Source of the DNA: a virus
Taxonomy: Duplodnaviria > Caudoviricetes
Virus record (IMG/VR): IMGVR_UViG_3300028394_000089
Coordinates: 1 to 57,191 of that record
Strand: one strand, 5' to 3'
DNA length: 57,191 nt
Below the pieces are notes generated by a model. It had not been told where the DNA came from. It made no database searches and saw nothing but the letters and a program-made list of their open reading frames with translations. The position numbers and the translations under genes are program-made. Positions 1-57,191 of this stretch are shown in pieces; positions within the stretch are counted from its first letter, which is position 1, and each line of letters begins with the position of its first letter.

Positions 1-1
1 T

Positions 2-490
2 AATACTCAGGGCGGATCTTTTAGAATTTTTGTTAAAAAAATCTCAAGTAATAAATATCAAATAACAGAAAATGTAACAGAATTTATTGAAAAAGAGAAT
101 GATTTTAAACTTTATTCAGATCAAACGTATAAAGATTTTGTTTTGAAACTTGAAAATTTAAAAAATAATCTAAAACAATTAGTTGATAATATTTTACATG
201 AGGGCAAAACAATTTCATGTTATGGATGTCCAGCTAAATTTGCTCTTTTTAGTAAGTTTTTTGAATTAGATAATAATATTATTAAATTTGTTGTTGATGA
301 TTCCGCTCTTAAACAAGGGCGCTTCTCACCTGGCCAAAAAATTCCGATTGTTAGCCGTGAATATTTTTACCAAAATCCAACTGATTATTGTATTATATCT
401 GTATGGAACATGGCAGATGCCATTATTAATAATAATCAAGAATATAAAGGAAAATTTATCATTCCCATGCCAGAACTAAAAATAGTATGA
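2..490 (+). CDS. NDP-hexose C-methyltransferase (class I SAM), C-terminal part; 5' end lies outside the window
   Basis: Frame is open from base 2 (NTQGGSFRIFV...). Has YGCPAK, VVDD..KQGRFSPG..IPI and IIPMP motifs of the C-methyltransferase C-terminal domain; paralogous to 3494..4765. Confidence 0.8.
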   Translation, partial: NTQGGSFRIFVKKISSNKYQITENVTEFIEKENDFKLYSDQTYKDFVLKLENLKNNLKQLVDNILHEGKTISCYGCPAKFALFSKFFELDNNIIKFVVDDSALKQGRFSPGQKIPIVSREYFYQNPTDYCIISVWNMADAIINNNQEYKGKFIIPMPELKIV

Positions 491-1419
491 ATATAGTTTG
501 TTATTATTTGACCTATAATAGGCCGCAAATTTTAAAAGAGTCTTTTGCTTCTAGCCTTAATAACACAGAAATAACTCCAAAAGAAATTTGGATTATAGAT
601 GATGGTTCTGAAGCTCAATTAAAATCTACTTTATTAGATTATAGTAATGAATACTCTCCCAAAGGAACTCCTATTAATTTATTAATTCATGGTAATAATT
701 ATGGAATTGGATATTCTTTTGAACGTTTATATAATTTAATTAGGCAAAATGATGATCTTGATATAGCGTGTATTTTAGAATCAGATTATATTTGGCGAAA
801 AGATTGGCTAAAAGATGTTATAGATGTTTTTGATGCTTCTCCAAATACGCTTGCTATAGCTGGCACTGATCATCCAGACATGTATGATAGATCAAAAACT
901 CATTCGACATTTCCAGATATTATGAGGGAATGTTTTGGTGAAGATTTAAAATCTCGTAACGATTTATATATACCGTTTGATTTACAAACAAATTCTGGCA
1001 AAATTCAAGTACAAGGGGTTAGTAATTCTTGTGGATGTACCATAATACATTGGAAAAGATTAAAAAAGGTAATAAAAAATCTTGAAGATAGTAAAAAAAT
1101 ACCATATAATGATTTCTGGAATAGAATGGATAGAGCGTTTAATAAAGGTATTTCTCATGATACTAGAAAAAATGCATCAGATGGATGGATGAGCAGTACA
1201 ATTTCAAAATATGGAGAAATGTATCTAGAATTAGAAAATTTAGATTTAAAAACTAATTTTCCGTTTTTAAGTATTTGCGATTATAGTATATCAGAACATA
1301 TATGTGGTGGTGGAGTAAATGGTCTAATTGTTCCAGAAGGTCGTACATTTGTACACTCACCGAAATGGGATAATAAATTTTTATTAGAAAATCCAAGAAA
1401 AAATAATTATGAACAATAA
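487..1419 (+). CDS. GT-A fold (GT2-like) glycosyltransferase
   Basis: LTYNRP, IWIIDDGS, NYGIG and acidic ESD motif. Confidence 0.8.
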   Translation: MNIVCYYLTYNRPQILKESFASSLNNTEITPKEIWIIDDGSEAQLKSTLLDYSNEYSPKGTPINLLIHGNNYGIGYSFERLYNLIRQNDDLDIACILESDYIWRKDWLKDVIDVFDASPNTLAIAGTDHPDMYDRSKTHSTFPDIMRECFGEDLKSRNDLYIPFDLQTNSGKIQVQGVSNSCGCTIIHWKRLKKVIKNLEDSKKIPYNDFWNRMDRAFNKGISHDTRKNASDGWMSSTISKYGEMYLELENLDLKTNFPFLSICDYSISEHICGGGVNGLIVPEGRTFVHSPKWDNKFLLENPRKNNYEQ

Positions 1420-2779
1420 AAAACAAAAAATTGTTATTACTGGTGGTTTGGGTTATATTGGTACTAAATTGTGCGAAATTTATTCTGGTGAAACTCGATA
1501 TAAAAATATTATAGTAACTGATAATAAATTTGTTGCTGAAAGAGTCAAACAGTTACGTGATTGGGGGTTTGAATTTATCCAAACTAGTATTCTTAACGAA
1601 TCAGAACTCAAAAATATTTTAAGTGATGCTGATATTGTGCATCATTTAGCTGGAATTACAGATGTTGCTTATACTAAAACAGAATCTAATCCAGAAAAAG
1701 ATAAATCTATTATTGATACAGCGATTCAAGGAACATTAAATGTTATTAATTCTATTCCTGATACATGTAAATTGATATTTCCATCAACTCATGTTGTATA
1801 CGAAGGATTTAAAAATACAATGTTGGATATTAGTGAAGATATAGAGACCACAGCTGTTTTAACTTATTCTAAATGTAAAGTTCAAAACGAAAATGATATT
1901 AAAAATTCTAATAAAAGTTATGTTATTTTGAGATTAGGGTCTGTATATGGATATTGTGAATCAGACACAATGAGGATTAATATCATGCCGAATCTTTTTT
2001 CTAAAATGGCATCTCTAAATACTCCAATTAAAATGTTTTCAGGAGGTGTTCAGAAAAAAAGTCTTGTTGCCCTTACCGATGTAGCAAGATGTTTTAAATT
2101 CATGGCAGAATCTGATATTAAAAATGAAACATTTCATTTATCTAATGAGAACTCAAGCGTTAAAGAAGTCGCAGAAATTTGTAAAAAAATTAAACCAGAA
2201 ACGCGATTAATAAGTACAAATGACGAAGTTCCAAATTTGGGATATACTTTATCAAATAAAAAACTTTTATCAACTGGATTTAAATTTCTTTATAATTTAG
2301 AAGGATCTATTAAAGACATGATTAGTTTTTGGTCTAAAAAAACTATTAATACAAATTTAGAATATATTATCCGTGGAGAAAAAGAATTTATAGATGAACG
2401 TGGAAAAATTAGTAATTATGAACTTACAGAACCAATTAATCTTATAGGATATATTGAATCAAAAGCCCATACAACTCGAGCTAATCACTACCATCCGATT
2501 CAAGAACAAAAATGTTTATTAATTAAAGGCAAATATGTTAGCGTAGTTAAAGATTTATCAGTTTTAAACTCAGAGATCGAAATTCGTATTATTAATGAGG
2601 GAGATATAGCCGTAATTAAACCAAATGTAGCTCATACAATGGTATTTTTGGAAGATTCAATCTTTTTAAATTTAGTACGTGGAGAACGAGAACATGAAAA
2701 TTATGGCATAACACATACTATTCCATATATTTTAGTTGATAATGATTTAAGATTAAAATTAATTCAACAATATTCTTAA
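1409..2779 (+). CDS. NAD-dependent epimerase/dehydratase fused to a C-terminal cupin (sugar isomerase-like) domain
   Basis: ITGGLGYIG, HLAG, YxxxK (YSKCK); C-terminal RANHYH...PNVAH cupin motif. Confidence 0.85.
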   Translation: MNNKKQKIVITGGLGYIGTKLCEIYSGETRYKNIIVTDNKFVAERVKQLRDWGFEFIQTSILNESELKNILSDADIVHHLAGITDVAYTKTESNPEKDKSIIDTAIQGTLNVINSIPDTCKLIFPSTHVVYEGFKNTMLDISEDIETTAVLTYSKCKVQNENDIKNSNKSYVILRLGSVYGYCESDTMRINIMPNLFSKMASLNTPIKMFSGGVQKKSLVALTDVARCFKFMAESDIKNETFHLSNENSSVKEVAEICKKIKPETRLISTNDEVPNLGYTLSNKKLLSTGFKFLYNLEGSIKDMISFWSKKTINTNLEYIIRGEKEFIDERGKISNYELTEPINLIGYIESKAHTTRANHYHPIQEQKCLLIKGKYVSVVKDLSVLNSEIEIRIINEGDIAVIKPNVAHTMVFLEDSIFLNLVRGEREHENYGITHTIPYILVDNDLRLKLIQQYS

Positions 2780-2780
2780 T

Positions 2781-3497
2781 ATGCAAACAGTACATAATTA
2801 TCATTACGAAGATTTTTTTAATCTATTTAAACATTATATTAAAGAAGGAGATTGGTGTTTAGATATCGGGGCAAATAATGGAAATTCATGCGCTCAAATC
2901 TTAAAATTAATAGGAAATAATGGAAAATTAATATGTTTTGAACCAATTCCCGAATTTGTTCAAATATTAACTAATCGATTTAAAGATGATAAAAATATTG
3001 ATATTCATAAATACGCTTGTGACATAGAATATGCAAAAAAAGAATTTGATTATGGTATACATAATATAAATGGTAATGGAGGATTATGGAATGGCTATGA
3101 GCATGAACGTGGAAATAGGCCACCAATTCATATTGAAGTTGAATGTGTTAATACATCAGATTTTTTGCTTAAAAACTATTCTTTAGAAGATCTTAAAAAT
3201 AATTTAAAATTTATTAAAATTGATTGCGAAGGACATGATTATGCTGTAATTGAATCGCTTAAACCGTTAATAAATATTATTAAACCAATTATTTTTTGTG
3301 AATGGTGGTTTTTTGATAGCGCTATTAAACTATTTAATATTGCTGAAGAAATTAACTATTCAGCCTATAGATCTGATAACCCTAATATTTTAGCAAGTAA
3401 AGAGCATATTGGTAAAGAGTTAAATGTTAATATCTTAGGTACTGAAGCTCAATACCAACAACAGAGCCATGATTTAATATTGATTCCAAATTTATGA
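2781..3497 (+). CDS. FkbM family methyltransferase
   Basis: LDIGANNG, FEP, FIKIDCEG. Confidence 0.88.
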   Translation: MQTVHNYHYEDFFNLFKHYIKEGDWCLDIGANNGNSCAQILKLIGNNGKLICFEPIPEFVQILTNRFKDDKNIDIHKYACDIEYAKKEFDYGIHNINGNGGLWNGYEHERGNRPPIHIEVECVNTSDFLLKNYSLEDLKNNLKFIKIDCEGHDYAVIESLKPLINIIKPIIFCEWWFFDSAIKLFNIAEEINYSAYRSDNPNILASKEHIGKELNVNILGTEAQYQQQSHDLILIPNL

Positions 3498-4765
3498 ATA
3501 TAAAACATCGAAAAACTTGTAGAATTTGTGCGAATCCTAATTTAAAAGAAATTATTGATTTAGGGTATCAAAATTTACAAGGGTCTTTTTTAAAAGAGGG
3601 TCGGGGAAGAACATCACTTCGAAAAATTCCGAATAAGATTGTAAGATGTGATGTTTCTAAAAATGAAAACGCTTGTGGTTTAGTTCAAACATTAAATACT
3701 ATCCCACCTAAAATTATGTATTCTAATTATTGGTATGAATCAAATATTAGTAAAACAATGTGTGACCATTTAAAATTAGTTGTTGATAAATCTTTAAATT
3801 TTATTCCATCTCCAAAAAGGGTTCTTGATATTGCAATGAATGATGGAACTTTACTTTTAAATTATAATGATGGTATTGAACTTTTTGGCGTAGATCCTTC
3901 AGATATTACAAAAAAAGCGAAAGAAAAACATCCGCAAATTAAAATTTACAATGATCTTTTTCCATGTCAAGAAATGCAGAAAGATAGTCTAGAAGGTACT
4001 TTTGATATTATTACATCTATTGCATGTTTTTATGATTTAGATGACCCTTTAGATTTTTGTTTAAATGTCGAAAGACTTTTGTCTCCTAAAGGCATATGGA
4101 TTTTTGAAATGGCCTATTTAATAGATATTCTTGAAAATCTTTGTTATGATACTTTTTGTAGTGAACATTTATCACATTATCACCTTGCCCCTATTGAATA
4201 TCTTTTAAATCAGGCTGGTCTTCGATTAGTATTCGCAGAAACAAATGATATTAATGGTGGTAGCCTTTGTTGTTATGCGGTTAAAAATAATAATTTTGAT
4301 TATGATAATGAAGAAAGATCTATGGCCTTAATGGAATTAAGATTTAAAGAGTTTGATATGGCGCTAGATGAAGATAAAATTTATGAAGATTTTAAAAATA
4401 GAGTGGTAGCGCAAAAATATGAATTAGTTAAATTTGTTAATGAAGAAGTGCTTAAAAAGAAAAAAACTTTACATTTATATGGAGCTTCAACTAAAGTAAA
4501 TACTTTATTAGGATACTGCTTTGGAGAAGATATTAATAAATATATTCAATATGCGGCAGAACGCAGTCCAGAAAAATATGGAGCTGAAACCTTAAGCGGT
4601 ATAAAAATTATTTCAGAAAGTGAAAGTCGAGCTATGAATCCAGATTATTATTTAGTTGGTCCTTGGCATTTTAAAAAGGAAATTTTACAAAGAGAAGTTG
4701 ATGCAGTTAATAGTGGAATTAAATTTATATTTCCATTACCGAAATTTTCAATAGAGGGGAAATAA
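3494..4765 (+). CDS. NDP-hexose C-methyltransferase (Zn-binding N-terminus, class I SAM)
   Basis: CRIC...CGLVQ, VLDIAMNDG, EHLSHY, NGGS, YGASTK, FIFPLP. Confidence 0.88.
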   Translation: MNIKHRKTCRICANPNLKEIIDLGYQNLQGSFLKEGRGRTSLRKIPNKIVRCDVSKNENACGLVQTLNTIPPKIMYSNYWYESNISKTMCDHLKLVVDKSLNFIPSPKRVLDIAMNDGTLLLNYNDGIELFGVDPSDITKKAKEKHPQIKIYNDLFPCQEMQKDSLEGTFDIITSIACFYDLDDPLDFCLNVERLLSPKGIWIFEMAYLIDILENLCYDTFCSEHLSHYHLAPIEYLLNQAGLRLVFAETNDINGGSLCCYAVKNNNFDYDNEERSMALMELRFKEFDMALDEDKIYEDFKNRVVAQKYELVKFVNEEVLKKKKTLHLYGASTKVNTLLGYCFGEDINKYIQYAAERSPEKYGAETLSGIKIISESESRAMNPDYYLVGPWHFKKEILQREVDAVNSGIKFIFPLPKFSIEGK

Positions 4766-4769
4766 ATTT

Positions 4770-5405
4770 ATGGCATTATCTCAACAAGATTTATTTGTAA
4801 ATTTATTGCTTCCATCTAGAAATGGATTTTATGTAGACATTGGTGCTGGAAATGGTGAGGGGGAACCATGTGCATCTAATAATGCATGGTTAGAAGAAAT
4901 CGGCTGGACGGGCATTCTATTAGAAATCCGTGAAGATTATGTACAAGAAGCTAAAAGATTTAGACCTAAATCACAAGTTGTTCAAGCAGATGCCTTTAAG
5001 GTAGATTATAAAGAATTATTTTATAGATTGAATTGTCCAAAAGTAATTGATTATTTATCTATAGATGTAGATCCATTAGATTCAATCCAATCTCCATGTG
5101 TTGAAGTTTTATCGAAATTTCCTTTCGAAGATTTTGATTTCAAAATTTTAACGATTGAACATGATCTATATAATCCACACGGATTACAGCAAAAAAATAC
5201 TTTAAAATATTTTATGCAAAATAAACCGTATAAAATAATTGCAGAAAATGTTGGTCTATCTTTTGCTGGTAAAAAATATTTAGAAGATTGGTATATTAAT
5301 CCAATATATTACAATGATTTTCAAATTAAAGATATTGAAAACCTTTATTATAAAGAACAAAATCCAAATGACATAATTATGGATTTAGTTTTACATAAAA
5401 AATGA
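4770..5405 (+). CDS. FkbM-like methyltransferase
   Basis: QQD..V, FYVDIGAG, GWTGILLE, IDYLSIDVD, TIEHD, EDWY. Confidence 0.8.
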   Translation: MALSQQDLFVNLLLPSRNGFYVDIGAGNGEGEPCASNNAWLEEIGWTGILLEIREDYVQEAKRFRPKSQVVQADAFKVDYKELFYRLNCPKVIDYLSIDVDPLDSIQSPCVEVLSKFPFEDFDFKILTIEHDLYNPHGLQQKNTLKYFMQNKPYKIIAENVGLSFAGKKYLEDWYINPIYYNDFQIKDIENLYYKEQNPNDIIMDLVLHKK

Positions 5406-6376
5406 ATATAGCATATATTGATATGAATTTCGATGATACCATCGAAGATTATCATTATTCACCCAAAAGATATGGTGGTGGTAGAATTATTGCCTCAGCT
5501 TTATTATATAAACTAGATACATTTGATATTTATTCTAATTCTGAATCTTTTGTAAATATAGAAAAATCAAAACAAAACCAATGTTTTTCACTTGATAATG
5601 CGGCTAGACAAAAAATTAAAAATGGTGATAATATTAAAAAATATATACCGAATTATGATAAATATGATATATTTCTGCACCATTTTTCAAATGTTTTTTT
5701 AAATTTAGAAGGATGCAGAAGTCAAAAACAAGCCGTATGGTCAGTTGGTTGGAGAGAACAAATTAATCCAAATAATAAAAATATATTACTTTTTGATCAT
5801 ATAGGTCAAGAGCCTCAAATGGTTGGAAATCATAAAATTTTTAAAATTGTTATTGGTCCAAAATTTGAACAGTTTAAAAAGTATGATAAAGAAGATATAA
5901 TTTTTCAATGCTCCAGACACTTCCCCCTATATCAATCAATTGCCGTCGCCCAACTTGCTTTAAAATATAATATTAAAACTTATTTTGCTGGACCAATTGA
6001 AAACGGATATCCATTAATTGATTTTATAGATAATAAAAATACTTTTTATTTAGGGGTAATAGATTCAGAAACAAAACAGGATTTCTATAAAAGAGCTAAA
6101 TTAAATACTCAATTTCAAAATTATCCTATTTCAGCTACACTGGCTGGAAAAGAGGCTGCTAGTTATGGATGTGGAATATTAGCTTGTCCAGTGGGAGGGT
6201 GGAATCTTTTTATTAAAGAGGGGCTTAATGGATTCTTCATTAATAATGAAATAGATTTTATAAATGCTTGGGAAAAGAGGGGTGAACTTAAACAACAAAA
6301 TTGTTATAATTTGGGGTTACCTCATTCTGAGGAGAATATGATTAATTCTGTATTAAATGCTTTAAAAGCTATATGA
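5402..6376 (+). CDS. GT-B (GT4-like) glycosyltransferase
   Basis: PKRYGGG, YFAGP, EAASYG..ILACPVGG..E..NGF. Confidence 0.7.
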   Translation: MNIAYIDMNFDDTIEDYHYSPKRYGGGRIIASALLYKLDTFDIYSNSESFVNIEKSKQNQCFSLDNAARQKIKNGDNIKKYIPNYDKYDIFLHHFSNVFLNLEGCRSQKQAVWSVGWREQINPNNKNILLFDHIGQEPQMVGNHKIFKIVIGPKFEQFKKYDKEDIIFQCSRHFPLYQSIAVAQLALKYNIKTYFAGPIENGYPLIDFIDNKNTFYLGVIDSETKQDFYKRAKLNTQFQNYPISATLAGKEAASYGCGILACPVGGWNLFIKEGLNGFFINNEIDFINAWEKRGELKQQNCYNLGLPHSEENMINSVLNALKAI

Positions 6377-7200
6377 GTAAAGATCTAGATTTATGCGTAT
6401 TTATTAGCTCTAAAGATAGGCATGGCCGTACAAAAGATTATAAAATTACAATAACAAGTTTTTTAAAACAAGCTGGTGATAGTTTTAATAATAAATATGT
6501 TAATATTAAAGTTTTTGATGGCGACGAAAAAAATGCTTTAAATATAGAATCTTTTTTTAAAAATCTTAATTTTAAAATAAATATTATTAAAGATGAAATA
6601 GGTATTTTAAATTCTGATCGTTACGACAATAGACAAAAATTTATTAGCGGAATAACAGCAGATATATCTAATTTTTTTTTAAAGTATCAAAATGATTTAT
6701 CTAAATATGTATTTATTTTAGAAGATGATTCCCCAATTATTCTAAAAAAATATAATTTTCAATATTACGAAAATAAAAGTAAAACATTACTACAGAGCGA
6801 CGAAGATATAGAAGCAATTCATTTTTTAAGATTAAGTTGTAATGAAATTCCATGTTCACCACTTGAATGGTTTATTTATCATAAGATTGAAAATCTTAAA
6901 AATGAAGAAATTATAACTGAATATTGGTATAACTTTCAGCCTAGAATTTGTAGAACAGATACGCTAATAAATGTATGTTTACTAATAAATCAAAATTGGA
7001 ATTTTTATAAAAATTTACATACAGAAGACGCTTTTGATAAAGCCTATAAACAATATAATAAAAATATTAGATATTACGCATTTTCTCCGTATAATGCATA
7101 CTCTATCCATCTCGGATTAGATAATAATTTACATAAATTAGTTATAGAATCTGAGCCAGAAATTAATTCTAAATATAAAAGTTTAAATGAAAAAAATTAA
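6373..7200 (+). CDS. putative GT-A glycosyltransferase
   Basis: YVFILEDD motif and late HLG motif; lies within the sugar cluster. Confidence 0.6.
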   Translation: MSKDLDLCVFISSKDRHGRTKDYKITITSFLKQAGDSFNNKYVNIKVFDGDEKNALNIESFFKNLNFKINIIKDEIGILNSDRYDNRQKFISGITADISNFFLKYQNDLSKYVFILEDDSPIILKKYNFQYYENKSKTLLQSDEDIEAIHFLRLSCNEIPCSPLEWFIYHKIENLKNEEIITEYWYNFQPRICRTDTLINVCLLINQNWNFYKNLHTEDAFDKAYKQYNKNIRYYAFSPYNAYSIHLGLDNNLHKLVIESEPEINSKYKSLNEKN

Positions 7201-8209
7201 AATTTTAGGAGATCCAACTAATAAAAAATTTCAAAGCAGCGACATCATTATTTCAAATATCAATAATGCTGCTGAAAAACTCGGGATATTTTCAGAAGAT
7301 GGATATAAAATTGTTTATGATTGTATTGGTAATACCCATGGGCATAATCCACATGCAATGATTATAGTATATGAATTAATTTTCCCCCATTTTATTTTTA
7401 AAAATGTTAGCCCACTGCCTATACTTGGAGTTTCTAGAGATAATTTAAATTTTATACTTGAATCTGGATATCCATCACATTTATGTGATTATGTTAATTT
7501 GGGTGTTGATTCTAAAATATGGCCCTTTAAAGAAAAAAAGAAACAGGATAAATTTACCTTACTAGGTATTGGGGAGTCAAATTCCAGAGGTGGCTTAGAA
7601 TTTATTGTACAAAATTTTTGCGAAGAATTTCGTAATAGTAATTTTATTAAATTATATTTAAGAGATAGAACGGCTAGTGACAAATTTAAATCATGGGTAC
7701 ATGAAAAGTCTATAGAATATAATGTTGAAATAATTCATGATGATAGACACTTAGAAAATTTTAATGAAGAACGTGAAGTTTATTACAAAGCAGATGCGGC
7801 AATATGTTTAAATAAAACAAGTACATGGAATTTACGAACTATAGAATGCATGAGTACTGGCACTCCACTTATAGTTATTCCATATGCTGGCCCAAGAGAT
7901 TATACTATAAATAATTTTTCCGCATTACATGTTGATTTTGATTTATCTCCGTTTACAGAGAATGATATTATTCATGCCGAGTCAATAGGTCTTAGAAATC
8001 ATTTATTCCACCCGTCTATTCATCCCAAAATACCATACTGGACAATTCCTAAAAATCATAGTATAAAATTAAAGATGAGGGAAATAGTAGAGAATGAAAG
8101 TTTAAGATATTTTATAAGTAATTATGGATCGATTACCGCTCAAAAATTTACTTGGGAAAAATGTGCTATAAATATTTACCATACTATTAATTCGATCTTT
8201 AATAATTAA
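7187..8209 (+). CDS. GT4-like glycosyltransferase
   Basis: LGVD, ECMSTGTPLIV, FTWE. Confidence 0.8.
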   Translation: MKKIKILGDPTNKKFQSSDIIISNINNAAEKLGIFSEDGYKIVYDCIGNTHGHNPHAMIIVYELIFPHFIFKNVSPLPILGVSRDNLNFILESGYPSHLCDYVNLGVDSKIWPFKEKKKQDKFTLLGIGESNSRGGLEFIVQNFCEEFRNSNFIKLYLRDRTASDKFKSWVHEKSIEYNVEIIHDDRHLENFNEEREVYYKADAAICLNKTSTWNLRTIECMSTGTPLIVIPYAGPRDYTINNFSALHVDFDLSPFTENDIIHAESIGLRNHLFHPSIHPKIPYWTIPKNHSIKLKMREIVENESLRYFISNYGSITAQKFTWEKCAINIYHTINSIFNN

Positions 8210-8210
8210 T

Positions 8211-9239
8211 ATGATTCATTTGTACGAAGATGATCCAAGATTTTTATCTGATCCAACATTTATAGATAATCACGGATCATTTTCTGTAATTAATTATGGT
8301 TTAAATAATGCTTTAAAAAAATTAAATTTATATTCAGATATTGATCAAGCTGAATATATAGGATTTGCTACCAGTTTAAATTTAAATAATTATATTAATG
8401 GTAAGAAATGTTTCTATATAACAGTTTGGGAAACAATAAATAAATTAACTAATTATCATTTAGAAATTGCTAGGGGAAATAAAATTCTATTTGGAATGAG
8501 TGACCAAGTAAGTAATTTATATAGAAAAGAAGGTATCAAATGTGAGACCCTTCATTGTGGGTGTGATACGGATTTTTGGAAACAAACCCTTCCTAAAAAT
8601 AAAAAATTTACATTTGTTCATATTAATAGTAGTAATGTTAGATCTGGGTTAGATTTAACACTTCAAGCTTTTCATATGGCCTTTCAAAATAATCCAGATG
8701 TTCAATTAATAGTCAAAGATACGAATACAAATATTGATATTTTATCTTCGAGAATCAATGAAATGAAATCCGCTGGTACTAATATCAAATATATAACTAA
8801 AAGATCTACTAAAAATGAAATTCGTGATTTATATTCGAATTCACATGTCGGATTGAATTTACTAAGGATGACGTCATGGGGATTTCCATTGCATGAGATG
8901 TCTGCATGTAACTGCTTATGCTTTACTGGTGATATAGAGCCGACTAACGTCTTAATAAATAAAAATTATGGAGTTCTTTTAAAACCCAAATCAGAAGTGA
9001 ACATATCAGAAAAATTAAATGAATTGGTTAATCACTGGGGTTTATTAAACTGTTATGGTGGATTTCCATATTCAGAAGAACCTAGATTTTATGATTTTAA
9101 TGTAGAAGAATATTCTACAAAATTAAAGGAAATATACGATGATTGGAGTTTTTATGGAAAAATAGATACAAGAACACCTATAATAGATAATTGGAAATGG
9201 GAATATTCTGCAAAGAATCTAATCAAAATGTTATATTAA
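8211..9239 (+). CDS. GT4-like glycosyltransferase
   Basis: TVWET, GCDTDFW, RSGLD, WGFPLHEM. Confidence 0.8.
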   Translation: MIHLYEDDPRFLSDPTFIDNHGSFSVINYGLNNALKKLNLYSDIDQAEYIGFATSLNLNNYINGKKCFYITVWETINKLTNYHLEIARGNKILFGMSDQVSNLYRKEGIKCETLHCGCDTDFWKQTLPKNKKFTFVHINSSNVRSGLDLTLQAFHMAFQNNPDVQLIVKDTNTNIDILSSRINEMKSAGTNIKYITKRSTKNEIRDLYSNSHVGLNLLRMTSWGFPLHEMSACNCLCFTGDIEPTNVLINKNYGVLLKPKSEVNISEKLNELVNHWGLLNCYGGFPYSEEPRFYDFNVEEYSTKLKEIYDDWSFYGKIDTRTPIIDNWKWEYSAKNLIKMLY

Positions 9240-9240
9240 T

Positions 9241-10407
9241 ATGAAATGGCCATTAAATAAAAATAATTTTACTATTTTAGACAGATTAAAAATTTGTAGT
9301 TTTATACTTAATTTTAAAAATAGATGGACACAAGATATACAAGTAAAAAAATTTGAAAAGAAAATGGCTGACTATGTTGGCTGTAAATATTCAGTATTTG
9401 CAGGCAATGGCTCATTAGCTAATAATTTATTAGCGCAATATATTAAGCATAAAGTTCCCAATAAAAAAATTGTTGTATTTCCATCGATAACATGGCAAAC
9501 GTCTTGCTCTCCATGGATTAAAGCTGGTTTTGAACCACATTTTATTGATATTTCTTTAGAAGATTTTTCTATAGATAGGACAAAACTTCTTGAATATGTA
9601 AAAAAGAATAAAAATAAAATTGCTTGTATTTTTCCAACTTCATTAATTGGTTTTACTCCTAATTTTGATTTTTATAAAAACTTAGAAAAAACATACAATG
9701 TTAAAATCATGTTTGATAATTGTGAGAATACTTTAAGTTTTTATGGAGATAAAAATATTTCTTCATTTTTTACCTCTTCAACTTCTACATATTTTGGACA
9801 TCAGATTCAATCTATAGAAGGTGGATTTATTTTTACAAATTCAGAGGATGAATATAAATATTTTTTGATAAACAGAAACCATGGAATGGTAAGAAGTTTA
9901 ACTTCTTATGGTTTTGATACAAAAGAAATAGATAATCCAAAAGTAGATAATTTATTTGATTTTTATTCTTTAGGAGATAATTATCGCGGTAGCGATTTAA
10001 ATGCTTTTATTGGGCAGCTTGATTTTAATCGTATAAATTTATATACGGATTCCAGAAAAAAATTATACTCTTTATTTAAAGAAAACTTAGATAATAATAA
10101 ATATTATTTACCATCTGATCGAAACAAGTGTTCTGATGTTCCATTTTGTATTCCTATTATTATTAAAAATAAAAATAAAACAAGATTTCAAACGGCTTTA
10201 AATATTTGTAAAAAATTAGGAATTGAATATCGACCCATTGTATCTGGATTTTTAGGGTATCAAAACTGTTATAAGGATTATTTTAAATCGGATAAAGATT
10301 ACCCCGACTCAGTTTATTTACACAATTATGGATTTTATATTGGTTTATATCATGGTATAAAAGAAAAAGACTTATTAAACTTAACAAGTTTTTTAAATGA
10401 AATTTAA
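9241..10407 (+). CDS. DegT/DnrJ/EryC1/StrS PLP-dependent sugar aminotransferase/dehydratase (ColD-like)
   Basis: NGSLAN, DNCE, STYFGHQIQSIEGG (His at the PLP-Lys position as in ColD/E1 dehydratases), RNHG. Confidence 0.88.
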   Translation: MKWPLNKNNFTILDRLKICSFILNFKNRWTQDIQVKKFEKKMADYVGCKYSVFAGNGSLANNLLAQYIKHKVPNKKIVVFPSITWQTSCSPWIKAGFEPHFIDISLEDFSIDRTKLLEYVKKNKNKIACIFPTSLIGFTPNFDFYKNLEKTYNVKIMFDNCENTLSFYGDKNISSFFTSSTSTYFGHQIQSIEGGFIFTNSEDEYKYFLINRNHGMVRSLTSYGFDTKEIDNPKVDNLFDFYSLGDNYRGSDLNAFIGQLDFNRINLYTDSRKKLYSLFKENLDNNKYYLPSDRNKCSDVPFCIPIIIKNKNKTRFQTALNICKKLGIEYRPIVSGFLGYQNCYKDYFKSDKDYPDSVYLHNYGFYIGLYHGIKEKDLLNLTSFLNEI

Positions 10408-10810
10408 AAATATCTTTGGAAAAGATGTTAACAAAAATATTAATAAATATTTAGTTAAATGGAATGAACCATGTAGAAGTAAAGTACAGTTTAATATTAA
10501 AAAGTTCTTTGAAACTTACTGGAAAACACATATTGTTGTAGAGGAGTTTCCTGTTTTTGGAAGTAGGATGAAATGTGATTTAATAAATTTTACAAAAAAA
10601 ATTGCAGTAGAAACACATGGCCTTCAACATGATAAATTTGTGAAACACTTCCATCGTACACGAACTGGTTTTAAAAAAAGCGTTAAAAGAGATTTACAAA
10701 AATATACTTGGCTAGAAATGAATGGTTTTCAAATTATTGAAATTTTTGAAAATGAAACAAGTCTTTTAGACTCTGATTGGATAAAAGAAAAATTTGATAT
10801 AGAAATTTAA
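10397..10810 (+). CDS. PD-(D/E)XK/DUF559-like endonuclease
   Basis: EEFPV...D...IAVETHGLQH...RD..K. Confidence 0.65.
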   Translation: MKFKNIFGKDVNKNINKYLVKWNEPCRSKVQFNIKKFFETYWKTHIVVEEFPVFGSRMKCDLINFTKKIAVETHGLQHDKFVKHFHRTRTGFKKSVKRDLQKYTWLEMNGFQIIEIFENETSLLDSDWIKEKFDIEI

Positions 10811-10811
10811 C

Positions 10812-10839
10812 TTGAATCTCAAACAAACTTGAGTATAAT
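10812..10839 (+). promoter_or_regulatory. sigma70-like promoter, probably leaderless
   Basis: TTGAAT-16-TATAAT, then ATG (10846) 6 nt downstream. Confidence 0.7.
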
Positions 10840-10845
10840 GAATAG

Positions 10846-11445
10846 ATGGATCCATTATACATTGGAATTTCTGGGGTTTCTAGGTCTGGAAAAGATAGTC
10901 TAGCAAGCGAAATAGAAAAAATTCTTAGAACTTATATCCGAAGTGCTTTTATTTATAAAAGTTCATTAGCCCATCCGCTTAAGGAAGATTGCGCAGCTTT
11001 TATTAAGAACTATTTAAACTTAAACGTTTTTACAGATAAAACCGAAGAGAAGTCTATTTTTCGTGAATTTCTTGTTTGGTACGGTAAAGTCAAAAGACAA
11101 CAAAGCGAAGGCAAGCACTGGACAAACCTTTTAGATCAGCGCGTTGAAAATTTTCAACCAGATATTTGTATTGTTCCAGACGTTCGTTATCAACAATATC
11201 GGGAAGATGAGGTTAGTTGGCTTAAATCAAAAAATAGAAATGTTCTTATTCACTTGCAAAGAATTGCAATTAATGGTGAAATAGTTCAACCCGCAAATAT
11301 GGACGAATCAATTAACGACTCTATTCTTCAAGATATGGCAGACTATAAAATTGTATGGCCGACGTTCGTTGAAGAGGGTAAAGATGAGTCCATGAGAGAA
11401 ATTGCTATCAAAGCATTCAATACAGTTATTAAGGAAAAAATTTAA
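10846..11445 (+). CDS. deoxynucleoside monophosphate kinase-like P-loop kinase
   Basis: IGISGVSRSGKDS, LAHPLK, VPDVRY..E. Confidence 0.78.
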   Translation: MDPLYIGISGVSRSGKDSLASEIEKILRTYIRSAFIYKSSLAHPLKEDCAAFIKNYLNLNVFTDKTEEKSIFREFLVWYGKVKRQQSEGKHWTNLLDQRVENFQPDICIVPDVRYQQYREDEVSWLKSKNRNVLIHLQRIAINGEIVQPANMDESINDSILQDMADYKIVWPTFVEEGKDESMREIAIKAFNTVIKEKI

Positions 11446-11447
11446 TT

Positions 11448-12926
11448 ATGGCGTCAATTCGTAGCGTAGATATAGAAAAACACGTTCTAGCTGGCTTTAT
11501 CAAGCATCCAGGGGTATTCTTTGAAGTATCTCACTTCATTAATGAGGGCGACTTTAGCAATGGTCATAAAACCATCTTTAGCGTTCTAAAAGGGCAGATT
11601 ATGAAAAGTCAACCACTTGATGCGGTAATTATCGCTGAAAAGATAAAGAGCTTGGGCATTAGTTATAAACAGGATTTTAATATTTTTGATTACATAGAAA
11701 GCATTGCCTTTCTAAAGATTAGTCAAAAGTCTCTTTTGGAAGCGTGTAAGAATCTTAAAACAATTACGATTCGGCGCGAAATTGCTGAAACGGCGGGGCT
11801 AATTGCAGATTCGATGTCAAATTCTGGAGATAAATCTGCAGATGAAATTATTACTCTTGCAGATAAGATGTATAACGATAAGATTTCGGCTTACGACTTA
11901 GAATCAAATCCAGAAGACCTTTTTTCTGATATAGATAAGCTGATTGAAGAGAGGGCTAATAATCCAATTTCAGAAACAGGATTTTTAACCCCATATAAAC
12001 ATTTTAATAAAATGTATGGCGGACTAAGGCCTGGGGAGCTTTACGCTTGGGTAAGTCGTCCAAAACATGGTAAGAGCACAATTCTCAGTGATATTGCAGC
12101 TAAAGCCACTTTAATTAACCCGAATTTACAAGCTTTAATTCTTGATACTGAAATGCAAACTAGCGTTATTAAATTTCGTATTGCTAGTAGTATTACTGGT
12201 ATTCCAATGTGGTATCTAGAAACTGGTAATTTTAAAAATAATCCAGAATTGTTGGCAAGATGGAATAGTAAAAAGACAGAGTTATCCAAAGCACAGGGTA
12301 AGGTAAAGCATCTTCAAGTGGCTGGAAAACCAGTTTCTGAAATCGAATCTATTATTCAGCGCTGGTATCTTGGGCAAGTTGGTCGTGGTAATCCAGCTAT
12401 TGTGGTATATGATTATATTAAACTAACTGGAGAAATGGAAAAAAATAAACAGGAGTATCAACTTATTGGCGACAAAGTAGATCGTTTGAAAGAGTTGTCG
12501 GTTCGTCTTAATATTCCATTGCTTACTGCTTGCCAATTAAATCGCAGCGCCGAAAATGGTGCGGATGATAGCAGTGCTATTGCACAAAGTGATCGTTTAC
12601 AATGGTTTGCAGCGTATGTGGGTATTTTTCGTCGTAAAACAATTGAAGAGCGCGCAGAAGATGGCGCGCAATTCGGTAGTCATAAAATGATTGAGCTTGC
12701 GGCGCGTTATCAGGGTCAAGATGCGCATGGTCATACAGATTTAGTGCGTATTGTAGAAAATGGTCGCCCACAATATCGTAAGAATTTTATTTCTTTTAAT
12801 GTCGAAAATTTTAATGTAGAAGAGAAGGGAACGCTTCAAGATATTGTTAACCATCAAAATGGTGTGGGTATTAATATTTTTGATCGTGAAAATGGCGTAC
12901 AGCAACCAGAGGATGGATTACTATGA
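11448..12926 (+). CDS. dnaB: replicative DNA helicase DnaB
   Basis: GGLRPGEL, SRPKHGKS Walker A, VYDYIKL, CQLNR. Confidence 0.93.
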   Translation: MASIRSVDIEKHVLAGFIKHPGVFFEVSHFINEGDFSNGHKTIFSVLKGQIMKSQPLDAVIIAEKIKSLGISYKQDFNIFDYIESIAFLKISQKSLLEACKNLKTITIRREIAETAGLIADSMSNSGDKSADEIITLADKMYNDKISAYDLESNPEDLFSDIDKLIEERANNPISETGFLTPYKHFNKMYGGLRPGELYAWVSRPKHGKSTILSDIAAKATLINPNLQALILDTEMQTSVIKFRIASSITGIPMWYLETGNFKNNPELLARWNSKKTELSKAQGKVKHLQVAGKPVSEIESIIQRWYLGQVGRGNPAIVVYDYIKLTGEMEKNKQEYQLIGDKVDRLKELSVRLNIPLLTACQLNRSAENGADDSSAIAQSDRLQWFAAYVGIFRRKTIEERAEDGAQFGSHKMIELAARYQGQDAHGHTDLVRIVENGRPQYRKNFISFNVENFNVEEKGTLQDIVNHQNGVGINIFDRENGVQQPEDGLL

Positions 12927-13813
12927 GACTTCTAGAACTATTAAAAGATTCGGGTTGCAAACCGAGAAATTATGGAACTTATATTACTTGTGCTGCTAAG
13001 TATCGCGGTGGCGATGATCCCACGTCGATAGCAATCTATCTGACAACAAATATTGTTAAAGATTTTGTTACTGGAAAGGTGTTCTCTTTAGAGGAGTTTT
13101 TAAAAGCGACTTTCCAACTTCAAGATGTAAAACAGGTTGAAGATATTCTTAAGGATAAAGCTACATATTTTAAAGCTTTTAATGACACCGAAGATCCTTT
13201 TGCCAAAAGCGTTAAGTATTATTCTAATGATGACATAGTTGATTTAAAACGTGATGGTCTTTACTGGGGTAAAAGAGGCGTAAGCCAAGAGACTCTCGAT
13301 GTTTTTGAAGGCGGGGTATGCAAGACTGGTAAAATGTATCAGAGGTACGTTTTCCCTATTTTTAATGCTAGAAAAAAAATACAGGGATTCTCTGGTCGTG
13401 ATATAACTGGACAATCTAAAATCAAATGGAAACATATAGGGCGAAAAAATGAATGGGCGTATCCATTTATTTTTAATCATCAAATTATTAGAGAAAAAAG
13501 AGAGTTAATTCTTGTAGAAAGTATTGGTGATATGCTTTCATTATGGCAAAGCGGTATCAAAAATACTGGAGTAACATTTGGAACCGAGGCTGGTGGAGGC
13601 TTGCTTAAGGCAATAATACGTCTCGATCCAAAGCGTATCATCCTTGCGACCAACAATGATGATAACAGGGCTGGGCAGAAAGCTGCTACAAAAATACAAT
13701 CTACGCTTGTACATTTTTTTGACCCAGCTCAACTTCATATTTTTCATCCATATAAAAACGATTTTGGAGATCAAACAGTAGAAGAAAATCAGGAGTGGTA
13801 TTCAAATATATGA
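12923..13813 (+). CDS. dnaG: DNA primase (TOPRIM)
   Basis: RYVFPI, GFSGR, LVESIGD, NNDDNRAG; coupled to helicase. Confidence 0.85.
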   Translation: MRLLELLKDSGCKPRNYGTYITCAAKYRGGDDPTSIAIYLTTNIVKDFVTGKVFSLEEFLKATFQLQDVKQVEDILKDKATYFKAFNDTEDPFAKSVKYYSNDDIVDLKRDGLYWGKRGVSQETLDVFEGGVCKTGKMYQRYVFPIFNARKKIQGFSGRDITGQSKIKWKHIGRKNEWAYPFIFNHQIIREKRELILVESIGDMLSLWQSGIKNTGVTFGTEAGGGLLKAIIRLDPKRIILATNNDDNRAGQKAATKIQSTLVHFFDPAQLHIFHPYKNDFGDQTVEENQEWYSNI

Positions 13814-14232
13814 GAAGCACTTGGGAACAACACGCTATGAATTTAGCCGCTATTGCTATGCAAAGATCAGAAGATCCTTTTCAAAAGGTCGGAGCTTGCG
13901 TTCTTGGGCATAATAATGAAGTATTAGCTGTAGCTTATAACGGTCTTGCTGCTGGAGTAAACGTTACACCAGAGTTTTGGAAAGATCGTGATGCGCGAAG
14001 ACCGTATATGATACATGCCGAAAGTAATCTACTTGCTAGGATTAAAATGGGTGAAGGCAAACTTTTAGCTTGCACTCTTTTACCCTGCTCATCGTGCGCT
14101 ACAAATATTGCTGCCTATGGAATTAAAAATGTTATTTTTAAAGACATTTACAATAGAGACGTTAAATCAATTGATATTTTTAAATTTTATGGAATCTCTT
14201 GTCATCAAGTAGATCCAACATACCCATTATGA
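13810..14232 (+). CDS. dCMP deaminase
   Basis: RSEDP..KVGAC, YNG, HAE, PCxxC; start taken at ATG 13810. Confidence 0.92.
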   Translation: MRSTWEQHAMNLAAIAMQRSEDPFQKVGACVLGHNNEVLAVAYNGLAAGVNVTPEFWKDRDARRPYMIHAESNLLARIKMGEGKLLACTLLPCSSCATNIAAYGIKNVIFKDIYNRDVKSIDIFKFYGISCHQVDPTYPL

Positions 14233-15218
14233 GTGAATTAATTAAACTTTCAGCTAGTCGTATCAAGACGCTACAATCTTGCTCTTGGACTTATTACTGC
14301 AACTACAATTTAAAGTTACCCCAGAAAAATAACTCTGGTGCGATGCGTGGAACGGTAGCTCACCTTATTTTTGAAGTTCTAGGTAACCCTAGGCATGGAC
14401 ATTATATAAAAAAAATTGTCAAAGATAGCACATGTTTAAAACAAAAAGCTATTTTTCGTTTAATAATTAAAACTGCTAATAGGGAGGGTCTTGATCTTGA
14501 CGAGATGGTAAAGCCATTAAAGAAAAATGGTCAAGAAATATCAAATCTTAAATGTATTGACGAGATGATTTTAGTCGGATTAAAATTTGATTTTATTGGA
14601 GACGCAAAACTAATAGGGACTGAATGGGAATTCGATATAACTAATAAACAACCAGCGTATAGAATCGGTGGATTCATTGACCGTATTTTTAAAGATAAAA
14701 AACAATTAGTAATCAGAGATTTTAAATCAAGTAAACTTGCTTTTAAGGGTGAAGAATTGGAAAGTAATATTCAAGCAATGATGTATTCTTTAGCTGTAAG
14801 GAAAAAATATGCTAAACAAAAAGAAGTTCTTGTTAAATTTTTATTTTTAAGATATCCCGATAATCCCGAACGTGAATGTCCGCATTTTACAGAAGAGCAG
14901 TTAATTGGATTTGAGCATTACCTTGAATATTTAAATGGTTATTTAACAAATTTTGATGAGAAAAAGGGTAAATCAAACTTTGCGGCAAACGATTTTGCAA
15001 AAAAATGGATGTGCCAAACCAAATCTGGATGGCGTTGCCCTTATTTTGATCCTATAGATTATAAAGTTTTACTGGATAAAGACGGCAAAATTATTAAATC
15101 AATATTTGCAGATAAAGAATTTAAACCGTTAGATATTAAAAAAGATTATCATATTGAAATAAGAAGGTATGAAGGTTGTCCAGCTTGGAAAAAGTCTAAT
15201 AATGACTTTGACTTTTAA
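14229..15218 (+). CDS. PD-(D/E)XK (RecB/Cas4-like) exonuclease
   Basis: LSASRIKT..C, GTVAH, GFIDR, RDFKSS, Q..MY, C-terminal Cys residues. Confidence 0.85.
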   Translation: MSELIKLSASRIKTLQSCSWTYYCNYNLKLPQKNNSGAMRGTVAHLIFEVLGNPRHGHYIKKIVKDSTCLKQKAIFRLIIKTANREGLDLDEMVKPLKKNGQEISNLKCIDEMILVGLKFDFIGDAKLIGTEWEFDITNKQPAYRIGGFIDRIFKDKKQLVIRDFKSSKLAFKGEELESNIQAMMYSLAVRKKYAKQKEVLVKFLFLRYPDNPERECPHFTEEQLIGFEHYLEYLNGYLTNFDEKKGKSNFAANDFAKKWMCQTKSGWRCPYFDPIDYKVLLDKDGKIIKSIFADKEFKPLDIKKDYHIEIRRYEGCPAWKKSNNDFDF

Positions 15219-15244
15219 GACAATATACAGTAAAGTGTTTGTAC

Positions 15245-15997
15245 ATGTTACCTATTTTTAGATCAAACTACTCGCTGACTTCTGTTTTGACTCTCGATAG
15301 TTATACAGATAAAGAATCTCGTGATACCAATCGTCCAGATTCGATTTTTGATATAGCTAAAGATTATGGGCTAAAAGATGTTTATATTGTTGATAACACT
15401 CTTACAAGTCTTGTTGAGGCTTATGAAAATTCAAAAAAAGCGGGTTTAAATCTAAGATATGGTTATAGAGTTAATGTTTGCATGGATATAGAAAATAAAA
15501 CTCCAGAGTCAGTTATTACAGAGAGTAAATTTATTATCTTTGCAAAAAAGAATTCTTTTGCAGATCTGGTTAAACTTCATAATATATCTACCACAGATGG
15601 AGTTTATAATGGAGCGCCGCGTTTAGATTTTAAAACTTTAAAAAAGTACTGGTCAAATAATTTGATTTTAGGTATTCCATTTTACGACTCTTATATTTAC
15701 TACAATCTTCTTTATGGTAGAGAGTGCGTTCCAGAGATGGATTTTACCGAGCCGTTTTATTTTAGTGAAAATAATGGATTACCATTCGATGGTCTTTTGA
15801 ACGATCATCTAAAATCAATAGTTGGAGATCATGAGATCGTTGAATCTAAAACTATTTATTACAGAACTTATAAAGATTTTAAAGCTTATATGACGTATCG
15901 GTGTATTTTAAATAGAACAACATTTCAAAAACCCGAATTAAGACATTTCGGCAGTCAGGAGTTTTGTATGGAGGCTTGGGAAAAATATGCAAAGTAA
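15245..15997 (+). CDS. stand-alone PHP-like N-terminal domain of C-family DNA polymerase
   Basis: FRSNYSL..S, D..L.SL, GYRV, LVKL, PRLD match the DnaE PHP outline; metal-binding His residues are degenerate. Confidence 0.75.
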   Translation: MLPIFRSNYSLTSVLTLDSYTDKESRDTNRPDSIFDIAKDYGLKDVYIVDNTLTSLVEAYENSKKAGLNLRYGYRVNVCMDIENKTPESVITESKFIIFAKKNSFADLVKLHNISTTDGVYNGAPRLDFKTLKKYWSNNLILGIPFYDSYIYYNLLYGRECVPEMDFTEPFYFSENNGLPFDGLLNDHLKSIVGDHEIVESKTIYYRTYKDFKAYMTYRCILNRTTFQKPELRHFGSQEFCMEAWEKYAK

Positions 15998-16619
15998 TCT
16001 TCTACGTTTTAATAAAAAACAAAAATATTTAATTTTCGATTGCGAAACCGAAAGTCTAGCACTTGCATTAACTCGGCCTTGGCAATTATCTTGGTTAGTG
16101 TATGAAGATGGTAAAATTGCAAAAAATGAAGACCACCTGTTATATTGGAAAGATCTAAATATTTCGGCTGATGCGGCAAGAATTACTCATTTTGATTATA
16201 ATAATTGGAAAGAAAAAGCCAAAGATCCACTAACAATTCTTAAAAAATTTGAAGAGTATCTTTACAATCCAGAGTATTTGATTATTGGCGCTAATCTTTT
16301 TGGGTTTGATATTTATGTAATAAATTCTCTTAGAAAATATCTTGGATTAGAGTCGGATTATTCTTATATTGATAGAGTTCTTGATATACAATGCCTTCAA
16401 AAGGGGATATATTTAGGGCTTAAAGAGCTACCGTCAAAAAGAACTGCTTGGCAATATCAAATGTATCACTACGTTAAAAGGGGGGTTAAAACTTCGGTAA
16501 AACATCTTGCTGGACTTTACGATATACCTTATGACGAAAATAACGCACATGACGCAAAATATGATAACCTATTATGTTTAGAAATCTTTAAGAAGCAAAT
16601 TTTAACAATTGAAGTATGA
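15987..16619 (+). CDS. DEDDh 3'-5' exonuclease (DnaQ-like)
   Basis: IFDCETE, GFD, AHDAKYD. Confidence 0.9.
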   Translation: MQSNLLRFNKKQKYLIFDCETESLALALTRPWQLSWLVYEDGKIAKNEDHLLYWKDLNISADAARITHFDYNNWKEKAKDPLTILKKFEEYLYNPEYLIIGANLFGFDIYVINSLRKYLGLESDYSYIDRVLDIQCLQKGIYLGLKELPSKRTAWQYQMYHYVKRGVKTSVKHLAGLYDIPYDENNAHDAKYDNLLCLEIFKKQILTIEV

Positions 16620-19144
16620 GTTTTATAGAACAGTTTAAAAATATTGAAATGAAGAATGTCAACCTCGTCAGGTTGCCTAACATTTTATTTACAAAAGAAG
16701 AAAAGGGCAAGTTTGCCGAAACCGAAGATAACGAGAAGTTCCTCCAACAGTTGGTAAATGATGGGTGGAGAAAGTTTCGTGATAAGATTCCAGAGAATAA
16801 AAAGAAGGAGTATCTTAATCGTATTAAAGAGGAATTTGATATTGTTAAAGATTTAGGGTTTATTGATTATTTTCTTCTAGTTTGGCGTGTTATTAATAAG
16901 GCACGTAGTCTGGGAGCATTTATTGATTGGGGTCGTGGTAGCGCGGCGGGTAGTCTAATTTTCTATTTGATTGGCGTTACTGGCGTTGACCCTATTGATA
17001 AGAAATTGTTTTTTACGCGGTTTATATCAAAGGCTCGGGCTAAGAAAGAGGTTATTGATGGAGTCACGTATATTCAAGGTGATTTAGCTCCAGATGTTGA
17101 TATTAATCTCGGCGGCGTTCGTGATGAAATTATTGAGTGGTTAAAAGAATGTTATCCGAATAAAGTTTGCAAGATTTCTTCTCTGTCCACATTCTCTGGT
17201 AAAATTCTTGTTAAAGATGTTTACAAGATTGTTAACGAAGCAACAGAAGAACAGGCTAGTAATTTAGCGGATACAATCGGTAAAGTATTCGGAGTTGTTG
17301 AAGACATTGAAGATTCTTATAAAAATAGTGAGAAATTCCGCGATTGGGCAGATGGGTACAAGGAGTCTTACGAAATTGCGCTTAAGCTTCGTGGGCTTAT
17401 TCGTGGTAAGTCTACCCATGCAAGTGGATATTTTCTTTCATATTATCCGTTAGATAAATTTGTTCCCATCGAAAAGAACAAAGAAGGGGAGTTGGCTATC
17501 TCATATGAGATGAATACTGCTGCAAAATTTGGTATTAAGTTGGATTTGTTGGGACTTATCAGTAATGAAATTATTAAGAATGTATTTGAACAGATTACAG
17601 AGAAGTTTGAAGATATTGATCTTGACAATAATCCAGAAGTATATGAGCATTTGCAAGATGATAAATTACTTCCTTATGGTTTATATCAGATTAGTGCGGA
17701 TTGTGCTTACCGTGTTTGTAAGAACATTAAACCAGCAAATATTAGCCAATTGAGTGACGTTAACGCTATAGCTCGACCTGGGGCGTTAGCCTATGAAAAG
17801 CATTATGTTGATTTTACGGGAGAAGCCCCGCATGAAAAATTGCGTGAAGTGTTTTTAGAGTCACGCAATCTTCCCTTATATCAAGAGCAATTAATTCAAG
17901 CCCTTGTTACAGTTGGATTTACAGCTGACGAGTCTGAATATATTAGGCGTATTATTGGTAAGAAAAAGCGTGATGAGATGCCCAAGTGGAAAGATAAAGT
18001 ATTTGAAACTTGTGAGACGAATGGATTTGGCGAGCAAGTTGCGGAAGCGATTTGGAAAGTCATGTTGGATTCTGCAGATTATTCGTTTAATAAATCGCAC
18101 AGCTTTTGCGTGGCATATCTTGGCGCATTAACTGTTTACCTAAAGTATAAATATCCTTTAGAGTTCTTTACATCATGTTTAAATGCCGTCCAAAAACTTG
18201 TAGATCCAATGGAAGAAATACGTTTAATTGAACGTGAACTACCTTATTTTAATATTAAACTCCTACCTCCGCATCTGTTGAAGTCCGAAATGGGATTTAC
18301 AGTCGAAGGTCCGAATATCCGTTTTGGATTGAGTGCAATCAAAGGTATTTCAGATAGTGCAATGGAAAAATTAGTTAAGTTTCGTGGCGAGTATGACAGT
18401 AAGATTGATTGTTTTATGGCAGCAAAACAGGCTGGTTTAAATATTGGAGTGGTATCTTCACTTATCCAAGCGGGTTCTTTGGATGATCTAAATACTAAAC
18501 GTAGTCGTCTTGTTCTTGAAGCTCAGACATTTAATATTTTAACTGATCGTGAAAAGCGTTTGGTCAAAACAGTTCATGACGAGACGGATCAAAAGGATAT
18601 TCTAACTATTTTAACAATTCTTGTTGAAAAGAGTCAAGTAAAAGCCTCGCGCTTTGAAACGATTAAAAAGAAATACAATCCGTATAAAGAAATCTATATG
18701 TTGAATAGTCGTAATGAAGATCTAACAAACTATTTTTATGAGAAGAATTGTTTGGGATTTAGTTATAGCCAGAATTTAACTAAGATTTTTAAGAATATTA
18801 ATCCTAATTTTAAAACTATTCGATACGCGTTTGAGAATTGCGAGGAGAACGATCAAGTACTTATTATTGGAGAAATTCTAGAAACTCGTCAGTCGAAATC
18901 TCGTAATGGTAATAAGTTTTTTAAAGCTGGGGTAGCCGACGATACAGGAAAGGTTTCAGTACTTCTTTTCGATGGTCAACGCGGACTATTTCAAGAGTGT
19001 AAAGACGAGAATAAGGGCAATTTTCCTGAAGAGGGGGACATCGTAATTGTTAAAGGTCGTCTTAAAGGAGATGATGCTATTTTTGCAGACAAAATAGTCA
19101 AACAGGATTGTAAGATATATAAAAATATGAGAGATTTAAAATAA
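16616..19144 (+). CDS. dnaE: DNA polymerase III alpha (DnaE-type) core
   Basis: GRGSAAGS, PDVDID-like PDVDIN, THASG, KLDLLG, RPG, YQEQ, FNKSH, IRFGL..IKG, C-terminal OB fold. Confidence 0.95.
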   Translation: MSFIEQFKNIEMKNVNLVRLPNILFTKEEKGKFAETEDNEKFLQQLVNDGWRKFRDKIPENKKKEYLNRIKEEFDIVKDLGFIDYFLLVWRVINKARSLGAFIDWGRGSAAGSLIFYLIGVTGVDPIDKKLFFTRFISKARAKKEVIDGVTYIQGDLAPDVDINLGGVRDEIIEWLKECYPNKVCKISSLSTFSGKILVKDVYKIVNEATEEQASNLADTIGKVFGVVEDIEDSYKNSEKFRDWADGYKESYEIALKLRGLIRGKSTHASGYFLSYYPLDKFVPIEKNKEGELAISYEMNTAAKFGIKLDLLGLISNEIIKNVFEQITEKFEDIDLDNNPEVYEHLQDDKLLPYGLYQISADCAYRVCKNIKPANISQLSDVNAIARPGALAYEKHYVDFTGEAPHEKLREVFLESRNLPLYQEQLIQALVTVGFTADESEYIRRIIGKKKRDEMPKWKDKVFETCETNGFGEQVAEAIWKVMLDSADYSFNKSHSFCVAYLGALTVYLKYKYPLEFFTSCLNAVQKLVDPMEEIRLIERELPYFNIKLLPPHLLKSEMGFTVEGPNIRFGLSAIKGISDSAMEKLVKFRGEYDSKIDCFMAAKQAGLNIGVVSSLIQAGSLDDLNTKRSRLVLEAQTFNILTDREKRLVKTVHDETDQKDILTILTILVEKSQVKASRFETIKKKYNPYKEIYMLNSRNEDLTNYFYEKNCLGFSYSQNLTKIFKNINPNFKTIRYAFENCEENDQVLIIGEILETRQSKSRNGNKFFKAGVADDTGKVSVLLFDGQRGLFQECKDENKGNFPEEGDIVIVKGRLKGDDAIFADKIVKQDCKIYKNMRDLK

Positions 19145-19897
19145 TTAGTAATTTTTTGTAATTACATAGTTACCTTGAACAAACCCGCCAGCTTCTACAC
19201 TATTTTCAGAGCTTTCTATCTTACCATTAGTAATACTAATTGTTGCTAAATTACTACTCGTACAAATAGCTCCTATATTAATTGTAGCTGATTGTGTTGT
19301 AGGGCATTGGGCAATATATTGTCCAGCATTAATACCACGTAATGTTAAACTTTGTTTTGCACTATTAAAAATTATGCCAGCATTCGTACTGCTACCTAAA
19401 ACATATAATGGTTGCCATTCAACAGTTGCGGAATAATCAAATCCAATTGCATTTGTTAAAGATATATCAGTTGCAGTTCCATGACCGATACTTTCTGTTT
19501 GGGAAGACGATCCGCCACCTATTGAAAATGCACCACCACCAGCTCCAAAAACCGTAAATGAAGCCGATCCATTAACTATAGAATTTGCCTCACCATTTAG
19601 TGTGTGACTTGTCAGATAAGCTGTATAGGTTAAACCACCAATAGTAACTTGTGTACCTTGGTAAGAGGTAGGACTTGCGATAATAGTATTAAAAATACTA
19701 CCAATCGGATCACTAGTAACAATATAGCTAATAGACATAGTTCCTTGGACTGGACCATTAGGTATGCTAGCGATAGCTTTTATATTGCCAAGGGCACGTA
19801 CGCCCTCTAATGGAACTTGAAAAGAAACACTGGCATTAGTAGCAAACAATGACGATCCACCTACACTAACTGTTACATTTTGATATGACAATGCCAT
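19145..19897 (-). CDS. putative virion structural protein (tail-tube-like, two repeated beta domains)
   Basis: S/T/G-rich beta-strand pattern with a duplicated 'x-P-L-x-x-L-G' motif. Confidence 0.5.
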   Translation of the reverse strand: MALSYQNVTVSVGGSSLFATNASVSFQVPLEGVRALGNIKAIASIPNGPVQGTMSISYIVTSDPIGSIFNTIIASPTSYQGTQVTIGGLTYTAYLTSHTLNGEANSIVNGSASFTVFGAGGGAFSIGGGSSSQTESIGHGTATDISLTNAIGFDYSATVEWQPLYVLGSSTNAGIIFNSAKQSLTLRGINAGQYIAQCPTTQSATINIGAICTSSNLATISITNGKIESSENSVEAGGFVQGNYVITKNY

Positions 19898-19907
19898 AAT
19901 AATTTAA

Positions 19908-20702
19908 TTACATCAAAAAGCTTCTAAAGAGCAACTCTACGGTAGAAGAATTTTCGATACTACTATCGTAAGTATTTGATATTAATCTAGCATTCGGCAA
20001 ATAGAATGACTCGATAGTTTGTGTTTTATTACAATTTTTTAAATAAATTTGCAAATTTTGTATGTTAGGAGTACAAAGCAGGGTTTGAATATCAGATAAT
20101 TCATAGTCATCAATTTCTATTGATAATTTTAATTCGGCAGTTACTGGCTTTTTTAAAAGAACATCCGATGGATCTCTAGAACCCATTACAAACAATGGGG
20201 TTCTTTCGCAGTTTACGTTATATTCAAAAGAAGTAATACGATTTGTAGAACCCTCATTTGCGTTAATAATAATACTGCCAGCATTTGCTACATAAATATT
20301 GTCAGTATTTGTAGACGGGATAATTGATTCCTCTACACCTCCACCTATATTATTATAAACAATAAAATCTGTAGTAATATTAGCAACATCTCCAATACCG
20401 CATGAAGCAGAATATCTTGTTAAATACCCACTTTTAAAACCAAAAGAATTATTTTTATAAGATATAAAACCATTACATGATCTATTGCCAGTAAGGTATT
20501 TTAATGGATCTGCTTGTATTAAAAATCTGCTAAATGATATATTTCTAGAGCTTTCCCCCTGCGAAGTCGCAGCAAAATTACCACCTAATACATCAATATT
20601 ATCAAAAGGTATATCAAAATCACCATTAAAACTATTTACACCAGACAGTTCTTGTTGATTTATAATTAGCTTTTGATCGGCATATATATTTCTTCCGTAC
20701 AT
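19908..20702 (-). CDS. putative virion structural protein (tail-tube-like), paralog of the neighbouring gene
   Basis: Two repeated beta domains (IDVLG / PLFVMG); preceded by the GTGTAAA motif. Confidence 0.5.
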   Translation of the reverse strand: MYGRNIYADQKLIINQQELSGVNSFNGDFDIPFDNIDVLGGNFAATSQGESSRNISFSRFLIQADPLKYLTGNRSCNGFISYKNNSFGFKSGYLTRYSASCGIGDVANITTDFIVYNNIGGGVEESIIPSTNTDNIYVANAGSIIINANEGSTNRITSFEYNVNCERTPLFVMGSRDPSDVLLKKPVTAELKLSIEIDDYELSDIQTLLCTPNIQNLQIYLKNCNKTQTIESFYLPNARLISNTYDSSIENSSTVELLFRSFLM

Positions 20703-20747
20703 TACAGTGCTTTACACTAAAAATATAGGCTAAGAATTTTATAATTA

Positions 20748-20754
20748 GTGTAAT
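20748..20754 (+). promoter_or_regulatory. GTGTAAT putative phage-specific (late) promoter; a divergent copy sits on the minus strand at 20711-20717
   Basis: Recurrent motif 14-18 nt upstream of start codons. Confidence 0.5.
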
Positions 20755-20763
20755 CTTATAATT

Positions 20764-21498
20764 ATGCCCCTTCCAAAACCCAAAAAGAAAGAAAAACAAG
20801 GAGATTTTATTTCACGTTGCGCAGGTGACACAACAATGAATAAAGACTTTCCAGAAACCAAACAGCGTGTTGCAGTTTGTTATTCACAATGGCAACAAGC
20901 CAAGGCTAACGCAATGGCAAGTTTTGGCGAGGGAGATAATGAAGTTTTATTTGAATGCCCAGAGTGCGTACAAGCCGCACAAAAAACTTATGGTGGCAAA
21001 AAACGTAGCGATCTTAAAGATGGTGATTTTTTATTTCCATCAACTCGTAGTTTTCCTATTGTAAGTCCACAAGATGTTCGTGACGCTATTAGTAATTATG
21101 GACGTATGGGCGGTAAAATGACTTATGATTCTTTTATTAAGCTTCTCTATAAAAAAGCTCGTAGTAAAGGACAAGCTTTTGTAGATGCAATTCCAGAGAA
21201 AACTCGTAAAGAGCATAAATTAACAGCTTCAATGGATGAAACTTTGGATGATTATAAAAATGAATTAATTGAAATGGGTATGACTTCAATCAAAAGTATT
21301 GCCGATCATGCGCAAGAAATGGTTGATAGTTTTAATGACCCAAAAATAAAAGAAAATTTAGCAGAACCATGGCTTTTATCTCAAATTTCCCTGGCTTTAG
21401 ATTATATGATGACTATTAGTAATTATGTAATGTACGCACAAGAAGCTGATGAAGAGATGGATTTAATGGAAGAAAATCAAAATAATTTACCAGAATAA
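20764..21498 (+). CDS. hypothetical phage protein (modular)
   Basis: MPLPKP..E..FISRC...QRVAVCYS N-terminal module; long ORF. Confidence 0.75.
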   Translation: MPLPKPKKKEKQGDFISRCAGDTTMNKDFPETKQRVAVCYSQWQQAKANAMASFGEGDNEVLFECPECVQAAQKTYGGKKRSDLKDGDFLFPSTRSFPIVSPQDVRDAISNYGRMGGKMTYDSFIKLLYKKARSKGQAFVDAIPEKTRKEHKLTASMDETLDDYKNELIEMGMTSIKSIADHAQEMVDSFNDPKIKENLAEPWLLSQISLALDYMMTISNYVMYAQEADEEMDLMEENQNNLPE

Positions 21499-21499
21499 T

Positions 21500-21889
21500 A
21501 TGAAAACAGAAATTAAAGCCGACGCTGCTAGTGCAGGAACATACATCGCCACCCTTTTAAATGCAGGGACTTCTTTGCATTACTTACATTTTAGAACTCG
21601 TAGCTTCTCTATTCATGAAGCTCTTGGCGATTTATACGAGAGTGTTATTGGTTTTGCAGACACACTAACCGAAGCTTATCAAGGTCGTCATCAAATTCTA
21701 CTTGATTTCCCTTCTCAGTCTGTGGCAATGCCAACAAATGAATTAGAATTTGTTTTAAAACTTCATTCTTATGTAATTAATGCAAGATACTCTTTCGCAC
21801 CAGCGGAAGAGACTGAATTGCAAAATATTATTGATGAATTGATTGGAGCTATTGATAAAGCCGCCTATAAAATTAAGTTTCTTGCCTAA
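21500..21889 (+). CDS. ferritin/Dps-like four-helix protein (DUF5856-like)
   Basis: H..H...SF..HEALG..YE......D...EAYQG ... LQNIIDE. Confidence 0.75.
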   Translation: MKTEIKADAASAGTYIATLLNAGTSLHYLHFRTRSFSIHEALGDLYESVIGFADTLTEAYQGRHQILLDFPSQSVAMPTNELEFVLKLHSYVINARYSFAPAEETELQNIIDELIGAIDKAAYKIKFLA

Positions 21890-21891
21890 TA

Positions 21892-22458
21892 ATGAGTAGC
21901 TTATTTCCAGTTCTTGAGGCTGTTGAATATAAAAATAAAGCATTATATATCAAAGTAAAAGAAGCTGCTGATAAAAAATTCGCTAAAGATAGTTACGTTA
22001 AAAATCTTTGGATTATTCGTGAATATAAAAAACGTGGTGGCGAAGTAGCTTACGAAGGTAAAAAACCTTCTAATACTTCTATACAAAAACAAGTAAAAAG
22101 TCATCAAGATATATTTACTGTATCATATTGCGCTGAATGTTCAGATAGTGAGTTTGGAACTGAAGAACTGGTTATTTGCGAAGTGGAAGCCAAAGAAGCT
22201 CATAAAAAATTAAATAAACCGTTTAGAACTCCAAAAGGCCCAAAAAAGTTTAGCGTTTACGTTAAAAATGATAAAGGTAACATTGTTAAAGTAAACTTTG
22301 GATCTCCAGATATGGCAATCAGAAGAGATGAGCCAGCTAGAAGAAAAAGTTTTCGCGCGCGCATGAGATGCGATAGTCCAGGACCAAAATGGAAAGCACG
22401 TTATTGGGCTTGTAAAACTTGGGAAGCTGGAAAGACTGTTACACAAATTGTAAGTTAA
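21892..22458 (+). CDS. hypothetical basic phage protein
   Basis: YKKRGG module plus KKFSVYV..KVNFG..RRKSFRAR..C..ARYW module. Confidence 0.75.
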   Translation: MSSLFPVLEAVEYKNKALYIKVKEAADKKFAKDSYVKNLWIIREYKKRGGEVAYEGKKPSNTSIQKQVKSHQDIFTVSYCAECSDSEFGTEELVICEVEAKEAHKKLNKPFRTPKGPKKFSVYVKNDKGNIVKVNFGSPDMAIRRDEPARRKSFRARMRCDSPGPKWKARYWACKTWEAGKTVTQIVS

Positions 22459-22460
22459 CC

Positions 22461-22488
22461 TTGACTAAACATAAAATCTTGTTACTAT
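22461..22488 (+). promoter_or_regulatory. sigma70-like promoter, leaderless
   Basis: TTGACT-16-TACTAT, ATG 7 nt downstream. Confidence 0.65.
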
Positions 22489-22495
22489 AGATATT

Positions 22496-22792
22496 ATGAT
22501 AGTAACATGGACGGTAAAAGGCTCGGATTGGCAACAATCCATTAAAGCAAATATTAACTCAAATCCAGGGGAAATCGCCACACAATGTGTGGAAAAATTA
22601 ATAAACACTCTTAAAGAGGAAGGAGATGAAGCTAGTTTTGGAGCAATACTCGGTATTAGCCATTCACAAATGAAAAGTGATGAAGAGCATTATTTTATGT
22701 ACGCCCCTTTAGTACTTGCTAACGCTGGCTTTTATGAAGATGCGGATGCTTTAGAAAAAGCCATAGATTTAGACTCTAGTCTCAAAGAATGA
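22496..22792 (+). CDS. hypothetical protein
   Basis: ORF downstream of a promoter and coupled to the next gene. Confidence 0.7.
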   Translation: MIVTWTVKGSDWQQSIKANINSNPGEIATQCVEKLINTLKEEGDEASFGAILGISHSQMKSDEEHYFMYAPLVLANAGFYEDADALEKAIDLDSSLKE

Positions 22793-24024
22793 AAGAATCC
22801 TTAACCTATGATGAGTATAGAGAGATTATGGAGTCTCTTATAGAACATCATGGGATATTTTACCAATTCTGGAGGATCTGTAAACCAGTATTCTCTAATG
22901 AAGTACCGACTGCTTGTGTTGGATTTGATAAAGACGCAAATTGTATTGAATTTTTAATTAATAAAAAATTCTGGAATAAGCAATCAGAACACAATAAAAA
23001 ATTTGTAATTGCCCATGAGTGTATACATGTTATCCATTCACACGGAAAACGTGCTGGTAAAAAAATGTCGCCAGCGGCTAACCAAGCAATGGACATTGTA
23101 GTTAACGAATCACTTGTTAAATACTTTGGATTTGATCGCAAACAATTCGACCCAAAAAATCAATACTATTGGCTAAACACAAGTTTTGATAAAGAGGATA
23201 ATGTATTGCCTTGGAATAATTTTGAATATTACTATAACCTTTTGCTTAAAGATAGTACAAAAATAAAAAATAAACAATTAGTCAGTGATCATGGCGGCCT
23301 TGGAGATATTCCAGAAGAGAGCGCTCAAGAAATTATTAATCAATTAAGTGAAGAAGAAACTGAAACACTTAAAAATATAACAGAAGATGCTGAAAAAAAT
23401 AGCCGTAAAAATGAAAAACAAATCGGAAATACCAAGGGTGGGTTGATTCAAAAATTAAATAATAAAGCGGTTCCTGTAAAAAAGAAATGGGAAACAATTA
23501 TTAAACGTTTTGAAAAGAAAATGACAAAAGATGAATCTCTTGAAAATCATTGGATAATGAAAGACAGGCGCCTTTTTAATTTAAATTTTGATATATTTTT
23601 ACCTTCTGATATCGAACAAACGGTAAGAAAAACTGAAGCCAATAAAATTGCAACTTGGTTTTTTATGGATACTAGTGGATCTTGCTGGGGTCTAGCTCCA
23701 AGATTTTTCCGCGCGGCTAAAAGTTTAAATCCAGATAAATTTGACGTACAATTTTTTGCATTTGATACTGATGTTTATAAAGTTGATTTAAAAAAGAATA
23801 AACTAGCTGGCGGCGGCGGAACCAGCTTTAGATGTGTTACGGATTACGTCTATAAAAAACATGCACAAAACCCTTATGTTTGGGTAATCACTGACGGATG
23901 GGGCAATGGGGCTAGCATCCCAGAAGAGCAACGCAAAAAATGGAATTGGTTTTTAACAAGCGATGGAACTACTGCTTATATACCTAATGGTTGTAAAATT
24001 CATTCTTTAAAAGATTTTGAGTAG
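22789..24024 (+). CDS. HExxH metallopeptidase-vWA domain protein (DUF2201-like)
   Basis: PTA, AHECIH, N.A.D..VN; MIDAS DTSGS, GGGTSF, ITDG. Confidence 0.88.
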   Translation: MKESLTYDEYREIMESLIEHHGIFYQFWRICKPVFSNEVPTACVGFDKDANCIEFLINKKFWNKQSEHNKKFVIAHECIHVIHSHGKRAGKKMSPAANQAMDIVVNESLVKYFGFDRKQFDPKNQYYWLNTSFDKEDNVLPWNNFEYYYNLLLKDSTKIKNKQLVSDHGGLGDIPEESAQEIINQLSEEETETLKNITEDAEKNSRKNEKQIGNTKGGLIQKLNNKAVPVKKKWETIIKRFEKKMTKDESLENHWIMKDRRLFNLNFDIFLPSDIEQTVRKTEANKIATWFFMDTSGSCWGLAPRFFRAAKSLNPDKFDVQFFAFDTDVYKVDLKKNKLAGGGGTSFRCVTDYVYKKHAQNPYVWVITDGWGNGASIPEEQRKKWNWFLTSDGTTAYIPNGCKIHSLKDFE

Positions 24025-24055
24025 ACTTTTATAAAAATCTTCTTATAATAACGAT

Positions 24056-25090
24056 ATGGCTAATGATCTAGTAATGATTAAAAATAAATTAAACCAATAT
24101 TTTAAATTGGGTAAAAATGTATTACTAGAAGGGAAACACGGAACTGGGAAGACAAGCCTTGTTACCGAAGTATTTGATAAAAATTGCAAAAATTGGCTTT
24201 ACTTCTCTGGTTCCACTCTTGACCCTTGGGTTGATTTTATTGGAGTTCCAAAAGAAGTCAAACGTGGAAATGAATATGTATTATCTTTCGTGCTACCAGA
24301 AAAAATGAGTGACGAAAGTGTAGAAGCTATTTTTATTGACGAGTACAATCGTAGTCACAAAAAAGTTCGTAATGGAACAATGGAGCTAATTCAATTTAAA
24401 AGTATTAATGGTCGTAAGTTCCCGAATCTCAAAGTAGTATGGGCAGCAATTAATCCCAGTGATGATGACGACGAACTTTACGACGTAGAAACTCTTGATG
24501 CGGCTCAAACAGACCGTTTTCAAGTACAAATTAAAGTTCCATTTATTCCCGATTACGATTATTTTGTTAAAAAATTTGGACTAGATCATACAAAATCCGC
24601 CCTTGAATGGTGGAATGGGATGCCAGATAAAGCCAAAAAAATGGTTTCACCACGCCGCTTAGACTATGCTCTTGAAATTTTTAGGGAGGGTGGGGATGTA
24701 TTTGATGTTCTTCCGCTCGAAACAAACCCTACAAAACTCTTGGCGACTCTAAAGGTGGGAAGTCTAGAGGATAAACTAAAAAGTTTATTTAAAGCCAAAA
24801 ATGCCGATAAAGCAAAAACTTTCTTCGAACAAGAAAACAACTTCCAAGCGGCGCTACCTATTATTAAAAGAAATAATGAATATTTGAAATTTTTTCTGCC
24901 CACTGTAGATAATGAAAGAATTTCTTCTTTATTCTTTAGTGACAATAAATTTCGTGAATTTATTTTAGAACATGCTCCATATTTTAAACCAGCTCTTGAA
25001 GAAATTTCTAAACTAAAGTCTTTAAACAAAAATGATTTGGGTCAAATTAATCAAGCTCTAAAACAAGTAGGAAATATTACTTATTTTTAA
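24056..25090 (+). CDS. MoxR-like AAA+ ATPase
   Basis: GKHGTGKT, FIDEYNR, AAINP, LD.A..DRF, SPR. Confidence 0.88.
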   Translation: MANDLVMIKNKLNQYFKLGKNVLLEGKHGTGKTSLVTEVFDKNCKNWLYFSGSTLDPWVDFIGVPKEVKRGNEYVLSFVLPEKMSDESVEAIFIDEYNRSHKKVRNGTMELIQFKSINGRKFPNLKVVWAAINPSDDDDELYDVETLDAAQTDRFQVQIKVPFIPDYDYFVKKFGLDHTKSALEWWNGMPDKAKKMVSPRRLDYALEIFREGGDVFDVLPLETNPTKLLATLKVGSLEDKLKSLFKAKNADKAKTFFEQENNFQAALPIIKRNNEYLKFFLPTVDNERISSLFFSDNKFREFILEHAPYFKPALEEISKLKSLNKNDLGQINQALKQVGNITYF

Positions 25091-25275
25091 CAATAAAAAA
25101 GTTCTTTAAAAAAGCTCCAGCTAGCCGCGCTAGCTACCCCCAGCTGCGCCGTAAAAGCTGCAGTATAAGTTATCTGACTGAATAAAAGTAGGACAGACAC
25201 AGCGAATAGTAATAATGAAACGACTCCTAGAGTATTTAAACAATGATTAATAGCTTGTTTCATTTTTTTACTCAT
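25087..25275 (-). CDS. small membrane protein
   Basis: 62 aa with two hydrophobic stretches. Confidence 0.5.
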   Translation of the reverse strand: MSKKMKQAINHCLNTLGVVSLLLFAVSVLLLFSQITYTAAFTAQLGVASAASWSFFKELFYC

Positions 25276-25279
25276 GGTA

Positions 25280-25597
25280 TTAATTAGTTTTATTCGTTAA
25301 AACAGCTACGGCTCTTTCGATCTCTCTTAGCCTGAGCTCTATAAGTTCTAATGATTTAGTCTGAGTATTATCAATTTGATTTTTAATTTCTAATTGGCCC
25401 AAAATTAATTCAATTTTTTGGATCTGGTCTTGGCTTTTCTGAAACTCTGTACGGGTAATAAATGTATTTTGTAAGTAAAGGCTTGCCATCATAAAACCCA
25501 AAATAGCCAATTTCCAGATATTATCAAAAGATAAGAGTTCGTGGAGAGTAATTGGCTTTGGATTATTTGCAACAATTTTTTTATTAGAGGCTAACAT
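25280..25597 (-). CDS. membrane-anchored coiled-coil protein (holin/spanin-like candidate)
   Basis: One TM segment followed by a heptad-rich C-terminus; start taken at MLASN. Confidence 0.55.
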   Translation of the reverse strand: MLASNKKIVANNPKPITLHELLSFDNIWKLAILGFMMASLYLQNTFITRTEFQKSQDQIQKIELILGQLEIKNQIDNTQTKSLELIELRLREIERAVAVLTNKTN

Positions 25598-25627
25598 AAT
25601 TGAGCTATATAATATATTACACACAAA

Positions 25628-26281
25628 ATGGCTTATTTGAATATTCCAATTCCACCTATAGAATGTTACGTTAGAGGTAATTTTTTAAGAAATCAACAGG
25701 ATTCATTCGATAAAAAATTCGAATGTTATATTTTTGGAATGAGTTCCATTCCCAATAAAACCCCGTTATTTCATTTTATGATGAGTGATGGCGGGATATG
25801 GTGGAGGATGCCATTACATGCATTTTGCTGGAAAGAAGACGCACAAGAACAGGAGTTAGACGAAATTGTTCTTTGGGATTCTTACTCCTACTATGTTTCT
25901 ATTACTCAATTTCCAATGTTAAAAAATTCTCCAGTGCAATTTATAAGTAGGCGTAAAAATAAATATAAAGGTAAGATTATTTTTACACTAGACTGGGGCC
26001 AGGAAGATAGAACTATTCCATATGTTGGATTTTCTGAACATCCTTCTCAACATAAATGTGGACATTTTATTATGATGGATAATGGCAATTACGCTATACA
26101 ACCAAATAATAGATTATTAGTTTTTGATAGTACTTTTTATACGAATAAAAAGCAGTTAATAGAAAGAAAATATAATTCACAAGAATGGTCTTCCGAAGGC
26201 AACCCTAAATGGATGACCCCAGATAGTGATAACATATCATTTGATTTTATAAATACAGAAACAAATGAAGATAATATTTGA
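25628..26281 (+). CDS. hypothetical phage protein
   Basis: 217-aa ORF with MAYLN..IP, W.RMP..AF, HKC.H, QPNNR motifs. Confidence 0.75.
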   Translation: MAYLNIPIPPIECYVRGNFLRNQQDSFDKKFECYIFGMSSIPNKTPLFHFMMSDGGIWWRMPLHAFCWKEDAQEQELDEIVLWDSYSYYVSITQFPMLKNSPVQFISRRKNKYKGKIIFTLDWGQEDRTIPYVGFSEHPSQHKCGHFIMMDNGNYAIQPNNRLLVFDSTFYTNKKQLIERKYNSQEWSSEGNPKWMTPDSDNISFDFINTETNEDNI

Positions 26282-26843
26282 CCATACAAATGGGGAGTTT
26301 AATAAAAATGGAAATTCTTTACTAGAAGTTTTTGCTATAAAAGAGGACGAATCTGATGAATATATGTTTAATAATGGATGGTTACCATTTCAAAATAAAT
26401 GGTATCAAACAAGGTCTTCAAGATTAAAACTCGCCACAATATCAAAAAGAAGAAACAAAGAATTATCAAAAATTAATATATCATATTGTAAGAATGTTTT
26501 TGATATAGCTGATAAAGCAATTAATTATGAAAAATTTGATTATAATTATTTAAAAGACTATCTTAAATTAAATCATTTTAAATTTTTTTTTGATGATTGT
26601 TTTTGTGGGGTTGTTAATCTGGTTGGCAACATTCCATATTATACATTTATGATCTGGGATGAATCTCATAAAGATCATTCTTATGGCACGTTATCTTTTT
26701 ATTATCTTATAGATAAATTATATAATGAAGGGCATGAATATTTATATACATCCGAATATTATCCCATTTTTTCTTATAAAAAAACTTTACCAGGTTTCGA
26801 ATGGTGGGATGGAAAAGATTGGACTACTGAAGATAAGTCTTGA
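26265..26843 (+). CDS. aminoacyl-tRNA-protein transferase (ATE/Bpt)-like GNAT-fold protein
   Basis: GW near the N-terminus, R..R, SYGTLS, YLY..., YK..LPGFEWW resemble the ATE C-terminal motifs. Confidence 0.55.
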   Translation: MKIIFDHTNGEFNKNGNSLLEVFAIKEDESDEYMFNNGWLPFQNKWYQTRSSRLKLATISKRRNKELSKINISYCKNVFDIADKAINYEKFDYNYLKDYLKLNHFKFFFDDCFCGVVNLVGNIPYYTFMIWDESHKDHSYGTLSFYYLIDKLYNEGHEYLYTSEYYPIFSYKKTLPGFEWWDGKDWTTEDKS

Positions 26844-26876
26844 TTTAGAATTCAGTTAATTATATTATATCCAACA

Positions 26877-27557
26877 ATGAGTAATACTGTTGAGTTAATT
26901 GGTTACTATGGTTCAGACGACGTTCACGCTTGTTCAGCTTGGACTTCGACAAGTAGAGAAATTACAGAAGAAAAGCGCGCGCGAATTCCAAGTTTATTAA
27001 AAATGCTCGCGGAAGCTGGGCATCACACTCCATTTGAAAAATCTTCATTACATTTTTTAGTTAACTGCGATATCGCTAGCCATATTCATTTGATAAAACA
27101 TCGCGTTGGAGTTTCCGTAAATGGAGAAAGTGCAAGATATAAAGAGATTAAAGAGGACAAATTTTATATTCCAAATGATTGGGTTGCACTAGATGAGGAA
27201 GACCCAGATGGTTGGGCTGGTAATTCTCATGAATCCATGTCTGTTTATAGTTGGGCTGGAGTACTTGAGGAGTACACCGAACAGGGAAATAAATATTATC
27301 ATCAATGTTTAAAAGATCTAACACCAATAATTGGACGTAAACGCGCAAAAGAAAGCGCAAGATATTTTAAAGGTTACAACTCACAGATTCAAGCAGACGT
27401 AATGTTTAACTGGAGATCATTCTATCATTTCCTAGAGCTTCGCAATAAAGAAGACGCTCAAAAAGAAATTCGAGAAATAGCGGTTAATATGCTAGAACTC
27501 GTAAGAAATATTGATGGTAATCCTTTTAAATATACCATTGAAGCTTTTGGATATTAA
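26877..27557 (+). CDS. thyX: FAD-dependent thymidylate synthase
   Basis: GHHTPFE, KHR..SVNGESARY, NWRS..HFL.LR...AQ.EIR. Confidence 0.95.
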   Translation: MSNTVELIGYYGSDDVHACSAWTSTSREITEEKRARIPSLLKMLAEAGHHTPFEKSSLHFLVNCDIASHIHLIKHRVGVSVNGESARYKEIKEDKFYIPNDWVALDEEDPDGWAGNSHESMSVYSWAGVLEEYTEQGNKYYHQCLKDLTPIIGRKRAKESARYFKGYNSQIQADVMFNWRSFYHFLELRNKEDAQKEIREIAVNMLELVRNIDGNPFKYTIEAFGY

Positions 27558-27599
27558 AATTAATTTTTAATTATACTCTTATATAAGATATTATATATT

Positions 27600-28085
27600 G
27601 TGGAGTTAGAACAGTTACTCAATGTAAAAGAACTAGCAGGGCTGAATTTAGAAATTATGTTCGGCGCTGTTCCTAGAAATTTAGTTGGTGATAATTCTAA
27701 AAAATTTAATAAGCGTAAAACAAAAAATTTATTTTATGTAATTTTTGGAGTTTTCTTAAAAGAATCTCATCAATATATAGTATTTTCTAGTGTTTTTAAA
27801 TCAAAACGCAATCGTCTTGATGGAAGTTTATTTGAAGAAATAATGGTTGATTCTGCAGTTTATGAAGATGAAAAGGATGTTTTAAATCATATTTATGATT
27901 TTATAAATAGTTTTTCAGACCATGACAGATTTATTAACGAAGAGATAGCTCAATTAGAAATGATGCCAGCACAAGAAGCATTTAATTACTTGGTACTATG
28001 GAATAAAGGAGTTTTTGATTACTTTAACGATCTATTGAAGACACAAAAGGTAAAAAAAAATGGATTGTTTAATCTTTTTAAGTAA
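27600..28085 (+). CDS. hypothetical protein
   Basis: 161-aa ORF, GTG start. Confidence 0.7.
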   Translation: MELEQLLNVKELAGLNLEIMFGAVPRNLVGDNSKKFNKRKTKNLFYVIFGVFLKESHQYIVFSSVFKSKRNRLDGSLFEEIMVDSAVYEDEKDVLNHIYDFINSFSDHDRFINEEIAQLEMMPAQEAFNYLVLWNKGVFDYFNDLLKTQKVKKNGLFNLFK

Positions 28086-28094
28086 TATAAAGAT

Positions 28095-28310
28095 ATGTAT
28101 TGGCCGTGTATGAAAATATTTAAAGGTAGTGATACTTGGAAAAAATTACCTAAACAAATGAGGTGGAGTTTTCTTGGTGTGTGGAAATTAGAAGATTCTC
28201 AAATGCATTCTGAGCATCCCGAGTATAAACTTCAACCAAATATGAGTTATATTAATAAAAGAAAGACTGGATTTAAACCCCCAGTAAAACCCGAAGAATC
28301 AGAAGGTTAA
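28095..28310 (+). CDS. hypothetical protein
   Basis: 71-aa ORF. Confidence 0.55.
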   Translation: MYWPCMKIFKGSDTWKKLPKQMRWSFLGVWKLEDSQMHSEHPEYKLQPNMSYINKRKTGFKPPVKPEESEG

Positions 28311-28648
28311 TTTTGATAAGTAATATAAGCCCAAATTTTTCCAGCACCAGTCGTTGGAGTAGCAAGTCTTACAGATGGGATTGGGGAATCTAAAAATGCT
28401 GGCGACATATAACCTGTAACACCAGTAGCCGTATAAAAAATATAATTATCATTAATTCCACCCCGTATAAACTGGGAATCATACCTACTTAAAAGAGATT
28501 CTCCTTGTAAATTAATAGTCGCAGTATTGCCACTGACATATGCTACGATTAAAGCGTTACGACTTAAGGCAGTATTAACCCAATCGCCAGTAAAAGGAAG
28601 TGATTGTCCAGTAGCTAAATAGTCAGTTTTAATTAAAAAGGAATTCAT
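28307..28648 (-). CDS. hypothetical beta-rich protein, possibly virion-associated
   Basis: 113-aa ORF preceded by GTGTAAT. Confidence 0.65.
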   Translation of the reverse strand: MNSFLIKTDYLATGQSLPFTGDWVNTALSRNALIVAYVSGNTATINLQGESLLSRYDSQFIRGGINDNYIFYTATGVTGYMSPAFLDSPIPSVRLATPTTGAGKIWAYITYQN

Positions 28649-28706
28649 ACTAGTCTCTAATTACACATAAAATTGATAGTTTTAATTATAATAATTAATA
28701 TATTAT

Positions 28707-29123
28707 GTGAAAAAAGAAAAAGCTAAAACTTTTTTAAGAGAAATATGTCGAGAATATGACGTTAAGGTTATATTTCGCAAATTAGGTAAAGACATAGATG
28801 GAGAATGCGACTCTAAGGCTAATTTTATTAATATTGATAAAAATTTAACTGCAAAAGAAATGGCTCAAGCGGTTTTTCATGAACTCGGCCACGTTTATTG
28901 TATAAGAAAAAGCATTTGGGAAAAATTTCATGAAGATCCAGAATACCCAGCTCTTAAGAGTTTTAAAGTAGAAAATTGGGTGGAATGGTGGGCTAAACGC
29001 GAATGGGATGCCCATGGAATGAGAAAAATATTTGGACAGTATCAATTTGTTTATCTAAAAAAGAATAAAAATGAATTAATAAAATGGTTTAAAAATCATT
29101 TTAACGCGCCAAGATTATCATGA
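28707..29123 (+). CDS. HExxH zincin-like (ImmA/IrrE-like) metallopeptidase
   Basis: G.C...I.I.K......VFHELGH. Confidence 0.7.
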   Translation: MKKEKAKTFLREICREYDVKVIFRKLGKDIDGECDSKANFINIDKNLTAKEMAQAVFHELGHVYCIRKSIWEKFHEDPEYPALKSFKVENWVEWWAKREWDAHGMRKIFGQYQFVYLKKNKNELIKWFKNHFNAPRLS

Positions 29124-29389
29124 AGCATATTATTACTGAAACTTTTGGGGCTATAATGACAATTAGTTTTATGTTTTGTTATGTGCCACAAATCATAACT
29201 ATTTTTAAAAATAAATTTTCGCGCGGACTTTCCCTAGGGCTTATCCTTATGTCAATTTGCGGCTATATATCTGGAATGATATACATGTTTCTAACACAAT
29301 TTGGTATATGGTGGTTTTTAAATTATTGCGTTGGGCTTATAATGTGTGTAGTATTAGTCTACGCTTGGTTCAAATTTAGAAAAAATTAG
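29120..29389 (+). CDS. PQ-loop / SemiSWEET-like 3-TM transporter
   Basis: YVPQI..., S.GLS, three hydrophobic helices, 89 aa. Confidence 0.8.
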   Translation: MKHIITETFGAIMTISFMFCYVPQIITIFKNKFSRGLSLGLILMSICGYISGMIYMFLTQFGIWWFLNYCVGLIMCVVLVYAWFKFRKN

Positions 29390-29407
29390 TTCTTTAACAT
29401 TTTAATT

Positions 29408-29482
29408 GGGGGTGCAGCACGAAGGTGGTGCAGTCGGTTTACATCCGAAAGGTTGAGATTTCGAAATTCTCCACCCCTACCA
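29408..29482 (+). tRNA. tRNA-Val(TAC)
   Basis: GGGGGTG/CACCCCT acceptor, TCGG-TTTACAT-CCGA, TTCGAA loop, encoded CCA. Confidence 0.85.
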
Positions 29483-29588
29483 TTTTGGGTTAATTTTATA
29501 AATGGAGCCGACATTCTTTTTCTAGGGAACCCCCTAGGAAGAGTTAAAATTAGTCCAGAGCAGTCGCGGGTAAACTGTTCACTATTTA

Positions 29589-29664
29589 GGGGTCTGGGGC
29601 TGCTAGGCGTGGCCACCAAGCTTGCACCTTGGTTTTCAGATCGGTTCGAATCCGATAGACTCCA
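29589..29664 (+). tRNA. tRNA-Ala(TGC)
   Basis: GGGGTCT/AGACTCC with G3:U70, CCAAG-CTTGCAC-CTTGG, GTTCGAATC. Confidence 0.9.
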
Positions 29665-29667
29665 TTT

Positions 29668-29739
29668 CCCCATGTATTCCAATGCAGAGAAAACCGCTTT
29701 AGAAGCGGCAAAGTGTAGGTTCAAATCCTACCATGGGGA
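29668..29739 (+). tRNA. tRNA-Leu(TAG), short variable loop
   Basis: CCCCATG/CATGGGG, CCGC-TTTAGAA-GCGG, GTAGG-TTCAAAT-CCTAC. Confidence 0.85.
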
Positions 29740-29809
29740 CTTTTCTTCTTGATTTATAAATAAATTTGCTTATAATGAATAAAACGTATGAAGCAAGTGC
29801 TCTACTACA

Positions 29810-30016
29810 ATGAAACCTAGAAAAACAAGAAAGCCTAGAAAACCTAATAATCTCAGTGAAAAAGAATACATAAAACTTTTTGCTGAGGTTCTAATTTGGC
29901 TTTCAGAGCAGGAAGAGTGGACAAAGATGGTAGAAAATTTAAATAAAGATTATGTACATAAACAAATAGAAGTTGAAACACTACTTAATTTAATGTTTGA
30001 TTTAGATCCTTTTTGA
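29810..30016 (+). CDS. hypothetical protein
   Basis: 68 aa with a basic (KPR) repeated N-terminus. Confidence 0.6.
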   Translation: MKPRKTRKPRKPNNLSEKEYIKLFAEVLIWLSEQEEWTKMVENLNKDYVHKQIEVETLLNLMFDLDPF

Positions 30017-30017
30017 T

Positions 30018-31163
30018 ATGAAAAAATTCTTTAAATTACCTAAAAATAAAACTCCAGAGATAACTTTGGCAGGACTTTTTAGTTCTGAATTTGTCAACCC
30101 ATTAGCTTTAATTTCCGCGCTGTATGGCGGAAGCCTTCCAAGTTATAAAAGATATCGTGAAAATTTTTATAAGGATAAAGCTATTGATTATTTGATTAGT
30201 AATGGTGCGGAAATAATTCAAACAGCCGAAGAAATTCAAATTTCAAAAAAAGTTCAAGATGATGAGGATGGTTTTGTTATCGGTGAGGATTTTATAATTC
30301 CTAATATGGATAATGAGGAGGGCTATTTATTTTTTTATAAAGATAATTTTATTCAGTTAGTCGTTAATGATACAAAAAAAGATAAAGATAAATGTAAATT
30401 ATCATTTTACTACCCAAACGATCACGAATGTATAAGCGAAGAGTTTCATAAATTTTTGGTAATAGACAATTCACCGAATATCTTTATGGTGAATCAAGAG
30501 TATGGACAATTTACATTTTCAAAATTCAATATTAATTTGCCAGATACATTTAATCTTGCTTTAAATTATGGAGATGATTTCCCAGAAATTAATGATAAAT
30601 TGATTGATGCCTTACATGATAATTACTCTGGACTTTATATGTTGCACGGACTTCCAGGAACTGGAAAAACAACTTATATACGTTATTTAGCATCTGTTTT
30701 AAAGAAGGATGTAATGTTTTTTCCGACTTCATTTGTGAACGAGATTACAAATCCAGCTATTTTAAATCTTCTTCGTAAGAAACAGGAGTGCGTTCTTATT
30801 TTAGAAGATGCCGAAAAAGCTTTAACTAAACGTACTTTATCAGATGAGCCTTCATTAGTGTCTACACTTTTAAATATGACAGATGGTATTCTTGGCGACA
30901 TTCTCAAATTAAATGTTATAGTAACTTATAATTGTGATCGGCAAGATATTGACGAAGCCCTATTAAGAAAAGGGCGTTTGAAAGCTGAATATTCTTTCCA
31001 GGGTCTCGAAAAGAAACACGCTAAAAAACTTATTGATCATTTAAATTTAGATATTGAAGCCAAAGACGGGATGACTTTAGCAGATCTTTATTATGCTAAA
31101 AGTGATGAAAAACTGATTGGGAATGTAAAGTATCTTGAGAAACCCGCTATAGGATTTAAATAA
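30018..31163 (+). CDS. AAA+ ATPase
   Basis: HGLPGTGKT, LILEDAE, LLN.TDG, ALLRKGRL. Confidence 0.9.
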   Translation: MKKFFKLPKNKTPEITLAGLFSSEFVNPLALISALYGGSLPSYKRYRENFYKDKAIDYLISNGAEIIQTAEEIQISKKVQDDEDGFVIGEDFIIPNMDNEEGYLFFYKDNFIQLVVNDTKKDKDKCKLSFYYPNDHECISEEFHKFLVIDNSPNIFMVNQEYGQFTFSKFNINLPDTFNLALNYGDDFPEINDKLIDALHDNYSGLYMLHGLPGTGKTTYIRYLASVLKKDVMFFPTSFVNEITNPAILNLLRKKQECVLILEDAEKALTKRTLSDEPSLVSTLLNMTDGILGDILKLNVIVTYNCDRQDIDEALLRKGRLKAEYSFQGLEKKHAKKLIDHLNLDIEAKDGMTLADLYYAKSDEKLIGNVKYLEKPAIGFK

Positions 31164-31164
31164 T

Positions 31165-31302
31165 ATGAAAAAGAAAACCGTAATAAGCCCCAATAGAATA
31201 GTAAGAAAGAAAAAGTCAACAAAAATTGATCCACCAAAATCTTCGCTGGAAAAATGGTCTTTGTGGCTTACCTCCAAATTAAACTATCTATTTGGTAAGT
31301 AA
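31165..31302 (+). CDS. small hypothetical protein (45 aa, not in the ORF track)
   Basis: ATG..TAA fills the gap exactly; TAATG coupling to the next gene. Confidence 0.55.
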   Translation: MKKKTVISPNRIVRKKKSTKIDPPKSSLEKWSLWLTSKLNYLFGK

Positions 31303-31964
31303 TGATACTTGTTATTTCAGACATACATCTTGGTAGCCCAATTTGTCAAGCTGAACTAACATTAAAGGTATTAGAAGACTCCGAATACGATAAATTAATT
31401 GTTTGTGGGGATATTTTAGATTCCTATAATATCCATAGACTTTGCAAAAAGCAATGGAAAGTTTTGTCTGCTTTGAGAAAAATATCAAAAACTAAAGAAT
31501 GTATTTTTATAAAAGGTAATCACGACCAACATTTAGAAACTATTAGTGCGCTGCTAGGTTTTGATTTTAAACTTGAGCATATAGAAACTATAAATTCTAA
31601 AAAGTTTTATTTTGCTCATGGTGATAGATGGGATTATCTTATACAGTTAAAACCTTATCTTGCAGAGGTCGGAGCTGCAATTTATTACTTTCTTCAAAAG
31701 TTGGATAAAAAACAAACGTATACAAGAAAATTAAAAAAGACTATAAAAACTTGGAGATCTTCTGCCGATAAAGTCATGCAAAGAATAGCGCATCATGGAA
31801 AAGATTTAGGTTGTAATACTGTTGTATTTGGACATACTCATATGCCAGAATATAAAATGATTGATGGGATCGAGTGCGTTAATCTTGGCTCGCAATGTGA
31901 TTTACCAGTAACTTACGCAATTATAAATAGTGCTGGATATATTCAATTGCAAAGTAAAGAATAA
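31302..31964 (+). CDS. metallophosphoesterase, LpxH (UDP-2,3-diacylglucosamine hydrolase)-like
   Basis: SDIHLG, GDILD, GNHD, HGD..D, GHTH, NLG. Confidence 0.82.
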   Translation: MILVISDIHLGSPICQAELTLKVLEDSEYDKLIVCGDILDSYNIHRLCKKQWKVLSALRKISKTKECIFIKGNHDQHLETISALLGFDFKLEHIETINSKKFYFAHGDRWDYLIQLKPYLAEVGAAIYYFLQKLDKKQTYTRKLKKTIKTWRSSADKVMQRIAHHGKDLGCNTVVFGHTHMPEYKMIDGIECVNLGSQCDLPVTYAIINSAGYIQLQSKE

Positions 31965-32004
31965 AAACAGTTGATTCGGACGCAAAATATGATATAAAAG
32001 AAAT

Positions 32005-32790
32005 ATGAAGACCCTTGTTATCCCAGACGTTCACCAAGATATAGAGGGTGTTTTAAAAATATTTAAGGCTGAAGACATAGATTCTTTTGATGAAATCATT
32101 TTTTTGGGCGATTGGTTCGATTCTTTTCACGAGCCGCCTAGAGTCGCTAGCTTTAAAGATACCTGCTTGTTTTTAAGGGATCTGGTTTGGAGGAATAAAA
32201 ATAGTAAAATAATTTTTCTTGTTGGAAACCATGATCTTGCTTATATTTATAATAATAAAAAAAGTGGCTATACTAGTGTTGCGCCAAGTATAACCTATTG
32301 GTGTTCAGGAGTTACTAAAAGTAAAATTAGTACTTTTCGTCAAGTCTTTTACGATAAAGGTCTTAAAGATGACTGGTTTGTAAAAAATTTCAAAATTGCA
32401 CACTGTTCACAGGGGTGGATCTTTTCTCATGCTGGAATGGTTAATAGTCAGATACCATATGGTCATACCGTAAACCAGGTAGTTGATGAAGTTATACCAG
32501 ATGTTTGGCTTAACTTTAGAAACGTTGCTTACTGTCAGAATGCATTAATTTCTGCTATAGGTATTGCTCGCGGCGGTCAAGACAATACTGGTGGACTTTT
32601 ATGGCTTGATTACTATAATGAGTTTTTTGCTTCTCCAGATATTGGAAGGCAGGTTTTTGGACACAGTTATGTTCCAGAGCCAACCGCTACAGCATTAAAC
32701 ACTGAATATGAAAGTTGGAATCTTGATACTAATCTTAAAGACTATGCTATTATTCGTGATGGCCGTTTAACAACTCGTCGAATAACATGA
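32005..32790 (+). CDS. calcineurin-like metallophosphoesterase
   Basis: PDVH, GDWFD, GNHD, SHAG, QVFGHS. Confidence 0.88.
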   Translation: MKTLVIPDVHQDIEGVLKIFKAEDIDSFDEIIFLGDWFDSFHEPPRVASFKDTCLFLRDLVWRNKNSKIIFLVGNHDLAYIYNNKKSGYTSVAPSITYWCSGVTKSKISTFRQVFYDKGLKDDWFVKNFKIAHCSQGWIFSHAGMVNSQIPYGHTVNQVVDEVIPDVWLNFRNVAYCQNALISAIGIARGGQDNTGGLLWLDYYNEFFASPDIGRQVFGHSYVPEPTATALNTEYESWNLDTNLKDYAIIRDGRLTTRRIT

Positions 32791-33371
32791 ATAAAAATAT
32801 ACAAAAATTACTTGCAGATGTATCTATGCAATGCGTAGAGCATAAAATTAACTTTCGCTTGGAATATAAAAGTCAAGTGGACGAAGAGAATATGCCTTGT
32901 AGCGGATATTTTGATGAGGATAGCCTTGTGGTCGCAACCAAAAAGAAAAAAATGGAAGATTGGATAGACGTTCTTGTACATGAGTCTTGCCATTTAGATC
33001 AATTTCTTGCTGGCTCAAAAGTTTGGACTCCAGACTCAGAAGCTTTAAATATTGTTGAAGATTGGATTCATGGTAAAAATATTAAGAACAAAAAACTTAT
33101 TAAAGGATTTAGAAATGCTCTTGAGTTGGAATTAGACTGCGAAAAAAGAAGCGTCCAAAAAATAAAAAAATATAAGCTGCCTATTGATAGTAAAAAATAT
33201 ATACAAAAAGCTAACGCCTACTTGTTTTCTTACTTATATGCTTACGTTAAAAAAGCTTGGTATCCCAAACCCTATGAAAATCCTAAAATTTATTTGAACA
33301 TGCCGAAAGAATTTTTAAGTCTTGACGAGTATTTTACTTTAAGTACCCCATATTTTAAATATTTTTCTTGA
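32787..33371 (+). CDS. HExxH putative metalloprotein
   Basis: VHESCHLDQ...ELDCE. Confidence 0.65.
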   Translation: MNKNIQKLLADVSMQCVEHKINFRLEYKSQVDEENMPCSGYFDEDSLVVATKKKKMEDWIDVLVHESCHLDQFLAGSKVWTPDSEALNIVEDWIHGKNIKNKKLIKGFRNALELELDCEKRSVQKIKKYKLPIDSKKYIQKANAYLFSYLYAYVKKAWYPKPYENPKIYLNMPKEFLSLDEYFTLSTPYFKYFS

Positions 33372-33372
33372 T

Positions 33373-33627
33373 ATGATAACCTATACAAAAATTAAATTTC
33401 CTAAAGTTTATTATTCAAACATAAAATACTTTTCCGAACAAGTTAAAAATTTTGGAGGAAGTCCGCTTTACTATATGGAAAATTATAGGGATTTTATTTT
33501 GCAACTCTCTAATCATAAAATAAAATTAAATAAGACGTATTTAAATGATTCACTAGATATAAAAGATTTTTTACTAAATATGGACAATATAATTAAATAT
33601 TATGTAGCAGAAGGGTTTATTGAATGA
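33373..33627 (+). CDS. hypothetical protein
   Basis: 84-aa ORF. Confidence 0.6.
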   Translation: MITYTKIKFPKVYYSNIKYFSEQVKNFGGSPLYYMENYRDFILQLSNHKIKLNKTYLNDSLDIKDFLLNMDNIIKYYVAEGFIE

Positions 33628-33800
33628 TAAAAACTCGTTTTTTAACAACATTAAGGCTCGGCAAATACTCATTACAATTGTGGCGAAAGGGTAGTCATAT
33701 GAAATCTTTTCAATTCTATAACTTTAATAATCGTTATTTTAGAAAAATGAGCGTATACTTGCCTTTAGTAATAATTGAATTAAGTTATATGAAACCATGA
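33624..33800 (+). CDS. small hypothetical protein (58 aa, not in the ORF track)
   Basis: ATGA overlap at both ends. Confidence 0.55.
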   Translation: MIKTRFLTTLRLGKYSLQLWRKGSHMKSFQFYNFNNRYFRKMSVYLPLVIIELSYMKP

Positions 33801-34159
33801 ATAACGAAATTATAGATTTATATACAGCTGTATTAAATAATTTAAAAAATTCTATTGATCCTAATTTTAGAAATGAATTATTAAAAGAACGACAAATTGA
33901 AAGTTTAGATGTAAGATGGAAACAGGCGCGCATAAATATTCAAAAATATATTGAGAATGTTAAAAATCACCATCCACAAATTGATAATGTTATATCATAT
34001 CATGGTTATTTTCTTTATGAGGATATTGCTGCTATTTTTCTAGATTTAATCTGGCAAGATTTACATAATAAATTAGAGATAAAAGACACTATTTTTTACT
34101 ATAAGACATACAAGATTCAAATTTGCAATAGAAATCTATTGACATACCATTCAAATTAG
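33797..34159 (+). CDS. hypothetical protein
   Basis: 120-aa ORF. Confidence 0.65.
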   Translation: MNNEIIDLYTAVLNNLKNSIDPNFRNELLKERQIESLDVRWKQARINIQKYIENVKNHHPQIDNVISYHGYFLYEDIAAIFLDLIWQDLHNKLEIKDTIFYYKTYKIQICNRNLLTYHSN

Positions 34160-34167
34160 AAGATAAT
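34139..34167 (+). promoter_or_regulatory. sigma70-like promoter, leaderless
   Basis: TTGACA-17-GATAAT, ATG 6 nt downstream. Confidence 0.7.
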
Positions 34168-34173
34168 AAGATT

Positions 34174-34467
34174 ATGGATAAATATAAAAAAGTTCAAGAA
34201 AAGCGCGACACGTTCATTCAATTTTCTGAAGAGGAAGTAGAGGAAATGGGTTGGGAACAAAATCAAAAACTTTCTGTTCAAATCACAGATGACGGCACAG
34301 TTACTCTTCAACCATATGCAAAAATGGAAATTGAAATTGGAGAATGGTCGCGTGAAATGCTAGAATATCTTGTTGGCGAATCGTGTGATCGTGACGTTTC
34401 AGTCAATGACATTATAACTGAAGTCTTAACCCAATATATTAAAGATAATGAATCCGTACAAGATTAA
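34174..34467 (+). CDS. AbrB/MazE-like DNA-binding protein with a possible C-terminal ribbon-helix-helix
   Basis: FIQF.....EEMGW....L......G.V.L pattern; SVN.II tail. Confidence 0.55.
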   Translation: MDKYKKVQEKRDTFIQFSEEEVEEMGWEQNQKLSVQITDDGTVTLQPYAKMEIEIGEWSREMLEYLVGESCDRDVSVNDIITEVLTQYIKDNESVQD

Positions 34468-34720
34468 AAATCAAAATAGTCATACTTATAAAGTAGTATT
34501 CGAGAATCCAACTGTTGGAGATCAAACATTTCCCACTGTAAATATTGAAATTTCTTCTGAAGCAACTATTACTGATCATTTATATGCTTTTGAAAGATTT
34601 TTAGAAGGAATGGGGTACGTTCTTCCAGAAAACGCTTCTCTTGATTTTGTGGAAGAGGAAATAGAATCTAGAGACGATATTACTACAGACTCTATAGACC
34701 AAATGAATGGATTAAATTAA
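34448..34720 (+). CDS. hypothetical phage protein
   Basis: FE.FL.G.GY motif. Confidence 0.7.
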   Translation: MNPYKIKNQNSHTYKVVFENPTVGDQTFPTVNIEISSEATITDHLYAFERFLEGMGYVLPENASLDFVEEEIESRDDITTDSIDQMNGLN

Positions 34721-34722
34721 TT

Positions 34723-35313
34723 ATGGGAATGTTCGATTCAATACGTTGCGATTATCCATTACCTCTTCCATTAGAGGTCGTAGATAAACTACCAGACATT
34801 TATGAAAAAGAGTTTCAAACAAAAGACTTTGAAAATCTTTTAGACTATTATATTCTTACTGAAGAAGGTGAGATTCTTTTTCATCAGAAAAAATACGAAT
34901 GGCGCGATGACGATAGTTCCTTTCTAAAAGGGTACATGGAAGTTATTGAAGAGGAAATTATTCCACATCCTTTTCACGGGTTACTAAATTTTTATTCTTA
35001 TGAAACTGTTTACTCAGATACATCTAGATTAAGTGGTTACGATATCTCTATAGATTATATGGCTAAATTTAATAATGGTCGTTTGGATTCTATAGAAGTC
35101 CTTGAATATAAGATAGAAGACGCTACAGAAAGATTAGTAGAATTAGACAAGTTCTTTAAAAAACAACAGCTTATTCGCAATTTTTGGTATAATAAATACA
35201 TTTTTAATACTACTGCTTGGAATTGGTTTAAAAAGAAAGTTTTAATTTTACCAATCAATAAGGCTATTAAAGCACTTACAAAATTTGAGAGTTTAATTTG
35301 GAGGCATCTATAG
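34723..35313 (+). CDS. hypothetical phage protein
   Basis: MGMFD.I.C..PLP...FQTKD motif. Confidence 0.75.
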   Translation: MGMFDSIRCDYPLPLPLEVVDKLPDIYEKEFQTKDFENLLDYYILTEEGEILFHQKKYEWRDDDSSFLKGYMEVIEEEIIPHPFHGLLNFYSYETVYSDTSRLSGYDISIDYMAKFNNGRLDSIEVLEYKIEDATERLVELDKFFKKQQLIRNFWYNKYIFNTTAWNWFKKKVLILPINKAIKALTKFESLIWRHL

Positions 35314-35355
35314 GCCATTAAGAGTCATAATTAATATTTAAGTGTATATATAAAT

Positions 35356-35769
35356 ATGCCATTTACGACTACAGTCACGACTACCGCCTCTAATAATTTA
35401 GACTACACTTATAGTTACAGTAATTCAATTTCCGCATCTGCAAAATTATCAGTTAATGAGTCGATTCCATCTGGAACTACAAATAATTTTTCTAATTTTA
35501 CTTTTAACACTGGTAGTGGGGTATTTTTAGCAATGGCTTCTGATGTTAGTACTTATAATTTAAAAATAAAAACAAATAGTTCCACAACACCAATTAATTA
35601 TTTTAATATTTCTTCTACTGGTAATTTAGTTTATTTTAATTTAGGTAGCGCCACAGACTCTTCTGGTGTTTTGATAAAAAATATTAGTGGAATTTATATT
35701 GATAATACTGGGACTAGTGTTGCTTCTTTAAGGATCGATTCTTTATTCGATACGACACCTTCTATATAG
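35356..35769 (+). CDS. S/T-rich beta protein, possibly virion-associated
   Basis: Composition; preceded by GTGTATA. Confidence 0.6.
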   Translation: MPFTTTVTTTASNNLDYTYSYSNSISASAKLSVNESIPSGTTNNFSNFTFNTGSGVFLAMASDVSTYNLKIKTNSSTTPINYFNISSTGNLVYFNLGSATDSSGVLIKNISGIYIDNTGTSVASLRIDSLFDTTPSI

Positions 35770-35818
35770 TAGTCAAAATTTAATTGATTTTTAGGGTGGT
35801 ACGTCCATATTATTCAAT

Positions 35819-36646
35819 ATGGTCATAGATATTTTAAATAAGTTTAAATCACATCCATTTATTTCGGAAAAAGCTAGTTTAGAAATATATTCAGACCCTT
35901 TTCCGCATATTGTTATCAAAAATTTATTAAAAGATAACATTTACGAATCTTTAAGTAAAGATTTTAAAAAATATATAGATGCTACACCAAAATTCGGTAA
36001 AATTGGAGACACCAATGTAACTTATAATGCAAAAATTTATTCTATAAAAGAAGACGATTGCAAAAATGGTTATGAATTTTTTGTGAGCCCCTTTTGGAAA
36101 GATTTTGTAAGCTTTTTATTCAAAATTGAATTTAATCAGCATATAGCTTATAGTCTTCATTATCACGAGCCTAATACTAGCGATGGTCATCCGCATAAAG
36201 ATTTGAGTATTTGTTCAGCTATTACGGATAACTCTAAAAAAGTAAAAATTACTGGAGACTGTATATACGCTGATGACTCTAAATACAAACAGCCACATAC
36301 TGAAAAAATAATGAGAAGCGTTGCTGGGTTATATTATTTTAATAATGATACCGATGGTAGTGACGAAATGGGTGGTGGAACTGCAATTTATAAAAATTAT
36401 GATTATGAATTAGAAAAAATAATTCAGCCAATAAATAATAGTTTTTTTATGTTTCAAATCGGCCCTAAGTCTTTTCATGGGTTTAAAAAGTCTAAATTTT
36501 ATCGTTCTGCAATGGTTCAATGGTTTCATTCAAATTTAGAATATTATATAAGAACAAATCGTGATGAATTTAAAAAGCACGGGTTATTAATAGAAAATTC
36601 TTTTGAAAGATGGATTCCTAATGAAGAGTTATGTGATTTGCCCTAA
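35819..36646 (+). CDS. 2OG-Fe(II) oxygenase
   Basis: DPFPH.VI, HxD (HKD), GGGT, SFHG, distal R. Confidence 0.85.
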   Translation: MVIDILNKFKSHPFISEKASLEIYSDPFPHIVIKNLLKDNIYESLSKDFKKYIDATPKFGKIGDTNVTYNAKIYSIKEDDCKNGYEFFVSPFWKDFVSFLFKIEFNQHIAYSLHYHEPNTSDGHPHKDLSICSAITDNSKKVKITGDCIYADDSKYKQPHTEKIMRSVAGLYYFNNDTDGSDEMGGGTAIYKNYDYELEKIIQPINNSFFMFQIGPKSFHGFKKSKFYRSAMVQWFHSNLEYYIRTNRDEFKKHGLLIENSFERWIPNEELCDLP

Positions 36647-36671
36647 ATTTTAATCATTACAAAAATAATTA

Positions 36672-37172
36672 ATGTTTTTTTATTTACAATGTATAGTTGG
36701 AATCATAATGTTTTTTATGTTAGTTTTTATGAGAGGGTCCGTTGAAAATCCAATTTATAGTATATTAAAATTAGGCAATACAAAATTAGATAAAATAGTT
36801 ACAGAATTAAGATTTTATATACCGTGGATATTATTTATGAGCATGAATAATCAATTTATGGATATTAAAATTACTTCCATTTCTAATAAAAGTACTTATA
36901 CATGGTATTTACGTAAAGATAAACGGGTGGGTAATTATAAATTTAATAATGATCTAACATCTCTAACTTTAACTTTTTATTACTTATGGTTTCAAAATTT
37001 TTTAAATAATTTTATAGAGTTAGAAATACAAAAATTTTATAAAAATAAAGATGAAATTTGTAATTTTATTAAAATTGAAAAACATTGGTTTAACTCTTTT
37101 AATGAAGAAAGTTTATCTATTCGAAATAATCCAATAAGAATAGAACAAATATCGGAATGGAAATATGATTAG
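36672..37172 (+). CDS. membrane-anchored partner of the HTTM protein (SdpA/DUF5819-like candidate)
   Basis: N-terminal TM, W.LF motif, overlaps the HTTM gene. Confidence 0.45.
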   Translation: MFFYLQCIVGIIMFFMLVFMRGSVENPIYSILKLGNTKLDKIVTELRFYIPWILFMSMNNQFMDIKITSISNKSTYTWYLRKDKRVGNYKFNNDLTSLTLTFYYLWFQNFLNNFIELEIQKFYKNKDEICNFIKIEKHWFNSFNEESLSIRNNPIRIEQISEWKYD

Positions 37173-38025
37173 TTTTTTAGAAATTTTAAATTTTTTATTT
37201 AATTATGAAATATACTCATCTTTCGCCTGTGTTTTGAGAATTATTTCAACGGGTTATTTATTATTTTGTTTATTTTGGATTAGAAAAGACGCTTGGAATT
37301 TTTCGTCTCCAAACGGACCATTCGGAAATAATGACTATAAAAATTTTGCTAAGCAATTTAATTTCCAATTATCATTATTTAGTATTTTTAATGATAGATT
37401 TCCTGCTCAAAAATTTATTTTTATAAGTTTTTATATTTCTGGACTCTTTTCTTTAATTGGATTTTTTACAAATATATCTCTGTTTGTATTTTTAATAATG
37501 TTAATGTCAATACAAAATAGAATTTTACCTATTATTTATAGTGCGGCAGATAGTATTTCAAGAATATTAATCATATGTTTAGCTATAACTGACTGTGGAT
37601 CACAATATTCGCTTGATAATATATTAGGATTATCTTCTAATCAAAATATCATTAATGGAACTGGGATTAGGGTTTTACAAATTAGTATTTGTATGATTTA
37701 TTTTTGGTCTTCTGTTTATAAATTAAGAGATACTTACTGGTTAGATGGTGAAACTATTAAAAATGCTATTGCTACACCGATTTGGGGTACGAGATGGTGT
37801 TTAAAATTTTGGCAGAAAAATATTGTTTCTAAATCTATAACATGGTCTGTATTGATATTTGAATATTTTGCCCCAGCCCTATTCTTCATTAAAGAAACTA
37901 GAAATTTTGCTATTATATATGCAATATTGATGCATGTTTGTATTACAATATTTATGAGAATTGGATATTTTGGTCCTATAATGATAATATCTGTATTAAG
38001 TTTTTGTAACGATTTTTTTAAATGA
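37165..38025 (+). CDS. HTTM-domain membrane protein (vitamin-K-dependent carboxylase/SdpB-like)
   Basis: LRI, LIG..T, R, SLD, Q...IY..S..KL...W.DG, E, H....M.IG.F; multiple TMs. Confidence 0.8.
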   Translation: MISFLEILNFLFNYEIYSSFACVLRIISTGYLLFCLFWIRKDAWNFSSPNGPFGNNDYKNFAKQFNFQLSLFSIFNDRFPAQKFIFISFYISGLFSLIGFFTNISLFVFLIMLMSIQNRILPIIYSAADSISRILIICLAITDCGSQYSLDNILGLSSNQNIINGTGIRVLQISICMIYFWSSVYKLRDTYWLDGETIKNAIATPIWGTRWCLKFWQKNIVSKSITWSVLIFEYFAPALFFIKETRNFAIIYAILMHVCITIFMRIGYFGPIMIISVLSFCNDFFK

Positions 38026-38603
38026 AAATATTAATATTAGGTGGAACATTATTCGTCGGAAAACATTTTGCCAAAGTTCTTAAAGATAAAGGCTATGATA
38101 TTACTTTAGCTAATCGGGGCATTTCTGGAGAAGTCAATATCAAAATAGACAGGAATAACATTGATACATGCAAAAATTTAAATAACAATTATTACGATAT
38201 TATAATAGATTTTTCATGCTATAATTTGGAGCAATTAATTAATACTCTTAATTATGTAAAATTTGATAAATATATATTTATATCGACTAGTGGTGTAGAT
38301 TTCCTACCCTTTCATAATGTCGCGCCAGAACATTACGAAATGGCTATGTATATTTTTAATAAAAAGAAATGTGAAGATTATATAGTAAAAAATATTTCTA
38401 ATCATACAATAATTCGCCCATGTTATATTGTTGGTGAAGGGGACTATACAAATCGTTTTTATAAAAATGGAAATAAGTATTATTGGAATGATGGAAAAGA
38501 ATTAACTTTTTATATTGAAGTAGGTAAGTTTAGTAGTATAATTTTTAATAGTTTTAAAAATAAAGGAGCTAATATTATTAGTCCCTGTAAAGAATTGAAT
38601 TAA
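38022..38603 (+). CDS. short NAD-dependent epimerase/reductase (atypical SDR)
   Basis: ILGGTLFVG, NRG, YIFIST, Y...K..CE, IRP..I.G..D. Confidence 0.82.
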   Translation: MKILILGGTLFVGKHFAKVLKDKGYDITLANRGISGEVNIKIDRNNIDTCKNLNNNYYDIIIDFSCYNLEQLINTLNYVKFDKYIFISTSGVDFLPFHNVAPEHYEMAMYIFNKKKCEDYIVKNISNHTIIRPCYIVGEGDYTNRFYKNGNKYYWNDGKELTFYIEVGKFSSIIFNSFKNKGANIISPCKELN

Positions 38604-38608
38604 AAAAT

Positions 38609-39199
38609 ATGAAACGTAAAGATTGTATTGGTAAAACATTTAATCATTTAACTATTTTAGAAGTGCTTCCGAATGATAAAGTAAAATGTCAATGTACTTG
38701 TGGTACATTAAAATTATTTAATTGGCGAGATATTCGTAGGGGGAGAACCAAAGGTTGTGGTTGTCGCCGCAATACACCAGAATTAAGAGCCTTAGCAAAG
38801 GAAAGGGCAATAGATCTTCAAAAGAAGGGTATATTAAAACGTGGTTATGTTGGAAAAGATGCCAAATGTCCATTTAAATATATTTTACGTACGTTAAATA
38901 AGCCAAATAGAAAACCATGTAATTTAAAAATAGAGCATTTAAAAAAAATTTGGGAAGAAAGCGGTGGAGTTTGTTCATATACAAAAATTAAATTAATTTT
39001 ACCAATTGGATCTGCAAATCCGAATCCCGCAATTTCATATAAAATGGCATCGATAGACAGGATTGATTCTTCAAAAGGGTATGAGCTTGGAAATATTCAA
39101 TACGTTAGTCGTAATATAAATTATGCGAAAGGAATCCTTACTCATCAACAGATGTTAGATTTTATGAATCTTATTAAAGAAGTGGACGTGAGGGGCTAA
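38609..39199 (+). CDS. free-standing HNH-type (homing) endonuclease
   Basis: FNHLT.L, CxCxCG...GCGC N-terminal module; C.YT, SIDRIDSSKGY..GNIQ.V...N..K nuclease module. Confidence 0.8.
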   Translation: MKRKDCIGKTFNHLTILEVLPNDKVKCQCTCGTLKLFNWRDIRRGRTKGCGCRRNTPELRALAKERAIDLQKKGILKRGYVGKDAKCPFKYILRTLNKPNRKPCNLKIEHLKKIWEESGGVCSYTKIKLILPIGSANPNPAISYKMASIDRIDSSKGYELGNIQYVSRNINYAKGILTHQQMLDFMNLIKEVDVRG

Positions 39200-39450
39200 T
39201 TTAAAAACTAATTTCTTAGTATATTCATTAAAGAATATTTAAATTGTGGACTATATCTTCATCTGATTAGTTATATCAGAGCTGGACGCTAATCTGGTTA
39301 TTAAGAGGGCTTTACCTCTCCAGTAGTCTCTGAACCTTCTAAAAATGTATTTTTAGCTTGGCTGCTGATTGGCATATCATATTTTATGATTTAGCTTTCC
39401 AGCAATTCATCCAGTTTTAATCGAAGCATCACTGCTAAGTCAACCCATTG
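39196..39450 (-). mobile_element. group I self-splicing intron (255 nt, ORF-less) in the tmRNA T-loop
   Basis: 5' exon ends in U with a U:G P1 pair (TCAACT/GGTTGA); P AATTGCTGGAAA (39407-39396), Q AATCAGCAGCC (39370-39360), R GTTCAGAGACTA (39335-39324), S AAGATATAGTCC (39259-39248); terminal G at 39196. Confidence 0.92.
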
Positions 39451-39697
39451 AGTTGAACCCCTGTCCATTTAATTTATATTAAAAGGTCTACATGTTTTAG
39501 TTTCTTTAGCATTTTAGCCACCATACGGTAACTTGGACTTTTAGGCTGCTTGGCGACACTAACCTTAGTTTTAAGTCTGCCTATAGATTATTATCGCAAA
39601 TCTACATACGGAGGATTTTTTTTGTTACATTGATATAGTCCACAATTCAATAACCTCTGCTATCAATTAACCCTTAGAGGATCTAGGTTAAAGGATC

Positions 39698-39802
39698 TTA
39701 GGCTGCTAAGAGGTACTCTTCTTCAACTTCCCCGAGGAACTCGGAGGCATTGTTGAAGATATATTCTGCTTCAGCCAAGATTGCATCAGTATTATCTTCT
39801 GC
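39698..39802 (-). other. tmRNA tag reading frame AEDNTDAILAEAEYIFNNASEFLGEVEEEYLLAA*
   Basis: GCA resume codon placed just after pk1 (inferred); open to TAA; ends in LAA. Confidence 0.85.
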
Positions 39803-39987
39803 GTTTGGTTTTTAATCGATTTTTTACGAGGCCATCGATTAACCTCGACATGCGCTTTTAATTTCAACTAAATGTCGAAACCAGTACACGCCCAAAATTT
39901 CAAAGAACTAACTAATGATAAGCTTTATTACACTGTTTGTCAATAAAAAGATTGATATTTAAATAAAAAAAATATAACATTAATATT

Positions 39988-40527
39988 ATGAAAGAACCTT
40001 TTACAATTAATTTAAAAAAATATAATGACTCGCGTGGATATTTTGTGGAAAAATTTAATAAAGAAATCTATAGGCAAGTTACTGATTCTGAAAATGAAAC
40101 TGTTTTACAAAATTGTCCGCAATGGGTGCAAGAAAATTATAGCGTCTCACAAAAAAATGTTCTGCGCGGATTACATTATCAATTAGATCAACCACAGGCA
40201 AAATTAATACATTGTATGTATGGTAAAATAATGGATGTTATTGTAGATTTAAGACTGTTTTCGCCCAATTTCGGCAAACACGAAAAATATTATTTAGATG
40301 ATAGTTCTATTTTATATGTTCCGATTGGATTCGCCCATGCTTTTGTTAGCTTGTCTGATCATACAATTGTTGAATATAAATGTTCAAATTTTTATTTACA
40401 AAAAGACTCTTACGTGTTAGCGTGGAATGATAAAAATTTAAATATAGATTGGGGAATTGATAACCCAATCCTTTCAGAACAAGATTCTAATGCTTTAAGT
40501 CTTGCAGATTGCCCCAAATTTGATTAA
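39988..40527 (+). CDS. rmlC: dTDP-4-dehydrorhamnose 3,5-epimerase
   Basis: [34 protein letters not shown]. Confidence 0.95.
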
Positions 40528-40538
40528 TATTTAGTATT

Positions 40539-40612
40539 GGAACTGTAGCTCAACTGGTTAGAGCGCCGCCCTGTCACGGCGGAGGTTGCGGGTTCGAGCC
40601 CCGTCAGTTCCG
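40539..40612 (+). tRNA. tRNA-Asp(GTC)
   Basis: Canonical cloverleaf, CCGCC-CTGTCAC-GGCGG. Confidence 0.95.
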
Positions 40613-40616
40613 TGAC

Positions 40617-40690
40617 AGAGATGTAGCTCAACTGGTTAGAGCACCGCTTTGATAAGGCGGGGGTTGTAGGTTCAAGTCCTACCATCTCTA
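40617..40690 (+). tRNA. tRNA-Ile(GAT)
   Basis: AGAGATG/CATCTCT, CCGCT-TTGATAA-GGCGG. Confidence 0.93.
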
Positions 40691-40730
40691 TTAATTTTTT
40701 AATTTAAAATTCAAACATATATAATACATA

Positions 40731-40871
40731 ATGGAAAATAATCAAAATACTGGCGCTGGCAAAGGTGACAAACCTCGTAATTGTTTTTCTAAAAAATATC
40801 GTGATAACTATGATTTAATTAGTTGGAAGAAAAAAAACTTTAAAAAAAATACTACTAAAAGCGTAAAATAA
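40731..40871 (+). CDS. small phage protein (46 aa, not in the ORF track)
   Basis: GAGKGDKPR...Y.DNYD.I.W. Confidence 0.65.
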   Translation: MENNQNTGAGKGDKPRNCFSKKYRDNYDLISWKKKNFKKNTTKSVK

Positions 40872-40875
40872 ATTT

Positions 40876-41694
40876 ATGTTTTCTGCGATTTTCGCCTCGA
40901 TGAATAGAGAAAAAGCATTAGAGGCTACTTTATCCTCTTGGGCAAAAATAAATAAAATTAAAGATTTAGTAATTGTAGATTGGAGTTCTTCGGAGCCTTT
41001 GATAGAAAATCAAATTATCAAAGAACAAATAAACGAATATGGGAATATTAAAATCATTCGGGTCGAAAACCAAAAATATTTTTATCGCTGTTTGGCGTGG
41101 AATCTTGCTTTCCAAAATACTGATCCAGAAAATAAAATTCTAATTAAATTGGATGCAGATCATTATAATACGAGCACTTCGCAACTTCATGGTAGAGATC
41201 ACAGTTCTTGGTTGGATAATTTATCATTAACGGCGGATAAAGAGTTGAAAAACTGTTTTTATGCGGGAAACCTTGACTTGGATTATAAACTGTATGGTTT
41301 TCTTATCGTAAACAAAAAACACTTTAAAGAAGGTTATAATGAAAATATAGATGCTATTTGGGGATTTGAAGATTCAGACCTTTACCATAGAATACAAAAA
41401 AAATATAATATAAATATAAACAAATCGATTGGCTCTAATTCTATTTTTCATATTCCTCATTCCGAAGAAATGAGAATTAAAAATCTTAAATCTCCAATCA
41501 AATATTTATGGAAAGACGAAATAAATTTAGGACCGAATTTTAATGAAAAATACCAGTTTACATATATAGGAAAAGACGGAAAAAGATTACAAACCAGAAC
41601 GCAATGTAAAAATATTAACGAGTGGACTCCTGCTAAATATAGAGTATTAGAAGACTCTCCGATTTATAAAAGGGTTGAATTGATAGAACAATGA
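40876..41694 (+). CDS. GT2/GT7-like glycosyltransferase
   Basis: MNR...L, IVDWSS, KLDAD, GYNE....WGFEDSD. Confidence 0.85.
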   Translation: MFSAIFASMNREKALEATLSSWAKINKIKDLVIVDWSSSEPLIENQIIKEQINEYGNIKIIRVENQKYFYRCLAWNLAFQNTDPENKILIKLDADHYNTSTSQLHGRDHSSWLDNLSLTADKELKNCFYAGNLDLDYKLYGFLIVNKKHFKEGYNENIDAIWGFEDSDLYHRIQKKYNININKSIGSNSIFHIPHSEEMRIKNLKSPIKYLWKDEINLGPNFNEKYQFTYIGKDGKRLQTRTQCKNINEWTPAKYRVLEDSPIYKRVELIEQ

Positions 41695-41951
41695 AAAGGT
41701 TATTAATAATACCTTTACTACTGATAAGTAGTTGCCATCATCTTGAAAAAATACAATTAAAAGGAGAGATTACTGGAACAAGATATAGTAATCAAGAATT
41801 TACAAAAGGTAAACACGTTCTGACTGCAAGATACCCCTTATCAGAAACAATAAATATCAAAGGAACCGTGTCTCAAGAATACAAAACTGGACCACTGATA
41901 CAAACTGAAATGCCAGATTACGGAGAAACAAGTTTAGAAATTTTGTTTTAG
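41691..41951 (+). CDS. putative lipoprotein
   Basis: MKR + hydrophobic stretch + ISSC lipobox-like; terminal F. Confidence 0.6.
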   Translation: MKRLLIIPLLLISSCHHLEKIQLKGEITGTRYSNQEFTKGKHVLTARYPLSETINIKGTVSQEYKTGPLIQTEMPDYGETSLEILF

Positions 41952-41977
41952 GTGTATATCATTATATAGAGTTTAAT

Positions 41978-42050
41978 TGCGGGATCGACAAGTGGTTAAG
42001 TCAGAAGTCTCATAAGCTTCCATGCATGGGTTCAAATCCCATTCCCGCTA
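41978..42050 (+). tRNA. tRNA-Met(CAT), unpaired 1:72
   Basis: TGCGGGA/TCCCGCT, GAAGT-CTCATAA-GCTTC, ATGGG-TTCAAAT-CCCAT. Confidence 0.85.
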
Positions 42051-42058
42051 TTTTTTAT

Positions 42059-42086
42059 TTGACCTATTCGCAAAATATTATATGAT
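42059..42086 (+). promoter_or_regulatory. sigma70-like promoter, leaderless
   Basis: TTGACC-16-TATGAT, ATG 6 nt downstream. Confidence 0.65.
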
Positions 42087-42092
42087 TAGGGT

Positions 42093-42410
42093 ATGAATAA
42101 TAGTATAAACATCAATACGAGTAAAATCCCCACAATTCACCAACTTCGGCGCGCTGGATGGAAAGTTCGCGTAATGCACGGCAGGATGGAAGACTATCCA
42201 GATTTGTATAGCGACGAAGTGGGACTACCAGTGCGTCATCTTGCAGATCGTGTAACAATGATTGAGCTAACTTCCCCAGAAGGTAAAGATGCTTATGGTG
42301 TTGCCCTTTGTAGTAAAGAGGACAATTACAATCGTAAACTCGGCAATCGTATTGCACTGGGCCGCGCATTGAAAAATCATATGGTATTTAATGAAAACAA
42401 CTCTTTTTAG
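42093..42410 (+). CDS. hypothetical phage protein
   Basis: G.A.CS..DNYNRK.G..IALGRA motif. Confidence 0.8.
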   Translation: MNNSININTSKIPTIHQLRRAGWKVRVMHGRMEDYPDLYSDEVGLPVRHLADRVTMIELTSPEGKDAYGVALCSKEDNYNRKLGNRIALGRALKNHMVFNENNSF

Positions 42411-42612
42411 TTTACTTTCGATAATTCTTTCTTGCGCTATTACCTTTGCAGATTATACCGCATCTGGTAATGGTTATAATAGAGGGGACGCCTATATGAT
42501 GGCAATCGGTAGCGCACCGAATGGATATCAATGGACAATTATTCGTGTCAATTATAGACCACTGGGGGATGGAAGATATAATTGCGTAATAACTTGGAAA
42601 GAAAACAATTAA
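42391..42612 (+). CDS. small secreted protein
   Basis: Signal-peptide-like N-terminus. Confidence 0.6.
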   Translation: MKTTLFSLLSIILSCAITFADYTASGNGYNRGDAYMMAIGSAPNGYQWTIIRVNYRPLGDGRYNCVITWKENN

Positions 42613-42613
42613 A

Positions 42614-42684
42614 TGCCTTGTGGTGAAATGGTATCACGGTTTCCTTTGGAGAAACTTTTCTACGTTCGAGTCGTAGCGAGGCAG
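42614..42684 (+). tRNA. tRNA-Gln(TTG)
   Basis: TGCCTTG/CGAGGCA, TTTC-CTTTGGA-GAAA. Confidence 0.88.
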
Positions 42685-42692
42685 CTTTAAAC

Positions 42693-42765
42693 ACTCCTAT
42701 AGTTCAATTGGTTAGAACGGTCTGTTTATAACGGACAAACCTTGGTTCAAATCCAAGTAGGAGTA
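42693..42765 (+). tRNA. tRNA-Ile(TAT)
   Basis: ACTCCTA/TAGGAGT-A, GTCTG-TTTATAA-CGGAC, CTTGG-TTCAAAT-CCAAG. Confidence 0.88.
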
Positions 42766-42808
42766 CTATACTATACGTGTAATATAATACAATGACTTTA
42801 TTAAAATT

Positions 42809-43003
42809 ATGACAGCATCAGCCGAACCTAATAAAAAATCTAAAGAATATTTATCCTCAAGGGCATGGTCAGAAGAATGTATAACAAATATTAAAAAAAT
42901 ACAGGATGAATTTTTAGATCATTATTACAATGATAAAAAAGAAAACACTGCTATACTTAAACTTTTGCAACAGTTGGTAGAAAGATTAGAAAAAAATATT
43001 TGA
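42809..43003 (+). CDS. hypothetical protein
   Basis: 64-aa ORF. Confidence 0.55.
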   Translation: MTASAEPNKKSKEYLSSRAWSEECITNIKKIQDEFLDHYYNDKKENTAILKLLQQLVERLEKNI

Positions 43004-43035
43004 CATTAAGCTAAAAACAATGTAATAATATATAA

Positions 43036-43241
43036 GATCTGGCAGTAGTAAACCTTTCCAGATCGGGATGCGCTCTCTTTGCCTGTTAGTGTGTTGGGGG
43101 TGCTCATTCTAAGCTAGTCGAGCTAGGCTACATAAAGCTATGACGCTATGCATTATTCAATACAGGCTTTGACGTTGATAGGTCTGCGAACCTCGCGGAC
43201 GCTTCGTTAAGTAAGGGACAAGTTCTAGGCCAAAACCCTTC
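43036..43241 (+). ncRNA. candidate structured ncRNA of unknown class
   Basis: Non-coding, GC-richer than its flanks, directly after TTGACA-17-TAATAA; stems GATCTGG/CCAGATC, GCCTGT/ACAGGC, GTCTGCGA/TCGCGGAC, AAGGG/CCCTT. Confidence 0.6.
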
Positions 43242-43299
43242 AAATACTATTTAAAAAAAGAATTGACATCCCTACCAATTTTACATATAATATAAGACT

Positions 43300-43824
43300 A
43301 TGATGAAATATATCAAAATCGCAGTAGTCATGTTGGTAACGACTGGTTCAGTCATTGCTGGCACTGATTTTAAATCAAATAAAAACGTTATTGAAGACAC
43401 TTGTCGTTTTCGTGACACCGAACTCCAACTCGACCTTTTTGGCACGGGCGGGTTCTATCAAGAGGGTAATCCAGGATGGGGCGGTGGCGCTGCAGTCAAC
43501 GTGTTTTTTCTCAAGTATATTGGTCTTGGAGTAGAACAAAGTTTGGCGGCGCGTAATGACGCTACAGAATGGGGTACTTTTGGTAACCTGTTCTTGCGTT
43601 ATCCAATTTGCAGTTGGAACTTGTCTCCATATGTTATGGCTGGACTCGGAGCTGTTTACGGTTCTAATAATGACGCAGTACTAGCTGGCACTGTTGGTGG
43701 CGGATTAGAATACCGATTCACAGATAATATTGGTATTTTTGCTGACGCACGTTGGCTTTACAATGCCGAAGCTAGTGATAGCGGTGCAGTCTTGGCGCGC
43801 ACTGGATTGAAATTTGCTTTCTGA
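43300..43824 (+). CDS. outer-membrane beta-barrel protein (8-strand OmpA/Ail-like)
   Basis: Signal peptide, alternating amphipathic strands, SPY..AG.G, GGGLEYRF, C-terminal F. Confidence 0.88.
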   Translation: MMKYIKIAVVMLVTTGSVIAGTDFKSNKNVIEDTCRFRDTELQLDLFGTGGFYQEGNPGWGGGAAVNVFFLKYIGLGVEQSLAARNDATEWGTFGNLFLRYPICSWNLSPYVMAGLGAVYGSNNDAVLAGTVGGGLEYRFTDNIGIFADARWLYNAEASDSGAVLARTGLKFAF

Positions 43825-43846
43825 GTCAAATCCCATTCAAGAAACT

Positions 43847-43880
43847 AATAATGGGTCTAGAAATAGGCCCATTATTTTTT
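43847..43880 (+). terminator. intrinsic terminator
   Basis: AATAATGGGTCTA-GAAA-TAGGCCCATTATT followed by a T tract. Confidence 0.85.
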
Positions 43881-43881
43881 T

Positions 43882-43951
43882 GCGGAATTAGTTTAATGTT
43901 AAAACGAAGCTCTTCCAAAGCCTAGATAGGAGTTCGATTCTCCTATTCCGT
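43882..43951 (+). tRNA. tRNA-Gly(TCC)
   Basis: GCGGAAT/ATTCCGT, GCT-CTTCCAA-AGC, AGGAG-TTCGATT-CTCCT. Confidence 0.85.
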
Positions 43952-44359
43952 ACGGGATGGATATTCAGTAGAAATAATTTTAAAAGGATCTCCAAATATA
44001 TCCTTACTTTTTAGAAAAAAATCATCCCAGTATATTTGATATTTATTTATATATAAAATATTTTCTATATTTAAATAATTATTTATAGTATTTTTATCAT
44101 ATATATATTCAGTTGCTTCATAAATATCTTTGAATTCGTGTATATCAAATTGATTCATGAATTCTTGCATATCTTTATATACATATTTGATACGTATATC
44201 TGAACCCTCTGAAGACCAAATTATTCCTAATCTTTTATAGATAATATTATAAAGATTTTCATTATTATCATGATCTAAATAAATAAATTTATATTTTCGA
44301 ATCAGACCATCTGGTACAATGTTATTAAGGTAATTTTTATTAAGAAGTCGTGTTATCAT
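43943..44359 (-). CDS. hypothetical protein
   Basis: ~138-aa ORF in very AT-rich DNA; start taken at MITRLL. Confidence 0.5.
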   Translation of the reverse strand: MITRLLNKNYLNNIVPDGLIRKYKFIYLDHDNNENLYNIIYKRLGIIWSSEGSDIRIKYVYKDMQEFMNQFDIHEFKDIYEATEYIYDKNTINNYLNIENILYINKYQIYWDDFFLKSKDIFGDPFKIISTEYPSRTE

Positions 44360-44393
44360 TAGATTTTTTTTAAATATTACCTTAATATATAAT

Positions 44394-45176
44394 ATGAAAT
44401 TTATTTTTAGCAATTGGTCTGATGCCGTTGGACATAAAACATCTTCTTTAGAATTAGCTAAAATATCAAATTTTTTAATTCAAGCAAAGGGGTTCGAAAC
44501 AGTTTTATTTGCAGATAAGGGTAGCATCGAACATTTTAAAAGCGTTCCATACAATGAAATTCATGAAATAAAAGACTATGAAATGGAAAATATTCCGAAA
44601 AGCCTTTGGAGTATGAGTAAATTGGTATCCATGTCGAAGATGAATGAACCTTTTTTACATGTTGATTTTGATTTGTTTTTATTTAAATTTGATGAGTTAT
44701 GTTTGAAAAAAAATATTGTATGTTTACATTCAGAATCTTATTTTGATAAAAATATTAAAATACTTCAAAAAATTGTGGGTATACAACCTGAAAAAACATT
44801 AAATAGTATAGCAAGATCTTATAATTGTGGAATAATTGGTGGTCAAAATTTTGAATTTTTAAAAAAAGCCTCTAATGAAATATTAGAATATGTGCGTGAA
44901 AATAAAAGTCATATAGAGGAAGTATATTCTAACAATTTAAATAATAAAGATATAACAATACAAATTATGCCAGTTTTAGTAGAGCAAGTATGGATGTTTC
45001 AATTATTTAAGTTTTATAATGAAATATTTTATACTTATTTAGATTCTGATAGCCCGTCTACGCATAAATTTCAAAACGAGTGCTATATCAAAGGATTCAT
45101 TCATTTTCAAAAGGGTAAAAAGGTAAAAAATTGTGAATATACTATTAATCAATTTATAAATTATTTTAATATTTAA
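44394..45176 (+). CDS. DUF6734-like nucleotide-diphospho-sugar transferase
   Basis: W...KL, PFLHVDFD, NCGIIGG, EQ, FIH. Confidence 0.7.
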   Translation: MKFIFSNWSDAVGHKTSSLELAKISNFLIQAKGFETVLFADKGSIEHFKSVPYNEIHEIKDYEMENIPKSLWSMSKLVSMSKMNEPFLHVDFDLFLFKFDELCLKKNIVCLHSESYFDKNIKILQKIVGIQPEKTLNSIARSYNCGIIGGQNFEFLKKASNEILEYVRENKSHIEEVYSNNLNNKDITIQIMPVLVEQVWMFQLFKFYNEIFYTYLDSDSPSTHKFQNECYIKGFIHFQKGKKVKNCEYTINQFINYFNI

Positions 45177-45191
45177 AGTGTAATAAACTAG

Positions 45192-46325
45192 ATGATCAAT
45201 ACATATCAAGAAGGGGCGGAAAAATTCCCTACTTTATTTGGTTTTAAAACTGATAATAAAATTGCCGCTAACGGTTTAAATACTATTTATGGTATTGTAA
45301 TGATAGTCGCAATGGCTTTTGCTTACCACGCTTTAAGTCTTATTCTTGTCGAGTGGAACGCATTTTTAGTATTTTTAGCAGCTATTGCCGTCGTTGGTTT
45401 ACCTTACTGTATTAAGATTATAATGTATGGGCGCAAATTATTTACTTTAAATATGGCTATACTATGTATTGCTATTAGTTTATTACCCACAATTTTTGAT
45501 TTTATTGGCTTTTATTCAGAAACAAGTATCAGACAATCCCTTGTTAATACAAAATTTGAAGTATTAGAAAAATTAAATTATTTTGATAAAGAAGCGCGAA
45601 AAGCTATAAATGAAAATATTATCGAGTTAGATAAAGACTATAATGTAAAATTGGTACAAACAGAAAAGGATTTTAATTCAAAAAAATCAAGCCTGTCACA
45701 AGAAGTGGTGGACGCACAACAAACATTTATAGATGAAACGCAGGGCGTGTCTGGGCGATCCACAAGCGGTAGAATAGGTATCGGTCCAAAGTCTAAAGAG
45801 CTTGAATCAGAAGTTAGGAAGGCCGAGGCGAGAACTGAATTAGAAAGAAAAGAACTAGAAGATAATAAACAAAAAGAAATTAGTCGTTTAACCAAAGATT
45901 ATGAAACCAGATATAAATCTTACCAAGAGGGTATAGATGCGATTAATGAACTGGTTTCTTCTAAAGATAATAAGGGTTTAATTTTCGAAGTTAATCGTGC
46001 AAAAACTTTTGATGAATTAGCTGATACGGTTGTTCGTCTTAATACTAGCGTAAACATGGTAAGCTCTAAATTAGGTGTTGAACCAGAGTACGTTAAGTTC
46101 TCTACTGAGAATGTAATTCAGTTATCTTTTGGCGCATTAACACGTTTTGAAATTACTGCGGTTATTTGTTTTGCACTAGCTCTTCTTTTAGAGATTGTTG
46201 ATACTATTATTGTTTATATGGTTCGTGGCGTTAAAAATAAAGAAGAAGAAGAAATAGAAGAAGAAAACGCTGAGGTACCAACAGTTGTTGTAGATAATGT
46301 AAAAAAGATTGTGAGCGTTAGATAA
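45192..46325 (+). CDS. multi-TM coiled-coil membrane protein (DUF4407-like)
   Basis: Three N-terminal TMs, E..G..G..SG..G.GP, long coiled coil, C-terminal TM. Confidence 0.7.
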   Translation: MINTYQEGAEKFPTLFGFKTDNKIAANGLNTIYGIVMIVAMAFAYHALSLILVEWNAFLVFLAAIAVVGLPYCIKIIMYGRKLFTLNMAILCIAISLLPTIFDFIGFYSETSIRQSLVNTKFEVLEKLNYFDKEARKAINENIIELDKDYNVKLVQTEKDFNSKKSSLSQEVVDAQQTFIDETQGVSGRSTSGRIGIGPKSKELESEVRKAEARTELERKELEDNKQKEISRLTKDYETRYKSYQEGIDAINELVSSKDNKGLIFEVNRAKTFDELADTVVRLNTSVNMVSSKLGVEPEYVKFSTENVIQLSFGALTRFEITAVICFALALLLEIVDTIIVYMVRGVKNKEEEEIEEENAEVPTVVVDNVKKIVSVR

Positions 46326-46364
46326 AAGCGTTGATTTTATAAAAAAAAGTTGTATCATTCATTA

Positions 46365-46664
46365 ATGAGCGACAACTCAAATATTATCAACCAGTATGGA
46401 TATCCTAGAATTACTGCGCCTGATCAACAATTAATTACTTTAATTGAATCAATGGGGAGAGCAGTAAGAGACAATGAACATAATTTTCCCCAGAAAAGAT
46501 GGTTTCGCTTGTGCGAGATATATTATTCTTTGAGATATGGATTGTATGGTTACGCTTGGCAAAAAATTAACGATTTAAAGGACGATTTACGATGGAAGAT
46601 TCCATCAGATGTTTATCATGCATTAAAAGACATATGTAAGGATATGAATGTTGAAATATCATGA
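46365..46664 (+). CDS. hypothetical protein
   Basis: ATG 6 nt after TTGATT-16-TATCAT. Confidence 0.65.
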   Translation: MSDNSNIINQYGYPRITAPDQQLITLIESMGRAVRDNEHNFPQKRWFRLCEIYYSLRYGLYGYAWQKINDLKDDLRWKIPSDVYHALKDICKDMNVEIS

Positions 46665-46670
46665 TTATTA

Positions 46671-46743
46671 TGCCAAGTAGCTCAGTGGTAGTAGCGTTCG
46701 TCTGTTAAACGAAATGTCGTTGGTTCAATCCCAACCTTGGCAG
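46671..46743 (+). tRNA. tRNA-Asn(GTT)
   Basis: TGCCAAG/CTTGGCA-G, TTCGT-CTGTTAA-ACGAA. Confidence 0.92.
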
Positions 46744-46750
46744 CTTTTAT

Positions 46751-47110
46751 ATGAAAACCTGTGTATATTGTAAAATTGAAAAAGATATAGTAGAATTCCC
46801 AAGGCACTCTTTATATAAAGACAATTTAGATATGCGTTGCAGAGATTGCATCAAACAACATGTTAAAATTAGGAAAGAGCTTCATAAGAACGCGCCGCCA
46901 AAACCAGAATTTTGCGAATGTTGTGGCGAAATTCCGCGCAAGTGGTGCCTAGATCACGATCATAAAACTGATAAATTTCGTGGATGGTTGTGTGATAAAT
47001 GCAATACTGGTATTGGTAAACTGGGTGATGATTTAAAGGGTGTTATGAAAGCTGTAAAATTTTTAAAAAATGTTCCCATAGCTCAATTGGATAGAGCAAC
47101 GTTCTTCTAA
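46751..47110 (+). CDS. recombination endonuclease VII-family (HNH) nuclease
   Basis: CxxC...CxxC, CECCG, LDHDH....RGWLC..CN.GIG. Confidence 0.9.
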   Translation: MKTCVYCKIEKDIVEFPRHSLYKDNLDMRCRDCIKQHVKIRKELHKNAPPKPEFCECCGEIPRKWCLDHDHKTDKFRGWLCDKCNTGIGKLGDDLKGVMKAVKFLKNVPIAQLDRATFF

Positions 47111-47148
47111 AGCGTAGGTTACAGGTTCGATCCCTGTTGGGAACGCCA
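47072..47148 (+). tRNA. tRNA-Arg(TCT)
   Basis: GTTCCCA/TGGGAAC-GCCA, ACGTT-CTTCTAA-AGCGT. Confidence 0.92.
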
Positions 47149-47195
47149 TAATTTATCTTGATTGAATACCAAAAACAACCTATAGTAATTTATAC

Positions 47196-47271
47196 GGCGC
47201 AGTAGTCCAATGGCAGAGACAACAGACTTAAAATCTGTCAAGTGTGGGTTCGAGTCCCACCTGCGCCACCA
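47196..47271 (+). tRNA. tRNA-Leu(TAA), short variable loop
   Basis: GGCGCAG/CTGCGCC-ACCA, ACAGA-CTTAAAA-TCTGT. Confidence 0.92.
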
Positions 47272-47277
47272 CTTTCT

Positions 47278-47457
47278 ATGAAAACTTATTACATAATTGA
47301 AAACTTTAACAAATTAGCTAATCTTTGGGTACAGTATGATTTTATTAAATATAAGACTTTACAAATGGCTAAAAATGAGGTAGAAAGGTTTAAAGCTAAT
47401 GAAACCAAAGATAAACTTCGCGTAATCAAAACACAAATCGTATATGAAAAAAAATAA
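47278..47457 (+). CDS. hypothetical protein
   Basis: ATG after the tRNA (MKTYYII). Confidence 0.55.
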   Translation: MKTYYIIENFNKLANLWVQYDFIKYKTLQMAKNEVERFKANETKDKLRVIKTQIVYEKK

Positions 47458-47770
47458 AAAACCAGTAACACGTTTTATGGATATGCATAGTGGTGGGGAA
47501 TTAAAAACTGCCTATACGCATATTTATATAGATGGATCGCTTGAAACAGCTGTAAAAACATTTCGAGAAGCCTTTGGTATTGACCCTGATAATCAAACAT
47601 GTGATTGTTGTGGCAAAGATTATTTTTACGATGAATACGAAAATATCGAAGAGGCTACAGCTTATGAACGCGAGTGTGAATATAAAGATCAGGGGTATGA
47701 TCTTAAAACAGCTAAAATTTCAGTAGACGAATACGTTGATGAATCAAGCATTATCTGGATAACAGAATAG
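47444..47770 (+). CDS. hypothetical phage protein
   Basis: FMDMHSGG, CDCCG. Confidence 0.75.
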   Translation: MKKNKKPVTRFMDMHSGGELKTAYTHIYIDGSLETAVKTFREAFGIDPDNQTCDCCGKDYFYDEYENIEEATAYERECEYKDQGYDLKTAKISVDEYVDESSIIWITE

Positions 47771-47780
47771 AATAAAAATT

Positions 47781-48101
47781 ATGAACATAAATACATACCA
47801 AGAGGAAGCCGCGAAAACGGCTATTTATAAAGACAAACTCATTTACCCTATGCTTGGATTGGCGGGGGAAACTGGTGAAATGGCAAATAAAGTTAAGAAA
47901 GTTTTGCGCGATAATGGTGGTGAACTGTCTGATGAAGTAAGAAAAGATCTTATTAAAGAATTAGGTGATGTAATGTGGTATTGCGCCGCTCTTGCTAATG
48001 ATCTTAGCGTATCTCTTGGAGAAGTTTGCTTTTGTAATATCGAAAAACTCAAAAGTCGCCTAGAACGCAATCAGATTGGTGGAAGCGGAGATAATCGCTA
48101 A
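47781..48101 (+). CDS. MazG-like nucleotide pyrophosphohydrolase
   Basis: LGLAGETGE...KK...ELGDVMWY...N..KL..R...GSGDNR. Confidence 0.93.
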   Translation: MNINTYQEEAAKTAIYKDKLIYPMLGLAGETGEMANKVKKVLRDNGGELSDEVRKDLIKELGDVMWYCAALANDLSVSLGEVCFCNIEKLKSRLERNQIGGSGDNR

Positions 48102-48323
48102 ATGAAAAAACAAAATAATCATAAATTTAATCAGGCCATATTATGGCTATTAACAATTCCAACCGAAGAATTATCAGACTCAATGGTTTTAGCGCACAAA
48201 AGGATGCAGGAAGAAGACCAAAATGAAATTTGGTTGGTTGATTATTTTGAAAACAATCTAAAAGAAGAAATCGAAGAATTTATTGAGTGGAACGATACTT
48301 TTCTACAAACCAAAGCTGTATGA
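48102..48323 (+). CDS. hypothetical protein
   Basis: 73-aa ORF coupled on both sides. Confidence 0.6.
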   Translation: MKKQNNHKFNQAILWLLTIPTEELSDSMVLAHKRMQEEDQNEIWLVDYFENNLKEEIEEFIEWNDTFLQTKAV

Positions 48324-49315
48324 CTATATTGAAATCCAGTTCAATTTATTATGATGATGTAAATTTGATTGCGCAACCAACAGATATTTCGTCACGATCC
48401 GAAATTCCAGAGGAAAAATGGCGCATTATGGTAAGCCCAATGCAGTCAATCGTTGGCCCGATCTTTGCAAAAAAAGCTCTTGAACTCGGACTATCTGTTT
48501 GCTTACATCGTTTTAATTCAACTATACAGGACAGATTAAAATTAATTAATGACGTATTTATGAACATGACCGATCCAAATACTCAAATTAAAAGAGTTTG
48601 GGTTTCCGTAGGATTAAAAGATTTAGAAAATATAGAAGCTATTATACATCAAGGAGTAGAGAATATTATTATTGATGTAGCTAATGGGTATATGTCAGAC
48701 GTAATTGAATTTGCGTCACAGATCTTTCATAAATCTGAAAAACAGATTAAAAAAATAATGCTTGGGAATATTCATAGCGATACCATTCTTACGGATTATC
48801 AGAATCTTTCTATTTATTTAGGAATACCAATTTATTTTAGGTGTGGTATTGCGAGTGGGAGCGTTTGTAATACCAGCGTAATGACTGGATACAATCGCGG
48901 CCAAATTACCGAAATTAATGAATGTGCCACTTGGGTTGACTCTACTAATAGTAATTTACTTTTAGTGGCTGATGGCGGAATTGCTAATCCAGGGTGTGCA
49001 GTAAAGGCTTTTGGTGCTGGTGCTGAATATATAATTATGGGCGGTTATTTTGCACACGCTAAAGAATCGCAGCACGTTATTGATGAGATTTATAAGTTTT
49101 GGGGTGGAGCTTCAGAACTTCAACAAATCATGTCTAAAGGGGCTGCTGAACGTCATAGCGAAGGCAGGGAACAAGATATCAATAAAGACGATCTTTTAAG
49201 CCTAAATAAACTAGTTTCTGATTTATGGGGCGGTATTAGTAGCGGTGTAAGCTACAGTGGATATAAAACTCTCACAAAATTTATTGGAAATGCCGTGTTT
49301 GAAATCAAAGAATAA
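48320..49315 (+). CDS. guaC: GMP reductase / IMPDH-family oxidoreductase
   Basis: DDV.L, SRS, SPM, IDVANGY, GI.SGSVCxT, ADGG, GA...MGG, SEG; no CBS insert. Confidence 0.8.
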   Translation: MTILKSSSIYYDDVNLIAQPTDISSRSEIPEEKWRIMVSPMQSIVGPIFAKKALELGLSVCLHRFNSTIQDRLKLINDVFMNMTDPNTQIKRVWVSVGLKDLENIEAIIHQGVENIIIDVANGYMSDVIEFASQIFHKSEKQIKKIMLGNIHSDTILTDYQNLSIYLGIPIYFRCGIASGSVCNTSVMTGYNRGQITEINECATWVDSTNSNLLLVADGGIANPGCAVKAFGAGAEYIIMGGYFAHAKESQHVIDEIYKFWGGASELQQIMSKGAAERHSEGREQDINKDDLLSLNKLVSDLWGGISSGVSYSGYKTLTKFIGNAVFEIKE

Positions 49316-49321
49316 AAATAT

Positions 49322-49408
49322 GGAAGCGTACTCAAGCGGTTTACGAGAGAAATTTACTAAATTTCCGAGGTCTAAAAGCCTCCGTGGGTTCGAATCCCAC
49401 CGCTTCCT
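49322..49408 (+). tRNA. tRNA-Ser(ACT)
   Basis: GGAAGCG/CGCTTCC, GAAAT-TTACTAA-ATTTC, long variable arm GAGG/CCTC, GTGGG-TTCGAAT-CCCAC. Confidence 0.85.
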
Positions 49409-49416
49409 TTTTTAAT

Positions 49417-49611
49417 ATGGATACGTATTATACAAAATTAACTTTTAAAGGTAGGCCTTTTAATATAGGAATAAAACCCGTTGATTACGATGGCTATGAT
49501 ATTGAAGTTCGTGTAAAGGGTCCATTATCAGGAGATGATTTTCAAGCTTTAAGACAATATCTTGATAATGAAGGTTATTTAGAGATGGCCAGAGAATTTA
49601 TTGATAATTAA
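49417..49611 (+). CDS. hypothetical protein
   Basis: MDTYY start after the tRNA. Confidence 0.6.
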   Translation: MDTYYTKLTFKGRPFNIGIKPVDYDGYDIEVRVKGPLSGDDFQALRQYLDNEGYLEMAREFIDN

Positions 49612-49616
49612 AATAT

Positions 49617-49766
49617 ATGAAAATTAAAGAACTTATTGAATTGTTAGAAGAAGAGAACCCAAAAGCCAAAATACTTTTTGAGTTTGAAGGCGCGGAATTA
49701 ATTGTTAACGAATGGGATTTAGAGTCTAGTGATAATCTTGTAGTCGTAAAATTGGTAGAAAAATAG
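49617..49766 (+). CDS. small hypothetical protein (49 aa)
   Basis: MKIKELIE.L...NP.A phage-type start. Confidence 0.6.
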   Translation: MKIKELIELLEEENPKAKILFEFEGAELIVNEWDLESSDNLVVVKLVEK

Positions 49767-49804
49767 ATTGACGCATCCATAAAAATTCATTAATATTCAC
49801 GTAT

Positions 49805-50110
49805 ATGAAAAAACGTGGTAGAAAAGCTGGAAGCGGCAGTTTCATGCAAGTGTCGCTTGAAGAACTCAATCGTGTACTAAAACCCAACGCGCGCGTTGTT
49901 ATCTGGAGTCGTTACGGCCAGATGCTCGGCATTGAGGGTAAAAAAATTGAGGCAAACTACGATACTCTAGTGGCAGCAGTCAAGGGCGGCACTACAGAAG
50001 TTGAAATCGAAACTTTTGGCGCGCAACCTGTAGCCAAACAAGACGTTAAAAAACAGGACAATGCGGAAGAGCTTATTCCCAAGCCGTCAGTTTCTTTTGA
50101 GGTATTTTAA
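49805..50110 (+). CDS. hypothetical protein with an AT-hook-like N-terminus
   Basis: KKRGRK.GS; follows TTGACG-17-TAATAT. Confidence 0.7.
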   Translation: MKKRGRKAGSGSFMQVSLEELNRVLKPNARVVIWSRYGQMLGIEGKKIEANYDTLVAAVKGGTTEVEIETFGAQPVAKQDVKKQDNAEELIPKPSVSFEVF

Positions 50111-50111
50111 A

Positions 50112-50312
50112 ATGAAAACTTTTATTAAGATCTTGTGGCCGTTTGCCGTTTCAATTTGTATTTTTATAATCGCCGCATTCATAATGGGTATTCCGATTGC
50201 GATGCTCTGGAATATTTTTTGCCCTAAAGTGTTTGGTTTGGTTAAAATTGACTGGGTAGATGGCACATTACTCTATCTTTTGTGCAATCTTCTTTTTAAG
50301 AAAATAGATTGA
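50112..50312 (+). CDS. small membrane protein
   Basis: Hydrophobic, LWN...P..FGL..I.W. Confidence 0.7.
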   Translation: MKTFIKILWPFAVSICIFIIAAFIMGIPIAMLWNIFCPKVFGLVKIDWVDGTLLYLLCNLLFKKID

Positions 50313-50343
50313 CACGTTTATAAAAACCTATTAGTATTCAAAT

Positions 50344-50613
50344 ATGATCACTAAAAAAGACTATACAAAAGACGGTAGGCATCCCGAAGATGTTATCTAC
50401 AAGGAAATGGAGTTTCGTAGTGAGGTAAGCAAAATGCTCTCGCAAAGATTCGAACAGCTTGTAGTTGATTTGCGTCTTACTGCTGATGGTGCGGATCATC
50501 TTATGAATTATTTTGATAATTACAATTTCCTGCATGACAATCAAGAGATTCTTGAATTTGATGAGTTTTTGTCTGAAAATTATGATATTGAATATGGAGA
50601 CATACATAAATGA
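50344..50613 (+). CDS. hypothetical protein
   Basis: ATG 6 nt after TTGACA-17-TAGTAT. Confidence 0.7.
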   Translation: MITKKDYTKDGRHPEDVIYKEMEFRSEVSKMLSQRFEQLVVDLRLTADGADHLMNYFDNYNFLHDNQEILEFDEFLSENYDIEYGDIHK

Positions 50614-50990
50614 CTGACGAACTTACAATTAAAATCAAGGCAAGTTCATGGGCGCGGGTTACGCGCGAACTTGACGAGGCGTTAGAGAAACTTTCTGATT
50701 GGGAAAACTCGGCCAAACACGTCGAGTCCGACCATTCCGACGAGGTTCATTGCGGGTGTGTTCCAGTTCTGCGGAAGTTGCTCTCAGACGCGAGGAAAGA
50801 GCGCAACGAGGCGCGCGCGGAGTGTTTAGAACAGTGCCGTTTGCTCGCTATGAGTGGGGATCGTGAGGCTAAACTACTTGGAGAGCTTGAACGCGCGAAA
50901 AAATCCGTAGATCATTCTACATGGGTTCATGGCGTTTGTAATCCGCCGTCTCCTGATTGGGAGAAGTCTAGAAGTTCACAAATGTATTGA
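50610..50990 (+). CDS. hypothetical coiled-coil protein
   Basis: ER.EA repeats; coupled start. Confidence 0.65.
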   Translation: MTDELTIKIKASSWARVTRELDEALEKLSDWENSAKHVESDHSDEVHCGCVPVLRKLLSDARKERNEARAECLEQCRLLAMSGDREAKLLGELERAKKSVDHSTWVHGVCNPPSPDWEKSRSSQMY

Positions 50991-51023
50991 CATCCCCTCC
51001 TAAACAGGATAGACTCGGGAACA

Positions 51024-51197
51024 ATGAAAAAAGAACTACCCACTAACACAATTACTGAAATTGATTTGCTCGAAGCGAGCATTGAGAAGGCTCTTGATAG
51101 CCTAGATGATACCTATCAACTAAACTGTAAAGTACTGCTTGAAGCAAAAGTTCTTATTCAAGAGTTTAAAAAGAATCAAAAGCGTAAAAAGCGTTAG
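51024..51197 (+). CDS. small hypothetical protein (57 aa, not in the ORF track)
   Basis: ATG after TTGACA-17-TAGACT. Confidence 0.55.
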   Translation: MKKELPTNTITEIDLLEASIEKALDSLDDTYQLNCKVLLEAKVLIQEFKKNQKRKKR

Positions 51198-51203
51198 TAT
51201 ATA

Positions 51204-51587
51204 ATGAAAATAAGAATTAACAATATTGGTGCAGAGAAAGCTGTATACATTGGTAAGTCTCCAGAAGATGCTGATCTGCATGTTGATATTGTAAAGTATC
51301 ATCCTAATCGATATTATGGTGAACTTGAGAACTATATCAAAGATGGTTGGAAGGATTGTGGAACATATATCAAGTGTAAATGCGGATCAATTGACAAAAA
51401 TTGCTTCGATAATCCAGAAACAAATTATGTCATAGCAACTTTAAAATACAACAAGAAGGAAAATTGCACAGAGTTGACTTCAGTTTGTGATAGGCTACTA
51501 TACATTGAGAATGAAGACAAAGAAGACTTCTGGGAGGTTTATAGGTTAGCTGATAAAGAGATGATAAAAAAAATTAGTAATGAATAA
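51204..51587 (+). CDS. hypothetical protein
   Basis: 127-aa ORF. Confidence 0.7.
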   Translation: MKIRINNIGAEKAVYIGKSPEDADLHVDIVKYHPNRYYGELENYIKDGWKDCGTYIKCKCGSIDKNCFDNPETNYVIATLKYNKKENCTELTSVCDRLLYIENEDKEDFWEVYRLADKEMIKKISNE

Positions 51588-52050
51588 GAAGATTCCATAT
51601 GATTTAAGTTCAGAAGAAATTGATGAATTAAGAAAAAGAAAAAAAGAAATAAGTGATTTTGTTTTTGAACAATTTAAATTAAATAAAATGAATAGAAAAA
51701 TTAAATTTCGATTCTGGAGTCCTGCTGGCAAAGCATTTATAAAAGACTACAAATACAATGGTCTTGTAGATGAATTGTTTGATGAGAAAGAATATGATCT
51801 TCTTATTCCACAACAATTCACAGGACTCAAAGACAAGAATGGCGTGGAAGTTTATGAGGGCGACATTATTAATTTCTCTTGTAACTACACTATGGACCTT
51901 AGCGACCGTGACGTAATTGATTACAAAAATCAAGAAGTTTATTATGATGAGCGTCTTGCTGGATTCTATTTCGGCAAAGATGGGTTTCAAATTCTTGATA
52001 AAATTATGGAAGATACTATTGAAGTTGTTGGGCATATTTTTGAGAAATAA
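51580..52050 (+). CDS. YopX family protein
   Basis: IKFRFW, QFTGLKDKNG.EVYEGDI, EVVGHIFE. Confidence 0.9.
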   Translation: MNKKIPYDLSSEEIDELRKRKKEISDFVFEQFKLNKMNRKIKFRFWSPAGKAFIKDYKYNGLVDELFDEKEYDLLIPQQFTGLKDKNGVEVYEGDIINFSCNYTMDLSDRDVIDYKNQEVYYDERLAGFYFGKDGFQILDKIMEDTIEVVGHIFEK

Positions 52051-52051
52051 T

Positions 52052-52342
52052 ATGAATGATAATTGGCTTAAAGACATTCATAATAGACAAATCAACAAGG
52101 GCGATAAGGTTCTGGTTTATATTCAGAAATATGTGCGCGCGCACGTTGGCGAGAATGTTTATGAAGTTGATCCATCTAAACCATATCCAGTAGCCGATGT
52201 GCCAATGGCGCGTGGGCGCGTAGAGTGGGAAAAAGATTTTAACAGTTTTGTTGTGCGTTACGATTGGACTTGTGACGCTTGGAAACATAAATCCGCATCT
52301 CAAATGGAAGGCGGTAATTATGCTTACGAAATAATAAGTTGA
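52052..52342 (+). CDS. YopX-like hypothetical protein
   Basis: LKD...I.KGD.V motif; start at MNDNW. Confidence 0.6.
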   Translation: MNDNWLKDIHNRQINKGDKVLVYIQKYVRAHVGENVYEVDPSKPYPVADVPMARGRVEWEKDFNSFVVRYDWTCDAWKHKSASQMEGGNYAYEIIS

Positions 52343-52383
52343 CTTTTAAATCAAAAAAATATAATATCATTAAATAAATCAAT

Positions 52384-52605
52384 ATGAAAATTGAAATTAC
52401 AGACGATAGCCTAGATGAAATCATTTTGAATGGTCTAGAAGAACAGAGGGATTTTATGTCTTCAGATTTAAAAAAATTAAAAAAGATTAAAAATCCAAAG
52501 CGTTACGTTCAAGAGGATATTATATATAATACCAACTGTTTACAAGCTTTAAAGACGGTAATCGCGCATTATAGTCCAAGCAGCAAGGCTCTGGGAGATT
52601 ATTAA
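52384..52605 (+). CDS. hypothetical protein
   Basis: 73-aa ORF after a promoter-like element. Confidence 0.65.
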   Translation: MKIEITDDSLDEIILNGLEEQRDFMSSDLKKLKKIKNPKRYVQEDIIYNTNCLQALKTVIAHYSPSSKALGDY

Positions 52606-52606
52606 A

Positions 52607-52867
52607 ATGAAATATAAATTTGTAGAAACGCAGGGTTGTCTATATTTTGGCTTCACTATTAATGATGAAGAAATAGATGATGTGCCCAGAGAAAAACAAA
52701 AAGAAATTGTAGATTATCTTTGTGAACAGATCAAAGAAGGCTTCGCTAATGGAAGCATGTCTGTGCTAGACATTGTAAAGACATTCCAAGTACATTATAA
52801 TGGAATGGAAAAAGAATCTTGCGATCAATGTGGAGATAGAGTATATTGGGATATATGGGAGCTATGA
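52607..52867 (+). CDS. hypothetical protein with a C-terminal CxxC
   Basis: CDQCGD. Confidence 0.65.
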   Translation: MKYKFVETQGCLYFGFTINDEEIDDVPREKQKEIVDYLCEQIKEGFANGSMSVLDIVKTFQVHYNGMEKESCDQCGDRVYWDIWEL

Positions 52868-53286
52868 AAGAAGAAATACCAGAAAGTTTTTGGGAAGCAC
52901 TTGTCGAAGTTAAAGACAAAGATATTAATGAATTAAAAACCCTTTTAAAGGTCATGGATCAAGCCAAACACGCCGCCTTGCAGCGCGAAAGTTTTGCCGT
53001 GGAAGGGCGTGATAAAGCGAGAGAACTTTTTCAAACCGCGATGGAGCTTGCCAAAAAATATAAAGACGAGCGCGATGAATGTCAAGTTGAGCAGGGTCGT
53101 GCTTTAAAAGCGTGGACTGAAGCGGTATCCGAACGCACCGCTGCACTGTTAGAGCGCGACGAATACAAAATCGGACATGATCGTTACGAAAAATTGCGCC
53201 GATTAAATTTGCAACAAATTAAAGAGTTGTATTTAAGAAATTTGCGAACTGGAGAGCATTTTGATACGCTTGTCGATAAGTTATGA
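52864..53286 (+). CDS. hypothetical coiled-coil protein
   Basis: ERD repeats; ATGA coupling. Confidence 0.65.
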   Translation: MKEEIPESFWEALVEVKDKDINELKTLLKVMDQAKHAALQRESFAVEGRDKARELFQTAMELAKKYKDERDECQVEQGRALKAWTEAVSERTAALLERDEYKIGHDRYEKLRRLNLQQIKELYLRNLRTGEHFDTLVDKL

Positions 53287-53915
53287 AAAAACAAAAAGAA
53301 ATATGGGTAGATTCTTATTATTTTCCAGAAACATATGAAGTGTCTAACTATGGAGAGGTTAGGAATAAACATTCTAAAATAAATAAAAAGCTTCAAGGGC
53401 ATTTTTCTAGAAAAGGTGGTAGTTGTAAATACTGGTTTGTAGGTTTATATAGAGCTAAAGACAAGGCGGTACAACGAATTGGAGTTCATAGATTGGTATA
53501 CTTATCATTTTCCCCCAAAACTCTTTTAAGTAAATGTATTCATCACATTAACCATATTTCAACAGATAATCGTCTTTGTAATTTATCAGCAGTTGATAGA
53601 AATTCTCATAGCTCAAAGCATATGAAATTAAATGTCAAAAAAAATAATTGGCCTTTATCAAAATATTTAGTAAAAAAAGGCGATAATGGAAAAAAGTGCC
53701 CATCTTATGAATTTGACTTGATTGCCATTGACTCTAGTAATATTATCAAACATGTCATTTCTGGAGTAAATGATTTGATTTCGCGTGGATTTTCTAGAGG
53801 AGCCTATAGAGTCGCAAATAATTATCAAAAAACACATCGCGGTTTAATTTTTAAAAAAGCGTATTCAGGACATTCTTATAAAGTCGGAGATATTTACGAA
53901 AAAAAAACGAAATAA
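53283..53915 (+). CDS. NUMOD4-HNH endonuclease
   Basis: EIW..YEVSNYG.VR, VHRLV..F, HHIN....DN...NL. Confidence 0.9.
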   Translation: MKKQKEIWVDSYYFPETYEVSNYGEVRNKHSKINKKLQGHFSRKGGSCKYWFVGLYRAKDKAVQRIGVHRLVYLSFSPKTLLSKCIHHINHISTDNRLCNLSAVDRNSHSSKHMKLNVKKNNWPLSKYLVKKGDNGKKCPSYEFDLIAIDSSNIIKHVISGVNDLISRGFSRGAYRVANNYQKTHRGLIFKKAYSGHSYKVGDIYEKKTK

Positions 53916-53919
53916 AAAT

Positions 53920-54102
53920 ATGATAACTGATAAACAAAGATTAGATTGGTTGCAAGAAGGGCATGAAGTTGTTGCTCTTGTATCCAAAGATGGTAAAGGT
54001 ACTGTATATACAACTAATTTTGTAGAGCAAGATTGGGCCGAGTTTGAAAGCGTTAGAGACGCTATTGATTTTGGAATTAATTACAATAAAAAATTGCTAT
54101 AA
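53920..54102 (+). CDS. hypothetical phage protein
   Basis: D..RLDWL...RDAID. Confidence 0.7.
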   Translation: MITDKQRLDWLQEGHEVVALVSKDGKGTVYTTNFVEQDWAEFESVRDAIDFGINYNKKLL

Positions 54103-54105
54103 TTA

Positions 54106-54270
54106 ATGAATTACTACTCTGAAACCATATTCAATATTGTTTGGAATTTAGAGAATATTCTTAAAAAAGACCCAGATTACTCTGTTAAGAAAGATGACGT
54201 AGAAATACTTGATAGGGCATCAAAAATAATGCATAATATTGTTAAAGAATTAAAAGAAAGAAACGCATGA
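54106..54270 (+). CDS. small hypothetical protein (54 aa, not in the ORF track)
   Basis: Fills the gap; ATGA coupling. Confidence 0.55.
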   Translation: MNYYSETIFNIVWNLENILKKDPDYSVKKDDVEILDRASKIMHNIVKELKERNA

Positions 54271-54479
54271 CAGTTGGACAATTAATAAAAGAACTACAGC
54301 AACATAACCCTGCTAAAATAGTTTTAGTATCGGGTTATGAAGAAGGATATGATTCTCTTCAAGAAGTTCGTGAAATTAAAGTTAAATATCGACCCACGGA
54401 CAAATATTGGTGGAAAGGGGAATATTACGATTATCCTCTTGACGAATGTACAATAGATGCTATACTACTACCAAGATGA
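54267..54479 (+). CDS. hypothetical phage protein
   Basis: MTV.QLI..L...P...V.V.GYE.G. Confidence 0.75.
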   Translation: MTVGQLIKELQQHNPAKIVLVSGYEEGYDSLQEVREIKVKYRPTDKYWWKGEYYDYPLDECTIDAILLPR

Positions 54480-54913
54480 AAGAAGAACTCGAAATCCAAC
54501 TAGTAAGTAAGTATCCAGACATTCTGCGCGATTATAAGGGCGACAAAATGGTAACCTGTATGGCATGGGGTATGGAATGTGGGGATGGTTGGTATGATCT
54601 TCTTGATGATCTAATGAGCAAACTAGATTTTCTTTCTAAAACGTCTGGGGTCCAAGTCGTAGCCGATCAAATTAAAGAAAAATTTGGGACTCTGAGATTT
54701 TATTATAGCACGATTGTAAATGGCGAAAAAATTAATGAGGTAATTTTTGGAATTATCGGCAATACCGTGGATGCTGCAGAAAGAAAGTCTGAAAATACTT
54801 GTGAGGTATGCGGTAAGTATGGCGAGCTACGCAATAAAAACGGATGGCTCAAAACGTGCTGCGATAAGTGCGCGGAAGAAAAAGGGTATGCTCTTGATAA
54901 GAGTACACAGTAA
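54476..54913 (+). CDS. hypothetical phage protein (Zn-finger tail)
   Basis: CGDGW, QIKEKFGTLRFY, CEVCG..G, W.KT.C. Confidence 0.8.
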   Translation: MKEELEIQLVSKYPDILRDYKGDKMVTCMAWGMECGDGWYDLLDDLMSKLDFLSKTSGVQVVADQIKEKFGTLRFYYSTIVNGEKINEVIFGIIGNTVDAAERKSENTCEVCGKYGELRNKNGWLKTCCDKCAEEKGYALDKSTQ

Positions 54914-55002
54914 TATTTTAAGTTAACACACTTAAAAATTTATTCTGTAATAAATTGTAAAATAGTCCTTGTAAACTGTAAAAATACTGGTATATTGACA
55001 AT

Positions 55003-55941
55003 ATGAACTACTTCGATGAAATGATAGGCCAAGAAAAGACTAAAAACATTTTGGGCTTTTACGTTGACGCTTTTGAAAAAACTGAACTGCTGCCCAACCT
55101 GTTTATTGTTGGTCAGCGCGGACAGGGTAAAACCATGCTTGCAACACAGGTTGCCAAGAATTTGCGCTCTACAAGTTTGGGGCGCGTTAAACCCATGCTC
55201 ACAATCAACTGCTCCACGCTGAAAAACGTGCGCCAGTTTATTGAAGACATTGTGCTTCATTATGTGCGCGACCAACACATCACGCTTTTCTTTGATGAGG
55301 CGCACGAAATGCCGAGTCAAGTTCAAACCTGCCTGTTGACAATCTTAAATCCAAATAAAAACAATATGAATACCCTTCGTTTCGAAGATTATCAAATTGA
55401 ATTTGATTTCAAAAAGGTTAGCTTTATTTTTGCTACTACCGACCCTCAAAAAGTTATTAGCCCCCTCAAAGATCGTTGCAAGATGATTCACATGGAAGAG
55501 TATAAGCGTCAAGATCTTGCTAAGATTATTGAAGATAATAGTGAAGACGTTACTTATTGCCCCGAAACGCTTGAAGATATTGCAAGTGTTTGCCGTGGCA
55601 ATGCGCGTAACGCTACCCTGATGGCTAAAGATAATATTATTCAGTATGCGCGCCGTCATGGGGTGACTGACATTGATAAGGCTATTTGGGGGAAAATCAA
55701 AGATATTCTTGGAATTTTACCGCTGGGTGTCGAAAATACCGAGCTACAAATTCTAAAAGTTCTCAAGGACAAGTATATTTGTTCGCTCACAAATTTGAGT
55801 GCGGTTACTGGTCTTTCGACAAACGCAATCCGTGCAGAGTTTGAATTGTATCCGCTCAAGCACAGTCTGATGGAGGTAGCACAGGGTGGCCGTCGTTTGA
55901 CCGCTAAAGGCCGCGAGTATCTTGAGAAAATCGGAGAATAA
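55003..55941 (+). CDS. ruvB: RuvB-like Holliday-junction branch-migration ATPase
   Basis: F.E.IGQE, G..GQGKT, FFDEAH, ATT, PLKDR, RG.AR, C-terminal GRRLT. Confidence 0.85.
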   Translation: MNYFDEMIGQEKTKNILGFYVDAFEKTELLPNLFIVGQRGQGKTMLATQVAKNLRSTSLGRVKPMLTINCSTLKNVRQFIEDIVLHYVRDQHITLFFDEAHEMPSQVQTCLLTILNPNKNNMNTLRFEDYQIEFDFKKVSFIFATTDPQKVISPLKDRCKMIHMEEYKRQDLAKIIEDNSEDVTYCPETLEDIASVCRGNARNATLMAKDNIIQYARRHGVTDIDKAIWGKIKDILGILPLGVENTELQILKVLKDKYICSLTNLSAVTGLSTNAIRAEFELYPLKHSLMEVAQGGRRLTAKGREYLEKIGE

Positions 55942-56008
55942 TGGATTTATTTTTGATTATTTTATCTATGTATCTCGTATGCAAGGCTTTAGAAATAAAA
56001 TCAAAACC

Positions 56009-56037
56009 TTGACAAACTATCAAAATACATATATACT
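56009..56037 (+). promoter_or_regulatory. sigma70-like promoter, leaderless
   Basis: TTGACA-17-TATACT, ATG 6 nt downstream. Confidence 0.75.
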
Positions 56038-56043
56038 TTATAA

Positions 56044-56568
56044 ATGATGAAAACTGAAAATAATACAAAGCTGGTTCCAATCAATAACCTTCAACACGGG
56101 GATAAATTTCAAATACCTTCTGTTAAGGACACGATGCGCGACTTGACCTTTATTTCTTCTACGGATACGAGTACGCTTATCGAGGGTCAGAAGCGCGACA
56201 CTATTAATGACAACTGGAAAGGTTTCCGATTCCACGTTTCTAATGGAGTAATGGTTCAACTTGTTGACAAGTTTGAAGAAAATTTTATGGAAAACACAAA
56301 CACCGCGACTGCTACGGCAGCGCAAAATACAGGAGAGGCTTCCGCGCCCAAGCGCAGGGGTCGCCCCTCCAAGGCAAAGCTCGCCTTCAATCAACTCAAG
56401 GGGGTTGCTGGTGAGTTCACGGTTAGGGACGTTGTCGAGAGCAACGACATCAAGGAGTACGAGGTTCACAATTTGATCCGCAGCGCGGTTCAGAGTGGGA
56501 AGGTTCGTGTGGTCAAGGAGCTTGTTGGTGGGCGCGGTAAGCCACGCAAGGTCTACAAGCTGGCCTAA
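56044..56568 (+). CDS. putative DNA-binding protein (AT-hook plus winged-helix-like tail)
   Basis: KRRGRP; FTVRD...GRGKPRKVY. Confidence 0.7.
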   Translation: MMKTENNTKLVPINNLQHGDKFQIPSVKDTMRDLTFISSTDTSTLIEGQKRDTINDNWKGFRFHVSNGVMVQLVDKFEENFMENTNTATATAAQNTGEASAPKRRGRPSKAKLAFNQLKGVAGEFTVRDVVESNDIKEYEVHNLIRSAVQSGKVRVVKELVGGRGKPRKVYKLA

Positions 56569-56585
56569 GTGTAATCAAGATTAAT

Positions 56586-56657
56586 TCCAGTCAAGCATAG
56601 ATGGCGATGCACGGGTTTTGTAAACCTGAGAGTAGGATTCGAACTCCTAGACTGGAT
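56586..56657 (+). tRNA. tRNA-Thr(TGT)
   Basis: TCCAGTC/GACTGGA, CGGGT-TTTGTAA-ACCTG, TAGGA-TTCGAAC-TCCTA. Confidence 0.85.
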
Positions 56658-56675
56658 TAACTCTATATATAAATT

Positions 56676-56960
56676 ATGATTAGTAAGCACGTTAACGAGA
56701 TCCTAGAAGTTTGTAGGGAAAACTATCGTACCATTAAATGCGTAGAAGCTCTACATGATTCGTACAAGAAATTCGAAATTGAATCGAGTAACCTTTATCC
56801 TGATTTGGAATCCAAAGATGTTTTTGTTCTAAATAACAATAAAGTTTTTACTAGCGATGATCTAGAGTTTGCAGCGATTAATATTATTAATGGTAATGTA
56901 GTAGTATTTCTGGGCAATTACCGTTTCTACTTTAACGAAGAGACATTTAAATTTAATTAA
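56676..56960 (+). CDS. hypothetical protein
   Basis: 94-aa ORF between tRNAs. Confidence 0.6.
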   Translation: MISKHVNEILEVCRENYRTIKCVEALHDSYKKFEIESSNLYPDLESKDVFVLNNNKVFTSDDLEFAAINIINGNVVVFLGNYRFYFNEETFKFN

Positions 56961-56966
56961 TTAAAA

Positions 56967-57043
<77 letters not shown>

Positions 57044-57050
57044 CTTAATA

Positions 57051-57191
57051 ATGAAATGGGCAGAGTCATACGCGCAGGGAGATAGTGCAGAGAAGAGGTT
57101 TGCCACCACGTTGTATAAATGTATTTTTGCAACTACCCATGAAAATATCCATGAGCATTGGGATGTTCGTGATGAGGAGTTCAAGTATGAC
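57051..57191 (+). CDS. partial ORF running off the window, possibly PD-(D/E)XK-like
   Basis: G..AE..F....EH.D pattern; no stop before the end. Confidence 0.45.
   Translation, partial: MKWAESYAQGDSAEKRFATTLYKCIFATTHENIHEHWDVRDEEFKYD

Follow-up and report, generated by a model that had tools for sequence, protein, structure and literature searches.

A phage-borne tmRNA gene of probable intron form, with a group I intron at its T-loop

An intron-form bacterial tmRNA gene was first described in Clostridium botulinum. In collaborative homing, a phage group I intron is paired with a neighbouring free-standing homing endonuclease, as was described for the psbA intron of a cyanophage. Intron-form tmRNA genes now amount to 883 unique bacterial genes from 21 phyla, with introns at four T-loop subsites (PMC11915505), far more than the "few bacterial tmRNAs" assumed in the first-pass annotation of the locus described here. 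Phages carry tmRNA genes as well: 79 were counted in the same paper (PMC11915505), and they are known from the mycobacteriophage Bxz1 group and Bacillus phage G (PMC4131195), from 402 of 18,146 phage genomes in one-piece and two-piece forms (PMC9004378), and from huge phages (PMC7162821). ARAGORN underlies the phage surveys (PMC9004378, PMC7162821, PMC12291355).

The kind of gene reported here is thus known from bacteria, and ours is a phage-borne member. It lies 39 kb into the window (the whole stretch of 57,191 nucleotides that was analysed), an IMG/VR viral record (57 kb) of a freshwater phage. We read it as a phage-encoded, one-piece tmRNA gene of intron form, with a probability of roughly 0.85. 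The coordinates and elements described in the first-pass annotation were all present in the sequence. The features of the locus are as follows:

39915..39943, minus strand: sigma-70-like promoter (TTGACA-17 nt-TATCAT), with the mature 5' end about 22 nt downstream
39893-39451, minus strand: exon 1, 443 nt, with the 5' acceptor strand, D-loop analogue, PK1, tag frame, pseudoknot body, 5' half of the T-stem and the entire 7-nt T-loop
39893-39887, minus strand: 5' acceptor strand GGGCGUG, carrying G3 of the G3:U70 alanine identity pair
39814..39847, minus strand: pseudoknot PK1, CGAGG/CCUCG plus AAUCGAU/AUCGAUU
39698..39802, minus strand: tag reading frame with resume codon GCA, 34 aa (AEDNTDAILAEAEYIFNNASEFLGEVEEEYLLAA) and stop codon TAA
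39462-39458, 39457-39451 and 39195-39191, minus strand: T-arm, consisting of AGGGG, UUCAACU and CCCCU
39450-39196, minus strand: group I intron, 255 nt, without an ORF, inserted after T-loop nucleotide 7
39440..39445, minus strand: internal guide sequence GGUUGA (P1, 3' strand), whose pairing partner is T-loop UCAACU at 39456-39451
39195-39183, minus strand: exon 2, 13 nt, read directly from the sequence, with CCCCU (T-stem, 3' strand), CACGUCC (acceptor, 3' strand) and the discriminator A, and without an encoded CCA
38609..39199, plus strand: endonuclease-like ORF, 196 aa, convergent with the tmRNA gene

Exon 1 ends in ...TTCAACT, and exon 2 starts with CCCCTCAC. Only when 39450-39196 is removed do GGGCGUG (39893-39887) and CACGUCC (39190-39184) form an acceptor stem of 7 bp including G3:U70, followed by discriminator A39183 and accompanied by a T-arm with a UUCRANU-type loop. 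This restoration of a perfect T-arm and acceptor stem, which had been proposed before, can be read in the sequence. The 13 nt of exon 2, directly after the terminal G of the intron, are complementary to 12 positions of exon 1, which we take to be beyond chance. Locus L139 carries, uninterrupted, exactly the T-arm predicted for the ligated RNA. Moreover, pair 4:69 is C:G in the window and in a relative with the same gene (L009) and G:C in seven other relatives, a compensatory change that spans the intron. CTTC comes directly after A39183, and therefore CCA is not encoded. The tmRNA model RF00023 scored 84 bits (Infernal; gathering score 47, E 3.7e-31) at 39449-39885 on the minus strand, although the intron displaces the 3' strands, and PK1 was aligned to the PK1 columns of the model with high posterior probability. 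The promoter matches the consensus at 11 of 12 positions, and its TTGACA is also kept in L009; with six promoter-like sites in the region versus 4.8 expected from shuffles, it is weak evidence alone. An intrinsic terminator was not found for the tmRNA gene.

The intron was assessed with RF00028 (Intron_gpI), a check suggested in the first-pass annotation, and scored 81.5 bits, above the gathering score of 50 (Infernal; E 3.3e-19, 39226-39460, minus strand), in an alignment that spans model positions 1-253 and contains the P3-P9 core. As had been stated, a U:G splice pair and a terminal G are present: U-1 (39451) can pair with intron G6 (39445), and the final base of the intron is G39196. The U:G pair is retained in six of seven aligned introns, and the terminal G is retained in L009 despite a different base before it. 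The boundaries obey the rules of intron-form tmRNAs and rebuild the T-loop. When the seven introns were aligned and given a structure that came partly from an RNAalifold run on this same alignment, 97.3% of cells paired, versus 33-44% in slid controls, and compensatory (double) changes were seen in 24 of the 49 intron pairs; the observed values were reached by none of 500 shuffles. These changes fall in helices P1-P7.2. P7 is invariant across the aligned introns and hence neutral on covariation. At one P1 pair (columns 22:34), the T-loop of the exon covaries with the guide sequence of the intron: the window and L009 have A:U there, and the five other introns have G:C. Helices P7.1 and P7.2 are present, and P10 pairing to the 3' exon amounts to 1 bp at most, as judged by eye.

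Homologues with and without the intron were found in viral contigs. In all seven aligned intron-less homologues the sequence expected from ligation is uninterrupted, and precisely the 255 nt of the intron are missing. Both the exact boundaries with the T-loop insertion site and, together with the RF00023 score, the identity as tmRNA hold as first proposed; that the tRNA-like domain needs removal of the intron is supported by Infernal, these homologues and the covariation. Intron-less viral tmRNAs are 78-84% identical to exon 1, and most of these relatives encode CCA, which the window does not. As natural stand-ins for the ligated gene they were used for full-length scoring with RF00023, which gave 125.9-152.7 bits in nine related loci. 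A motif scan detected at least 119 viral loci with a contiguous T-arm, 85 of those listed having an ARAGORN tmRNA call; for the ligated junction of the window combined with its CACGTCC acceptor, the scan of viral contigs gave no match.

The same interrupted gene is found in L009, a record of 166.5 kb with terminal repeats and 100% completeness, where it scores 85.4 and 83.3 bits. Between L009 and the window, identity is high in exon 2 (13 of 13 positions), in the 5' domain (84 of 88 columns) and in the intron (239 of 257 columns), while the pseudoknot body has drifted (120 of 203). At least nine further viral loci have the intron form. The gene had been called a rare phage example, and rare it is, but not unique. 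In six of the further loci, including two GenBank crAss-like phages, the intron is combined with a circularly permuted tmRNA gene. The permuted, intron-split tmRNA is unannotated in the GenBank entries of these crAss-like phages, cr118_1 and cr4_1. When the whole gene was compared by blastn with 50,697 phage records, 63 matched; all 30 of the matches listed fell within query positions 427-647, essentially the intron, and left the tmRNA body uncovered.

ARAGORN made no correct tmRNA call on the gene of the window or of L009, native or spliced in silico, and trials on the spliced RNA included an appended CCA and thresholds down to 50%. Permuted calls in these trials lay on the opposite strand and were rejected as spurious. 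Six natural relatives without the intron, with RF00023 scores of 133-153 bits, were overlooked as well, and the homologous gene of another viral record, L011, was called with exact ends when spliced in silico and not at all when unspliced. The miss is therefore a property of the tmRNA subfamily and not of the splice model, and recognition by ARAGORN is a property of the detector, not a family-defining feature of tmRNA. As predicted, standard annotation misses the gene, and every interrupted gene examined here escaped ARAGORN. Since both interrupted genes and the closest intron-less subfamily are missed, phage tmRNAs are under-counted.

With its last codons the plus-strand ORF runs antisense to exon 2, and it terminates at a stop codon in the final 4 nt of the intron. 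This antisense overlap with the 3' exon was missing from the first-pass annotation. The ORF matched PHROG endonuclease, HNH and EndoVII families (E 2e-14 to 7e-8), no Pfam family at cut-off and nothing in a PDB sequence search. The classic HNH motif has DH where this ORF reads DR. A counterpart at the same position in L009 is 84% identical, and the ORF was not found in the rest of the 135 loci searched. From promoter to ORF, the window and L009 share one block of 82% identity, and the flanks differ. In L011 a LAGLIDADG ORF and in the crAss-like phages an HNH ORF lie inside the intron, both antisense; the similarity between the window ORF and the crAss-like intron ORF was not significant (E 0.12). 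The antisense endonuclease-like ORF is probably part of the mobility apparatus of the intron and might serve as a free-standing homing endonuclease that targets tmRNA alleles lacking the intron.

The tag frame sits downstream of PK1 and its C-terminus reads ...EEEYLLAA*. Homologous tags of 32-34 aa occur in eight relatives, and change is biased to the third codon position. Compared with L040, the differences at codon positions 1, 2 and 3 number 8, 6 and 21, and over 32 codons compared with L009, 15 show no change, 9 a synonymous and 8 a non-synonymous one. The frame shared by the relatives is closed by three different stop codons, and indels are in-frame. By these comparisons, the predicted 34-aa tag frame is evolving in the manner of a coding sequence. 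The peptide motif LLAEAEYIFNNADEFL is kept in 8 of the 9 family tags compared, amid heavy synonymous change; the tag of L031 is divergent but of similar length. The tag is far longer than the usual 10 aa, the commonest tag length (PMC11915505), and among the matches listed, 32 of the 85 ARAGORN-called viral tmRNAs with the same T-arm have tags of at least 25 aa.

A wider reading, to which we give somewhat less than even odds, joins the introns with the tags. One T-loop intron lineage would move among both phage tmRNA architectures, and the tag of the window family would be phage-specific and not one of plain rescue. Conserved T-arm DNA would then be the homing site for endonucleases of differing classes, always antisense, and its movement would have given rise to the permuted, intron-split gene, a gene form unlisted in the excerpted text of the tmRNA database paper (PMC11915505).

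We consider it unlikely that the RNA, although made and spliced, has a main role other than generic rescue, either through a phage-specific fate of the tag or through competition for SmpB that reprograms host quality control. The peptide-level retention of the acidic motif in tags of 32-34 aa and the share of long tags noted above, relative to the commonest length (PMC11915505), would fit such a role, as would the finding that a molecule with only the tRNA-like domain can inhibit tmRNA (PMC4131195). A gene for SmpB was also found in none of the three viral records searched (the window, its complete relative L009 and the L011 record), so function would rest entirely on the host. However, the LLAA and LMAA tag ends resemble those of ordinary degradation tags, and the L031 tag has diverged at similar length, both of which speak against such a role.

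RNA data cover exon 1. Contigs from three metatranscriptome runs cover 39480-39889, one of them being identical over 39739-39889, and exon 1 RNA is present at high word depth in the RNA libraries. The flanking CDSs are uncovered in the same RNA runs and covered in the DNA run; regions without RNA cover were not treated as evidence of absence. The RNA contigs stop short of the T-arm, and contigs (not raw reads) from the three RNA runs and one DNA run did not include the joint of exons 1 and 2, so we infer splicing. The sole intron cover in the RNA runs came from pieces of run X22 at 39291-39371, which were rejected as this intron and read as introns of other organisms because they are about 90% alike and have unlike ends.

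The missing junction contig would also suit a decaying relic, in which a poorly spliced intron leaves the phage tmRNA gene with an RNA unfit for trans-translation. The loss of CCA relative to the intron-less relatives and the failure of ARAGORN to recognise the spliced form point the same way. Nevertheless, we hold this to be very improbable, given that exon 2, the 5' domain and the intron core are kept in two diverged phages while the body drifts, that the tag frame keeps a coding-type constraint, that all core helices of the intron are retained with covariation, and that exon 1 RNA is deep.

The gene has phage genes on either side, and the window holds phage replication genes and 14 phage tRNAs. 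With the complete relative that carries the same gene, this upholds the earlier assignment to a phage. The DnaE-like polymerase is only about 25-27% identical to those of cultured phages. A BLAST search of 401 Bacteroidota genomes with the whole gene gave one match, confined to the intron core, and a scan of species-representative genomes for the window's junction gave seven loci, none of them a tmRNA. Two of these were traced and rejected: L016 is a chance match within a coding region, and L021 is a crAss-like contig within a MAG. It is hardly credible that the tmRNA is host DNA acquired by assembly chimera or as a prophage flank: bacterial tmRNA genes are frequent targets of integrative elements and can therefore occur at prophage ends (PMC11915505), and two loci in viral contigs (L013 and L014) are ordinary-looking tmRNAs with 220 bits and the tag ANDDTFALAA*, but our gene lies deep inside a viral record among phage genes and tRNAs, its module recurs in a phage genome that is complete and has terminal repeats, and the bacterial genomes returned an intron core and no tmRNA.

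For the phage-encoded intron-form gene, we regard as established its identity and boundaries, its conservation and covariation, the evolution of the tag in coding-type fashion, and the presence of exon 1 in RNA libraries. The sigma-70-like promoter would drive minus-strand transcription, and the 255-nt intron would fold as a 'group IA-type' ribozyme, a subgroup call that goes no further than P7.1/P7.2. The guide sequence would pair with the T-loop (P1, U-1:G), and guanosine-initiated self-splicing would join ...GGGGUUCAACU to CCCCUCACGUCCA; T-arm and 7-bp acceptor stem with G3:U70 would arise only through this ligation. The leader would be trimmed by host RNase P and CCA supplied by the CCA-adding enzyme, which the phage would need anyway, since 9 of its 14 tRNA genes lack CCA. 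AlaRS would charge the RNA, and host SmpB would bring it to stalled ribosomes. Translation would restart at GCA and append the 34-aa acidic tag, whose LLAA is an ending of the protease-targeting type.

A phage rescue RNA of this kind would depend on a ribozyme step and, for CCA addition and SmpB, on the host, and this layered dependence offers a simple system in which to ask why phages carry tmRNA. The conserved 34-aa tag is open to direct study. Furthermore, an intron whose presence at one nucleotide position varies among phage tmRNA genes, standard and permuted, provides a natural system for homing into an RNA gene.

Compared with bacterial intron-form tmRNAs, the gene is alike in its group I intron in the T-loop, its one-piece form and its U-1:G and terminal-G rules. 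Its intron has 255 nt versus a bacterial mean of 293 nt and, as in about 96% of the bacterial genes, no endonuclease gene (PMC11915505). Insertion after loop nucleotide 7 presumably corresponds to position 8, if the paper counts 1-8 from the 5' stem junction, and introns at position 8 are given there, in the excerpted text, for Saprospiraceae only (PMC11915505). The window gene differs in that it is carried by a phage and that its endonuclease ORF lies outside the intron, antisense and over the 3' exon. As with other phage-encoded tmRNAs, the ssrA-type gene is complete, includes a tag frame and belongs to a large phage rich in tRNAs, and it has no integrase context. The phage surveys, however, used ARAGORN, which is blind to interrupted genes, and their excerpted text mentions no intron; in addition, some huge phages have their own SmpB, unlike this one. 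Relative to collaborative homing, the target would be an RNA gene and the predicted endonuclease ORF lies antisense to the gene, over the 3' exon. The likeness is in the arrangement: a conserved gene holds a group I intron that has no ORF, and a putative endonuclease gene lies directly beside the intron and is inherited with it.

The tmRNA gene lies on the minus strand, where Infernal matched the tmRNA model RF00023 at 39449-39885 (84 bits; gathering score 47) and, abutting it, the group I intron model RF00028 at 39226-39460 (81.5 bits; gathering score 50), the intron check that the first-pass annotation had proposed. Its coordinates proved exact when the exons and intron were read directly from the sequence:

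39943-39915: promoter-like site TTGACA-17-TATCAT, upstream of the tmRNA
39893-39451, minus strand: exon 1
39450-39196, minus strand: intron, 255 nt
39195-39183, minus strand: exon 2

As had been claimed, removal of 39450-39196 rebuilds the T-arm (AGGGG-UUCAACU-CCCCU) and an acceptor stem (GGGCGUG/CACGUCC) that includes G3:U70; the discriminator is A, and CCA is not encoded in the gene. The U:G splice pair and terminal G reported earlier are likewise present, in agreement with the group I splice rules: U-1 (39451) can pair with intron G6 (39445), and the intron ends in G (39196). No terminator was found for the tmRNA gene. Both the earlier observation and its interpretation hold. The gene adds a new, phage-borne example to the known intron-form tmRNA genes; we infer its splicing and function. 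Its tag is conserved and unusually long, and an antisense endonuclease ORF is linked to it.

The splice model was checked against natural intron-less alleles by scanning viral contigs with the predicted ligated T-arm, which matched at least 119 viral loci. Among the 119 matches listed (L022-L140, IMG/VR), ARAGORN calls a tmRNA in 85 (49 permuted, 36 standard), and 11 show BLAST similarity to exon 1. The intron-less homologue L031 is 78% identical to exon 1 across all 443 nt (BLAST), and three others (L139, L090, L061) match both of its ends at 84% identity. RF00023 scores are 125.9-152.7 bits, full length, in nine exon-1-like loci among the matches listed. When the whole interrupted gene was aligned with seven intron-less homologues (MAFFT), all seven were contiguous through ...GGGGTTCRACT-CCCCTCAC..., and the extra bases at the ligated junction numbered 255 in the window and 257 in L009, the same interrupted gene in a relative. 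The alignment places the junction with an ambiguity of 1 nt, settled by the U-1 and terminal-G rules. At acceptor position 4:69 the window and L009 have a C:G pair and the seven aligned relatives a G:C pair, a compensatory change that joins the 5' end of exon 1 to exon 2 across the intron.

ARAGORN called no tmRNA in the gene of the window or of L009, native or spliced in silico, so the expectation that standard annotation would miss it was borne out. The splice model is not weakened by this silence, since ARAGORN calls the homologous gene of L011 (a standard viral tmRNA with an intron) with exact ends after in silico splicing and not at all unspliced, and since natural intron-less relatives are also missed: none of L031, L139, L090, L061, L109 and L040 was called, and Rfam gives these six loci 133-153 bits (RF00023). 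Their tmRNAs are 435-451 nt long with tags of 32-34 aa, a whole intron-less subfamily that ARAGORN-based surveys would overlook.

The tag frame runs from the resume codon GCA at 39802 to the stop TAA at 39700-39698 and yields AEDNTDAILAEAEYIFNNASEFLGEVEEEYLLAA; the L009 tag is ADNTDSILAEAEYIFNNADQFVGAEEEYLMAA. Across nine family members, tags are 32-34 aa long and end at TAA, TAG or TGA, and the motif LLAEAEYIFNNADEFL...LLAA is common to eight of them, L031 being the divergent one. The window and L040 tags differ at 8, 6 and 21 sites at codon positions 1, 2 and 3, respectively, and against L009 the 32 codons comprise 15 identical, 9 synonymous and 8 non-synonymous ones. Changes mostly at third codon positions point to the evolution of a translated frame. 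Elsewhere, 32 of the 85 ARAGORN tmRNAs among the T-arm matches listed have tags of at least 25 aa, and several distinct long-tag families recur there, e.g., AKDIDTAANNIVAFSRVLTREFARTSELATA followed by a stop.

Seven introns were aligned over the core: those of the window, L009, L011, two crAss-like GenBank phages, an IMG/VR crAss-like contig and LR756501, a 735-kb phage. RNAalifold recovered P1, P2, P3, P4-P6 and P7.1/P7.2; of its 50 pairs, 24 show compensatory changes. P7, entered manually as a pseudoknot for the covariation count, is invariant across the seven introns and therefore uninformative on covariation. Standard pairs fill 97.3% of cells, versus 33-44% with partners slid by 1-3 columns, double changes occur in 24 of 49 pairs (P7 included), and none of 500 shuffles reached the observed covariation values, in a test biased in favour of the structure because this was partly derived from the same alignment. 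The most telling pair lies in P1: T-loop nucleotide 4, an A in the window and L009, pairs there with U of the guide sequence, and with the five other introns it is a G that pairs with C; this A:U versus G:C exchange argues that the intron is fitted to its exon.

The window intron contains no ORF. ORF 38609-39199 (plus strand), convergent with the tmRNA, matched PHROG endonuclease, HNH and EndoVII families (E 2e-14 to 7e-8); it fell below every Pfam cut-off and had no PDB relative. The ORF ends with codons antisense to exon 2 and a stop codon that falls in the final 4 nt of the intron. It occupies the equivalent position in L009 (84% identity); the other loci among the 135 searched, 119 of them intron-less and with limited flanks, gave no further copy. 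We infer that it is a putative homing-type endonuclease linked to the intron. The L011 T-loop intron (703 nt; 971-1673, minus strand) carries an antisense, LAGLIDADG-like ORF at 1047-1451 (plus strand), and the introns of the crAss-like phages an antisense HNH ORF (PF01844, about 1e-9).

The source record of L009 spans 166,536 bp, has direct terminal repeats and is rated 100% complete. Its gene is arranged as in the window (tmRNA 85.4 bits, intron 83.3 bits).

Identical alignment columns, window versus L009
5' domain with PK1: 84 of 88
Tag frame: 77 of 105
Pseudoknot body: 120 of 203
3' body with T-arm half: 46 of 49
Intron: 239 of 257
Exon 2: 13 of 13

The block of similarity (82% over 1,390 columns; window 39976-38609) starts precisely at the promoter and stops where the adjacent endonuclease ORF ends, and its flanks are unlike: the region surrounding the tmRNA module is mosaic between the two. 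Upstream of the module, the window has extra DNA relative to L009 (39977-40730 and 40876-41694), holding an epimerase gene, tRNA-Asp, tRNA-Ile and a glycosyltransferase gene.

The 57,191-bp IMG/VR record (completeness about 33%, CheckV) encodes phage replication proteins (DnaE-like polymerase, DnaB helicase), 14 tRNAs and a sugar-modification set, all on the plus strand:

1409-2779, 3494-4765, 37165-38603, 39988-40527 and 40876-41694, plus strand: sugar-modification genes

Products of this set are NAD-dependent epimerases, a C-methyltransferase, a dTDP-4-dehydrorhamnose 3,5-epimerase, a glycosyltransferase and, at 37165-38025, an HTTM-domain protein. ARAGORN finds a tRNA-Ser with the unusual anticodon ACT at 49322-49408, absent from the Rfam list at gathering score. 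SmpB was found in none of three viral records searched, the complete relative included, and of the 14 tRNA genes 9 do not encode CCA, which argues that the phage relies on host SmpB and on a CCA-adding enzyme.

Window DNA is present in freshwater and lake metagenomes. Cover was examined in three metatranscriptome runs and one DNA run as contigs, from which ends and levels are not readable. RNA contigs on the gene cover 39480-39889 only, within exon 1, and one of 151 nt is identical to the window over 39739-39889. The flanking CDSs (39000-39183 and 39988-40100) had no RNA contig in the three runs and are both covered by the DNA run. RNA pieces on the intron were assigned to other introns, as they are about 90% alike with unlike ends, and no contig of the four runs joined exon 1 to exon 2 across the intron. 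The data hint at a stable RNA containing exon 1 and say nothing for splicing. RNA-run contigs stop at 39884-39889, just before the mature 5' end predicted at 39893, and one of them runs on into what is presumably sequencing adapter, which suggests RNA fragments ending nearby.

Viral sequences were also scanned broadly for a T-loop with a J3/4-P4 motif at the appropriate spacing downstream. This gave 68 loci, or 69 matches with the window, and 25 of the matches have group I core motifs. At seven loci, ARAGORN calls a tmRNA across the junction after in silico splicing (standard: L011, L160, L186; permuted: L149, L154, L167, L184), and Rfam confirmed the intron in seven of nine scan loci tested. 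The first-pass annotation had judged a phage example rare; rare it is, but not single, with at least nine further viral loci. Phage intron-form tmRNA is rare but recurrent.

[quoted passage not shown]

L001 (MT774379, cr118_1), 1439-2505: permuted tmRNA with T-loop intron
L002 (NC_055893, cr4_1), 1439-2575: permuted tmRNA with T-loop intron

In both, the 5' half of the T-arm is followed by a window-type group I intron (about 755 nt) and, about 755 nt downstream of that half, by the 3' exon, beyond which lie the matching 5' acceptor strand, D-loop analogue and tag frame. Only after in silico splicing does ARAGORN find a tmRNA, labelled "Permuted", and unspliced it finds none; the tags are GNNVNFFDYTLKVA (one stop) and GNTSYVMDYTRLAA (two stops). 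Neither record has a feature under the BLAST match (T-arm half plus intron core), and across the tmRNA loci the feature tables hold only CDSs and zero RNA genes. The layout also occurs in IMG/VR loci L149, L154, L167 and L184 and partly in L010, L012 and L021, and intron-less permuted tmRNAs with similar tags in at least 15 viral loci. Ribozyme matches (RAGATH-9, RAGATH-20, Hatchet) lie within 1-3 kb of crAss-like tmRNA loci:

L002: 1-154
L012: 1595-1755 and 2876-3019
L021: 1566-1700 and 3141-3302
L154: 1607-1735
L167: 11604-11706

The crAss-like phage region around the tmRNA is dense in structured RNAs. L149, on a viral contig of about 101 kb, has a second group I intron at 5366-5568 (RF00028, 63.3 bits), about 1.5 kb from the tmRNA-associated one.

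T-loop introns in bacterial tmRNAs are known, as the first-pass annotation stated, but its "few" falls short: PMC11915505 counts 883 unique intron-form genes in 21 bacterial phyla, every one with its intron at one of four subsites in the T-loop. Phage tmRNAs are described as one-piece and two-piece in passages of PMC4131195, PMC9004378 and PMC7162821 that leave introns unmentioned. We found no literature report of a phage intron-form tmRNA gene, the forms of the 79 phage tmRNAs reported in PMC11915505 lying outside the comparison. The window's tag, from a 32-34-aa family, is much longer than the most frequent tmRNA tag length of 10 aa (PMC11915505). At 703 nt, the L011 intron compares with database introns none of which is stated to exceed 700 bp (PMC11915505). 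The form table of that source gives standard, permuted and intron forms without a combined one, whereas cr118_1 and cr4_1 combine permutation and intron in one gene.

Follow-up and report, generated by a model that had tools for sequence, protein, structure and literature searches.

The window, as the whole 57,191-nucleotide stretch of viral DNA analysed here is called, holds a tmRNA gene that is encoded by a phage and has the known intron-form layout, and the 5' exon of this gene contains an exact 16-nt complement of the catalytic core of its own group I intron. The complementarity is probably a non-adaptive by-product, produced by a template switch or by chance together with recombination of modules, and would be no more than a folding trap that the RNA tolerates. 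This reading is preferred because half of the intron-forms examined lack the pairing, the exon element also exists without the intron, and the exon arm has a job of its own.

The interrupted tmRNA gene and its endonuclease neighbour

The Rfam tmRNA family (RF00023) matches the minus strand from 39885 to 39449 at 84.0 bits (cut-off 47, model positions 1-374); owing to the intron, the match does not include the 3' T-stem and acceptor. The 5' exon (443 nt, 39451..39893, minus strand; boundaries from our own reading, checked against intron-less relatives) contains the acceptor 5' strand GGGCGUG, PK1, the tag reading frame, PK2-PK4, helix 2 and the 5' half of the T-arm, which ends in GGGGUUCAACU. 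The tag frame (39698..39802, minus strand) encodes 34 aa, AEDNTDAILAEAEYIFNNASEFLGEVEEEYLLAA by in-frame translation, from a resume codon that is probably GCA (39802-39800) to the stop UAA (39700-39698). The window tag ends YLLAA before the stop, and both the frame and a terminal L[LM]AA are conserved in 16 of 16 translated loci, where changes are synonymous or conservative. The 3' exon, CCCCUCACGUCCA (39183..39195, minus strand), reads as the 3' strands of T-stem and acceptor followed by the discriminator A; CCA is not encoded, and an identical 13-nt exon follows the intron in the related loci L025, L043, L045 and L046/L047. GGGCGUG pairs with CACGUCC to give the G3.U70 pair of a tRNA-Ala-like stem, and the T-arm AGGGG-UUCAACU-CCCCU forms only after in silico removal of the 255-nt intron. 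ARAGORN found 14 tRNAs in the window and missed the tmRNA, presumably owing to the intron. The tmRNA of those intron-forms that share the window's version of the third pseudoknot (module A2) looks functional, given a conserved tag frame, the presence of G3.U70 and an intact intron core (Rfam scores of 81.5 and 77.1 bits).

The intron is matched by the group I family RF00028 from 39460 to 39226 on the minus strand (81.5 bits, cut-off 50, model positions 1-253). It spans 255 nt (39196..39450, minus strand), is inserted after the seventh T-loop nucleotide and contains no ORF of at least 50 aa. In the Rfam alignment, P1 joins exon UCAACU (39456-39451) to GGGUUGA (39446-39440) with a U.G pair at the splice site. 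The omega G lies at 39196, followed by the CCCC of the T-stem; the 3' end of the intron was placed by the 3' exon needed to rebuild T-stem and acceptor. Intron-less relatives read GG[A/G]GUUCAACU directly joined to C[U/C]CC at the insertion site, and in L057 and L058 the empty site is GGGGUUCAACU joined to CCCC.

The intron arm of the repeat, GAUAUAGUCCACAAUU (39242..39257, minus strand; to 39239 in the extended helix), aligns to the Rfam consensus gAAGAUAUAGUCu. It runs through the last four nucleotides of J8/7, the P7 3' strand UAGUCC and ACAA of J7/9 to a final UU, which in the Rfam alignment represents the last J7/9 and the first P9 nucleotide. All six distinct copies of the intron seen have this arm unchanged. 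The native partner of UAGUCC is probably GAGACUA with a bulged A (39324..39330, minus strand), read against the Rfam consensus GUUCAgAGACUA since P7 is a pseudoknot and is therefore unmarked in the Rfam structure line. The earlier assignment of these features, a tmRNA exon facing the P7 3' strand or S element of an intron, accordingly holds by Rfam and the group I model, the P, Q, R and S elements being named as in the available part of PMC3984707. The RF00028 alignment contains AAUUGCUGGAAAGC, GGUUCAGAGACUA and GAAGAUAUAGUCC. Copying of the intron arm from the exon was rejected, as GAAGAUAUAGUC is a family-wide consensus.

A free-standing gene for an HNH-type endonuclease of 196 aa (38609..39199, plus strand) converges on the tmRNA gene, its final 17 nt covering the whole 13-nt 3' exon as well as the terminal 4 nt of the intron. 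The assignment comes from PHROG matches (phrog_3322, endonuclease, 2e-14; phrog_374, HNH endonuclease, 2.7e-12; phrog_1035, endonuclease VII, 8.2e-10), while a Pfam search of the protein gave no match. By tblastn the same ORF adjoins L025, L046 and L047 at full length (79-84% identity) and L043 and L045 in part. It thus stands beside every intron-form locus with downstream DNA, a count that leaves aside L044, which ends inside the intron, and beside none of 14 intron-less loci. A search of viral records with the protein returned only the record holding L002 and a weak partial match, L041.

The inverted repeat and the two folds

Positions 39242-39257 and 39632-39647 form an exact 16-nt inverted repeat that extends to 19 bp with one G:U. 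A repeat search of the window returned the arms 39239-39257 and 39632-39650 (19 nt, 95% complementary, spacing 374 nt), and the window has two exact occurrences of the 16-mer, one on each strand, which bears out the repeat and its extension as the earlier note had described them. The shuffle test proposed there was also run. On the 713-nt precursor (39183-39895, 36% GC), 2 of 20,000 dinucleotide-preserving shuffles held a perfect non-overlapping inverted repeat of at least 16 nt, and none of 100 dinucleotide shuffles of the window contained two or more matches to the 16-mer with up to two mismatches allowed. Over all 57 kb, counting any perfect 16-nt inverted repeat with arms at most 600 nt apart and so allowing for the look-elsewhere effect, at least one was found in 6 of 100 shuffles, the observed number being one. 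The repeat is therefore locally non-random, and less so window-wide.

The exon arm, AAUUGUGGACUAUAUC (39632..39647, minus strand; to 39650 in the extended helix), occupies columns 14-29 of alignment A2 and lies within an H-type pseudoknot supported by covariation (39611..39651, minus strand), which is presumably PK3, judging from its order after the tag. Stem 1 joins 39651-39647 to 39633-39629 and stem 2 joins 39643-39637 to 39617-39611. Over 12 pairs and 10 distinct sequences, 92.5% of cells are paired and seven pairs have changed on both sides; none of 500 shuffles reached this covariation score, and slid controls were all far lower. The window itself forms five of the seven pairs of stem 2. 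By eye, PK2 also covaries (CCUCU/AGAGG against CCUAUU/AAUAGG). The AUUGA...UCAAU hairpin earlier placed around the exon copy is thus real, being stem 1 of this pseudoknot. The arm gives PK3 eight paired positions, half of its length. Judged from the alignment, it has a tmRNA role of its own as the PK3 core, and the covariation would explain the constraint on the arm without the intron.

In a thermodynamic model the exon-intron helix belongs to the minimum free energy structure, and its pairs have probabilities of 0.91-1.00. The energy of the 19-bp duplex is -27.4 kcal/mol, and excluding the helix leaves a best fold 10.3 kcal/mol less stable, both values being for a model free of pseudoknots, tertiary contacts and kinetics. 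By this calculation the helix would be energetically competitive with the native fold. The two folds are mutually exclusive, since the P7 3' strand and some of J8/7 lie within the intron arm. Of the proposal that an exclusive fold gates splicing, exclusivity therefore survives, together with a strong preference of the model for the helix; the gate fares less well, as the pairing is absent from two of four intron-forms and the arm is present in four intron-less tmRNAs.

Modules and arms among relatives

The comparison set comprised 16 distinct related tmRNA 5' exons, including four intron-forms, all from freshwater metagenomes. Pairing was scored as the longest exon-intron Watson-Crick run, since duplex folding of the whole exon against the whole intron gave meaningless giant interior loops. 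L044, an intron-form, keeps the exon arm at 16 of 16 positions. L025 and L046 (identical to L047) have the identical intron arm, but their PK3 is unalignable (module B) and carries no antisense; their longest matches are 10 nt and 9 nt, respectively, and 10 intron-less exons, a set to which L048, L057 and L058 do not belong, reach 8-10 nt. The pairing is thus present in two and absent from two of the four distinct intron-forms with a complete 5' exon; L043 and L045, without a 5' exon, fall outside this count, and the L043 intron is visible in the sequence though not listed by cmscan at gathering score. Conservation in relatives, on which the earlier proposal chiefly hung, accordingly breaks down in half of the intron-forms, and the invariant intron arm makes covariation between the two arms impossible.

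The exon element is also found, at 14-15 of 16 identical positions, in four distinct intron-less tmRNAs, so that pairing specific to intron-bearing alleles is not what is seen. L048 and L058 retain 15 Watson-Crick pairs and one G.U, and L014 (identical to L017) and L057 retain 14 with one G.U and one mismatch. Two of these four intron-less A2 alleles would give the same contiguous 19-bp helix when G.U is counted; for the L048 exon with the window intron, such a helix was reached in 4 of 10,000 shuffles. Pure chance was set aside as the full explanation on these counts (2/20,000 for the perfect repeat and 4/10,000 for the L048 helix), although the window is one among very many scanned. Chance being a poor explanation, a historical or functional link between module A2 and the group I core is needed.

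Within A2 the arm appears to have no excess conservation over its flanks. Window and L044 differ at 0 of 16 arm positions and 5 of 44 outside (Fisher p = 0.31), window and L048 at 1 of 16 and 5 of 44, and window and L014 at 2 of 16 and 5 of 44. Comparison with A1, the commoner PK3 module, is different: A1 (L016) and A2 differ at 9 of 16 arm positions against 5 of 44 outside (Fisher p = 0.0008). In the same register the A1 loop offers 7 Watson-Crick and 5 G.U pairs of 16. At arm position 12 (39636), both A2 intron-forms have A, which completes the Watson-Crick helix, whereas all four intron-less A2 alleles and all six distinct A1 alleles have G, a wobble. This is the direction that selected pairing would predict; the association with intron presence has a Fisher p of 0.067 (by hand), and common ancestry may account for the change in both intron-forms.

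Module A2 occurs in three types of tRNA-like domain (GGGCGUG, GGGGGUG and GGGGAUG), and the tags that accompany it vary. In this phage group the tmRNA genes, as far as their sequences tell, are mosaics in which tag, pseudoknot and tRNA-like modules reassort, hence the existence of A2 with and without the intron and of the intron with and without A2. Window and L044 share a PK3-PK4 block and so count as about one lineage.

Wider searches added little. A blastn search of 50,697 phage records returned no tmRNA relatives, its matches being confined to the intron core (query 484-704) and lying in introns of unrelated phages, and the exact 28-nt junction with two looser junction or intron patterns found a single further record in viral contigs, that holding L002. 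The junction pattern had no match in genome contigs and no bacterial relative was obtained there. Five stretches in genome contigs that matched a 19-nt intron-arm pattern belong to no Rfam family at gathering score and were taken as chance, and L042, GC-rich, coding-like and without an RNA family, was discarded as a false match.

Origin, alternatives and known systems

In the preferred, non-adaptive reading, the exon arm is the core of module A2 of the third pseudoknot and the intron arm the invariant catalytic core, and their complementarity probably arose through a short template switch (inverted copying) in an intron-bearing ancestor, chance being less likely, and would afterwards have spread by recombination. 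A mutational origin fits because the A1-A2 differences cluster in the arm. Perfect reverse-complement repeats in RNA genes have been described as a product of template switching (available part of PMC8794818), and the present repeat resembles such mutations in being a perfect, sharp-edged reverse-complement copy coincident with a substitution cluster relative to the sister module. It differs from the cases in that text in that the 374 nt between its arms greatly exceed the short distances considered there, and its helix would disrupt two native structures instead of building one. Parsimony at position 12, with G in A1 and intron-less A2 and A only in intron-forms, does not favour a single template switch creating the whole 16-mer. 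In the window precursor the pairing may compete with formation of P7 and J8/7 as a potential folding trap, from which PK3 and the intron core presumably escape by each folding locally during transcription, so that splicing would still work. The locus would then offer a clean natural case in which a ribozyme-containing precursor apparently tolerates a long-range helix that is non-native and very stable, and L025 and L046, with the same intron and no helix, are ready-made controls for co-transcriptional folding.

It is unlikely that the pairing is an evolved switch in cis, in which the A2 PK3 loop was selected to pair with J8/7-P7 and delays or gates tmRNA maturation until SmpB, a chaperone or temperature frees the core. 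Such a switch would agree with the thermodynamic preference for the helix and its non-randomness, with a match that is perfect in the window and L044 and held by wobble, with or without a mismatch, in all four intron-less A2 alleles, and with the control of group I folding by exon-intron pairing in T4 td (available part of PMC3017892). Against it, two of four intron-forms with the same intron lack the pairing and four alleles have it without an intron; the arm is no more conserved than its flanks, the two perfect cases amount to about one lineage, PK3 covariation accounts for the constraint on the arm, and no ligand- or protein-sensing element is apparent. A broader version, which we regard as similarly doubtful, makes the A2-type loop an evolved antisense to J8/7-P7 that acts both as a cis brake timing tmRNA maturation after infection and as a trans decoy against excised introns or those of co-infecting phages. 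If true, it would explain why intron-less alleles keep a match capable of 19 bp (4 of 10,000 shuffles), why Watson-Crick pairing is complete only where there is an intron, and why 12 of 16 positions of the A1 loop are pairable.

Action in trans alone, also raised in the earlier note, is very improbable. Here mature A2 tmRNA would pair with the near-universal group I S element (GAUAUAGUCC) and inhibit splicing or reverse splicing, with the excised intron, further introns of that phage or the introns of competing phages as candidate targets. Intron-less A2 alleles do keep 10 pairs (one G.U) to GAUAUAGUCC, and other group I introns in related phage genomes, the L048 and L058 records among them, carry GAAGAUAUAGUC[C/U]. 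However, the L017 record, which is 99% complete, has A2 and no group I intron match, half of the arm is paired in native PK3, and complementarity past the first 11 nt is specific to J7/9 of the tmRNA intron. An element acting at the DNA level is, if anything, even harder to credit: the repeat would provide two binding sites for a protein, such as a regulator or the HNH endonuclease encoded next to it, and two identical inverted sites do lie less than 400 bp from the endonuclease gene, but L025 and L046 combine that gene and the intron with a single site copy, intron-less alleles have the exon copy without the gene, and the intron copy is fully explained as conserved catalytic core.

Creation of the repeat by misassembly or chimerism can be dismissed with near certainty, as both arms recur in contigs of other runs and the same pair is found in L044, an independent metagenome contig; the repeat is genuine. 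A contig of run X3 covers 39403-39940 with no differences, spanning the exon arm through the 5' splice site, and one of run X4 covers 39100-39596 with five differences, the four among those listed all lying outside 39242-39257. Short contigs of X4, X19 and X20, which end before the T-loop, have the exon arm unchanged on different flanks, although X20 record 11 may differ inside the arm. Contigs of four other runs reproduce the exon arm in all, and X4 alone reproduces the intron arm. No joint across the intron was seen in two RNA runs, whose data are contigs and as such cannot show absence. Run X20 has the 5' exon at high word depth and no contig cover of the intron, which as contig data is silent on splicing and expression, and in run X19 the intron is covered solely by contigs 90-95% alike, probably from other introns.

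Intron-form tmRNA genes whose T-psi-C loop carries a group I intron are known from 883 unique sequences; according to the available part of PMC11915505 they come from bacterial genomes and most of their introns lack an endonuclease ORF. The window gene is like them in having a P1 pair between the U at -1 and a G, an omega G just before the 3' exon and an intron that holds no endonuclease ORF, and unlike them in being phage-encoded, with an endonuclease gene outside the intron. Insertion after the seventh loop nucleotide probably corresponds to position 8 of PMC11915505, if the numbering matches, which the available text reports only from Saprospiraceae. That part of the source has no mention of an exon-core antisense, and a literature search found no description of phage intron-form tmRNAs.

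The neighbouring gene recalls collaborative homing, with an ORF-less intron and an HNH-type endonuclease gene beside the interrupted gene, strictly co-distributed among relatives. The putative homing pair differs in that its target is a tmRNA gene and the endonuclease gene, which lies on the opposite strand, shares 13 nt with the 3' exon. The locus would thereby extend the collaborative-homing arrangement to a tmRNA target. Large freshwater phages, as the locus shows, carry intron-form tmRNA genes built of reassorting modules, and the intron travels with a free-standing HNH endonuclease gene.

Alternative pairing decides productive splicing in the riboswitch-gated group I intron of Clostridioides difficile, which lies beside a c-di-GMP-II aptamer. 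No aptamer or sensor is evident at the present locus, where the alternative partner is a tmRNA pseudoknot loop. In phage T4 td, an upstream exon pairs with the group I intron and blocks the native catalytic fold (Semrad and Schroeder; available parts of PMC3017892 and PMC3984707). The window shares with td an exon-intron base-pairing in a phage group I intron that, from sequence and model, would be able to prevent the native fold. A translating ribosome clears the td exon (same sources), whereas in the window the exon arm begins 51 nt downstream of the tag stop and belongs to a pseudoknot of a structural RNA that is not translated, which leaves no ribosome to act on the precursor. Its predicted target also differs, being J8/7-P7 itself, in a perfect 16-bp helix. 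In Tetrahymena pre-rRNA, exon hairpins interfere with formation of the 5' splice site (P1) and make a population of the precursor inactive (available part of PMC3017892); that competition is local and for P1, unlike the window pairing, which involves the guanosine-binding helix about 375 nt away. The earlier statement that no such switch had been described is therefore too broad, since T4 td and Tetrahymena offer documented cases in which pairing between exon and intron blocks the folding of a group I intron (PMC3017892 and PMC3984707, as available), and stands in a narrower form: the literature search found no such pairing described for a tmRNA with P7/J8/7 as its target. Were the pairing functional, this would be the first structural RNA to carry within itself an antisense to its own intron's guanosine-binding core, and a simple natural system in which exon context gates a ribozyme.

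An intron-form tmRNA in a large phage

The window (a 57,191-base fragment in an IMG/VR virus record, estimated completeness 33%) carries 14 tRNA genes (ARAGORN), all on the plus strand, with a tmRNA on the opposite strand, and the sequencing runs containing its DNA are freshwater or lake metagenomes. A tRNA-Ser at 49322-49408 (+) has the unusual A34 anticodon ACU (ARAGORN). Rfam places the tmRNA at 39885 to 39449 (minus strand; 84 bits, cut-off 47) and, abutting it, a group I intron at 39460 to 39226 (minus; 81.5 bits, cut-off 50). Read against intron-less relatives, the boundaries define a 5' exon at 39893 to 39451 (minus) ending ...AGGGG-UUCAACU, a 255 nt intron at 39450 to 39196 (minus) whose last nucleotide is G, and a 13 nt 3' exon, CCCCUCACGUCCA, at 39195 to 39183 (minus), which completes the T-stem and the acceptor stem (GGGCGUG/CACGUCC with G3.U70). 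P1 pairs UCAACU with GGGUUGA, with U.G at the splice site (Rfam alignment). According to PMC11915505, 883 unique intron-form tmRNA sequences are described, with every intron in the T-loop; the window locus is this known intron form, here borne by a large phage.

The tag frame (39802 to 39698, minus) encodes 34 residues ending YLLAA, and both frame and ending are conserved in 16/16 loci translated. At 33-35 residues the tag peptide is unusually long; it is also acidic (AEDNTD.ILAEAE.IFNN...EEYL[LM]AA) and conserved across all relatives. The 3' CCA is not encoded in intron-forms, whose discriminator A precedes a CUU that lies within the endonuclease ORF described below (window 39180-39183), and is encoded in many intron-less relatives (loci L014, L015 and L021-L024). 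Contigs of two lake metatranscriptome runs (X19 and X20) match the 5' exon (39564-39860) at 90-99%, in several variants and at word depths reaching about 520; being contigs, they prove neither transcription nor its level.

A free-standing HNH-type endonuclease gene (196 aa; 38609-39199, plus strand; PHROG endonuclease and HNH matches, 2e-14 to 8e-10) converges on the tmRNA and overlaps the 3' exon by 13 nt. It adjoins every intron-form locus with downstream DNA, full length at 79-84% identity in L025, L046 and L047 and partial in L043 and L045, and lies beside 0/14 intron-less loci. The arrangement matches the collaborative homing of an ORF-less intron and a free-standing endonuclease described in PMC3984707, and by this analogy the two look like a putative collaborative-homing pair aimed at the tmRNA T-loop. 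The genes flanking the locus, at 38022-38603 and 39988-40527 (+), encode sugar-nucleotide enzymes: one protein resembles NAD-dependent epimerases, the other is a dTDP-4-dehydrorhamnose 3,5-epimerase (Pfam PF00908, 5e-51).

Exon-intron complementarity and the PK3 pseudoknot

The exon arm AAUUGUGGACUAUAUC (39632-39647, minus), 51 nt 3' of the tag stop codon, and the intron arm GAUAUAGUCCACAAUU (39242-39257, minus) are exact reverse complements, as the earlier note had observed, and its extension with the flanks to a 19 bp helix including one G:U also holds. The intron arm comprises the J8/7 end, the P7 3' strand, J7/9 and the first P9 nucleotide, and lines up with the best-conserved block of the group I family consensus (Rfam). 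A perfect 16 nt inverted repeat arose in 2/20,000 dinucleotide shuffles of the 713 nt precursor, the test that the note had proposed, and in 6/100 window-wide shuffles (arms no more than 600 nt apart), which makes the repeat strongly non-random within the precursor and only mildly so after allowing for look-elsewhere. The exon of the intron-less L048 could form a contiguous 19-pair Watson-Crick plus G.U helix with the window intron, matched by 4/10,000 shuffles, and chance is an uncomfortable explanation even for intron-less alleles. Assembly artefact was rejected, as contigs from runs X3, X4 and others reproduce the sequence: the X3 contig spans 39403-39940 with 0 differences, the X4 contig spans 39100-39596 with 5 (four listed outside the intron arm, the fifth not listed), and the exon arm is unchanged in five contigs from four runs, on three flank variants.

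A nested thermodynamic model, which takes no account of PK1-PK4, the P3/P7 pseudoknot, tertiary structure or kinetics, puts all 16 pairs into the precursor MFE (-199.3 kcal/mol; pair probabilities 0.91-1.00), against -189.0 kcal/mol for the fold without the exon-intron helix; the isolated 19 bp duplex gives -27.4 kcal/mol. The "pseudoknot-like hairpin" previously suggested for the exon copy is borne out as an H-type pseudoknot, presumably the third of the tmRNA (PK3). An alignment of ten distinct sequences of this region, those of the window and nine relatives, together with covariation, defines stem 1 (39651-39647 with 39633-39629, minus) and stem 2 (39643-39637 with 39617-39611, minus), with 92.5% of cells paired and both-side changes in 7/12 pairs; 0/500 shuffles reached the covariation score and all slid controls collapse. 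The exon arm consists of the last nucleotide of the stem 1 5' strand, the entire stem 2 5' strand and the first two nucleotides of the stem 1 3' strand, and is thus constrained by tmRNA structure itself.

Distribution among relatives

Pattern scans of viral and metagenome contigs, followed by Rfam searches of matching records, gave 19 tmRNA loci including the window, with 16 different 5' exon sequences. PK3 occurs as module A1 (loop UUGUUGGUAGU; 6 distinct sequences, all intron-less), module A2, which the window has (6; 2 intron-form, 4 intron-less), and module B, which is unalignable (4; 2 intron-form, 2 intron-less). Among the four distinct intron-forms with a complete exon, the perfect 16-mer accompanies module A2 in the window and L044, while L025 and L046=L047 carry module B, with longest exon-intron Watson-Crick matches of 10 and 9 nt, similar to the 8-10 nt of intron-less exons scored alongside. 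The intron arm is identical in 6/6 distinct copies of the tmRNA intron. Intron-less A2 genes carry the arm as AAUUGUGGACUGUAUC (L048 and L058; 15 Watson-Crick pairs and 1 G.U with the intron arm) or AACUGUGGACUGUAUC (L014=L017 and L057), and L057 and L058 have the empty insertion site GGGGUUCAACU|CCCC. The A1 loop (L015, L016, L019, L021, L023 and L024, all intron-less) offers 7 Watson-Crick and 5 G.U pairs of 16 in the same register (6 and 5 in L024). The pairing is therefore neither necessary for the intron nor confined to intron-bearing genes; complementarity in 2/4 intron-forms and also in intron-less genes is the outcome that the earlier note had itself named as refuting.

Compared with the window, L044 differs at 0/16 positions inside the arm vs 5/44 outside (p = 0.31), L048 at 1/16 vs 5/44 and L014 at 2/16 vs 5/44; on these comparisons the arm is not unusually conserved. 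Both A2 intron-forms have A at arm position 12 (39636), where 4/4 intron-less A2 and all A1 alleles have G (Fisher p = 0.067, by hand), although the two intron-forms share the PK3-PK4 block and may represent one lineage. The note's interpretation is thus supported in part only, and an evolved cis switch gating splicing is improbable. In its favour, the competing fold does form in silico, where the helix dominates the nested model, chance is a poor account of the match even in intron-less alleles, A at position 12 is found only in intron-forms among A1/A2 alleles, and the A1 loop keeps its partial pairing; but pairing is absent from two of the four intron-forms and the arm is present in intron-less A2 alleles, a distribution that leaves an evolved switch unsupported. 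Antisense action in trans is less probable still.

Related phages hold between one and three more group I introns per genome at other sites (L035-L039, L049 and L059, in records containing L004, L006, L010, L048 and L055), all with GAAGAUAUAGUC[C/U] and differing in J7/9 sequence. L023 and L024 lack an intron and diverge in the tRNA-like domain (T-arm region ...CGGAGGGCAGCACUCCGAC...); their Rfam tmRNA scores, 91.9 and 93 bits, fall below the 132-145 of other intron-less forms.

Probable origin and possible tolerance of the complementarity

The complementarity in this phage tmRNA of the intron form is best explained as a probable by-product with no adaptive role. Genes for tmRNA in this phage group are mosaic: acceptor types GGGCGUG, GGGGGUG and GGGGAUG, several tag variants and modules A1, A2 and B occur in varied combinations (L014-L025, L044, L046-L048, L057 and L058), module A2 occurs in three tRNA-like-domain types with different tags, and one domain (the GGGCGUG type) is common to all intron-forms. 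Given such mosaicism, A2 and the intron can be brought together or parted by recombination in the stretch of about 190 nt that separates PK3 from the T-loop. As for the complementarity itself, the best account of its origin is a template switch, with inverted copying, in an ancestor that carried the intron: A1-A2 differences are concentrated in the arm (9/16 vs 5/44, p = 0.0008), and template switches are known to generate perfect reverse-complement repeats in RNA genes (PMC8794818). The 374 nt spacing between the arms and parsimony at position 12, which favours G as the older state, count against it.

Formation of the long-range helix in the precursor would tie up P7 and J8/7 and prevent splicing, yet both A2 intron-forms have an otherwise intact tmRNA and intron. 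We therefore infer local folding of both partners, of the intron core and of PK3, which is transcribed 375 nt earlier and pairs half of the arm; the helix would then be a tolerated trap. Known parallels (PMC3017892 and PMC3984707) are the exon hairpins of Tetrahymena and the exon-intron trap of T4 td, which in td is relieved by ribosomes.

Follow-up and report, generated by a model that had tools for sequence, protein, structure and literature searches.

A probable gene for a structured RNA of about 214 nt in the tRNA islands of large uncultured freshwater phages

What does the long, G+C-enriched and apparently non-coding stretch behind a promoter in an uncultured phage encode, a leader of the next gene or an RNA in its own right? 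The window, by which we mean the whole stretch of DNA analysed, is an A+T-rich virus record of 57,191 bases with a completeness estimate of 33%. It carries 14 tRNA genes (ARAGORN), and its genes include those for a DnaE-type DNA polymerase, a DnaB-like helicase, a clamp loader and sugar-nucleotide enzymes. Since the polymerase is less than 28% identical to anything in 50,697 phage records, we assign the window to an uncultured lineage. The original prediction had placed an unassigned structured RNA of about 205 nt, transcribed from its own promoter, at 43000-43241. We found the stretch to be real at this place: the gap between open reading frames (ORFs), the base composition and the promoters were borne out, but some of the proposed helices were not. 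The locus contains the following features.

43000..43029, + strand: predicted sigma-70-type promoter, TTGACA (43000-43005), 18-nt spacer and TG-extended AATAAT (43024-43029), 11 of 12 consensus matches
43036..43249, + strand: complete RNA element of 214 nt, bounded by the base of P1 and the last base of the tail AUACUA; ends of the nhmmer and covariance-model matches
43263-43291, + strand: separate promoter of the next gene, TTGACA-17-TATAAT, 12 of 12 consensus matches, outside the RNA
43300-43824, + strand: beta-barrel outer-membrane-protein-like ORF, weak Pfam matches

No + strand ORF of 30 aa or more lies within 43004-43299. The G+C content of the stretch is 0.39-0.48 versus 0.24-0.27 just upstream, which agrees with the enrichment claimed earlier, and the next gene is equally G+C-rich. 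The RNA promoter had been read as TTGACA-17-TAATAA; the site holds, but its register was one base off, the spacer being 18 nt and the -10 box AATAAT. Transcription is predicted to start at ~43035-43036, the first base of P1; the 24 runs listed for this DNA include no RNA run. A TTGAC[AT] box also lies 36-39 nt 5' of P1 in 16 of the 31 family members (described below) with enough upstream sequence, and together with the 11/12 site in the window this supports the claim of an own promoter. The separate promoter of the next gene, previously recognised from TTGACA at 43263, proved to be a perfect consensus site, and it lies so close to the ORF that the mRNA would be nearly leaderless. This ORF is G+C-rich, has a signal-peptide-like start and weakly matches outer-membrane beta-barrel families, one match being from a cyanophage. 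The only terminator-like site in the locus scan is at 43847-43876, 3' of the ORF; with none between the RNA and the ORF, read-through into the latter is therefore possible. The nearest tRNAs in the window lie 269 nt upstream and 632 nt downstream of the RNA.

Taken alone, the window sequence does not fold better than chance. Its minimum free energy was -56.6 kcal/mol versus -59.1 +/- 4.5 kcal/mol for shuffles (z +0.57; 143 of 200 shuffles as good), and the fold of the other strand was also no better than that of shuffles (z +0.26). The helix list of the original prediction was thus, by itself, not beyond chance, and the question passes to homologues. A blastn search with 42780-43320 against the 50,697 phage records matched nothing, and the upstream 64-aa ORF used as bait gave one weak locus. 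Relatives of the downstream gene led to locus L008, where a sequence resembling the non-coding stretch over its full length is found 3' of the homologous gene, with a tRNA ending 8 nt before it. We also ran pattern scans of viral and metagenome contigs and of one genome from each prokaryote species, first with a shared 16-mer and then with degenerate patterns that span the loop-2 core and the P6 loop. The 16-mer occurred in 47 loci, 14 of which contained the RNA and the others a short match only. After removal of duplicates and chance matches, 32 distinct sequences were obtained, namely the window and 31 others in phage or lake-metagenome contigs, and 31 of the 32 are included in alignments A2 and A3. 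The homologues were confirmed by nhmmer and by covariance model R1, with 110.7-220.6 bits for 31 sequences and 147 bits for L087. Ten loci (L070, L061, L086 and L088-L094, the last seven partial and at most 22 bits) were chance pattern matches and were excluded before counting. In two of the pattern scans, which covered 185,579 prokaryote species with one genome each, the RNA was found on a single contig, a 7-kb tRNA-rich contig of a metagenome-assembled genome (MAG). Since the loop-2 core, CGUU, GACAA, the C..G of the P6 loop and AAAMC are set by the patterns, part of the invariance of these letters is built in.

The homologues supplied the evidence that the single sequence did not. With the common fold imposed, 83.2% of cells were paired, compared with 71.6% in shuffles (0 of 500 reached the observed value) and 33-43% with the partners slid; changes on both sides occurred in 32 of 52 pairs versus 11-17 when the partners were slid. 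Because P2 and L1-L4 fall out of register between clades in the MAFFT and model alignments, we used alignment-free duplex energies, comparing cognate with non-cognate strands over 18 sequence clusters by a permutation that, like the other statistics given here, ignores phylogeny. This gave p<=0.0002 for P1, P2, PK1, P3, P5b and P6 and p=0.0018 for P4. G-U cells outnumber A-C cells by 179 to 40, favouring the + strand. A conserved ORF was not found in the members: their lengths (216-231 nt) do not differ by multiples of three, and the longest open stretch, between 32 and 76 aa, keeps to no constant frame. In the window's clade, the RNA is the locally best conserved segment, with 94-96% identity versus 89-94% for the flanking genes where these are homologous; in L083 (39%) the upstream ORF is replaced. 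We conclude that the stretch probably does encode a structured RNA, its fold being kept through compensatory changes in 32 distinct homologues.

As an independent element the RNA stands, but its length had been underestimated: it measures 214 nt (43036-43249) rather than about 205 nt. The comparison gives the following parts.

43036..43064, + strand: P1 hairpin, GAUCUGG (43036-43042) with CCAGAUC (43058-43064)
43065..43110, + strand: P2, 43065-43077 with 43096-43110, 13 bp and a 2-nt bulge; P1 and P2 abut
43078-43095, + strand: loop L2 of P2, 18 nt, UUUGCCUGUUAGUGUGUU
43081..43086 with 43162..43167, + strand: pseudoknot 1 (PK1), GCCUGU in L2 with ACAGGC, 3' of the P3/P4 arm
43087..43092 with 43244..43249, + strand: probable pseudoknot 2 (PK2), UAGUGU in L2 with the 3' tail AUACUA (AYACUA across members)
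43113..43151, + strand: P3/P4 arm, P3 43113-43118 with 43145-43151, P4 43122-43124 with 43136-43138
G43120 A43121 facing G43142 A43143, + strand: kink-turn-like junction with a 3-nt bulge, 43139-43141
43125-43135, + strand: loop L4, in which GCUAC (43127-43131) kisses GUAGU (43045-43049) of L1
43169..43210, + strand: P5 hairpin, with P5a UUGACG (43169-43174) and CGUUAA (43205-43210)
43182-43188 with 43194-43200, + strand: P5b, GUCUGCG with CGCGGAC, the inner part of P5
43213..43240, + strand: P6 hairpin, AAGGG (43213-43217) with CCCUU (43236-43240)
P6 loop, + strand, 18 nt: ACAA, the decamer GUUCUAGGCC (43222-43231) and AAAA, with the palindrome CUAG at 43225-43228
43244..43249, + strand: 3' tail AUACUA, partner in PK2 and probable mature 3' end

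Several of these parts, namely P2, the P3/P4 arm, both loop-2 pseudoknots and the L1-L4 kiss, had been omitted or misdrawn in the earlier helix set. The 5' hairpin GATCTGG/CCAGATC (P1) had been recognised, and it is retained through compensatory changes: both sides change in five of its seven pairs, 91% of cells are paired, and cognate strands give -12.0 kcal/mol versus -5.7 for non-cognate ones (p<=0.0002). P2 is poorly registered in alignment A3 (62% paired), and the helix forms in 31/31 sequences from very different strands, for instance GGUAAG.UAGUC/GGCUACUUACU, GAAUAAG/CUUAUUC, and GCCA/UGGU versus GCUA/UAGC; its duplex energies are -10.8 (cognate) versus -5.8 kcal/mol (non-cognate), with p<=0.0002.

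GCCTGT/ACAGGC had been drawn as the closing helix of a long simple domain. Its pairing is upheld by compensatory changes, but GCCTGT lies within the loop of P2 and the pairing is therefore a pseudoknot. All six pairs of PK1 form in 31/31 sequences (100% paired), with C-G replaced by U-A in nine and U-A by G-U in one; both strands are partly fixed by the search patterns. The helix TAGTGTGT/ATGCATTA proposed inside that domain was rejected, as it conflicts with P3, contains mismatches in nine members of the AAGC type and, in the three relatives closest to the window, is interrupted by insertions. The other half of the loop-2 pairing, PK2, has at least five contiguous pairs in 29/31 sequences, L023 and L039 having four pairs and a G.A mismatch. 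An A-U to G-C exchange (UGGUGA with UACCA or CACCA) is found in 8/31 and again in L087, and the loop bases can alternatively be drawn against GCAUU. As a single pair covaries, we regard PK2 as probable only. In the predicted fold, comparison shows the 18-nt loop L2 to be fully used by PK1 and PK2 together.

Both sides change in three of the six pairs of P3 and in two of the three pairs of P4. Between them, no variation is seen at G43142 and A43143, A43121 is conserved to at least 90% (alignment A2), and the 3-nt bulge with the opposite-strand GAG is visible in 31/31 full-length rows. In the kink-turn consensus, a regular and a non-canonical helix are joined through a 3-nt bulge and then tandem G.A/A.G pairs; the sequence here fits this consensus, and the P3/P4 junction may well be a kink-turn. 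An L7Ae protein was not found in five phage records. The loop contact between L1 and L4 recurs in several forms (GUAGU/GCUAC, GCAGC/GCUGC, GCAGG/CCUGC, CAUGAC/GUCAUG, CAUGAU/AUCAUG and GUGGCC/GGCCAC), with cognate strands at -8.4 and non-cognate ones at -5.0 kcal/mol (p<=0.0002).

In the 3' half, the pairing GTCTGCGA/TCGCGGAC listed earlier corresponds to P5b and is maintained by compensatory changes (both sides in 5/5 modelled pairs; 99% paired; p<=0.0002). The TTGACG/CGTTAA helix enclosing it, P5a, is able to pair but lacks covariation support: its GACG/CGUU core never varies, 64% of cells are paired and p=0.81. The predicted 3' AAGGG/CCCTT hairpin, P6, also holds, with both-side changes in four of five stem pairs and 98% of cells paired.

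The P6 loop has a centred self-complementary core in 33/33 rows, representing 14 distinct loops. The versions include CUAG, UCUAGA, UCCGGA, UCCUAGGA, UUCCGGAA, UACCGGUA and AUUCUAGAAU; the centre is CUAG or CCGG in every member, and the flanks covary. The mean Watson-Crick half-length of the palindrome is 3.2 versus 0.36 in shuffled loops (p<=0.0002), and its centre is N in the search patterns of several of the scans and hence not fixed by these. The window's own palindrome is the weakest, with four Watson-Crick positions, or six with G.U. Because the palindrome is too short to fold on itself within the loop and both halves change together, loop-loop pairing of two copies suggests itself. The A-flanked palindrome would then join two RNAs into a symmetric kissing dimer, possibly a larger assembly; our confidence in this step is evenly divided. 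Beside its full member, locus L018 carries a second, shorter RNA (11662-11802, containing masked NN) that shares the 3' module only, with a P6 hairpin of different palindrome, UUCCUAGGAC, and a GUACUA tail. Two RNAs with different palindromes in one locus suggest that they could pair orthogonally. Another lone 3' module is found at a contig end, L058:4726-4795(-).

The genomic setting is that of tRNA arrays. Of 30 related member loci, 29 have tRNAs on the strand of the RNA, as does the window. An upstream tRNA(-Cys-like) gene ends ~8 nt before P1 in seven members without the TTGAC[AT] box, and Rfam tRNA matches abut the RNA in L018, L067 and L069. On the other side, a downstream tRNA starts 6-11 nt after the tail in seven loci. 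The downstream neighbour varies, being the outer-membrane-protein-like gene with its own promoter (window's clade), a tRNA or an abiF-like motif. The argument that this is an independent RNA and not a leader, made originally from the separate promoter, is strengthened by these differing neighbours. Records with the same RNA are 170-211 kb long, with terminal repeats in one, and the RNA is single-copy in each of the five phage records, four of which are at least 92% complete.

Other RNA genes were noted in these islands. A tRNA-Ile(UAU) lies at 42693-42766 of the window, and a tRNA-Ser with the unusual anticodon ACU at 49322-49408 recurs across many related loci. Within 39226-39885 of the window (-), an Rfam tmRNA match (84 bits) ends within the 3' T-arm and adjoins a group I intron match (39226-39460, 81.5 bits); the tmRNA gene, which ARAGORN did not call, appears to be interrupted by the intron. 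In a related 211-kb phage, a tmRNA (L029:3176-3634(-), 135 bits) lies ~0.9 kb upstream of the RNA copy on the same strand.

From this comparison, we consider it probable, with good confidence, that 43036-43249 (+) encodes a stable non-coding RNA of ~214 nt that acts in trans and belongs to a previously uncatalogued family, single-copy in the tRNA island of a lineage of large uncultured freshwater phages. Its 5' end would be set by the own sigma-70-type promoter, as in the window, or by 3' processing of the tRNA ending ~8 nt upstream; the 3' end would result from RNase P cleavage at the following tRNA or from trimming as far as PK2, and PK2 would also shield this end from exonucleases. The kink-turn at P3/P4 would let L4 reach L1. 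The folded particle would act during infection, like other phage RNAs at tRNA islands. We tentatively extend this to a speculative model in which the RNA forms RNA-only symmetric dimers or larger particles via the palindromic loop of P6, with a rigid core locked by two pseudoknots, the kink-turn and the loop kiss. It could then be seen as a small analogue of ROOL, GOLLD and manA, to which it is unrelated, and would belong with an orphan abiF-like RNA to a set of non-tRNA RNAs in tRNA islands, directed against host defences or serving tRNA handling.

The abiF motif bears on the first alternative. Rfam matches place it ~10 nt 3' of the RNA in five related loci, the last four below at 35.1-36.1 bits, under the cut-off of 37.

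L069:6932-6968, - strand: abiF motif, 37.8 bits against the cut-off of 37
L028:1406-1441: abiF motif
L075:670-705(-): abiF motif
L010:1849-1884: abiF motif (L010 is listed with L008)
L018:11161-11196: abiF motif

The motif string also follows the RNA in further loci. PMC12373285 describes abiF RNA as the regulator of an AbiF system. As no Abi_2 protein was found in five phage records searched, one of them 99% complete, the motif is taken as an orphan antitoxin-like RNA, and possibly a decoy. By extension, the new RNA itself might be an anti-defence decoy mimicking or trapping a defence component of the host that binds RNA, for instance by standing in for the RNA partner of a toxin-antitoxin or another RNA-dependent immune system. 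This would be compatible with the fold, but it rests on guilt by association, and the abiF motif is absent from the window in the Rfam scan. Moreover, with the RNA on one MAG contig only among the 185,579 prokaryote species, no host RNA to copy was seen. We judge this explanation unlikely. In L008 (~1958-2035) and L018 (~11200-11272), the abiF-like motif is followed by a separate conserved element, ~75 nt long and with cloverleaf-like ends (CCCUCCU...AGGAGGG); it was not called a tRNA by ARAGORN and may be a tRNA-like RNA.

The proximity to tRNA genes, with ends within ~10 nt of them in at least eight loci, would also fit a self-cleaving ribozyme, or one that assists in freeing itself and adjacent tRNAs from the transcript of the array, as would the compact fold with two pseudoknots and many invariant unpaired bases. 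However, none of the Rfam self-cleaving families matches, host RNase P and 3' processing already account for the ends, and members with their own promoter need no 5' cleavage, which makes this reading very improbable. A stable, trans-acting RNA matured by host enzymes is what we prefer.

Several RNAs without a settled role occur in the tRNA islands of phages (T4 species 1 and 2, ROOL and GOLLD). ROOL and GOLLD were recently found to form protein-free cages, and the new family is a small, tractable addition: 214 nt suits in-vitro transcription, chemical probing, native gels and cryo-EM. The comparison yields a detailed fold together with a testable prediction, dimerisation via the covarying palindrome, and offers a seed alignment and a covariance model on which a new RNA family can be founded. 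It also draws attention to tRNA islands in uncultured lake phages, where further non-tRNA RNAs may be sought.

Could the RNA nevertheless be a divergent member of a known family, such as manA, ROOL, GOLLD, T4 rnaC/rnaD or another, that the models missed, or a fragment already in a viral-RNA catalogue? Scanned with the 4227 models of Rfam 15, the window gave 14 matches at the gathering score, none of them in 43000-43260. The region 42760-43320 gave zero matches at E<=10, and in 16 related loci (E<=1 or E<=0.1) no match overlapped the element; the family, which the original prediction did not recognise, is thus unassigned in Rfam 15. The RNA is not described in the literature that we searched, of which the supplements of PMC10690425 were not a part. 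PMC10690425 reports 8,495 candidates mined from IMG/VR, the database of the window, but with lengths of 29-151 bases, shorter than the present RNA.

The setting does match that of ROOL and GOLLD, which PMC12286853 presents as phage and prophage RNAs without an assigned function, often near tRNA islands, with pseudoknots, kissing loops and protein-free assembly by loop-loop contacts. The new RNA shares with them the tRNA-island setting and has a conserved self-complementary loop. In contrast to ROOL and GOLLD, it is 214 nt long, whereas many GOLLD RNAs exceed 800 nt (PMC12286853), it has no model match and a different helix plan, and its oligomers are proposed from sequence alone.

In cyanophage S-CREM1, a manA match at 10215-10429 (~215 nt) is followed ~100 nt later by an abiF match at 10531-10567, according to PMC9964418. 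A 2026 preprint describes manA as a putative 5'-UTR element forming closed oligomers or cages held by kissing loops (10.64898/2026.07.01.735769). Like manA, the new RNA is a phage RNA of similar size, and an abiF motif lies downstream of both S-CREM1 manA and some copies of the new RNA; unlike manA, it is flanked by tRNAs or has its own promoter, and the Rfam manA model does not match it at E<=10.

To our knowledge, T4 rnaC/rnaD (species 1 and 2) have no established function. They are stable RNAs of 139 and 119 nt lying directly after a tRNA (AF158101 annotation), and the new RNA resembles them as a non-tRNA RNA within a few bases of a tRNA in a phage cluster (L008 and seven loci). It differs in belonging to an unrelated phage lineage (DnaE-type polymerase), and its covariance model finds no match there: with filters off, the scores of R1 in the T4 tRNA region did not rise above noise, the highest being 9.8 bits (within segB and not at rnaC/rnaD), with 2.5 bits (E=2) for rnaC, and a similarity was rejected. 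By the tests applied here, none of ROOL, GOLLD, manA and rnaC/rnaD is a relative of the new RNA. Membership in any of these families, or in the catalogue, is accordingly a slim prospect, and we retain the reading of a separate, previously uncatalogued family.

A cis-acting leader or riboswitch for the outer-membrane-protein-like gene, to which the missing terminator and an aptamer-like complexity of fold might point, is largely refuted by the varying downstream neighbours (tRNAs or an abiF-like motif elsewhere), by the gene's own 12/12 promoter, by L008, where the RNA lies downstream and not upstream of the homologous gene, and by a 3' tail that would be locked into the core, and we give it almost no credence. 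The members show neither a constant place upstream of one gene class nor an expression platform. In SAM-I and lysine riboswitches, a kink-turn bends an arm so that its loop makes a long-range contact that locks the fold. Unlike these cis-acting aptamers, which are represented in Rfam, the new RNA has no Rfam match and no constant downstream gene; like them, it may combine a kink-turn-like junction with a long-range loop contact.
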